Part shown: positions 1 to 32,000 of the stretch, one piece after another | How positions within the stretch are numbered: position 1 is the stretch's first letter | Layout of the letters: each line of letters begins with the position of its first letter | Assembly: GCA_035390665.1 (NCBI GenBank) | Contig: DAOOUC010000002.1 | Coordinates: 92,143 to 124,142, forward strand | DNA from: an archaeon | GTDB taxonomy: Archaea > Iainarchaeota > Iainarchaeia > Iainarchaeales > CSSED10-239 | Reading direction: 5' to 3' | DNA: 32,000 nt | Made by a program: the position numbers and the translations under genes | The notes under the pieces: generated by a model | Told to the model about the DNA's origin: nothing | Databases searched by the model: none | What the model saw: only the letters and a program-made list of their open reading frames with translations

Positions 1-536
1 CAATCAAGATGTTTAGTTTCTCTTCTTGTTTTAGAAAAGAAATTGGATCTCATGGTTTAGATGAAAGAGGACTTTTTAGATTACATCAATTTGATAAAGT
101 TGAGCAAATTATTATTTGTAAACCAGAGGATTCAGAGAAAGCATATGATGAGCTTTTAAAAAATACAGTTAAACTTTTTACATCACTTGAACTACCAACA
201 AGAACTTTAGAAATTTGTACCGGAGATTTAGGAGACTTAAAATACAGAAGTGCAGATGTCGAGGTGTGGTCACCAAGAAACAACAAATATATTGAGGTTG
301 CTTCTTGTAGTAATCTTACATCAGCCCAAGCAGTAAGGCTTAACATTAAAGCAAAGACAAAGCAAGGCGAAAAATATTATGTTCATACTCTTAATGACAC
401 AGCAGTTGCCACGTCTAGAGCGCTTGTAGCAATACTTGAAAACCACCAAACAAAAGAAGGTACAATTAAGATTCCAAAAGTCTTACAGAAATACATGTAT
501 GGTAAAACAGAGATTAAAAGAAATGAAATATTTTGA
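1..536 (+). CDS. serS: Seryl-tRNA synthetase, C-terminal part (5' end lies outside the window)
   Basis: The frame is open from the window edge (first full codon at 3), so the ORF-track Met at 9 is internal. Class II aaRS motif-2/3 context is typical of SerRS: CFRKEIGSHG..RGLFRLHQFDKVEQ, then TLNDTAVATSRALVAILENHQ near the C-terminus. Confidence 0.9.
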   Translation, partial: IKMFSFSSCFRKEIGSHGLDERGLFRLHQFDKVEQIIICKPEDSEKAYDELLKNTVKLFTSLELPTRTLEICTGDLGDLKYRSADVEVWSPRNNKYIEVASCSNLTSAQAVRLNIKAKTKQGEKYYVHTLNDTAVATSRALVAILENHQTKEGTIKIPKVLQKYMYGKTEIKRNEIF

Positions 537-541
537 ATTTT

Positions 542-1003
542 ATGAAATACAATAAACTTCAAGAAAAGTATTTTGAAGATGAGCGAGTTGTTAATTCTGG
601 AATAATTATCTTTAACAAAGATAAAATCCTTCTTGTTGAACGAAAGGACAAAAAACATTTGGAACTTCCTGGTGGAAAAATTAAACTTCTTGATACAGAC
701 AAAACCAAAAAAGAAACTTTAAGAAATGCGGCAATTAGAGAAGTATTTGAAGAAGTACATATTAAACCAGAAATATTAAATTATTCGCCTTTCTATATTG
801 ATTTTGAAACTCCAGATAAGATAAAAAGAAGAAGCTATAATTTTATTGCAATATCAAATAAAGAACCAAAGATAACTGAAAAACATATTTTCTCAACTGC
901 AAAATATATTGCAGTTAAAGATTTAGAAAAATATAATCTTGCACCAAATGTAATTACCTTAAAAGAGCTATTTAAAACCTGTCTTTTTAGATATAAGTTT
1001 TAA
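542..1003 (+). CDS. Nudix hydrolase
   Basis: Nudix box LPGGKIKLL..x..ETLRNAAIREVFEEVHI fits the GX5EX7REUXEEXGU pattern. The ORF-track start at 533 is a TTG overlapping the serS stop. The first ATG is at 542, so the start is uncertain by 9 nt. Confidence 0.8.
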   Translation: MKYNKLQEKYFEDERVVNSGIIIFNKDKILLVERKDKKHLELPGGKIKLLDTDKTKKETLRNAAIREVFEEVHIKPEILNYSPFYIDFETPDKIKRRSYNFIAISNKEPKITEKHIFSTAKYIAVKDLEKYNLAPNVITLKELFKTCLFRYKF

Positions 1004-1050
1004 CTTTAATCTTTAAAAAGATATCGCTATATAATATTTATAATTAACTC

Positions 1051-1093
1051 CCTACCATTGAGAATCTTTTAGATTCACAACGGTAGGATTTTT
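1051..1093 (+). terminator. Long imperfect hairpin plus T5 tract between Nudix and the NYN gene (terminator or 5'-UTR structure)
   Basis: CCTACCATTGAGAATCT-TTT-AGATTCACAACGGTAGG forms 15 base pairs with 2 mismatches (A1057/C1081, A1061/A1077) and a TTT loop. ATTTTT follows directly (1088-1093). Confidence 0.45.
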
Positions 1094-1104
1094 AAGTGAT
1101 TTAA

Positions 1105-1632
1105 ATGTCTGATTCTATAAAGCGAATAATGATATTTATTGATGGAAGTAACTTCTATTATGCTTTAAAAAGATCTTTTTCTAAAACAAATATTGATTTT
1201 GAAAAATTTTGTAATTTTCTTGTTAATTCAGACAATTTAATACAAATTAAATATTATAATTCTCCATTAAATCGAATAGAAAATCCAGAAGAATATAAAA
1301 AGCAGCAGAAATTTTTTGAATATTTATCTGAAGTGCCATTAATTGATATATATTTTGGAAGATTAGAAAAAAGACCAGATGGTAAAAAAGCAGAAAAAGG
1401 AGTAGATGTTAAATTAGCAGTTGATTTAGTTGTTAATGCTTATAAAGACAGGTACGATATAGCAATATTAGTGTCAAATGATGCAGATTTTATCCCTGCA
1501 ATACAAGAAGCTTTAAATTTGAATAAAGAAGTATATTATGTTGGATTTCCAAAAATGAAATCATATCATTTAAATAAAGTTTGTTCTAAAACTATTAAGG
1601 TTAATGATATTTCAGAATACCTAAGAGAATAA
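1105..1632 (+). CDS. NYN domain (LabA/DUF88-like) putative ribonuclease
   Basis: IFIDGSNFYYALK at the N-terminus, GVDVKLAVDLV, and ILVSNDADFIPAI match the acidic-residue pattern of LabA-like NYN/PIN-fold proteins. The ATG is at 1105. Confidence 0.8.
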   Translation: MSDSIKRIMIFIDGSNFYYALKRSFSKTNIDFEKFCNFLVNSDNLIQIKYYNSPLNRIENPEEYKKQQKFFEYLSEVPLIDIYFGRLEKRPDGKKAEKGVDVKLAVDLVVNAYKDRYDIAILVSNDADFIPAIQEALNLNKEVYYVGFPKMKSYHLNKVCSKTIKVNDISEYLRE

Positions 1633-1644
1633 TGTGAGACAAAA

Positions 1645-4600
1645 ATGCAAGTAAAAGAATTAGTTCTAAAAAATTTTAAGTCTTTTGATTATGCCAGTAT
1701 TCCATTTAAGCCAGGATTTCAAGTAATTGTTGGCCCTAATGGGTCAGGTAAAAGTAATATAATTGATGCTCTATTATTTGGTTTTGGTTCAACATCCCTT
1801 AAAAGATTAAGAGTAGATAAAACCGCTAATCTTGTTAATCAATCAGCTAAAGAAAGAACTGCAAGAGTAAGGGTTGTATTTAATCACGAAGGCAAAGATC
1901 TTGACATTATTAGAGAAATTGATGAAACAGGAAAGTCTGCTTGCTCTTTAGATGGTAAAAGAAAAGCATTAAATGAAATTACTTCTTTTTTAGCAGAAGT
2001 TGGAATAACTGCAGATGGATATTATACAGTTCAACAGGGAGATGTTACAAGAATTATTAACATGAACCCAGAAGAAAGAAGAAAAATAATAGAAGATATC
2101 TCTGGTATTTCTCTCTTTGATGAAAGAAAAAAAGAAGCACAGGATAATCTTGATAAAGTAAATAAAAGATTAGATAAAGTATCAATTGCATTAAATGAAA
2201 GAAAACCGTATGTTGAACAATTATCTGCTGAAAGAGAAAATGCTTTAAAGTTTAAAGAATTAGATAGTTTAGAACAGCTATATAATTATAATCTTTATAA
2301 TCAACAAATAACTGAATTTAATAATGAATTAATATTAGAAGATGGAAAGATTAACAAACTATTATCCGAGATTGAAGACAATAACAAAGAAAAGAAAAAT
2401 ATACTTTTTGAAATTTCAGATTTAGAAAATAAACTAGAAACAATAAATAATGATTTAATATCTCATTCAGAAAAAGTCCAATCTACTTTTGGTAAAGAAC
2501 TTTCTGAGAGAAAAGCAAATAAAGAAATAATTCTTAATAATTTAAATTTAAGACAAGAAAATATTGATTACTTAACTAAAGAAAACAATAGATTAGCTTT
2601 AGAAATAACAGAACTAATAAAAGAAGAAAACACTCTTTCCATTATAATTAAAGAACAAGAAGAAAAATTAAGAAACAAAAACAAAATAAAATCAGAACTT
2701 AAAGAAAAAATACAAAAAAGTTCAAAAGAGTTTGAAGAGATTAGAACTGTTCAAGAGGAATTGTATTCTCGATTATCTACAATAAATAAAGAGATTACAA
2801 AACAACAAGACGAATATTTTTCAAATAAGAATAAAATTTCAGCTTATGAATTCCAAAAAGAAAGTTTAGAAAAACAAACAAAAGAAAGAGATGAAAATCA
2901 AAAGCAATTATCAATTAGAAAGAAAGAATTGGAAAGTAGTATTTCAACTTTAAGAAAAGAATTATCTGACATTGAAAAAGAAATACAAAATAGTAATAAA
3001 CTACTTGAAACAAAAACAAAAGAAAAAGAAGAATTACAATTACAATTTAATCAAAAAACAATAGAGGTTTCGGGATTAAGAAAAGACCTTTCTTTTAGTT
3101 CTAGTGCTCTAGAAAAAAGAGATAAACTTAAAGAGAAGTTAAAAGTACACAAAACATTTTTAGGATTTTTAGATGATTTTGTTTCGTTAAACAAACATCA
3201 AAAATCTGTTTATTCTAATTATATAATATTAAAAGAAAAATCAGAAATATCTAAAATCATAAAAGAATTTGAAAATATTAATTTTAATTTTGTGGTGTTA
3301 TCTTCAATTGGTGTGTCTGAAAAAGAACTATCCAATCATTTCCAAGAACACTTTAATACTAAACACAAAGTAGAAGAAATAGATGGTTTTTATTTTGATG
3401 GTTTCTGTTATAAAAGAATACTTGTAAAAGACACAAAAGAACTTGAAGAAAAGATTAATCATATAGACAAAGAACTTGAAAAAATCAAAGCACACTTACA
3501 AGAGGCGACAACAAAAATATCTGAAACCTCACAAGAGCTAACTCAAAAAACAAAAGAGCAAACACAATTACAAGTTAGATTAAACACATCAATACAGACA
3601 CTTGATGATATTATTGAAAATCTTGAAGGAATAACCAGTAAGTCATCAGGAGAAAGTGGCGCAACTATTAAAACCATTACACAAAATCTTGGACAACTCT
3701 CAAGTCAAATTTCTGACCTTGATACTAACCTTACAAATTTACGTAAAGAAAAGCAAGAGATTGAAGACAAATTAAAGTCCTTAAACATTGGTGTTCAAAA
3801 CACCTTAAGAGATGATTATGATTCTTTGGTAACTGAAACAAATACCTTAGAACAAAGCTTAATTTCTAAAAATTCAGAAATTAAATCTACAAAAGAAAAA
3901 CTAGATAATAAAAAAAATCTTGTAGAACTAAACAATCAAAAGATTTCTGATATTACAAAGCAATTAAATGATTTCAAAGACCAGATAACAAAGATTGATA
4001 ACAAGATTTCAGAAATTAATAAACAGTTAGATTTTGAAAACAGTAAGAAGGAAGGTCAATTCCAGTATAAGTCAAAGATTAATCAAGAGATTGCTATATT
4101 AAATCAAAAAAGTCATGAAATAGATTCTTTAATTTCAGATATTAATTCTGAGATAAATGATTCTCGTCTAAACATAAACACTCTCAAAAGTAAAATTATT
4201 CAATCAGAACAAAGTCTAAAACTTCTAGATATAAAAACAGATTTAGAAAAGATTAATCTTCCAATTGAACAAATCTTTTCAAAATTAAGGAGCATAAAAA
4301 GAGACAAGAATGCTTTAGGCAATATAAACTTTAATGCAATAGATTCTTATGAAAAGCTTGCAAAAGAATACGAAGAGATTATTCAGAAGTATGACATAAT
4401 TGTGGCTGAAAAAGCACAAGTTGAAGCAATGCTAAATGAAATAAATATGAAAAAGTCTGCAATATTTATGGATTGCTTTGATAAAGTAAACAAAGAGTTT
4501 AAAGACATAATTTCAAAGATGTCTAAGTCCTTGAAAGGTTCTTTGGAGTTATCTGGTCAAGATCCATTAACTTCTAATCTAATAATAAATATAACAAAAA

Positions 4601-4899
4601 ACGGGCAAACAAAAAACATAGATATAATATCTGGTGGAGAAAAAACAATTACTGCTCTTGCAGTTATCTTCGCAGTGCATGCTTATAAGAAATCTCCATT
4701 CTATATCCTTGATGAAGTTGATGCTGCTTTAGATGATCAAAATTCAGAAAGTCTTCTAAATTACATAAAGGAATTATCTAAATCTGTTGCAGTAATCTGT
4801 ATAACTCACAACAGCACAATAGTTTCAGGAGCAAACCAAGTAATTGGTGTAACTCTTAAAGGAAATTCCTCAGTTATTGGCCTTGATATGGCCATATAG
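1645..4899 (+). CDS. smc: SMC chromosome segregation ATPase (condensin-type)
   Basis: N-terminal LKNFKSF..GPNGSGKSNIIDALLFGFG (Walker A). SMC-specific YYTVQQGDVTRIINMNPEERRKIIEDISGI. Long coiled-coil arms. C-terminal signature SGGEKTITALAVIFA and Walker B FYILDEVDAALD. The central hinge-like segment (about 3145-3505) is short and divergent. Confidence 0.9.
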   Translation: MQVKELVLKNFKSFDYASIPFKPGFQVIVGPNGSGKSNIIDALLFGFGSTSLKRLRVDKTANLVNQSAKERTARVRVVFNHEGKDLDIIREIDETGKSACSLDGKRKALNEITSFLAEVGITADGYYTVQQGDVTRIINMNPEERRKIIEDISGISLFDERKKEAQDNLDKVNKRLDKVSIALNERKPYVEQLSAERENALKFKELDSLEQLYNYNLYNQQITEFNNELILEDGKINKLLSEIEDNNKEKKNILFEISDLENKLETINNDLISHSEKVQSTFGKELSERKANKEIILNNLNLRQENIDYLTKENNRLALEITELIKEENTLSIIIKEQEEKLRNKNKIKSELKEKIQKSSKEFEEIRTVQEELYSRLSTINKEITKQQDEYFSNKNKISAYEFQKESLEKQTKERDENQKQLSIRKKELESSISTLRKELSDIEKEIQNSNKLLETKTKEKEELQLQFNQKTIEVSGLRKDLSFSSSALEKRDKLKEKLKVHKTFLGFLDDFVSLNKHQKSVYSNYIILKEKSEISKIIKEFENINFNFVVLSSIGVSEKELSNHFQEHFNTKHKVEEIDGFYFDGFCYKRILVKDTKELEEKINHIDKELEKIKAHLQEATTKISETSQELTQKTKEQTQLQVRLNTSIQTLDDIIENLEGITSKSSGESGATIKTITQNLGQLSSQISDLDTNLTNLRKEKQEIEDKLKSLNIGVQNTLRDDYDSLVTETNTLEQSLISKNSEIKSTKEKLDNKKNLVELNNQKISDITKQLNDFKDQITKIDNKISEINKQLDFENSKKEGQFQYKSKINQEIAILNQKSHEIDSLISDINSEINDSRLNINTLKSKIIQSEQSLKLLDIKTDLEKINLPIEQIFSKLRSIKRDKNALGNINFNAIDSYEKLAKEYEEIIQKYDIIVAEKAQVEAMLNEINMKKSAIFMDCFDKVNKEFKDIISKMSKSLKGSLELSGQDPLTSNLIINITKNGQTKNIDIISGGEKTITALAVIFAVHAYKKSPFYILDEVDAALDDQNSESLLNYIKELSKSVAVICITHNSTIVSGANQVIGVTLKGNSSVIGLDMAI

Positions 4900-4999
4900 C
4901 AGGGTATATACCGAAAAGTAACTAATTCTGGTAAATAACTGTGTTTATAAACCTTTTTAGCCATAAATTATTTATAACTCTAAAAAGTTAAGAAGTAAA

Positions 5000-5830
5000 A
5001 TGAGCTTATTTATGAATAAAAATATTTTAGTCTTAATCTCGGTATTATTAATGTCTAGTTATATTTATGCATCAAATATTACAGTTTCTTTTCCAGAAAA
5101 TATAACTTTAGTAAATAATCCTGTTTCTGTAGAACTTTATGTTTATAATGGTTCTAATTCTTCAGAATTAATAACTTTAACCTCTTATATTTCTCCTTTT
5201 CCAAGCTCTTTTTCAGAAAATCAATTTAGACTATCACCAAATGAATCCAAAAGAGTAACAGTTACAATTTCTCCATTAAATGATTATTTAGAGTCAGTAT
5301 ATAGTTCAAGTATAGAAATAAAATCAGCTAATTATTATAATAAACAAACATTTAATATTATTCAAAAAACCAATAGAATATGTTCTATTGATTTACAGTA
5401 TTTTGTAATGTATGTTCCTTCTTCTGAGGAATATAAATTAGAATTAATACTAAAGAATAATTCTATAGTAAATAAAGATATAGAAATTATTGGTTTAAAA
5501 GACATTAATCTTTCAGATGAGATAGGAATTGTTGAAATATCAGGCAAAACAGAGGTTTCTACAGTAAGATTGTTTAAAACAGAAGAAAGAAATGTAATTT
5601 TAGAATATAGATGTAATGGCTTATTTGGCAAAAAAGAAATAGAATTACCTGAGAAAAAGACCCCAATAGATATTAAAACAGGATTTACTGGTTTATTTTC
5701 ATTCATTGGTTCTGTAAATCTAGGTAATTTCTGGGATTCTTTATTATTTCAAATAATTTTAATAATTATTTTAATTATTCTAGTCTTGTCTTTTTCAACA
5801 AGATACATAAAATATATTTATAAGAGATGA
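5000..5830 (+). CDS. Secreted, C-terminally membrane-anchored beta-sandwich surface protein (function unknown)
   Basis: Sec-type signal peptide (NKNILVLISVLLMSSYIYA/SN), many N-x-S/T sequons, and strand-like alternating patterns. The C-terminal motif KTGFTGLFSF is followed by a TM helix and the basic tail RYIKYIYKR. Confidence 0.6.
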   Translation: MSLFMNKNILVLISVLLMSSYIYASNITVSFPENITLVNNPVSVELYVYNGSNSSELITLTSYISPFPSSFSENQFRLSPNESKRVTVTISPLNDYLESVYSSSIEIKSANYYNKQTFNIIQKTNRICSIDLQYFVMYVPSSEEYKLELILKNNSIVNKDIEIIGLKDINLSDEIGIVEISGKTEVSTVRLFKTEERNVILEYRCNGLFGKKEIELPEKKTPIDIKTGFTGLFSFIGSVNLGNFWDSLLFQIILIIILIILVLSFSTRYIKYIYKR

Positions 5831-7698
5831 TTTATATGCAAAAAAAAATAATTGATTATCAAGATAAAAATACAAAGCAAGCTAATAATAAATTAAGATA
5901 TTTATTAGTGGGTTTTTTCATTTTATTGGTTTCCGTATTTAGTGTAAGATATATTTTTGCTTCAGATATTGAATTAGAATTTGATAAGCAAACATATTCT
6001 GTAATGGAAGGATCAAGCACAAAAATTGGGTTTACAATCTACAATAATTCTGAATCAAAATTAAATCTTTTATTGTGGGCAGATTGTGATGATGAGGATG
6101 AAGAACTAAGTTGTAATTATTCTCAAAGAATAATAATGCATGGAAACTCAACTCAAACAAGTTCTTTTTATGTTACAGGAAGAGAAGATTCATCAACAGA
6201 TCTTACAATTTATGTAAATGAGTTAGATTCAGATAAAATAAATGAATATTCAGTAGATATAGATGTTATTGATGATGAAGAAGACGGAGAATTTGAAATA
6301 GAAGTATATAATTCAAGTATTTGTATTGGAAAAACTAACAAAATGACATTTGAAATAAACAATAATGCAAGTGATGGATTATATAATTTATTTTTAACAA
6401 GTGATAGATTAGAAATAAATTCAGAATATTCTAATCCTGTTTATTTAAGAAATGAAAAAGAAATAGATTATTATGTTTTTGTTCCAGAAAACACAGAAGA
6501 AGGACAAGTTTTTAATTTAAGATATACTATAGAAGATAATGAGATTTTAGAAACAAAATCAATATCAGTATATGCTAGAAATTGTCCAGATACTTTTGTT
6601 GATTTTAGTGTAACTGGTCCAACAACTATCTCTTATAATATAAATAAAAATGAAGAAAAGGTTGTAAACTATACAATAAAAAACAATTCAAATAGCAATA
6701 AAACAATATATATTTCAGAAGAACATACAGAAGATAAAATAGAAGTAAATATTTCTCAAAGAACAATTGTTTTATCTCCAAATGCTTCAAAGACAATAGA
6801 TGTAAAGATTAAAACAACAGAAGACATTAAATCTGGAAGCTATGATTTAAGTTTAAATTTCTTTGATGGGATAAACAATATTAATAAAAAAGTAAAATTA
6901 CTTGTTAACCCAGAACATAGTATTGAAGTAGAAACATTAAATGGTATAAGTCAGACATTAATAATTGGTCAAAATTTAGAGTTGCTTTTAATTATAAAAA
7001 ACAAAGGAGATATAAGAGATGAGTTTACAGTAACTACTACGGTTGATAATGATGTAAAAGTAAGAACAACAGAAAATAGCTTTTCTGTTTATCAAAATAG
7101 CACTGTTCCTTTCTCAATGGTTTTATCTTCAGGAAGTAGAACACAAACAGGATATGCCTATTTAAATGTAAAAATTCAAGGAAAAGATAGTGATTTCTAT
7201 AAAGAAGTTAATTACATTATTAATGTAATAAGAGACACACCAGTTGCTGGATTAGAAATATTATCTTATCCAAGAGAAATAAATGTTGTCCCAGAAAGCA
7301 ATCAAGAAGTGGATTTTATTTTGAAAAATATTACTAATTCAAAAGTAATAATTGATTATATAGAATTAACAGATGCCTCTCAAGAGATAACAATAATTGC
7401 CCCAAGAGATTCAGTTATAGAACCACAAAATACAAAGACTATAAAAGTAAAGTTTGATATAGGCGACATAAAAGAAAATCAAAATGCAAAAATAAGATTT
7501 GTTACAAGAAATGGGGGAATTTTAGAAAGACAAATTAAATTCAATATAGATGATGGGCAAGAATTAGATTCAGATAGTAAATCAGGAATAACAGGATTTT
7601 TGTCTTTAAAAAATTCTATATTTACTGGCATAATTGTAGTATGTTTAGCAATAATCCTATTATTTGTATTAGGAATATTTAAGACAAAAAAAATTTAG
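5827..7698 (+). CDS. Large multi-domain surface protein (about 5-6 Ig/CARDB-like beta-sandwich repeats), C-terminally anchored
   Basis: ATGA overlap with the upstream gene. N-terminal signal/anchor (LLVGFFILLVSVFSVRYIFA/SD). Repeated ~100-aa units of the type xVxFxIxNxSxxxxxIxI...LxPxxSKTIxVKI. Acidic insert DCDDEDEELSC. C-terminal KSGITGFLSL plus a TM helix and KTKKI. Confidence 0.6.
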   Translation: MIYMQKKIIDYQDKNTKQANNKLRYLLVGFFILLVSVFSVRYIFASDIELEFDKQTYSVMEGSSTKIGFTIYNNSESKLNLLLWADCDDEDEELSCNYSQRIIMHGNSTQTSSFYVTGREDSSTDLTIYVNELDSDKINEYSVDIDVIDDEEDGEFEIEVYNSSICIGKTNKMTFEINNNASDGLYNLFLTSDRLEINSEYSNPVYLRNEKEIDYYVFVPENTEEGQVFNLRYTIEDNEILETKSISVYARNCPDTFVDFSVTGPTTISYNINKNEEKVVNYTIKNNSNSNKTIYISEEHTEDKIEVNISQRTIVLSPNASKTIDVKIKTTEDIKSGSYDLSLNFFDGINNINKKVKLLVNPEHSIEVETLNGISQTLIIGQNLELLLIIKNKGDIRDEFTVTTTVDNDVKVRTTENSFSVYQNSTVPFSMVLSSGSRTQTGYAYLNVKIQGKDSDFYKEVNYIINVIRDTPVAGLEILSYPREINVVPESNQEVDFILKNITNSKVIIDYIELTDASQEITIIAPRDSVIEPQNTKTIKVKFDIGDIKENQNAKIRFVTRNGGILERQIKFNIDDGQELDSDSKSGITGFLSLKNSIFTGIIVVCLAIILLFVLGIFKTKKI

Positions 7699-9278
7699 AT
7701 AAGTGATTTTTGTCTTTCTTCCATTTCTTTAATTTTATTTTCCATTAAATTAAAGGTGTTGTTTATTTTTTCTATATTTTTGTCAATAATTGCAATAAAT
7801 TGATCTCTAAACATATTTAGTTCTGTGATTTTTTCTTTAGCAATATCTATTGTAGTTTGTAATTGTTCAATTCTTTTAATTTCATCATCTACTGTTTTTA
7901 TTTTTCCTTTTATTTCTTGAGTAATTGCGCTTTCGTAAATTTTTAGAGATTGTGAGATTTTTTCATCAACGGCATTAATTAATTGAGATTCAAATCCTTC
8001 AAGTTCTTTTAATTTTCTATTAATAATTTCAGGATCGGTTTTAGCAACAATAGTGTCTTTTACTTTGTTTATTTCTAATAGTTCTTTTGCAATTTCATCT
8101 TTGAATGCTTCTCTAGCTTTAGTTAAAAATTCGTTCTTTACAGCATCAAATCTTAGTTCATATCTATTTGCTAATTGTTGTTTAAATGATTCTAATTGAT
8201 TTAATTTATCATAAAGTTGTTGTGGATTTATTTGTTTATTTATTCCTTCTTTAAATTCATTTAGTTTTTTAATTTCTTCAATTACTGCTGTTTGTGTATT
8301 CTTTATTAATCCTTGTGTGATTTTAGATTGTAAAGCAAGTATATCATTTATCTCTTTTATTTTTGCATTTAATTTTACTGTGGTTGTTGCTACAATTTTA
8401 TTTACATTTTCTTGATTTAGTTTAGTGGTCTCGGTTATTTGATTTTGGAATTCTTGGAATTTAATCAAAAGTGCTTCTATTTCTTGTTTGCTATTGTTTA
8501 TGTCTTCTGCTTTTTTGTTTATTTTCGCTTGCTCTACTTTTAATTGTGCAAGTTGTTTTGTTAATTGAGTAGAAATGCCACTTACTTGTTCAGCTACTTG
8601 TTCATTTATTTTACCCATTAATAATTGTTTTGTAGTTTCTTGGATTTTTTTGTATTTTTCTATTTCTAAATCAATTTTAGATTTTAAATATTCTTCCATT
8701 TTTGTTTGTCTAATTTCAACTTCATTGATTTTTGTATTAATTGTTGTAACAAGTCCTGTTTGCCAAACATCTGCAGTGTTATTAGTTGTTTCAATCTTAG
8801 AATATTCTGGTTCTTTTTTCTTTGTTGTTTGAGGGGTTGGTGTGTAGGTATTAAAATCATCAAAAGACACTGTATCTTTATCGCTAGAATAGTCTAATCC
8901 ACTAATATCTAAGCCTTTAGTAATATCAGGTATATCTTTAGTTTCATCTTTTGTTTCTGGAATTTCAGGAACTGTTAATTTAGCAATTTCTGTTTCTTCT
9001 GAAAATAAATTATCAGGTATTTCACTTTTGTTAAAAATAGTTTTTGGTTCTTCCGTAATCTTAGTTGTCGTCACTTTAGAATCTGTACTTTTTATGTCGT
9101 TAACTTTTAATTCAGTAACAGAAGATGTTTTTGTTTCTTCAAAGGCATTACTAATTAAATCATCACAATCTTTAGCTGAAAGTCCCATCTTTAATAAATT
9201 ATCTTTAATGTCTTCTTTAGACATTCCTAAATCTTTTAATTTTTTTATATTTTCTATAATTCTTGGATCTGGAATCAT
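7695..9278 (-). CDS. Long coiled-coil protein with small N-terminal helical domain and acidic/Thr-rich linker (function unknown)
   Basis: A 527-codon open frame in AT-rich DNA is unlikely by chance. The N-terminal ~45 aa (IIENIKKLKDLGMSKEDIKDNLLKMGLSAKDCDDLI) resemble a helical hairpin (UBA/HeH-like by eye). Residues ~50-170 are low-complexity T/E/D/K-rich. Residues ~175-527 are heptad-like (Q/K/E/I/L-rich). There is no TM segment. The start overlaps the adk stop by 4 nt. Confidence 0.6.
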   Translation of the reverse strand: MIPDPRIIENIKKLKDLGMSKEDIKDNLLKMGLSAKDCDDLISNAFEETKTSSVTELKVNDIKSTDSKVTTTKITEEPKTIFNKSEIPDNLFSEETEIAKLTVPEIPETKDETKDIPDITKGLDISGLDYSSDKDTVSFDDFNTYTPTPQTTKKKEPEYSKIETTNNTADVWQTGLVTTINTKINEVEIRQTKMEEYLKSKIDLEIEKYKKIQETTKQLLMGKINEQVAEQVSGISTQLTKQLAQLKVEQAKINKKAEDINNSKQEIEALLIKFQEFQNQITETTKLNQENVNKIVATTTVKLNAKIKEINDILALQSKITQGLIKNTQTAVIEEIKKLNEFKEGINKQINPQQLYDKLNQLESFKQQLANRYELRFDAVKNEFLTKAREAFKDEIAKELLEINKVKDTIVAKTDPEIINRKLKELEGFESQLINAVDEKISQSLKIYESAITQEIKGKIKTVDDEIKRIEQLQTTIDIAKEKITELNMFRDQFIAIIDKNIEKINNTFNLMENKIKEMEERQKSLI

Positions 9279-9841
9279 ATTTTGTGTTCCTTTAATTTTC
9301 TTTTAATTTCTTTATAAACATTTTCAATTGATTGATTTCCATCAATTTCTATAAGTTTGCCTTTTTCTTTATATCTTTGAATTACTTTTTTTGTTATCTT
9401 GTCGTAATCTTCTAGTCTTTTCTTAATTGCTTTTTCTGTATCGTCATTTCTTTTTCTTAATAATAGTCTTTTTACACTTTCTTTTTTTGAAATATTAAGA
9501 TGGATTACTCCAACTAATTCGTAATCATTAGAATGTAAAAAATAATCAAAAACTGCTGCTTGATCATATTCTCTTGGAAAGCCATCCATTAATATTTTAT
9601 TTGATTTTTCTTTTTTTATTTTATTAAAAATTAAATCACTTGCAATTTCTAAAGAAACCATATTTCCTTTACTTATGATTTCATTAATCTTTTTTCCTAA
9701 AATTGTTTTCTTATTTACTTCTTCTCTTAAGATTTCGCCCATAGAAAAAGGTTTGTAACCAAAATCCCTTTCTATAAGTTTATTTTGGGTTCCTTTTCCG
9801 CTACCTGCTGGACCAACCATTATGATTATTTTTTTAGTCAT
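9275..9841 (-). CDS. adk: Adenylate kinase (short-LID, bacterial/eukaryotic-type)
   Basis: P-loop IMVGPAGSGKGTQ, the NMP-binding region, the MDGFPREYDQA motif, and a short LID (LLLRKRNDDTEKAIKKRL) with no zinc cysteines. Confidence 0.9.
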   Translation of the reverse strand: MTKKIIIMVGPAGSGKGTQNKLIERDFGYKPFSMGEILREEVNKKTILGKKINEIISKGNMVSLEIASDLIFNKIKKEKSNKILMDGFPREYDQAAVFDYFLHSNDYELVGVIHLNISKKESVKRLLLRKRNDDTEKAIKKRLEDYDKITKKVIQRYKEKGKLIEIDGNQSIENVYKEIKRKLKEHKI

Positions 9842-9949
9842 AACTATTTCTATTTAAAACTTATATTTTTAAACTGCTCTTCTAATAAATATATTATATA
9901 ATATATAGAAAAACTTAGTATTTAAAAATGTTTCTTATTTTAGAAAAAA

Positions 9950-10024
9950 AGGCCGGTAGCATAGTTTGGATAGTGCACAAGCCTCCTAAGCTTGGGATCG
10001 CGGGTTCGAATCCCGCCCGACCTG
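9950..10024 (+). tRNA. tRNA-Arg (anticodon CCT)
   Basis: Manual cloverleaf. Acceptor AGGCCGG/CCGACCT. U8 A9. D arm GCAT-AGTTTGGATA-GTGC. Anticodon arm CAAGC-CTCCTAA-GCTTG (C34 C35 T36). Variable loop GGATC. T arm GCGGG-TTCGAAT-CCCGC. Discriminator G. CCA is not encoded. There is one C4/A69 mismatch in the acceptor stem. An A/T-rich TATA-like box (ATTTAAAAA, 9921-9929) lies about 25 nt upstream. Confidence 0.85.
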
Positions 10025-10115
10025 TATAGAAATTTTAACTAAGTTGCAATAAGTAGATACCTTTAAATATATTTTAGTTTACTATTACTATAGAATAATA
10101 AATATAGGAAAGAAA

Positions 10116-11549
10116 ATGTATTACACAAGATGGTATTTCGATGAGATTTTTAGAATTATTGGTCAGATTATCTATTACAGTAGTTTTGTATTTTTAATTC
10201 CATTAATATTGTCTATTATTTTAAAAGAGCAAACCTTATTTATAGGAAATTATGCTTTATCTTTTCTAATTGTTTTTTTATTTGGATTAATTTTATATAA
10301 ATTTATTCCAAAAAATAATTTTGTAGAACTAAGTGGAATACATTATTTATTAATTGTTTGTGGATTATGGTTGATTTTTTGTACAGTGTCAACAATTCCA
10401 TATTATGTTTTTGGATATAGCTTTATTGATTCATTCTTTGATACGATGTCTCTTCTTACAACAACAGGGACAACAACATTACCTTACATTATAGATTTAA
10501 CAAGTTTTCATGTCTGGAGAGCTATACTTTCATGGATAGGTGGTATCGGAATAGTTTTAATTGCATTCTATGGATTATTGAATACCAATATCTTTTTTTC
10601 AAAAAAAATTGCAATGGCAGAAGGTCACGATCAAATGACAAATTCCTATAAAGGAACAATAAAAGCACTTTGGATAATATATATTGTTTTAACTATTATT
10701 GGAATTATTCTATTATTATTGGTTGGAATGGATTTATTAAATTCAGTAACTTATACAATGTCAGCAATTTCTACAACAGGACACGATATGCCAAATGCAA
10801 ATTATATATATAATGGTAATATTCAATTAGTAATTGCATTTATTATTTTATTGGGAGCAACATCATTTGTAACTCATTATAAGGTTTATAAAGAAAAAAA
10901 CCCGTTAGTATATTTTAAAGATCCGCAGTTTATTTTTATTTCAGTTATAATATTTATATTTTTCTTAATATTTTATGCATATTTACACACAACACAAACT
11001 TGGCAAAGCATACTTGGTTTAATAGTAGGATCCATGGGTGGTGGTTTTATAGTATTTTCTCCAGAAATGATTTTAGGATTAGCACCATTGCTTTTTTTAT
11101 TGTTATTATTTGTTATGTTTGTGGGTGGTGCAAAAGGGTCTACTGCTGGTGGTATTACACAAGAAAGATTTCTATTATTAATTAAATCAATTTTTTGGCA
11201 AATTAAAGAGATAAGATTACCGGATCTTTCAACTATTTCAAAAAAATACGACGATAGAATTATAGATGATGATGAAATAAAATTATTATATTTTTTTGTG
11301 GCAAGCTATTTATTTTTTATAGTTTTTGGAGTATTAGTATTAACGGCTTATGGTTATCCATTAAATACAAGTATTTTTGAAGTTATTTCAACTCAAGGAA
11401 ATATTGGTATTCCAATAGGAATTGCTGAATATAGTATGCCATTAATACCAAAAATTGTATTAATATTAAACATGTGGGTTGGAAGATTAGAAATAATTCC
11501 AATATTTGGATTAATTGGAATGTTATTCCAAAGAACGAGGGTGATATGA
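10116..11549 (+). CDS. trkH: TrkH/KtrB-family K+ transporter membrane subunit
   Basis: Polytopic membrane protein with four pore-loop-like motifs (LLTTTGTTT, AISTTGHD, GSTAGGIT, STQGNIG), characteristic of the TrkH/KtrB/HKT superfamily. Confidence 0.85.
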   Translation: MYYTRWYFDEIFRIIGQIIYYSSFVFLIPLILSIILKEQTLFIGNYALSFLIVFLFGLILYKFIPKNNFVELSGIHYLLIVCGLWLIFCTVSTIPYYVFGYSFIDSFFDTMSLLTTTGTTTLPYIIDLTSFHVWRAILSWIGGIGIVLIAFYGLLNTNIFFSKKIAMAEGHDQMTNSYKGTIKALWIIYIVLTIIGIILLLLVGMDLLNSVTYTMSAISTTGHDMPNANYIYNGNIQLVIAFIILLGATSFVTHYKVYKEKNPLVYFKDPQFIFISVIIFIFFLIFYAYLHTTQTWQSILGLIVGSMGGGFIVFSPEMILGLAPLLFLLLLFVMFVGGAKGSTAGGITQERFLLLIKSIFWQIKEIRLPDLSTISKKYDDRIIDDDEIKLLYFFVASYLFFIVFGVLVLTAYGYPLNTSIFEVISTQGNIGIPIGIAEYSMPLIPKIVLILNMWVGRLEIIPIFGLIGMLFQRTRVI

Positions 11550-11550
11550 A

Positions 11551-12207
11551 ATGTATGTAATTATTGTAGGAAGAAGTGCGGTTTCAAGACACGTAATAAG
11601 TCTATTAGAAGCAGAGGATCACGAAGTAGTGGTTATTGAAAAAGACCCAGCATTATCAAAGGCAATTGCTTATGATTATGATGTAATTACCGTTAATGGG
11701 GATGCAACAAATCCAAATACTTTAAAAAAAGCAGGAATTGATCATGCAGATGTTTTTTTAGCATTAACAGACGATGATGAAACAAATTTAATAATGGCTC
11801 TAATTGCTAAACAAGCAGGAGTAAAAATGGCTGCAGTAATCTTAAGAAAGATAAGTTATCAAAAAGAAGTTTTTGATAAACTTGGAATTGATTATGTTAT
11901 TCAGCCAGATTATGCAGCTGCAGGGTATATCACTCAATTAATAACCGATAAAGATATTCTAGATTTATCTTTCTTTTCTATGGGGGATGCAGGAATTGTT
12001 GAAAATGTAATAAAAAAAGAAAGTAAACACCTAGGATTACATATCTCTAAATTTAAAACTCTTTTACCTGAGGATACAAACATTATTGGATACTTCAAAG
12101 ATGGAAACTTTAATGTCTATAAGGACACAGACATTTTAGAAGAAGGTCAAAAGATTTTAATTGTTGCAAAAAAAGAGCAAATGAAAGAAGTAAAGAAATT
12201 GATTTAA
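11551..12207 (+). CDS. trkA: TrkA/KtrA-type RCK regulatory subunit (N and C lobes)
   Basis: Starts 1 nt after trkH. Rossmann-like N-terminus MYVIIVGRSAVSRHV..HEVVVIEKD, DVFLALTDDDETNL, and a C-terminal TrkA-C-like segment (ILIVAKKEQ). The glycine motif is degenerate (GRSAVS in place of GxGxxG). Confidence 0.8.
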   Translation: MYVIIVGRSAVSRHVISLLEAEDHEVVVIEKDPALSKAIAYDYDVITVNGDATNPNTLKKAGIDHADVFLALTDDDETNLIMALIAKQAGVKMAAVILRKISYQKEVFDKLGIDYVIQPDYAAAGYITQLITDKDILDLSFFSMGDAGIVENVIKKESKHLGLHISKFKTLLPEDTNIIGYFKDGNFNVYKDTDILEEGQKILIVAKKEQMKEVKKLI

Positions 12208-12974
12208 TTTTCAATTTCTTCTAATTCTTGTGCACCATTATCAGATGGTATTTCTTCAAAATGTATACAGATTGTGTGTCTATATTTTCTTCTGCCATCT
12301 TTGTCTGCAGTAATAAGAGATCTTGTTTTTTGCCAAGTTTTAGCGTGTTTGTTTAAAATTATTGTTTTTCTAACTTTCTCAGTATGATCAATGTCATTTA
12401 AATAAATGTCAATACCTGTTTTTTGATCCACTTTTTTAGAAATAAAAAATGGTTTTGTTTTATTTGCAGCCGCATTGTTTATAGAATTAACTTGTGTTTC
12501 TATTTGTTTAACAAGTGCCGGTTGTAGTTCTTTTAAAAGTTCTTTAGTATCAAATCTTAATTGTAAAATAGTAGTATAGTAATGACTTGCAAATTTTAAA
12601 CATTCAGCACAAGGTTCAACTCTAAAAGACACATCTTTTTCCATTGTTATTTCTTTTATTGCATTTCCAAATAAGGCTTTAACAACAACTTTAACATAAT
12701 ATTCATGTCTTTCAAAGTCAGTAATAAAAGTAACCATTGGTTTTGCTTGCTCAAGTTCTTTTATCCTTATGTGTTTAGACAGTTCATGTTCAAGTTCTGG
12801 TTTTTTCATAAGTCTCTTAGCATATCTATAACTATCACATTTAGAACAATAAGTAATTTCAAATTTAGGTGCTGTGATTACAGGATTTTCAGAAACATAG
12901 CATTCAATACAGAAATTATTTATCATTTTTTCTTCTGGAACAGTCTTTCCACATTTTGGACAAAATCTTTGCAT
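12204..12974 (-). CDS. NMD3-family protein (archaeal homolog of the 60S export adaptor)
   Basis: N-terminal zinc motifs FCPKCG..FCIECY and YCSKCDSYRY, followed by PCAECLKFASHYYTTILQLR. This matches the NMD3 pattern (Cys clusters followed by the xxIxQLR segment). Confidence 0.78.
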   Translation of the reverse strand: MQRFCPKCGKTVPEEKMINNFCIECYVSENPVITAPKFEITYCSKCDSYRYAKRLMKKPELEHELSKHIRIKELEQAKPMVTFITDFERHEYYVKVVVKALFGNAIKEITMEKDVSFRVEPCAECLKFASHYYTTILQLRFDTKELLKELQPALVKQIETQVNSINNAAANKTKPFFISKKVDQKTGIDIYLNDIDHTEKVRKTIILNKHAKTWQKTRSLITADKDGRRKYRHTICIHFEEIPSDNGAQELEEIEN

Positions 12975-12984
12975 AATTCTTTAC

Positions 12985-14286
12985 CTACTCTAAATCAATT
13001 GTTTCTCCAAGTGCAGGATTTTCAGCAACAATTCCAAGTTTTTTAAGTTCGTCTTTAAAATGGAAGGTTGTGTCTTTATCTCCATGTACACAAATTACTT
13101 TTTTTGGATTTACTTTTTTTACTAATTCCAATAGTTCATCTTTTCCTGCATGTCCTGAAAAACTATGCTTGGTTATTTTTGCTCTTGGAGAATAAACTTT
13201 TCCATCAATATAGATTTTATTTTTTTCTAATAATCTTCTTCCATTTGTTCCTTCTACTTGATAACCAGTAAGAATAATTCTATTTCTTGGATCATCTCCA
13301 AGTTCTCTTATATAGTAAAGAACAGGCCCGCCTTCAAGCATTCCTGCAGTAGTAATTATTATACATGGTTCTTGTTTACTAATAATCTTGTCTCTTTTCT
13401 TTTGATTTTTAATATATTCTACTCTTTCTACTGCTTTCTTAAATCTTAAGAAATCATTAAAGTGTGCTGGATATTGAGAAAAAATAGTTGTTGCTGTTTT
13501 TGCCATTCCATCAAGGTATATTGGAACTTGAATATTGTATCTATCAAGAATACTAATTAATTCTTGAGATCTTTCAATAGCAAAAGCAGGTAAAATTACA
13601 ATTCCTCTGTTATCAATTGTTTCTTTAATTTCTTCAATTAATACTTTTTCTTGTTCTTTTCTATTTTTGTGAACCTCATCTCCATAAGTTGTTTCTGTTA
13701 TCAAGTAATCAACTTGTGGTAATTTTTTATCATAACCTTTAAACATTTGGCTTTCTGAACCTCTAAAGTCTCCGGTATAAAGTATTTTTTTTTTATCCAT
13801 CTCTACAAGAGGCATAACGCTTCCAACAATATGTCCTGCATCAAAAAATGTTATTGTTGTGTTGTCTGTAATCTGTATTGGTTTTTTATAATCAATATAG
13901 AATGCAGAATTATTTGTATCATCCACATGTTGTTGTTTAAATCCACAATCTTCTCCAGTCAATTTTGCAATCTTTAATGTGTCTTTCCATAATAGATTAG
14001 ACAATTGTAAGGTTGCTTCTGTTAAAAAAAGTGGAGCATTTGCACTTTTATATAGTGATGGCACAGCACCTGAGTGGTCCAAATGTGCGTGACTTAATAT
14101 CACTCCATTAAGTGGATCTTTAACAGGTCTTGGATGCTCTGTTTTAGATGGCATTTCCAAATCTGTAGCCGTTTTTGTTGTAGGATTAAGTTTCAAACCA
14201 TAATCCAATAGTATGTTGTCTTTGCCTTTAAGAAGAATAGCACTTCTACCTACTTCTTGTCCGGCGCCTAAACATTGTACTTTCAT
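12985..14286 (-). CDS. Beta-CASP family metallo-beta-lactamase RNase (aCPSF2-like, no KH domains)
   Basis: MBL motif LSHAHLDHSGAVP, DAGHIVGS, and the beta-CASP region (TETTYGD ... LDGMA). C-terminal FSGHAG and CVHGD motifs are also present. Confidence 0.85.
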   Translation of the reverse strand: MKVQCLGAGQEVGRSAILLKGKDNILLDYGLKLNPTTKTATDLEMPSKTEHPRPVKDPLNGVILSHAHLDHSGAVPSLYKSANAPLFLTEATLQLSNLLWKDTLKIAKLTGEDCGFKQQHVDDTNNSAFYIDYKKPIQITDNTTITFFDAGHIVGSVMPLVEMDKKKILYTGDFRGSESQMFKGYDKKLPQVDYLITETTYGDEVHKNRKEQEKVLIEEIKETIDNRGIVILPAFAIERSQELISILDRYNIQVPIYLDGMAKTATTIFSQYPAHFNDFLRFKKAVERVEYIKNQKKRDKIISKQEPCIIITTAGMLEGGPVLYYIRELGDDPRNRIILTGYQVEGTNGRRLLEKNKIYIDGKVYSPRAKITKHSFSGHAGKDELLELVKKVNPKKVICVHGDKDTTFHFKDELKKLGIVAENPALGETIDLE

Positions 14287-14443
14287 GTTATATCGTCTCC
14301 TTATGTTTAATAAAAATAATAATTAAATAGATTACCTATGTAATTTTAAATGTAATATATAGTCTAATTAGAATTTAGATATATTTAAATAATATATAAT
14401 TTATAGTATATATAGGTTTTTAAATATATTTTTGGTGGAAAAA

Positions 14444-15058
14444 ATGGTTTGGTTAAATTTTCTTGAGTCTATTGATTTTTTAAAAAAAAATAATATTAAA
14501 GTTTTGGATTATAAGATTATTGATTCAAAAGAAAAACTAGAATATTATAAAGATTTTCCATATGTCTTAAAACTAAGTTCCAATCTTTTACATAAAACTG
14601 AAGAAAAAGCAGTAATCACAGATATTTATTCAAAGGAGTCTTTGTTTTCTGCATATAATCACCTTTCTTCAATTTTAGAAAAACATAAAATCAAAGGGAA
14701 AATAATTCTTCAAAAACAAGTAAAAGGTTTAGAATTAATTATTGGAATTAACAAAGATGAACAGTTTGGAAAAGTCATTTTATTTGGTCAAGGCGGAATA
14801 TACACTGAAGTTTTAGATGATACAAGTATAAGAATACTTCCAATAGAAAAGAAAGAAATACAAGAAATGATATTTTCAACAAGGGTAAGTAAATTATTTT
14901 TTGCAAGAGGAGTAATTTATGATACAAAAGAATTAATTGATTTGATTGAAAATATTTCTAAAATTTCAACTAAGGTTTTAGAATTAGATTTAAATCCTGT
15001 AATTCTAACAAAAGAAGGATTATACATTGTTGATGCAAGAGTTAAGCTAGAGGAATAG
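14444..15058 (+). CDS. ADP-forming acetyl-CoA synthetase beta-subunit-like ATP-grasp protein (orphan, no alpha subunit nearby)
   Basis: GLELIIGINKDEQFGKVILFGQGGIYTEVLDDTSIRILPIEKKEIQEMI and ELDLNPVIL...VDARVKL match the ACD beta-subunit pattern (compare P. furiosus [40 protein letters not shown]). The ORF-track start at 14432 is TTG. ATG 14444 is preceded by GGTGG (14434-14438) at SD-like spacing. Confidence 0.75.
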   Translation: MVWLNFLESIDFLKKNNIKVLDYKIIDSKEKLEYYKDFPYVLKLSSNLLHKTEEKAVITDIYSKESLFSAYNHLSSILEKHKIKGKIILQKQVKGLELIIGINKDEQFGKVILFGQGGIYTEVLDDTSIRILPIEKKEIQEMIFSTRVSKLFFARGVIYDTKELIDLIENISKISTKVLELDLNPVILTKEGLYIVDARVKLEE

Positions 15059-15063
15059 ACACT

Positions 15064-15999
15064 ATGTCATATAATTTAGATTTAAACACAAGTTTTCGTA
15101 AAAGAAAGCAATCTCCTAAGAGATACTGGCAATTTGTTTCTAAAAATAATCTTTTGGGAACAGCAATAACCGAAGATGCGAAATTAAATCCAAAAAAAGC
15201 ATATTTTGATTTGTATGCTGTTAAACCTAAAGGCAAAATATTAATTCCAGGAGTAACAATATCAACAGATTCTGGAGATGTTGTTGTCTATGCCCCATTT
15301 GAAGAAATTTATGATTATGGGGTAATCTATGAAGATAATGTATCCATAAAAAGAATATATGATCTTTGTGAAAGAAAGGGGTATCTAATGTCAATAGCTC
15401 ACCCATTTGGACTAATAAATAATTCTGCAAGTTATATGATGGGGTTATCAAAACTTGAAAAATTTATTAAAGAAAAAAATGTAGGGGTGGAAGCATATAA
15501 TGGAAGAATTGGATATCTTTCTTATTATATGTATGATTCTTATTTTTTAAAAACAATTAGGGATTTTTTATGGTATATTCAAGCACACAAAACATTCAAG
15601 TTACTTGGGTTATCTAAATTTGCAAATAAATTAAATCACAAAATAGATCAAAAAAGTTATGACATGGTATATAAATTTGCAGCAACAATAAAGTTATCTC
15701 AATCAGCTAATTTTATAACAGCCGGTTCTGGAACAGATTATGTTGATAGAATAGGGAGCGGTGTTGTTACCATAGATTTACCAAAATCTTTTTTTGAGGA
15801 AACAAATATTTCTCAAAACCAAATACTACTTAACAAGATTTCAAAAAAAGAAATAATCTCTTTTGGACCACCAGGAAAATATACTGATGAATTGTTTGAG
15901 AGATCAACAGCAAGAATAACCAAATTAAAAGCATATGATGATTTAGTATATCTTACAAAAACAGCTTTTAAGATTGAAAAAAAAGAAAAAAAGAAGTAA
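15064..15999 (+). CDS. PHP-domain-like protein with substituted metal ligands
   Basis: Order of PHP-like blocks: FDLYAV (in place of DLHxH), ILIPGVTIS (in place of GxE), SIAHPFG (AHP retained), VGVEAYNG (xEvxN retained), AGSGTDYVDRIG (in place of GSDAH...G). The assignment comes from remembered family patterns only. Confidence 0.5.
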   Translation: MSYNLDLNTSFRKRKQSPKRYWQFVSKNNLLGTAITEDAKLNPKKAYFDLYAVKPKGKILIPGVTISTDSGDVVVYAPFEEIYDYGVIYEDNVSIKRIYDLCERKGYLMSIAHPFGLINNSASYMMGLSKLEKFIKEKNVGVEAYNGRIGYLSYYMYDSYFLKTIRDFLWYIQAHKTFKLLGLSKFANKLNHKIDQKSYDMVYKFAATIKLSQSANFITAGSGTDYVDRIGSGVVTIDLPKSFFEETNISQNQILLNKISKKEIISFGPPGKYTDELFERSTARITKLKAYDDLVYLTKTAFKIEKKEKKK

Positions 16000-16000
16000 T

Positions 16001-16732
16001 ATGTTTTTTATTTATCCAATGGTGTTTTTAACAATAATTTGTTTATTTTATCTAGTCTATGAAGATTTAAGAACAAGAGAAATAAATACTATTCCTATTT
16101 ATATATTATCAGGTATTGGTTTAATTTATAATTTATATTTTGGATTTTTATATAATTTCTGGAAATTATATATTTTACAATTATTAATTGTTTTAATATT
16201 TTTAATAATAATTTATTTATTAGGCAAAATAACTATTTATGCATATATTGGAGAAGGAGATTTGTTAACAATAATGATGATTTCTTTTACTAGCGGATAT
16301 TCTGTTTTATTTTCTGAATTTGTATTTTTACTGGCTCTTTTCTTTATGTTATTTATTCCATTGATTTTCTTAGTATATAATTTATTAAAAAAGAACTATC
16401 CATCAAAAAAAATAAATAATAGATTTTCTTTAATGTTTTTAGGATTTCCGGTTTCTGTTTCAAAACTAAATAATTTCTTTACTCCGTTAGAGGAATATAA
16501 ATTGAAAGACGGAAAAATCGAAAATAGTATTTTAATTAAACCTAATTGTGATTCTGAAATCCAAATACAAAAGATAAAGGAAATAGCAATACAATATAAT
16601 ATAAAAAAAATATGGGCCTCTCCATTAATTCCATTTGTCTGGCCAATATTTATTGCTTATCTTTTATTATTATTTTTCTTAATTTTAAGCAAATTGAATT
16701 TCTTTGGATTTTTTGCAACTCTATTTATTTAG
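16001..16732 (+). CDS. Archaeal prepilin/preflagellin peptidase (A24 family, FlaK/PibD-like)
   Basis: First catalytic Asp context VYEDLRTREINTIP and second catalytic motif YIGEGDLL (GxGD). Multiple TM helices with a soluble insert before the last helices, as in FlaK. The ORF-track start at 15974 is TTG inside the upstream gene. ATG 16001 lies 1 nt after the upstream stop. Confidence 0.75.
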   Translation: MFFIYPMVFLTIICLFYLVYEDLRTREINTIPIYILSGIGLIYNLYFGFLYNFWKLYILQLLIVLIFLIIIYLLGKITIYAYIGEGDLLTIMMISFTSGYSVLFSEFVFLLALFFMLFIPLIFLVYNLLKKNYPSKKINNRFSLMFLGFPVSVSKLNNFFTPLEEYKLKDGKIENSILIKPNCDSEIQIQKIKEIAIQYNIKKIWASPLIPFVWPIFIAYLLLLFFLILSKLNFFGFFATLFI

Positions 16733-16805
16733 TTATTTCAGAACAAATATATATTTATAAACATAATGTACTTATTATTTGCTATAATATATTTAAGTAA
16801 TAAAT

Positions 16806-19172
16806 ATGGTTGAATTAAAAAAATTAAAACAGATTAAAGATAATCATATAAAAGAAAATCAGCATCCTAAATACACCCCGCAAGAGTTGTCTAACTATGA
16901 GCATAAACAAATTACTTTAAAAAAAATTAAAACTCGTGGAGAATCTAATTACATTCCACCAAAATCTGCAATTGTTGAAGAAAAAAAACCAAATTCTATT
17001 AATTCTAAAATCCCTGTTGAGGATTTACAAAATAGAATGATTGAAGAAAATTTATTATTTCAAATAGAGAAAAAAAAGTTAGAAATTATTTCTGATGACC
17101 TTAAAGATAATAATATTTCTAAAGATTATAATTTGATAGATGTATCTGATTCAAATATTGATGATTTGCTTGAGAATCTAAATAAGCAAACTACAAATAT
17201 AGATGAAGATAAACCGTTTTTAGAATCTATATCTTTTTTGGATGATGTTCCAAAAATAAATAAAATTGCGATTCCAAATTTAGATGTTTCTAACCTATAT
17301 GCGAAAATAGATGAAATAGAAAAAAAAAGAGAACAATCAAAAGTAATCCAGACAGAATATCTAAATCAGAATAATCTTAAGAATCCACTACAAAATAATA
17401 ACAAAGAAAAAAAAATAGACATTGTTCCATTAATTGAAAAAATTGAAATTCCAGAAATTATGACTTTAGATGATGATACAAAAATTACAGAATCAATAAA
17501 GAATGATTTTATAAGTTTAGAAAAAAAGGCAGTTACAGAAAAAATAAAAGAATCTAATTTTGTAAATTCTAATAAAGAATTGAAACAAAATCCAGAAATA
17601 GAGAATAGAATAAAAGATATAAAGATAAAAGCAGATAACATTAAAATATCTACGCCTGTAGAATATAAAAAAGAAAATACAAAAATAAAAGAATTAGAAA
17701 AAGTAAATTATATTTTACCTAAAGATTATTTAACTAATAAAGGGCCTGTAGCTTATGATGCAATAAAAAATAAGCAAAAAATTAATTTAATTTATGATTC
17801 AGAAGTTAAATCCAAATCCATAAATAAATCTGAAATTAATGAAAAATACAATATAGATGAATTTACATTTGTTAATATTAATTATAAAGAAAACAGCCTT
17901 TTTTATAATATAATCCAACCAGAATTAACAAAGACACAAGAGGAAACACTTTCTGAAGTAAAAAGGGCGTTTCTAGATTCTATTGATGCAAATTATTATT
18001 CTTTTAAAGGAGATAAACAAGGGATTCAAAGTTATATAAAAAAGATATTTGATTTGACTTTAGAAAAATTATCCTTTGATTTAACAAGCTTAGAAAAGAA
18101 ACAATATTTTAATTTCATAAAACAAGAATTTTCTGGATTGGGATTTTTAGCAAGTATATTAGAGGATAAAAATATAATTGAGGTAAATTGTGGAGGAGTA
18201 GGATTACCAATTATGGTTTATCATACTAAATATGGGTTAATTCAAACTAATTTAAAATTTGAAAAAATGTCTCAATTAAATTTATTTGTATTATCTTTAA
18301 CTAAAGTTATGGGATTAAGGGTAAATTCTTCTCAACCATTAATTAATGGCTATCTCCCAAATGGATATAAAGTTGAAGGATTATATTCTGTAGGAGATAC
18401 AAGTAATAAAGGATCATCCTTTATAATTAAGAAATATTTAGAAGAACCATTAACCCCAAATCAATTAATAAATTTAGGTATAGGTACAATAGATGTCTTT
18501 TCATATATTTGGTGTGCAATAGATCAAAATTATCAGGTCGCAATTACAGGTGGAGATTCTGTACTTTTGATTAATTCTATTGTTCAATTATATCCTAATA
18601 AAAAGATTGCAAGTGTTCAATCTTATGATTATTTTAAATTCCCACAAAAAAATTGGATAAAAAGAATGATACATAATGAGACGGCACTAGATAAGAAAAC
18701 ATTATTATCTCAAACACTTTCTGAAAGGCCAGATTATATTATTGTGGATGATTTTACTAAAGAATTATTTGATACAAAATGGTATGATTATAGTTTAATT
18801 TATGCTGATTCAAATATTATTGGAGAATATATAGAGAAGGTTAAATCTATAGGCACAAATACAATCATCATTTATTTAGATAGAATAAAATCTCGCGATT
18901 TTGAACAAACACAAATATTAAAAATAATAGAAATAGATAAAGGAAAAGAACAAAAAATCATAGAATTTAACATTGATGATGGGAGTTATCATTTTAACTT
19001 AGTGCCTTCTAATATTAATATTGTTGATTTTTTAAAAAAGCAGAAATTACTTAGATGGATATCAGACACAGATATATCTGATTATTTAGATTTTAATAAT
19101 CTAATTAATGATTATTATTTAGATTCTAAAAAATTATTTAACAAATTAAATATAATAGAAAAAGAGCAATAG
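16806..19172 (+). CDS. FlaI/GspE/VirB11-family secretion-ATPase homolog lacking ATPase motifs, with ~345-aa N-terminal extension
   Basis: Residues ~345-788 follow the FlaI block order: YNIIQPELT..; SGLGFLASILEDKNIIEVNCGG..PIMVYHTKYG; QPLINGYLPNGYKVEG..GSSFIIKKY; PLTPNQLI..GT. The P-loop position then reads VAITGGDSVLLINS (expected GxxGSGKTTLLN), and the Walker B position reads RPDYIIVDDF (expected RPDxIIVGExR). No GK[ST] occurs anywhere in the protein. Confidence 0.75.
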   Translation: MVELKKLKQIKDNHIKENQHPKYTPQELSNYEHKQITLKKIKTRGESNYIPPKSAIVEEKKPNSINSKIPVEDLQNRMIEENLLFQIEKKKLEIISDDLKDNNISKDYNLIDVSDSNIDDLLENLNKQTTNIDEDKPFLESISFLDDVPKINKIAIPNLDVSNLYAKIDEIEKKREQSKVIQTEYLNQNNLKNPLQNNNKEKKIDIVPLIEKIEIPEIMTLDDDTKITESIKNDFISLEKKAVTEKIKESNFVNSNKELKQNPEIENRIKDIKIKADNIKISTPVEYKKENTKIKELEKVNYILPKDYLTNKGPVAYDAIKNKQKINLIYDSEVKSKSINKSEINEKYNIDEFTFVNINYKENSLFYNIIQPELTKTQEETLSEVKRAFLDSIDANYYSFKGDKQGIQSYIKKIFDLTLEKLSFDLTSLEKKQYFNFIKQEFSGLGFLASILEDKNIIEVNCGGVGLPIMVYHTKYGLIQTNLKFEKMSQLNLFVLSLTKVMGLRVNSSQPLINGYLPNGYKVEGLYSVGDTSNKGSSFIIKKYLEEPLTPNQLINLGIGTIDVFSYIWCAIDQNYQVAITGGDSVLLINSIVQLYPNKKIASVQSYDYFKFPQKNWIKRMIHNETALDKKTLLSQTLSERPDYIIVDDFTKELFDTKWYDYSLIYADSNIIGEYIEKVKSIGTNTIIIYLDRIKSRDFEQTQILKIIEIDKGKEQKIIEFNIDDGSYHFNLVPSNINIVDFLKKQKLLRWISDTDISDYLDFNNLINDYYLDSKKLFNKLNIIEKEQ

Positions 19173-19174
19173 AT

Positions 19175-20017
19175 ATGTTTGGAAAATTTTTTACAAAGAT
19201 TTCTGAATTCTTCTTTTCAGAGATATCTAAACTTATTGTTCCGAAATTTAAAGAATTATCTAAAACTCTTTCATTTACTGATATTGAAGAAGATGCTCAA
19301 ACATATCTTTCAAATATATTGTTTTTATCTTTCCTTATAGGAATAATCTTAGAATTTTTAATGATTTTTGTAATGCTTAAATTAAATATATTATTTAATA
19401 TTTTTACTTTTGTCTTAACAATAATAATTGCCTTTACCTTTGCAGGGTTAATTTTTATTATATTATATAATTATCCAAAATTTATTTTATTATCTAATAA
19501 AAAAAAGATAGAAGAAGAATTAGAAACAAGCATAAAGCATCTTTCTGTTTTACAGGATAAGAATTTAACTGTGAAAGATGTACTTTACTTATTACAAAAA
19601 ATAGATAATAACAAAATACTTACTGTAGAATCAAAAAGAATATTATCTATGTCTGATTTAAATAAAAATCTTAAAGAAACATTAAAATATATGTGTGATA
19701 ATACCTATTCTGAACAAGAATATAGCTTCTTATCTAAATTAATAGAAGTCTTGGATGGGAAATACAAATTGGATCAAGTAATAAATGAATATTTTTTGTC
19801 TACGGAGCAAACAAGAAAAGAAAAAGAAGAACATCAAAGAAGTAGAATTACCTTGTTATTTGAAATAAATATTTTTTTGTTCTTTTTAATCTTTGTTTTA
19901 ATCTTTAGTGTTTTCTTAATGCCTATATATAGAAATTCAATAAAAGAGATTTTATTTGCTATTGCAATTATTTTTCCAATTATTGAATTAATTTTAATAA
20001 TAATATTAAGTAAGTGA
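19175..20017 (+). CDS. FlaJ/TadC-like membrane platform protein (single T2SSF-like domain)
   Basis: Two N-terminal TM helices, then a ~130-aa helical cytoplasmic segment (EEELETSIKHLSVLQDKNLTVKDVLYLL...LKETLKYM...LSKLIEVLDG) resembling a T2SSF repeat, then C-terminal TM helices. Starts 2 nt after the FlaI-like gene. Confidence 0.6.
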   Translation: MFGKFFTKISEFFFSEISKLIVPKFKELSKTLSFTDIEEDAQTYLSNILFLSFLIGIILEFLMIFVMLKLNILFNIFTFVLTIIIAFTFAGLIFIILYNYPKFILLSNKKKIEEELETSIKHLSVLQDKNLTVKDVLYLLQKIDNNKILTVESKRILSMSDLNKNLKETLKYMCDNTYSEQEYSFLSKLIEVLDGKYKLDQVINEYFLSTEQTRKEKEEHQRSRITLLFEINIFLFFLIFVLIFSVFLMPIYRNSIKEILFAIAIIFPIIELILIIILSK

Positions 20018-20024
20018 AAAATTA

Positions 20025-21155
20025 ATGAGTGTAAATAAAACCACAAATAAAGAAATTAATTTGTTTTTCTATAATCATGAATATACCATCTTAAATATTG
20101 CAGGAATAATTTGTGGTCTTATTATTTTATGGATTGCAAATAACTTTTTTGTTGATAGTAAGATATATTATCTGATATTTATTTTTGGATTGTTAGTTGG
20201 GGGATTTGGTTTTGTTATAGAATATTATATAAAAAATGAAAAACGTAAGTCTTTAGAAACAGAATTTAGTTATTTTTTATATGATTTATCTAAGGAATAT
20301 AAAAAAACAAACAATTTATCTTTAGCATTAACAAATATATCTGAATATAATTTTTATGGAGACATAAATACAGATATAAAAAGATTAGCAAATAGAGTAT
20401 CTTGGGGAGATTCTTTTGAGGATGCATTAGAGTCAATAAATAAAAACATAAATAGTTCTGTTATTATTCACACACTTGTATTACTTAGAGCATTAAAGAA
20501 ATCATCGGTCTCTTATGATATAATTTTAAAGAATATATCCAAGGATCTTAAAATATTTAAAAGTGAAGATCGTTCAAAAAAGTATTTTTCAAATTTATTT
20601 TATTTGTCTTTGGTTTTTTATTTTGTATTTATTTTTGTTTTATTATATATTGACCACATTATTGGTGGAAATTTTCTGTGGAGTAGTAATGCAGAAGTAG
20701 TTACAAGAATATTCTTTGATAATTTTATGCTTTATTTGGCATTGCTTTTAGGGGTTTTTACTGCTTACGTTATGTATTCTATAAAAAAAGACAAAGGCAT
20801 AAATTTTGTTAAATATATTCTATTAATGTTTATAATAACCGTTATCTTATTTCAAATCTTTGCACCAAAACCAGAGGCTGAAAGAATTTTAATAGATACA
20901 ATAGAATATATGATCAAAAATAATGAAACAAAAGTAGAAATAGATAATGCAATTGCATTAAAGACAATAAGTTCTAAATACATTTCTGAAAAAGTAGAGA
21001 CCGAAACTATATATTTTCAACAGGTTGATAATTTAAGTTGTTTCTCTGAAGAATGTAAAGAGTTTACTATCTTTGTTAATGAGCCAGCATTCTATGATTT
21101 TATTATCGAGAAACAAGAAAATAATCATTTTATTATATATTATAAAAAAGTTTAA
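20025..21155 (+). CDS. FlaJ/TadB-like membrane platform protein (single T2SSF-like domain) with extra C-terminal soluble domain
   Basis: TM helices flank ETEFSYFLYDLSKEYKKTNNLSLALTNISE..DIKRLANRVSWGDSFEDALESI, a T2SSF-like pattern (l..fl..L....+aG.sl..Al..i......l..e...i...v..G.s..eAl). The last ~100 aa are non-membrane. Confidence 0.65.
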   Translation: MSVNKTTNKEINLFFYNHEYTILNIAGIICGLIILWIANNFFVDSKIYYLIFIFGLLVGGFGFVIEYYIKNEKRKSLETEFSYFLYDLSKEYKKTNNLSLALTNISEYNFYGDINTDIKRLANRVSWGDSFEDALESINKNINSSVIIHTLVLLRALKKSSVSYDIILKNISKDLKIFKSEDRSKKYFSNLFYLSLVFYFVFIFVLLYIDHIIGGNFLWSSNAEVVTRIFFDNFMLYLALLLGVFTAYVMYSIKKDKGINFVKYILLMFIITVILFQIFAPKPEAERILIDTIEYMIKNNETKVEIDNAIALKTISSKYISEKVETETIYFQQVDNLSCFSEECKEFTIFVNEPAFYDFIIEKQENNHFIIYYKKV

Positions 21156-21167
21156 TAAGAAAAAGAT

Positions 21168-21533
21168 ATGATAAAAAACATTACAAAGAAAAAATTAATA
21201 ATTAGTGATTATAAGATTGCAAATACTGTTTTTTCTAGAGGATTAGGGTTAATGTTTTCCAGAAAATCAAAATTTAATTATGGATTAATATTTGACTTAG
21301 AAAGAGAAACAGTTATTGGAGCAAGTTTGCATATGTTTTTTGTATTTTATCCAATAAATGTAATATTTTTGAATTCAAAAAAACAAATTGTGGATATCAA
21401 AACCGATTTTAGGCCATTTACATTTTATTCTACAAATAAGAAATGCAGGTATATTATTGAATTACCTAAAAAGATTGGATTAAGATATTATTCTTTAAAT
21501 GATAGAATTTCTTGGAAAAACATCAAAAATTGA
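21168..21533 (+). CDS. DUF192 (COG1430) family protein
   Basis: ANTVFSRGLGLMFSRK...GLIFDL...HMFFVFYPINVIFLNSKKQIVDI matches the DUF192 pattern (A.t...R..GLM.R....G.lF......M....pLDiiFld..g.Iv.i). Confidence 0.7.
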   Translation: MIKNITKKKLIISDYKIANTVFSRGLGLMFSRKSKFNYGLIFDLERETVIGASLHMFFVFYPINVIFLNSKKQIVDIKTDFRPFTFYSTNKKCRYIIELPKKIGLRYYSLNDRISWKNIKN

Positions 21534-21649
21534 TGATTTTCTTGTGTTTTTATTATGTAGACTTTGAAAATCAAACTGATTTCTAATTGTTGGTTTAAAT
21601 TAACTACCAGTAACCATATATAAAGATTTTAGGACTATAACATATACAG

Positions 21650-21850
21650 TAATCTATTACCTAGATTTCCACAAAAGAATAAAAGGCAGAAAAGAGGAAG
21701 AGAAGAAACATACTGTTTAACAGGAACAGGTCCCTGTTCTTTTCTTCTTAGAAATTAATTACATTTGTGGCTTAATTGCCCCAAAACCTTTTCCTTCCCC
21801 AAAAGAAGAGGTAAACTAAGGAGCCCAAATGGGCTCAAGTTCTATTTTTA
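21650..21850. ncRNA. Candidate structured RNA or regulatory region, unassigned (boundaries approximate)
   Basis: This is the GC-richer core of a 447-bp ORF-free spacer. A TATA-like ATATATAAAG lies upstream at 21615-21624. One hairpin is GAACAG-GTCC-CTGTTC (21724-21739), followed by TTTTCTTCTT. A second, perfect hairpin is GAGCCC-AAAT-GGGCTC (21821-21836), followed by a T-rich tract (TCTATTTTTATT). Complementary purine and pyrimidine tracts are present. I recognise no known RNA family. Confidence 0.25.
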
Positions 21851-21980
21851 TTAAAAATGTTTTATTTAAATATGTTTCTATATAAATATATTTATAATAA
21901 CTATAATATAAATTCGACTATAGAAAATCACAATCTTTGTGTTTTTAAGCGATTTTTAAAAAATTTCAAGGTGAATAGAG

Positions 21981-22751
21981 ATGGGATTAAGACCAGGACA
22001 TTGTTATTGTCAAAATGTTAAAAAAAGAGCATATTCAAGAATTGCAGTTAAAGTTCATAAAAAGAACTTTATTGGTGGTGTACCAGGATTAAAGATAAGA
22101 CAGTTTCACATGGGTAATGGGAATAGAGCATATACGCATGTAATTCATTTTACTACAAAAAACAAGGTACAGATTAGAGACAATGCAATTGAAGCAGTAA
22201 GACAAAGTGTTGTAAGACAGTTAAACAAGAAATTAACGGCAGTAAACTATTATATGAAAGTAAGAGTTTATCCTCAATTTTTCTTAAGAGAAAACAAACA
22301 AGCACAAGGGGCACACGCAGATAGAATTCAAACAGGAATGAGTCAATGTCCTTTTGGAAAAGTTGTTGGTAGAGCTTCAAGAGTAAGAGCAGGACAGAAA
22401 ATATATAGTGTCTTAGTTGATGAAGCAAATGTTAAATTTGTTAAGGAACTTTTCGAAAGAATGGGTTCAAAGTTCCCTACAGAAATGAAAGTTATTGTTG
22501 AAAAGAATACAGATAATTTAAAGTCTGTTGGAACAGTAAGAAAGAAAAGAAAGATGAAGGAAGAAGAAGAAACAAAAGCCGCAACAACAGAAGCAGCACC
22601 AGCAGCAGGTAAAGATGCAAAAGCAGCAGCTCCTGCAAAGGGCGCAGCTCCAGCTAAAGGTGCAGCACCTGCAAAAGGCGCAGCTCCCGCAGGTAAAGAT
22701 GCAAAAGCAGCAGCTCCAGCAAAGGGCGCAGCTCCAGCAAAGAAGAAATAA
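21981..22751 (+). CDS. rpl10e: Ribosomal protein uL16 (L10e type) with ~70-aa Ala/Pro/Lys-rich repetitive C-terminal extension
   Basis: MGLRPGHCYCQNVKKRAYSRIAVKVHKKNFIGGVPGLKIRQFHMGN is the canonical L10e N-terminus. SD-like GGTGA at 21970-21974 lies 6 nt before the ATG. The core ends near residue 185. The tail is KKRKMKEEEETKAATTEAAPAAGKDAKAAAPAKGAAPAKGAAPAKGAAPAGKDAKAAAPAKGAAPAKKK. Confidence 0.9.
   Translation: MGLRPGHCYCQNVKKRAYSRIAVKVHKKNFIGGVPGLKIRQFHMGNGNRAYTHVIHFTTKNKVQIRDNAIEAVRQSVVRQLNKKLTAVNYYMKVRVYPQFFLRENKQAQGAHADRIQTGMSQCPFGKVVGRASRVRAGQKIYSVLVDEANVKFVKELFERMGSKFPTEMKVIVEKNTDNLKSVGTVRKKRKMKEEEETKAATTEAAPAAGKDAKAAAPAKGAAPAKGAAPAKGAAPAGKDAKAAAPAKGAAPAKKK
22608..22748 (+). repeat. 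In-frame tandem repeat inside the rpl10e 3' end (84-bp duplication made of 18-bp GCAGCTCCAGCAAARGGY-like units)
   Basis: GGTAAAGATGCAAAAGCAGCAGCTCC occurs at 22608 and again at 22692, a period of 84 bp (28 aa). The internal AAPAKG units are encoded by near-identical 18-mers. The segment is visibly much more GC-rich than its surroundings. Confidence 0.85.
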
Positions 22752-22784
22752 GTGTTTTATTTCTTTCTTTTTCTTTTTTTATTT
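22743..22784 (+). terminator. Stop-codon-spanning hairpin plus T-tract after rpl10e
   Basis: AGAAATAA (22744-22751, includes the TAA stop at 22749-22751) pairs perfectly with TTATTTCT (22757-22764) around the loop GTGTT. TTCTTTTTCTTTTTTTATTT follows. Confidence 0.45.
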
Positions 22785-22805
22785 GTATTTGAATTTTGAA
22801 AAATT

Positions 22806-23996
22806 ATGTATTTATTTTTACTTGGAAGAGATAAAGAACTTTCAAAACTTGAGCTTGCAATATATTTGCAAAAAAATAAAATTTCTTATTCTATCATTTC
22901 TAATTCTGAAAAATATTTAATCTTAGATATAAAAGAAAAGGAAAAGGAACTTATCAATTTAACTCAAAATCTTGGGGGTATTGTTAGAGTTTGTAAAATT
23001 TATATATCTGCTAAAAAGATAACTAAAGAAATTATTGATAAATTAGATTTTAATGTTCCAAAAAAATTTAATTACACGATATCCAGTATTGATATAAATC
23101 AGAGAGAAATAGAAGCAGTTGAACAATTATTAAAACAGAGTTTTAAGGAAGAAAAAGCTAAGGCAGTTTATAAAAAGCCAATAAATCATTCTGAGAAAAA
23201 ATCTAAATTTAATACAAATTATATTGCAAATCCGGATAATTATTATTCTTGGAAAATTGAAAATGGTTTGGAATTATTTGTAATTAAAAATTCAGATACT
23301 TATTATTTTGCAAGAACAATATCTTGTTTTGATCCTAAACAAAATATAATTAAAGATAAAGGACGCCCAGCAATAAAAGAAATGTATAATACATCTTTTA
23401 GATTAGTTTCAATTATGATTAATCTTTTAGGTCTTGAAAAAGGTAAAACTATTGTAGATCCGTTTTGTGGAACAGGAACTTTCTTAATAGAAGGACTTAT
23501 TAAAGGTTATAGTGTTGTGGGTATTGATGTCGATCAAGAGATGGTAGAAGCAAGTAATAAAAATGTTTCTTGGGCAATAAAAGAATTTAAATTAAAGGGT
23601 AATTATAAAATAATTAAAGGTAATTCAGGGACATCTAAATTTCAAGCAGATGCATCTGTCTTTGAACCATATATGGGGCCATTTTTACGTAAAGCAATTA
23701 ATATTGATAAAGCAAGAGCAACAATTAAAGAATTAAATGATATTTATTTTCAAGTTTTTGAAAATCTTTCAAAACAGTTACCTAAGAAATCAAAAGTGGT
23801 TTGTATTCTACCAGAATTGAAAACTTTTGATAATAAAGTTGTTCCAATTAACTGGGCAGTTTATGAAAAAAATGGATTTAGTTTAGTTGATGTTTCAAAA
23901 ATTGATTGTACTTTAGGATTAAGAAATCCAATAAATTATTCTACACCTAGTGGATCAATGATTAATAGAAAAATATATATTTTAGAAAGATTATGA
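22806..23996 (+). CDS. Putative tRNA (guanine-N2) methyltransferase, Trm11/Trm14 (UPF0020) class, with N-terminal THUMP-like region
   Basis: SAM motif I is VDPFCGTGTFLIEG. The motif IV position reads VFEPYMG (canonical DPPYG). The N-terminus MYLFLLGRDKELSKLELAIYL resembles the archaeal Trm-G10/TIGR01177 family. Confidence 0.65.
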   Translation: MYLFLLGRDKELSKLELAIYLQKNKISYSIISNSEKYLILDIKEKEKELINLTQNLGGIVRVCKIYISAKKITKEIIDKLDFNVPKKFNYTISSIDINQREIEAVEQLLKQSFKEEKAKAVYKKPINHSEKKSKFNTNYIANPDNYYSWKIENGLELFVIKNSDTYYFARTISCFDPKQNIIKDKGRPAIKEMYNTSFRLVSIMINLLGLEKGKTIVDPFCGTGTFLIEGLIKGYSVVGIDVDQEMVEASNKNVSWAIKEFKLKGNYKIIKGNSGTSKFQADASVFEPYMGPFLRKAINIDKARATIKELNDIYFQVFENLSKQLPKKSKVVCILPELKTFDNKVVPINWAVYEKNGFSLVDVSKIDCTLGLRNPINYSTPSGSMINRKIYILERL

Positions 23997-24017
23997 ATTT
24001 AAAGGAGTGAATAGGAT

Positions 24018-24479
24018 ATGGAAAGAACATTATTGATATTTAAACCTGATGCACTAAATAGAGCGTTAGTTGGAGAAATTTTACATAGATTTGAAAGAAA
24101 AGGATTAAAGATTGTAGGAATGAAAATGATGTATCTTAGTGATGACTTACTTGATGAACACTATTCTCATCTTAAAGACAAACCCTTTTTTCCAAGAATA
24201 AAAAAGTTTATGAAGAGTGCACCTTCAATTCTTTGTGTTCTTGAGGGAAACAACGTAATTAGTGTTGTTAGAAATTTAGTGGGAGTTACAAGAGGTTATG
24301 AAGCAGCTTCAGGCACAATAAGGGGAGATTATTCCTTAAGTGGGCAATGTAATGTAGTCCATGCATCTGATTCTATTGTTGCTTCAGACATTGAAATTGC
24401 TAGATTTTTTAAAGATAATGAATTGTTTAATTACGAAAAAGTTGATTTAAATTTTGTATATGCAGAAGACGAGAAATAA
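24018..24479 (+). CDS. ndk: Nucleoside diphosphate kinase
   Basis: ERTLLIFKPDALNRALVGEILHRFERKGLKIVGMK, plus the catalytic His context NVVHASDS. Strong SD GGAGTGA (24004-24010) lies 7 nt upstream of the ATG. Confidence 0.92.
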   Translation: MERTLLIFKPDALNRALVGEILHRFERKGLKIVGMKMMYLSDDLLDEHYSHLKDKPFFPRIKKFMKSAPSILCVLEGNNVISVVRNLVGVTRGYEAASGTIRGDYSLSGQCNVVHASDSIVASDIEIARFFKDNELFNYEKVDLNFVYAEDEK

Positions 24480-24505
24480 TTTTTCGTCCTTTTTCTTTAA
24501 TTTTT
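24468..24505 (+). terminator. Stop-codon-spanning hairpin plus T-tract after ndk
   Basis: GACGAGAA (24468-24475) pairs with TTTTCGTC (24481-24488): 8 bp including one G-U. The loop contains the TAA stop (24477-24479). CTTTTTCTTTAATTTTT follows. Confidence 0.45.
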
Positions 24506-24717
24506 GATAAATGATAATAATTTCATTTGTTTTTGTAGTTGCCTGCAAAACAACAGCTTATTTGAAATCACAGTTCATGAAATTTGTTTCATGTTTGTAG
24601 AATTATAAATGAACCTGTTTTCATATTAAAAAAATAAAAAGCTTTATATATATAATGCTACACAATTATTATATAATATTTTTCCAAATGGGGAAGGAAA
24701 AGGTAAAACGGGGTGAA

Positions 24718-24795
24718 ATGAAAATGGTTGCAAAGAAAAAGCCTGCTGCAAAAAAAACAACAGCAAAGCCTAAAGCAAAAGCAAAGAAGAAGTAA
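24718..24795 (+). CDS. Micro-ORF encoding a Lys/Ala/Pro-rich polycationic peptide (MKMVAKKKPAAKKTTAKPKAKAKKK)
   Basis: Not in the ORF track (under 60 aa). An SD-like GGGGTGA (24710-24716) lies just upstream and is best spaced for the in-frame ATG at 24724. Further in-frame ATGs lie at 24688 and 24655. A TATA-like CTTTATATATATAA lies ~70 nt upstream, and a hairpin plus long T-tract sits directly at the stop. The start codon is uncertain. Confidence 0.45.
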   Translation: MKMVAKKKPAAKKTTAKPKAKAKKK

Positions 24796-24838
24796 ATCTT
24801 AGGTAACTAGATTTATTCTTTTTATTTTATTTTTTTTC
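24791..24838 (+). terminator. Stop-codon-spanning hairpin plus long T-tract after the Lys-rich micro-ORF
   Basis: AGTAAATCT (24791-24799, contains TAA 24793-24795) pairs with AGATTTATT (24809-24817): 9 bp including one G-U, with a 9-nt loop. CTTTTTATTTTATTTTTTTT follows. Confidence 0.4.
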
Positions 24839-24977
24839 TATTTCTATTTTTTCTAAATCTTTCTTAAGATATTATCTTTATGTACTTTTTTAAAAAAGTC
24901 AGGTTTTAAATCTTTCTTTTCATATATATATACAAATTAATTAATTTAATTTGAAATAACAAGAAAACAGTGAGACT

Positions 24978-25121
24978 ATGAAATACGAAACAAAGATGTG
25001 TCAATTTTGTAAAAATGTTACAAGACACAGAGTAGATGAAGAAACTGGCGAAGAAATTTGTTTAAAGTGTAATAATGAACCGCCAAAGGCAAAAGATTAT
25101 AGATTTAAAGGATTTAGATAA
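24978..25121 (+). CDS. Small zinc-ribbon protein, 47 aa (CxxC-x16-CxxC)
   Basis: Not in the ORF track. Translation: MKYETKMCQFCKNVTRHRVDEETGEEICLKCNNEPPKAKDYRFKGFR. It has its own A/T-rich promoter-like region (CATATATATATAC, ~24922-24934) and its own hairpin plus T-tract terminator. Four Cys lie in zinc-ribbon spacing. Confidence 0.55.
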   Translation: MKYETKMCQFCKNVTRHRVDEETGEEICLKCNNEPPKAKDYRFKGFR

Positions 25122-25143
25122 AGATCCTTTCTTTTTATTTTTT
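25107..25143 (+). terminator. Stop-codon-spanning hairpin plus T-tract after the zinc-ribbon micro-gene
   Basis: AAAGGATTT (25107-25115) pairs with AAGATCCTTT (25122-25130 core): 9 bp including one G-U. The loop and stem cover the TAA stop at 25119-25121. CTTTTTATTTTTT follows. Confidence 0.45.
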
Positions 25144-25257
25144 AATCACTCATCTTTACGGTTTTTCTTGATTTCATAAAAAAGCAAGTTTTTTAATATA
25201 TAGCGCCTTTATATTTTATTGTAATTATAAAAATTAAACTAGTAAATAGGTAAATCA

Positions 25258-25590
25258 ATGTCAGTCATACTTTGTAATAGACACAACTTTGAAGAGGAAG
25301 TGGTTGAATCAGATGTACCTGTGGTTATTTATTTTTGGGAAACTCTTTCTGGGCCATCAAGGGCTCTTAATTTAACTTTTGAAGAACTTAGTAATGAATA
25401 TAATAATAAGATTAAATTTCTTAAAATTAATAGTGAAGAAAACAAGCCAATTTCAACAATGTTTAATATTGATGAAGTGCCTTGTATTGTTATTATGAAA
25501 CGTGGTGGAGAAATGGGTAGAATTGTAGGATTTGAACCAAAACCTATTTTAAAACAAAAAATAGACCACATTCTTTCAAGATTAAGATAA
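25258..25590 (+). CDS. Thioredoxin-fold protein with cysteine-less active site (LSGPS instead of WCGPC)
   Basis: Thioredoxin-like layout: VVIYFWETLSGPSRALNLTFEELSNEY..KFLKINSEEN.. and the cis-Pro context DEVPCIVIMKRG. Both catalytic Cys positions are Ser (codons 25348-25350 and 25357-25359). Confidence 0.8.
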   Translation: MSVILCNRHNFEEEVVESDVPVVIYFWETLSGPSRALNLTFEELSNEYNNKIKFLKINSEENKPISTMFNIDEVPCIVIMKRGGEMGRIVGFEPKPILKQKIDHILSRLR

Positions 25591-25679
25591 AATTATTGTA
25601 GATAAATAATATGCAATCGTATATTAAAAATATACATTAAAACAAACTCTTTTTATATATAATCTAACATATATTATAT

Positions 25680-25922
25680 ATGCAATTAAGCAAATCAAAA
25701 CCACTTTCTTGGTATACAGAAATTTTTACAAGTGGTTATCTTAAATCTCATATATTTTCTACATTATTTATCTATGCAATTCTAGTAATTATCTTAATGG
25801 CATTAATAAACGAAATAAAGACATTTGAAATTTTATCTTTTGGTAAATTTATATTAAAAGTAATATTTTCAATAATTATAATATATTTAATCAAATTATT
25901 TTTTGAAAAATTTAATATTTAA
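25680..25922 (+). CDS. Small hypothetical membrane protein (2 predicted TM helices)
   Basis: An 80-codon ORF fills the gap between the Trx-like gene and tyrS. It has two hydrophobic stretches (IFSTLFIYAILVIILMALI and ILKVIFSIIIIYLIKLFF). I recognise no homology. Confidence 0.4.
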   Translation: MQLSKSKPLSWYTEIFTSGYLKSHIFSTLFIYAILVIILMALINEIKTFEILSFGKFILKVIFSIIIIYLIKLFFEKFNI

Positions 25923-25934
25923 GAAGGGAAAACC

Positions 25935-27029
25935 ATGACTCTAACAACAGAAGAAAGATTAAAACTAATTAAAGAAGTTTCTGAAGAAATTATTGGTGAA
26001 GTTGAATTAATTGAGCTTTTAAAATCTAATAAACCACTGATTGCTTATGATGGTTTTGAACCTTCAGGAAGAATTCATATTGCTCAAGGATTAATGAGAG
26101 CAATTAATGTTAATAAACTTTCTAAAGCAGGAATTCATTTTAAATTTTGGGTGGCTGACTGGTTTGCTTTAATGAATAATAAAATGGACGGAGATTTAGA
26201 AAAAATACAAACGGTTGGAAAATATTTTATAGAAGTTTGGAAAGCTTCAGGAATGGATATGAAAAATTGTGAGTTTTTGTGGGCTTCTGAGAATATGGAT
26301 CAAGAATATTGGTTAATGGTTTTAAAGATTGCAAGAATCAACACAGTTGCAAGAATAACAAGATGTTCTCAGATTATGGGCAGAACAGATAAAGATGAGC
26401 TTTCAGCAGCTCAAATTTTTTATCCTTGTATGCAAGCAGCAGACATTTGGAATCTTAAAGCAGATATAGCACAACTTGGAATGGATCAAAGAAAGGTAAA
26501 TGTTCTTGCAAGAGAAAGTTTTCCAAAACTCGGCCTTAAAAAACCAATAGCAATACATCATCACATGCTTATGGGTTTAACAGAACCAAAAACAGAAGGA
26601 TTAGAAGGAGCAGAAGCAGCAATAGCAAAAAAGATGTCTAAATCAAATCCAGATTCTGCAATTTTTATGACTGACACAACAGAAGAAATTAATAAAAAAT
26701 TTAAGAAGGCATATTGCCCAGAAGGAATTGTAGAAGACAATCCAGTATTAGAATATTGTAAATATATAATATTTGAAAAAATAAAAGACGGAACTTTAAA
26801 AGAATTTAAAGTAGAAAGACCTGAAAAGTTTGGAGGTAATGTTATCTATAAAGATTATTCTGAACTTGAAAAGGATTTTATAGAGAAGAAATTACATCCA
26901 ATGGATTTGAAAGCATCAAGTGCAAAGTATATTGATGAGCTTTTGGAACCAGTAAGAAAACATTTCCAAATAGATGAAAAAGCTAAAGAACTTTTGACAA
27001 AAGTTGAAAGTTATATTATTACAAAATAG
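25935..27029 (+). CDS. tyrS: Tyrosyl-tRNA synthetase (archaeal/eukaryal type)
   Basis: AYDGFEPSGRIHIAQG (HIGH-region equivalent), FWVADWFALMNNKM, IFYPCMQAADI, AQLGMDQRKV, and the KMSKS motif (AKKMSKSNPDSAIFM). Confidence 0.9.
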   Translation: MTLTTEERLKLIKEVSEEIIGEVELIELLKSNKPLIAYDGFEPSGRIHIAQGLMRAINVNKLSKAGIHFKFWVADWFALMNNKMDGDLEKIQTVGKYFIEVWKASGMDMKNCEFLWASENMDQEYWLMVLKIARINTVARITRCSQIMGRTDKDELSAAQIFYPCMQAADIWNLKADIAQLGMDQRKVNVLARESFPKLGLKKPIAIHHHMLMGLTEPKTEGLEGAEAAIAKKMSKSNPDSAIFMTDTTEEINKKFKKAYCPEGIVEDNPVLEYCKYIIFEKIKDGTLKEFKVERPEKFGGNVIYKDYSELEKDFIEKKLHPMDLKASSAKYIDELLEPVRKHFQIDEKAKELLTKVESYIITK

Positions 27030-27035
27030 ATAATT

Positions 27036-28724
27036 ATGTCAAACAACGATGCAATCAAACTGTTAATTTTAGAAAATGCCGTAAAATATAAAGGAACAGC
27101 AGATAAGAAGTTTGTGTTTGGTGGGGTATTAGCAAACCACCCAGAATATAGAACTAAACAACAAGAATTGCACGAAATCTTGGACAAGCTTATATCAGAA
27201 ATTAACTCTTTGGATTTAGACACTCAAAAACAAGAACTTGAAAAGTTAAATCCAAACTTTTTTGATAAAAAAGATAAAGTTGAACGTAACATTTTTGCTT
27301 TTCTAAATATAAAAAACGGAGATAAAGTCATAAGTGCTTTTCCACCAAGTCCAGAAAAGTATTATCACATAGGGCATGCAAAAGCAATTCTTCTTAATTA
27401 TCTTTTGTCTCAAAAATATAATGGAAAGTTCTATTTAAGATTTGAAGACACAAATCCAGAAAAGGTTTTGCCGGAGTTTTATACAATAATGCTTGAAGAC
27501 ATTGGTTGGCTTGGTGTTAAATGGGATCAGGTTCAATATGCTTCAGATCATATGGATTTATTTATATCTTGTGCAGAGAAATTAATTAAAGAAAACAAAG
27601 CTTACATGTGTTTCTGTAAACCAGAAGAAGCAAGTGATAAAAGAGCAAAAGGAGAAGATTGTTCTTGTAGAAATCACACCCTTGAAGAAAATTTAAAATT
27701 CTGGAATGAGTTTTCAAGTTATCCTGAAGGTAAAGCAGTTTTAAGATTAAAGATTGACATGAAACACAAGAATTACAGAATGAGAGATCCAACAATCTTT
27801 AGAAGAATAGATACAAAACACCCAAGAATAGGCGATAAATATAATATTTATCCAATGTATGATTTTCAAAATCCAATAATGGATGGTTATTTTAATATTA
27901 CTCATAGACTGAGAACAGTTGAGTTTGAGATGGCTAGTGAGTTACATCATTATATTAGAAATATTTTAGGTCTTTATGACACCTATACCTATGAGTTTTC
28001 AAGACTTAACTTTGAAGGAACAGAGTCAAGTGGAAGAGTAATTAGAGAAAAAGTAGAGTCTGGAGAATTGATTGGTTGGGATGATCCAAGTCTTCCAACT
28101 TTAAGGGCATTAAAAAGAAGAGGTTTTACCCCCCAAGCAATTACTCAAATGGTAATTGAAAGCGGGATAACAAAATCTTCTGGTTCTTTATTGACTTGGG
28201 ATACTTTAATAAAATATAATAAAAGAATATTAAACGACAGCTCAAAAAGATTCTTTTTTATTAAAGAACCGACAGAAATATTAATATCAGAAGACAAAAA
28301 TAAAGAATTTTTATTAGAGATGCATCCAAGTGTTTCTTTGGGTAAAAGAAATTTCAAATCAACAGGGAAATATTATCTTGAAAAAGAAGATGTTGATTCT
28401 TTTAAAGATGGAGTTTTAGTAAGATTAATGGATAATATTAATTTTATTTATACAAAAAAAATAAATAAATTCCATTCAGAGGATTATTTAAATTTTAAAA
28501 ATTTTAAAGAAGAGAAGAAGATTATTCACTTTCTTCCAGCAGATAAAAATCAATTGTTAACTGCAACAATCTTTATGCCTGATCATAGAATTATCAAAGG
28601 AATTGCAGAAAAGAATATTCAATCTTTAAAGGTTGGAGAGATTATTCAATTTGAAAGATTTGGATTCTGTAGATTGGATTCAATAACTGAAGAAAATGTT
28701 TATAACTTTTGGTTTACACATTAA
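27036..28724 (+). CDS. gltX: Glutamyl-tRNA synthetase (archaeal type)
   Basis: N-terminal LLILENAVKYKGTADKKFVFGGVLANHPEYR, as seen in archaeal GluRS. Catalytic core FPPSPEKYYHIGHAKAILLNYLLSQKYNGKFYLRFEDTNPE, YPMYDFQNPIMD, and HRLRTVEF. Confidence 0.9.
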   Translation: MSNNDAIKLLILENAVKYKGTADKKFVFGGVLANHPEYRTKQQELHEILDKLISEINSLDLDTQKQELEKLNPNFFDKKDKVERNIFAFLNIKNGDKVISAFPPSPEKYYHIGHAKAILLNYLLSQKYNGKFYLRFEDTNPEKVLPEFYTIMLEDIGWLGVKWDQVQYASDHMDLFISCAEKLIKENKAYMCFCKPEEASDKRAKGEDCSCRNHTLEENLKFWNEFSSYPEGKAVLRLKIDMKHKNYRMRDPTIFRRIDTKHPRIGDKYNIYPMYDFQNPIMDGYFNITHRLRTVEFEMASELHHYIRNILGLYDTYTYEFSRLNFEGTESSGRVIREKVESGELIGWDDPSLPTLRALKRRGFTPQAITQMVIESGITKSSGSLLTWDTLIKYNKRILNDSSKRFFFIKEPTEILISEDKNKEFLLEMHPSVSLGKRNFKSTGKYYLEKEDVDSFKDGVLVRLMDNINFIYTKKINKFHSEDYLNFKNFKEEKKIIHFLPADKNQLLTATIFMPDHRIIKGIAEKNIQSLKVGEIIQFERFGFCRLDSITEENVYNFWFTH

Positions 28725-28740
28725 AAAGGAGAAATAAAAG

Positions 28741-29304
28741 ATGTTACAAAAAATAAATGATGAAGTATATAAGATTGCATGTGATTCAAACATGTATTAC
28801 ATAAAACCATTAGAGCTTGTAATTGATACAGGTAATTTTCAAGAAAGAGCAATGGTTGAAAGAGAGTTGAAAAGTGTAGTTGATCCCGCAACCATAAAAA
28901 CAGTTATCTTTACTCATCTTCATTATGATCACATAGGTAACTTCAATATGTTTCCTAATGCCAAATTTTATGCGCATAAAGACGAAATTTCTTATTTTGA
29001 AATGAACAAAGAAGGAGCTGTATTAAATCCAGTAATTGTTAAGAAATTTACTCCAAAATTAATTAGTATTGCAAGATTAAAACTACCTAAAAGATATGAG
29101 ATTATTCACACACCCGGTCATACAGGTGGTTCAATATGTATCCTAGATAATGTAAAAAAAATTCTTTTCTCAGGAGACACACTTTTCTATGACGGTCATG
29201 GAAGAGTTGATCTTCCAAGTTCTGAAGCAAAAAAGATGGAAAAAACCTTAGATTTGATAGCAGATCTTGATTTTGAAACTCTTTGCCCAGGTCACGATTA
29301 TTAA
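28741..29304 (+). CDS. Metallo-beta-lactamase fold hydrolase (glyoxalase II-like size)
   Basis: FTHLHYDHIGN (HxHxDH), HTPGHTGGSICIL, SGDTLF, and a C-terminal PGHD. Confidence 0.8.
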   Translation: MLQKINDEVYKIACDSNMYYIKPLELVIDTGNFQERAMVERELKSVVDPATIKTVIFTHLHYDHIGNFNMFPNAKFYAHKDEISYFEMNKEGAVLNPVIVKKFTPKLISIARLKLPKRYEIIHTPGHTGGSICILDNVKKILFSGDTLFYDGHGRVDLPSSEAKKMEKTLDLIADLDFETLCPGHDY

Positions 29305-29316
29305 TTTTGAAAAATT

Positions 29317-29871
29317 ATGGAACAAGAGAAACATTCTTTTGAAACAATTGTTTTAAATAATGAAAAAGACGTTCTTGATTTCTATAAGCAAAATCCAACA
29401 AAATTTAGGCAAATCTATGATATCTTTGATAAAGAATTACATCTTGGTTCTCATCAAAAATTTCAGGAATGGGTAAAAGAGCTAGCAGCTGGTCCAAAGA
29501 CTACTTTTTTTCTAATTACTAATAATAAAGAAGTAATTGGAGCAATCTATGGATATGATGTTGTGTTAAAAAAGCATTTTGAGTTATCAATGGTTGGTAT
29601 AAAAAAAGAATATCAAGGAAAACTCTATGGCACAAAACTTATGGCAAAAGCAATGTCAATAATTTTTAGAAAAGGTTATGAAAAGATTGAAATGCTTGCT
29701 TTAGAGAAAACAAAAAGAATAAATTCTTATTTAACTGGAGAATTAGCAGATAAATTAGGAAAAAAAAGAAAATTTATATCAGATTTTGAATATAAATTAA
29801 CCACAGATCCTAAAAACACCTCTAAGCAAAAAATAACAAGGGTTTCAAAACCGAGAAGTTTTGCAAAATAA
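29317..29871 (+). CDS. GNAT-like acetyltransferase (tentative)
   Basis: MVGIKKEYQGKLYGTKLMAKAMSIIFRKGYEKIEMLAL resembles GNAT motif A (V.p.yrG.G.G..Ll). The rest is unassigned. Confidence 0.5.
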   Translation: MEQEKHSFETIVLNNEKDVLDFYKQNPTKFRQIYDIFDKELHLGSHQKFQEWVKELAAGPKTTFFLITNNKEVIGAIYGYDVVLKKHFELSMVGIKKEYQGKLYGTKLMAKAMSIIFRKGYEKIEMLALEKTKRINSYLTGELADKLGKKRKFISDFEYKLTTDPKNTSKQKITRVSKPRSFAK

Positions 29872-30507
29872 TTATTCAATAATAATCTTAAATTTTTTAA
29901 GTTCTTTTTTTAGTTTGGTATAGTCTCCGGTAAAATGTATGGCATTAATTCCAAGTTCTAATGCAGGATATACATCATCAAATGGGTTGTCACCAATCAT
30001 TATAATTTCAGAAGGGTTTGATACTCCAGATATTCTTTGCATTTCTAAATATAATATTGGATCTGGTTTAATGGTTCCAAGCTCGTATGAAAATAAAGGA
30101 TAATCAATATATTTTAGCAATTTGGTTTCTTTTTCTAAAACACCTCTAATAAACACAGAACTATTAGTAATTATCCCAATTTTTATTTTTTGTTTTTTTA
30201 ATTGTGTAATTAATGGAATAACAAAATCATAAAGCACAATATGTGTTTCTGCTTTTCCTCTTATGGAAATAATCTTAAGTACATTTCCTTTTGTGGGGTT
30301 AATACCAAGCTCTCTAAGTAGTTCAGAATATGCATCATATTCCGTTTCCCAAACTTTTGTCTGTACAACTCTTTCAAATATTTTAATTACTTCTTCGTGT
30401 GGTCTTTTAATCTTAAATGCTTTTTCAATTTCTCTTATGGCGCTACTTGTGTATGATTTTCTATAGCAAAGAGTGTTCCATAAATCAAATATTATAAGTT
30501 TAATCAT
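29872..30507 (-). CDS. HAD-superfamily hydrolase (subfamily IA-like)
   Basis: Motif I is IIFDLWNTL (D-x-W, not D-x-D). Motif II is IITNSS. Motif IV is MIGDNPFDDV. Its stop abuts the stop of the convergent GNAT-like gene with no spacer. Confidence 0.8.
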   Translation of the reverse strand: MIKLIIFDLWNTLCYRKSYTSSAIREIEKAFKIKRPHEEVIKIFERVVQTKVWETEYDAYSELLRELGINPTKGNVLKIISIRGKAETHIVLYDFVIPLITQLKKQKIKIGIITNSSVFIRGVLEKETKLLKYIDYPLFSYELGTIKPDPILYLEMQRISGVSNPSEIIMIGDNPFDDVYPALELGINAIHFTGDYTKLKKELKKFKIIIE

Positions 30508-30523
30508 AGAAACAATTAAACAA

Positions 30524-30562
30524 CCTAAATATTTTTAAATGATTCTAATGCTAATATTTAGG
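30524..30562. promoter_or_regulatory. Perfect 10-bp inverted repeat (CCTAAATATT-N19-AATATTTAGG) in the divergent HAD / P-type ATPase promoter region
   Basis: The left arm (30524-30533) and right arm (30553-30562) are exact reverse complements. The right arm ends 3 nt before ATG 30566. Confidence 0.4.
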
Positions 30563-30565
30563 AAT

Positions 30566-32000
30566 ATGGACACGAATTTTAATACCGGATTATCAGAAAC
30601 TGAAGTACAATATAAGCTAAAAGAATATGGGCTTAATAAGATAAGTGTTGCTAAAAAAAATACATTTCTAAAGATGTTATTTTCTCAATTTACTTCTTTA
30701 ATTATTATTATATTATTAATCTGTGCTTTTATTTTCTTGTTTATAGGAGATACTTTAGAGTTTTTTCTAGTTTTAGTTATTGTTCTTGTTAATGGAGTTA
30801 TTGGTTTTATTCAAGAATATAAAGCAGATAGAGCTGTAGAGTCTTTGAAAAAGATGTTAGTCTTAAAAGCAGAAGTATTAAGAGACGGAAGTAGAAAAGA
30901 AATTAATTCTGAAGAGCTAGTGCCAGGAGATATTGTTTATGTTTATGAAGGAGACAAGGTACCTGCAGATTTGAAAATTTTAGAGAATTATTCTCTTTTA
31001 GTTGATGAATCAATATTAAATGGAGAAAGTACACCAACAAGAAAAGATTTAAAAGAGAATAATCTTTTATTTTCAGGAACAACAATTGTTAGTGGAAAAG
31101 GAAAAGCAATTGTAGAAAATACAGGAATGAAAACCGAATTTGGTAAAATTGTTAATCTTGTTTCTGAAGATAAACAAGAAAGGACAAATCTAGAGAAAGA
31201 CATTGATTATCTTTCTAAGGTTTTAGTATATATAATGATTGTAGGTTTTGTGATTTTGTTTATTCTTGGACTAGTTAGAGGGCAACCAATTCTTACAATA
31301 TTTTTAATATCTGTCTCTCTTGCAATTTCAGCAATTCCTGAAGGGTTACCAATAGTTATGACTTTAACTCTAGCTAATGGCGTACAATTAATGTCAAAGA
31401 AAAATGCAATTGTTAAAAAGTTAAATTCAGTAGAAGCATTAGGGTCAACAACAGTTATTTGTTCAGATAAGACAGGAACCCTAACATTAAATGAGATGAC
31501 TGTTGAAAAGCTTCATACTTTAGTTTTTGAAAAAAATATTTCTGCAACAGGTTATGCTTATGATAAACAGGAAATAATTGATAACAGAGATGCTCATAAA
31601 CTAATAGATATTGCAAACAACTGTAATAATGCAATTATTGATAAAGCCATTTTTGGAGACCCAACAGAAATTGCTTTAAAGGTTCTTGCCAAAAAATCAA
31701 GACTTGAAAATAATTATAAGTTTGTAGATGAGATTCCTTTTTCTTCTGAAAGAAAGATGATGTCAACAGTTCATGAGATTAGTGGACAATATGAGATGTT
31801 TAGTAAAGGTGCTTTAAGTGAAATTTTAAAAAGGTCTAATAAGATTCTAGATAACGGCAAAGTAAGAGCAATAACAAAAAAAGATATAGAGTTCTTTGAA
31901 AAACTTGAAGAAAAATATGCGATGCAGGCTTTAAGAGTTTTAGGTTTTTCATATAAGCTAATGCCAAATCTAAAAGATAAAAAAGAAAGTGATTTTATTT
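30566..32000 (+). CDS. P-type cation-transporting ATPase, type II (Ca2+-ATPase-like), N-terminal ~478 aa (3' end outside the window)
   Basis: Absent from the ORF track because the frame is open to the window end. Manual translation: MDTNFNTGLSETEVQYKLKEYGLNKI.., VPGDIVYVYEGDKVPADLKIL, LLVDESILNGES, TGMKTEFGKI, PEGLPIVMT, and the phosphorylation site ICSDKTGTLTLNEM (about 31463-31504). In-frame alternative ATGs lie at 30539 and 30548. Confidence 0.9.
   Translation, partial: MDTNFNTGLSETEVQYKLKEYGLNKISVAKKNTFLKMLFSQFTSLIIIILLICAFIFLFIGDTLEFFLVLVIVLVNGVIGFIQEYKADRAVESLKKMLVLKAEVLRDGSRKEINSEELVPGDIVYVYEGDKVPADLKILENYSLLVDESILNGESTPTRKDLKENNLLFSGTTIVSGKGKAIVENTGMKTEFGKIVNLVSEDKQERTNLEKDIDYLSKVLVYIMIVGFVILFILGLVRGQPILTIFLISVSLAISAIPEGLPIVMTLTLANGVQLMSKKNAIVKKLNSVEALGSTTVICSDKTGTLTLNEMTVEKLHTLVFEKNISATGYAYDKQEIIDNRDAHKLIDIANNCNNAIIDKAIFGDPTEIALKVLAKKSRLENNYKFVDEIPFSSERKMMSTVHEISGQYEMFSKGALSEILKRSNKILDNGKVRAITKKDIEFFEKLEEKYAMQALRVLGFSYKLMPNLKDKKESDFI

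What the first reader, a model, noticed from the sequence alone, without database searches (positions are those of the whole stretch)
14444..21533. Pilus-like assembly locus without a pilin gene or a functional motor ATPase
Seven plus-strand ORFs are packed with gaps of 1-73 nt. Four of them are homologs of archaeal type IV pilus/archaellum core parts. These are an A24 prepilin peptidase with both Asp motifs intact (16001-16732), a FlaI/GspE-family protein (16806-19172), and two FlaJ/TadBC-like membrane proteins (19175-21155). A DUF192 protein closes the block. Two things do not fit a normal pilus operon. No ORF in or next to the block has a class III (prepilin) signal peptide. The only ATPase homolog has lost all residues needed for ATP binding and hydrolysis (see the separate finding). 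The peptidase therefore looks active while the motor looks dead. This suggests either trans-activation by an intact paralog elsewhere or repurposing of the scaffold, for example as a static envelope or host-contact structure in a reduced archaeon. This is the strongest candidate for an undescribed system variant in the window.
Basis: partly seen in the sequence, partly recalled or inferred. Interest (0 to 1): 0.72.

Follow-up and report, generated by a model that had tools for sequence, protein, structure and literature searches.

The report
Pilus module with a dead motor
A small DPANN archaeon (Iainarchaeota) carries a conserved type IV pilus assembly gene set whose motor protein keeps its fold but has lost every ATP-handling motif in all known relatives, so this machine must get its energy elsewhere or work without it.

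Summary
Window 16001-21533 encodes an A24 prepilin peptidase with both Asp motifs, a 788-aa FlaI/GspE-fold protein lacking Walker A, Asp box, Walker B and His box, two single-domain TadB/TadC-like platform proteins, and a DUF192 protein. No pilin gene lies anywhere in the 32 kb. The first two of the seven ORFs (ATP-grasp, PHP-like) are neighbours, not parts.

This is not decay. All 25 diverse family members share the same substitutions and two deletions. The family is confined to Iainarchaeota/Diapherotrites, plus one distant lineage that keeps the same four-gene core in an unrelated context. Its proteins are about as conserved as neighbouring housekeeping genes.

The missing pilin is specific to this sub-lineage. 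At least ten related loci carry class III signal-peptide pilin genes directly after DUF192. Related genomes also hold a second module with an intact ferredoxin-domain ATPase and its own platform pair. It is adjacent once, on the same contig once, and in the same MAG once.

Most likely the dead ATPase is a structural or regulatory ring on its platform, with energy supplied in trans. That step is inferred, not shown. I found no published description. Verdict: new variant of a known kind, moderately high interest.

The parts
16001..16732 (+). A24 prepilin peptidase (FlaK/PibD-like, with archaeal type II C-terminal domain). First gene of the conserved module.
   Evidence: Pfam Arc_PepC_II 40 bits and Peptidase_A24 26 bits; NCBIfam FlaK 1.4e-10. 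Both catalytic Asp motifs (Y-E/Q-D..RE and IGEGD) are conserved in 13 loci, including the distant L032.
16806..19172 (+). 788-aa FlaI/GspE-fold pseudo-ATPase. It has a K/I/N/E-rich N-terminal extension (residues 1-330) followed by a two-domain core (331-788).
   Evidence: NCBIfam FlaI 6.5e-35. PDB 2oap 7.5e-36 and FlaI 1e-26. AF2 pLDDT 85.2, pTM 0.82. Foldseek 2oap E 4e-30, TMq 0.77. 33 close homologs. 16 representatives at >=600 bits among 1.84 billion proteins.
16806..17795 (+). N-terminal extension of the pseudo-ATPase. It is low in complexity and variable in length across the family (total protein length 757-1209 aa). It carries short conserved motifs (..ISFLD..PK..KI.., S.LY.K.D.IE, L.E.I.IP.I, DY.LP.D).
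   Evidence: Composition K 16%, I 13%, N 11%, E 10%. Per-position conservation. Family lengths.
18408..18437 (+). N2D motif KGSSFIIKKY (residues 535-544), in place of RGSxFTIRKF in active relatives. The Arg at the second position is Lys in 23 of the 25 family members (2 keep Arg), and the first is Lys in 19 of 25.
   Evidence: Alignment of 25 family members against 12 intact relatives. This is the most conserved stretch of the protein.
18543..18569 (+). Walker A remnant ITGGDSVLL (residues 580-588). No GK[ST]; the P-loop is shortened by 2-3 residues.
   Evidence: Every family member has G-x-D-x. Intact relatives have GxTxxGKT[ST].
18609..18629 (+). Asp-box remnant ASVQSYD (residues 602-608), in place of SIEDTxE.
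18732..18755 (+). Walker B remnant DYIIVDDF (residues 643-650), in place of DYI[IV]VGE[VI]RG. The catalytic Glu is absent.
18777..18809 (+). His-box region KWYDYSLIYAD (residues 658-668). There is a 5-residue deletion, and neither His of GH...T.HA remains.
19175..20017 (+). Platform protein a: 280 aa with one T2SSF domain (TadB-like half of a split FlaJ/TadC).
   Evidence: Pfam T2SSF 28.7 bits; NCBIfam ArlJ/FlaJ 5.8e-11. It is conserved directly after the pseudo-ATPase in all loci except the P0022 lineage.
20025..21155 (+). Platform protein b: 376 aa with one T2SSF domain, five predicted membrane helices and a family-specific C-terminal domain.
   Evidence: Pfam T2SSF 23.3 bits. AF2 pLDDT 83.6. 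Foldseek PilC 2whn and EpsF 3c1q, TMt ~0.7. 57 homologs with the same narrow distribution.
20796..21155 (+). Last membrane helix plus the ~95-aa C-terminal domain of platform protein b. The domain is one helix and four strands with two conserved Cys. By the positive-inside rule it is predicted to lie outside the cell.
   Evidence: Alignment A3, including the distant L032 (C339 and C344 nearly invariant; FQ..P.P motif). Secondary structure of the model. No structural match was found. The topology is my inference.
21168..21533 (+). DUF192 protein (121 aa). It usually accompanies the module but is dispensable.
   Evidence: Pfam 49.3 bits. It travels with the module in L010. It is absent in L032 and L036 and split in L037.
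21534..21980 (.). Spacer between DUF192 and ribosomal protein L10e. Most relatives carry one or more pilin genes at this position. Here it holds no ORF and no pilin remnant.
14432..15999 (+). Two upstream neighbours that are not parts of the module: an ATP-grasp_5 protein (14432-15058) and a PHP-like protein (15064-15999).
   Evidence: Both are missing next to the module in L010 and L032, and ATP-grasp is missing in several others.

Best explanation
This is a chromosomal, vertically inherited type IV filament (pilus) biogenesis module of Iainarchaeota (DPANN). Its PilB/FlaI-type motor has been converted into a catalytically inert but fully folded subunit.

Shown:
- The core module is A24 peptidase, pseudo-ATPase and two TadB/TadC-like platform proteins.
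- In most lineages DUF192 follows, and then one or more class III-signal pilin genes.
- In the window's sub-lineage the adjacent pilins are gone.
- All ATP-binding and hydrolysis motifs are replaced by other residues that are themselves conserved.
- Related genomes also carry a second module with an intact ferredoxin-domain ATPase and its own platform pair.

Inferred mechanism:
- The peptidase matures pilins that are encoded elsewhere in this genome.
- The pseudo-ATPase still oligomerises and docks on its split platform as a structural or regulatory ring. This would be comparable in role to non-hydrolysing accessory rings such as ArlH/FlaH.
- The mechanical work of filament assembly is supplied in trans by the intact ATPase of the second module. 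Several ATPases likewise take turns on one platform in bacterial type IVa pili.
For: Homology and fold.

The dead site is family-wide and under constraint:
- All 22 close homologs share the same substitutions and deletions, as do all 25 members including 50%-identity representatives.
- 53-60 columns are invariant across the family.
- The core is as conserved as neighbouring housekeeping genes. Against Ca. Forterrea, the ATPase is 46% identical, compared with NMD3 37%, TrkH 41% and beta-CASP 55%.
- The most conserved stretch is the N2D/linker region used for subunit packing in active relatives.

The module is a unit:
- The order is the same in about 20 loci.
- The module was moved intact to another context in L010.
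- The distant P0168 locus L032 keeps A24, pseudo-ATPase, T2SSF and T2SSF among unrelated genes.

It is a pilus-type locus. Homologous ~175-aa proteins with K-[KS]-[AGS]-[IL]-S-[PA]-I-I plus a hydrophobic helix, or longer Laminin_G_3 fusions, lie directly downstream in L003/4, L012-L015, L017, L018, L021, L035-37 and L042/43.

An intact ATPase is available:
- In L010 it is adjacent (GNTGSGKTT, IGEIR, TFHS).
- On JAQVTI010000004.1 it lies on the same contig and strand, 18.2 kb downstream.
- In GCA_964463155.1 it is in the same MAG as a pseudo-ATPase of the window's own sub-lineage.
- None of the intact modules I inspected carries an A24 peptidase. This suggests that the two modules depend on each other.
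Against: - No experiment or co-expression data exist.
- The intact ATPase has its own two platform proteins. It is only ~22% identical to the pseudo-ATPase core. Mixed hexamers are therefore unlikely, and cross-docking is pure inference.
- Co-occurrence is shown for only three genomes or contigs. It is not shown for the window's own genome or for the complete Ca. Forterrea genome.
- The P0022 lineage keeps a constrained pseudo-ATPase with no platform genes next to it. That would not be expected if its only role is to sit on that platform, unless those genes have moved.
- Oligomerisation and docking were not modelled.
- Pilin calls rest on the N-terminal signature and gene position. Pfam Pilin_N hits are below threshold.
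Confidence: 0.45

Rival explanations
1. Energy-independent scaffold. The pseudo-ATPase ring, the split platform (with its extracellular C-terminal domain) and the peptidase form a static membrane complex. It might be a pilin-processing or insertion station, or an anchor for a short non-dynamic fibre used in host contact. It needs no ATPase at all.
For: Every catalytic motif is lost, yet the fold and many residues are strictly conserved. The peptidase is always part of this module and of none of the intact modules I inspected. Platform protein b has a conserved, predicted external domain that the small platform proteins of the intact module lack. The window's sub-lineage keeps the module without adjacent pilins.
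Against: No type IV filament is known to assemble without an ATPase (established knowledge of the family). Most relatives have pilin genes directly attached to this module, which suggests it builds a fibre. The external location of the C-terminal domain is only a topology inference.
Confidence: 0.22
2. Brake or switch. The pseudo-ATPase is an inactive mimic of the motor. It occupies a platform, or binds the active ATPase, and so blocks or times assembly. Its long N-terminal extension, with its conserved short motifs, would act as a regulatory handle.
For: The N-terminal extension is variable in length and low in complexity, but carries short motifs that persist across the family. The packing region is conserved. 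The two modules are juxtaposed in L010.
Against: A pure inhibitor would not need its own dedicated, co-conserved platform pair and peptidase. There is no evidence of interaction with the intact ATPase, and identity to it is only 22%.
Confidence: 0.15
3. Still an enzyme. The protein binds and hydrolyses a nucleotide, or binds another ligand, through a non-canonical site built from the newly conserved residues (G-x-D, S-[IV]-Q-S-x-D, [VL]-D-x-F, K-W-Y).
For: The replacement residues are themselves conserved, not random.
Against: The P-loop is shortened and lacks Lys and Thr. The catalytic Glu, the Asp-box acids and both His-box histidines are gone, and the N2D arginines are mostly replaced by Lys (19 and 23 of 25 members). 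In studied family members a single Walker A or Walker B substitution abolishes function (established knowledge; e.g. Chiang et al. 2008, cited in PMC11656802).
Confidence: 0.06
4. Decaying relic, pseudogene or assembly artefact of an ordinary pilus operon in this one strain.
For: Adjacent pilins are missing in this sub-lineage. DUF192 is decaying in some strains.
Against: The reading frame is intact at 788 aa. A 99% identical copy occurs in an independent assembly. The same motif changes occur in more than 25 orthologs at 40-99% identity from many samples. Gene order is conserved across a phylum-level clade.
Confidence: 0.02

Closest known systems
Archaeal type IV pilus loci (ATPase + TadC/PilC + pilins, with PibD/FlaK peptidase; census by Makarova, Koonin & Albers 2016, PMC4858521; e.g. 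Haloferax PilB3-PilC3)
   Same: The component families are the same: FlaI/PilB-fold protein, T2SSF platform, A24 peptidase and class III-signal pilins in relatives. The C-terminal ~40 residues weakly match Pfam PilB3_C. The nearest intact relatives are long archaeal ATPases with the same C-terminal tail.
   Different: The ATPase has no Walker A, Asp box, Walker B or His box in any member. The platform is split into two genes, and the second carries an extra C-terminal domain. The peptidase is inside the module. That paper does not mention Walker motifs, inactivation, DUF192 or DPANN.
FlaI/ArlI archaellum ATPase and Archaeoglobus GspE (PDB 4ihq, 4ii7, 2oap)
   Same: These are the best sequence and structure matches, over both the N- and C-terminal domains.
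   Different: Those proteins are active hexameric ATPases. This one is 18-20% identical in structure alignment and lacks all catalytic motifs. No archaellins or FlaF/G/H/X genes lie nearby.
Bacterial Tad/Flp pilus (TadA/CpaF, TadB, TadC, TadV)
   Same: The platform is encoded as two single-domain T2SSF proteins. A dedicated prepilin peptidase lies in the locus. CpaF structures are among the matches.
   Different: TadA/CpaF is an active bifunctional motor. No TadZ, secretin or other Tad parts are present. The sequences are archaeal in type.
Non-hydrolysing accessory proteins of type IV filament machines: ArlH/FlaH (RecA/KaiC-like ring under FlaI) and TadZ (ParA-like with atypical Walker A). From my own knowledge, not tested here.
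   Same: Each is a nucleotide-binding fold kept as a structural or regulatory part of the machine rather than as the motor. This is what the pseudo-ATPase may work like.
   Different: They belong to other protein families. Here the motor homolog itself is the dead one, and it has its own platform.
PilB / PilT / PilU sharing one PilC platform in bacterial type IVa pili (e.g. PMC6821130, PMC6762196)
   Same: This is a precedent for an ATPase encoded elsewhere acting on a platform.
   Different: All three of those proteins are active ATPases. No dead paralog with its own platform is described in the papers I retrieved.

Membership tests
PilB/GspE/FlaI secretion-ATPase superfamily (Pfam T2SSE, PF00437) | Two-domain fold: N-terminal N2D domain plus RecA-like C-terminal domain | tested here: met
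   AF2 model pLDDT 85.2. Foldseek 2oap E 4e-30, TMq 0.77; FlaI 1e-28. phmmer against PDB 7.5e-36. NCBIfam FlaI 6.5e-35.
PilB/GspE/FlaI secretion-ATPase superfamily (Pfam T2SSE, PF00437) | Match to the Pfam T2SSE profile | tested here: not met
   No PF00437 hit at E<=1. None of the 33 homologs has a precomputed PF00437 hit, whereas the nearest intact protein, P0034, does.
PilB/GspE/FlaI secretion-ATPase superfamily (Pfam T2SSE, PF00437) | Walker A GxxGxGK[ST] | tested here: not met
   The motif is G-GDS with a 2-3 residue deletion and no Lys, in the window and in all 25 members.
PilB/GspE/FlaI secretion-ATPase superfamily (Pfam T2SSE, PF00437) | Asp box, Walker B with catalytic Glu, and His box | tested here: not met
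   SIEDTxE becomes S[IV]QSxD. VGE becomes [VL]DxF. The His box has a 5-residue deletion and no His.
PilB/GspE/FlaI secretion-ATPase superfamily (Pfam T2SSE, PF00437) | Hexamer formation and ATP hydrolysis | not testable with these tools
   No multimer modelling or biochemistry was available.
Archaeal type IV pilus locus | ATPase-family gene next to a T2SSF (TadC/PilC/FlaJ) platform gene | tested here: met
   The arrangement is conserved in about 20 loci.
Archaeal type IV pilus locus | Class III signal-peptide pilin genes in or next to the locus | tested here: not met
   The window has none in 32 kb. The feature is met in at least ten related loci directly after DUF192. There, identification rests on the N-terminal signature; Pfam Pilin_N hits are subthreshold.
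Archaeal type IV pilus locus | A24 prepilin peptidase with both catalytic Asp residues | tested here: met
Archaellum (ArlI/ArlJ with ArlH, ArlF/G, ArlX or ArlCDE, archaellins) | Presence of archaellin and ArlF/G/H accessory genes around the FlaI/FlaJ homologs | tested here: not met
   The flanking genes are housekeeping: beta-CASP, NMD3, TrkAH, L10e and NDK. FlaI and FlaJ equivalog scores are far below the cutoffs (121 against 550; 42 against 550).
T2SSF platform proteins (PF00482) | Cytoplasmic helical T2SSF domain flanked by membrane helices | tested here: met
   ORF5 scores 28.7 bits, above cutoff. ORF6 scores 23.3 bits, just below. The ORF6 model matches PilC 2whn, EpsF 3c1q and OutF 5nbg at TMt 0.67-0.74.
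DUF192 (PF02643) | Match to the profile above the gathering score | tested here: met
   49.3 bits against 27. NCBIfam PRK03760 4.8e-27. No known link to pili was found in the literature search.

The most novel reading that the evidence does not exclude
Iainarchaeota run a two-module filament machine. One module supplies the only prepilin peptidase, a split platform with an external domain, and a permanently 'frozen' motor-shaped ring. The other module supplies a ferredoxin-domain, possibly redox-sensing, ATPase. The dead ring would act as an obligatory stator or adaptor that lets one motor serve two platforms. Alternatively, it would lock a non-retractile attachment fibre onto a host cell. Either way this would be the first natural pseudo-enzyme of the PilB/FlaI motor family with a defined structural role.
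Probability: 0.25. Interest if true: 0.8.

Novelty: new variant of a known kind. Interest (0 to 1): 0.62.

Why it matters
Type IV filament machines are thought to depend on a dedicated hexameric ATPase that turns the platform protein. This is a clade-wide, strongly conserved case in which the motor homolog has lost every catalytic motif, yet it keeps its fold, its own platform pair, the prepilin peptidase and (ancestrally) its pilins.

If the protein is a structural or regulatory ring, it separates the scaffolding role of PilB/FlaI proteins from their energy-transducing role. It also gives a natural 'dead-motor' complex for structural work.

The organisms are DPANN archaea. A symbiotic lifestyle was predicted for the one named relative, Ca. 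[quoted passage not shown] Surface filaments are therefore prime candidates for host contact, and this module is a concrete target for enrichment-culture cryo-ET and proteomics.

Tried and rejected
1. Apparent T2SSF_b-DUF192 fusion protein P0324 (494 aa). The gene caller read the TGA stop as Trp ('...KYKWYLMIKN'). This is an annotation artefact, not a fusion.
3. Relaxed constraint in the P0022 lineage, which lacks adjacent platform genes. It has 3 changes at otherwise invariant columns, against 0-2 for most members and 7 for P0163. It is not a clear outlier.
4. Finding the intact ATPase on the 813-kb contig of that lineage. The single metagenome scan returned four other contigs.
5. Extending the Ca. 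Forterrea locus rightwards to look for the intact module.
6. Co-location of P0025 and P0072 on one 63,384-bp contig. It is suggested by equal contig lengths, but the loci retrieved did not overlap. Not counted as evidence.
7. Pfam confirmation of the pilins. Only subthreshold Pilin_N and Arch_flagellin hits were found.
8. Rfam found nothing in the region; the only match is a tRNA at 9950-10024.
9. The PHP-like ORF2 had no PDB sequence match at E<=10.
10. Literature searches for a natural pseudo-ATPase in type IV systems, for DUF192 with pili, and for Iainarchaeota or Forterrea pili found no relevant description.

Full report
**1. What is in the window**

The window has about 25% G+C. Between 14432 and 21533 lie seven tightly packed + strand ORFs with gaps of 5, 1, 73, 2, 7 and 12 nt. 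Profile searches identify them as follows:
- ORF1: an ATP-grasp_5 protein.
- ORF2: a 311-aa protein with only a weak PHP/CehA signal.
- ORF3: an A24 prepilin peptidase (Arc_PepC_II 40 bits; Peptidase_A24 26.0 bits against a cutoff of 26.5; FlaK 1.4e-10).
- ORF4: a 788-aa protein that hits NCBIfam FlaI (6.5e-35) but not Pfam T2SSE.
- ORF5 and ORF6: two membrane proteins, each with one T2SSF domain.
- ORF7: a DUF192 protein.

The peptidase has both catalytic Asp motifs (YEDLRTRE, IGEGD). These are conserved in 13 orthologous loci.

**2. The ATPase homolog is folded but dead**

phmmer against PDB sequences aligns residues 344-651 with Archaeoglobus GspE (7.5e-36) and FlaI (1e-26). In that alignment, GETASGKTT corresponds to G---GDSVLL and IIVGE to IIVDD. 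An AlphaFold2 model of residues 331-788 is confident (pLDDT 85.2, pTM 0.82). It matches 2oap and FlaI over both domains (Foldseek E 4e-30, TMq 0.77).

I aligned 25 family members against 12 intact relatives. All five nucleotide-handling elements have changed:
- Walker A becomes G-x-D-x with a 2-3 residue deletion.
- The Asp box SIEDTxE becomes S[IV]QSxD.
- Walker B VGE becomes [VL]DxF.
- The His box is removed by a 5-residue deletion.
- The N2D motif RGSxFTIRKF becomes KGSSF[IV]IKKY.

The replacement residues are themselves conserved.

**3. It is a conserved family, not decay**

The word-indexed search found 33 homologs at 43-99% identity, none with a precomputed T2SSE domain. The exhaustive profile search of 1.84 billion representatives found 16 representatives at 600 bits or more, followed by a sharp drop.

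One distant protein, P0168 (232 bits, 30% identical), also lacks the motifs. Every protein I inspected with a lower score has intact ones.

Between 53 and 60 alignment columns are invariant across the family. The most conserved stretch is 501-560, the N2D/linker region. The core is 27% identical to intact long archaeal ATPases that share its C-terminal tail. It is only 22% identical to the ferredoxin-domain ATPase of the same clade. It is therefore not a recent copy of that ATPase.

**4. Taxon and gene order**

The genome scan returned 17 loci. They come from MAGs labelled Ca. Iainarchaeum, Ca. ainarchaeum, Ca. Diapherotrites and 'archaeon', plus the complete genome of Ca. Forterrea multitransposorum.

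The order PHP-like, A24, pseudo-ATPase, T2SSF_a, T2SSF_b, DUF192 recurs. It is embedded in a syntenic housekeeping region: TrkH/TrkA, NMD3, beta-CASP upstream, then L10e, a methyltransferase and NDK downstream.

Three observations define the real unit:
- In L010 the block from A24 to DUF192 sits in a different context and lacks the PHP-like gene.
- In the distant L032 locus, A24, pseudo-ATPase, T2SSF (287 aa) and T2SSF (377 aa) stand among unrelated genes, with neither DUF192 nor the PHP-like gene.
- DUF192 is missing in L036 and split in L037.

The core is therefore four genes. DUF192 is a frequent accessory. ATP-grasp and the PHP-like protein are neighbours.

One lineage (P0022; L001, L002, L008) has lost both platform genes from this position but keeps the pseudo-ATPase. 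Its sequence shows no clear sign of relaxed constraint.

**5. Pilins**

The window has no ORF with a class III signal peptide. This comes from a regex scan over all start codons in six frames and tblastn with relatives' pilins. The 447-bp spacer after DUF192 holds no remnant.

In the more divergent lineages the same position is occupied by one or more homologous proteins. Their N-termini look like MKK..NKKAISPIISVVLLVLVAAILTGAILSW. Some are ~175 aa and others are long Laminin_G_3 fusions. They occur in L003/4, L012, L013, L014, L015, L017, L018 (Forterrea), L021, L035-37 and L042/43.

Pfam recognises them only weakly (Pilin_N 0.014-0.075). The call therefore rests on the signature and the gene position. 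The absence of a pilin gene is a feature of the window's sub-lineage (window, L001/2/8, L006, L007, L009, L011), not of the system.

**6. A second, intact module**

In L010 the block is followed directly by three further elements:
- A 596-aa ATPase with an N-terminal 4Fe-4S ferredoxin domain and intact motifs (GNTGSGKTT, IGEIR, TFHS).
- Two small T2SSF proteins.
- A VTT/DedA protein.

This ATPase family is large (3538 hits at E<=1e-30). It sits in its own conserved locus, next to PRPP synthetase.

Co-occurrence with the pseudo-ATPase is shown three times:
- Adjacent in L010.
- On the same contig and strand, 18.2 kb apart, in JAQVTI010000004.1.
- In the same MAG, GCA_964463155.1. Contig CAYXAY010000004.1 carries a pseudo-ATPase of the window's sub-lineage, and contig CAYXAY010000006.1 carries the intact ATPase.

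None of the intact modules I inspected includes a peptidase.

**7. Platform protein b**

Its family has the same narrow distribution (57 proteins). The model (pLDDT 83.6) shows five membrane helices. Its cytoplasmic domain matches PilC, EpsF and OutF.

It also has a conserved ~95-aa C-terminal domain of one helix and four strands with two nearly invariant Cys. This domain is also present in L032. By the positive-inside rule the domain should face outward. It has no structural match.

**8. Interpretation**

Shown: this is a conserved type IV filament module with an intact peptidase, a split platform, ancestrally linked pilins, and a motor homolog that cannot use ATP by any known route.

Inferred: the pseudo-ATPase still forms a ring on its platform, and the work is done by the intact ATPase of the second module. 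Rival readings are a static scaffold, a brake, or a non-canonical enzyme. I cannot exclude any of these.

The literature I could search contains no description of such a protein or module. Makarova et al. 2016 does not mention Walker motifs, inactivation, DUF192 or DPANN.

**9. Verdict**

This is a new variant of a known kind of system. It is interesting mainly for the family-wide dead motor and its likely dependence on a second module.

Noticed in passing
window 15064-15999: The PHP-like ORF2 has DLNTSF where distant orthologs have DLHTHL or DMHTHL, the first metal-binding HxH motif of PHP domains. Close relatives have DLNTHF or DLNTQF. The window's sub-lineage may therefore carry a second enzyme-like protein with a degraded active site right next to the dead ATPase.
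   Followed up: partly
window 20796-21155; alignment A3: Platform protein b ends in a conserved ~95-aa helix-plus-four-strand domain with two nearly invariant Cys and an FQ..P.P motif after the last membrane helix. It is predicted to lie outside the cell. No Pfam or PDB match was found. The small platform proteins of the intact module lack it.
   Followed up: partly
L001/L002/L008 10001-12924: In the widespread P0022 lineage (24 contigs, one of 813 kb) the pseudo-ATPase is followed directly by DUF192. Both platform genes are missing from the locus, yet the pseudo-ATPase stays conserved.
   Followed up: partly
L010 4173-13475: The dead-motor module and the intact ferredoxin-domain ATPase module lie head to tail in one co-oriented array: A24, pseudo-ATPase, T2SSF x2, DUF192, Fd-ATPase, T2SSF x2.
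   Followed up: yes
L010 10080-11870; P0035-P0154: The intact ATPase of these archaea carries an N-terminal 4Fe-4S ferredoxin domain (Fer4 families plus T2SSE). This architecture is shared by a large share of the 120 listed hits, in Iainarchaeota and also in MAGs labelled Micrarchaeota. It hints at redox control of a pilus motor.
   Followed up: no
L036 and L037, 9137-9800: DUF192 is absent (L036) or split into 98-aa and 65-aa pieces (L037) in close relatives of L035. It is therefore dispensable for the module.
   Followed up: partly
L042 21360-21493; L024/L025 several sites: The ~120-nt segments encoding pilin N-termini are 81-86% identical in DNA between paralogous adhesin-like pilin genes (Laminin_G_3, DUF5018 fusions), while the rest of those genes is unrelated. 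This looks like a shared 5' cassette on a variable set of surface proteins.
   Followed up: no
window 22578-22751: Ribosomal protein L10e ends in an Ala/Lys/Pro-rich repeat tail (AAPAKGAAPAKG...). It raises local G+C to 0.33 against about 0.25 elsewhere.
   Followed up: no
window 5000-7698: Two adjacent predicted surface proteins (276 and 623 aa) each have an N-terminal signal-like helix, Ig/fn3-like repeats with only weak Pfam hits, and a C-terminal membrane anchor. The larger one is conserved at the same position in relatives.
   Followed up: no
P0324 / L007 14393-14395: A public gene call fuses platform protein b and DUF192 because TGA was translated as Trp. This suggests the MAG was annotated with the wrong genetic code.
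   Followed up: yes
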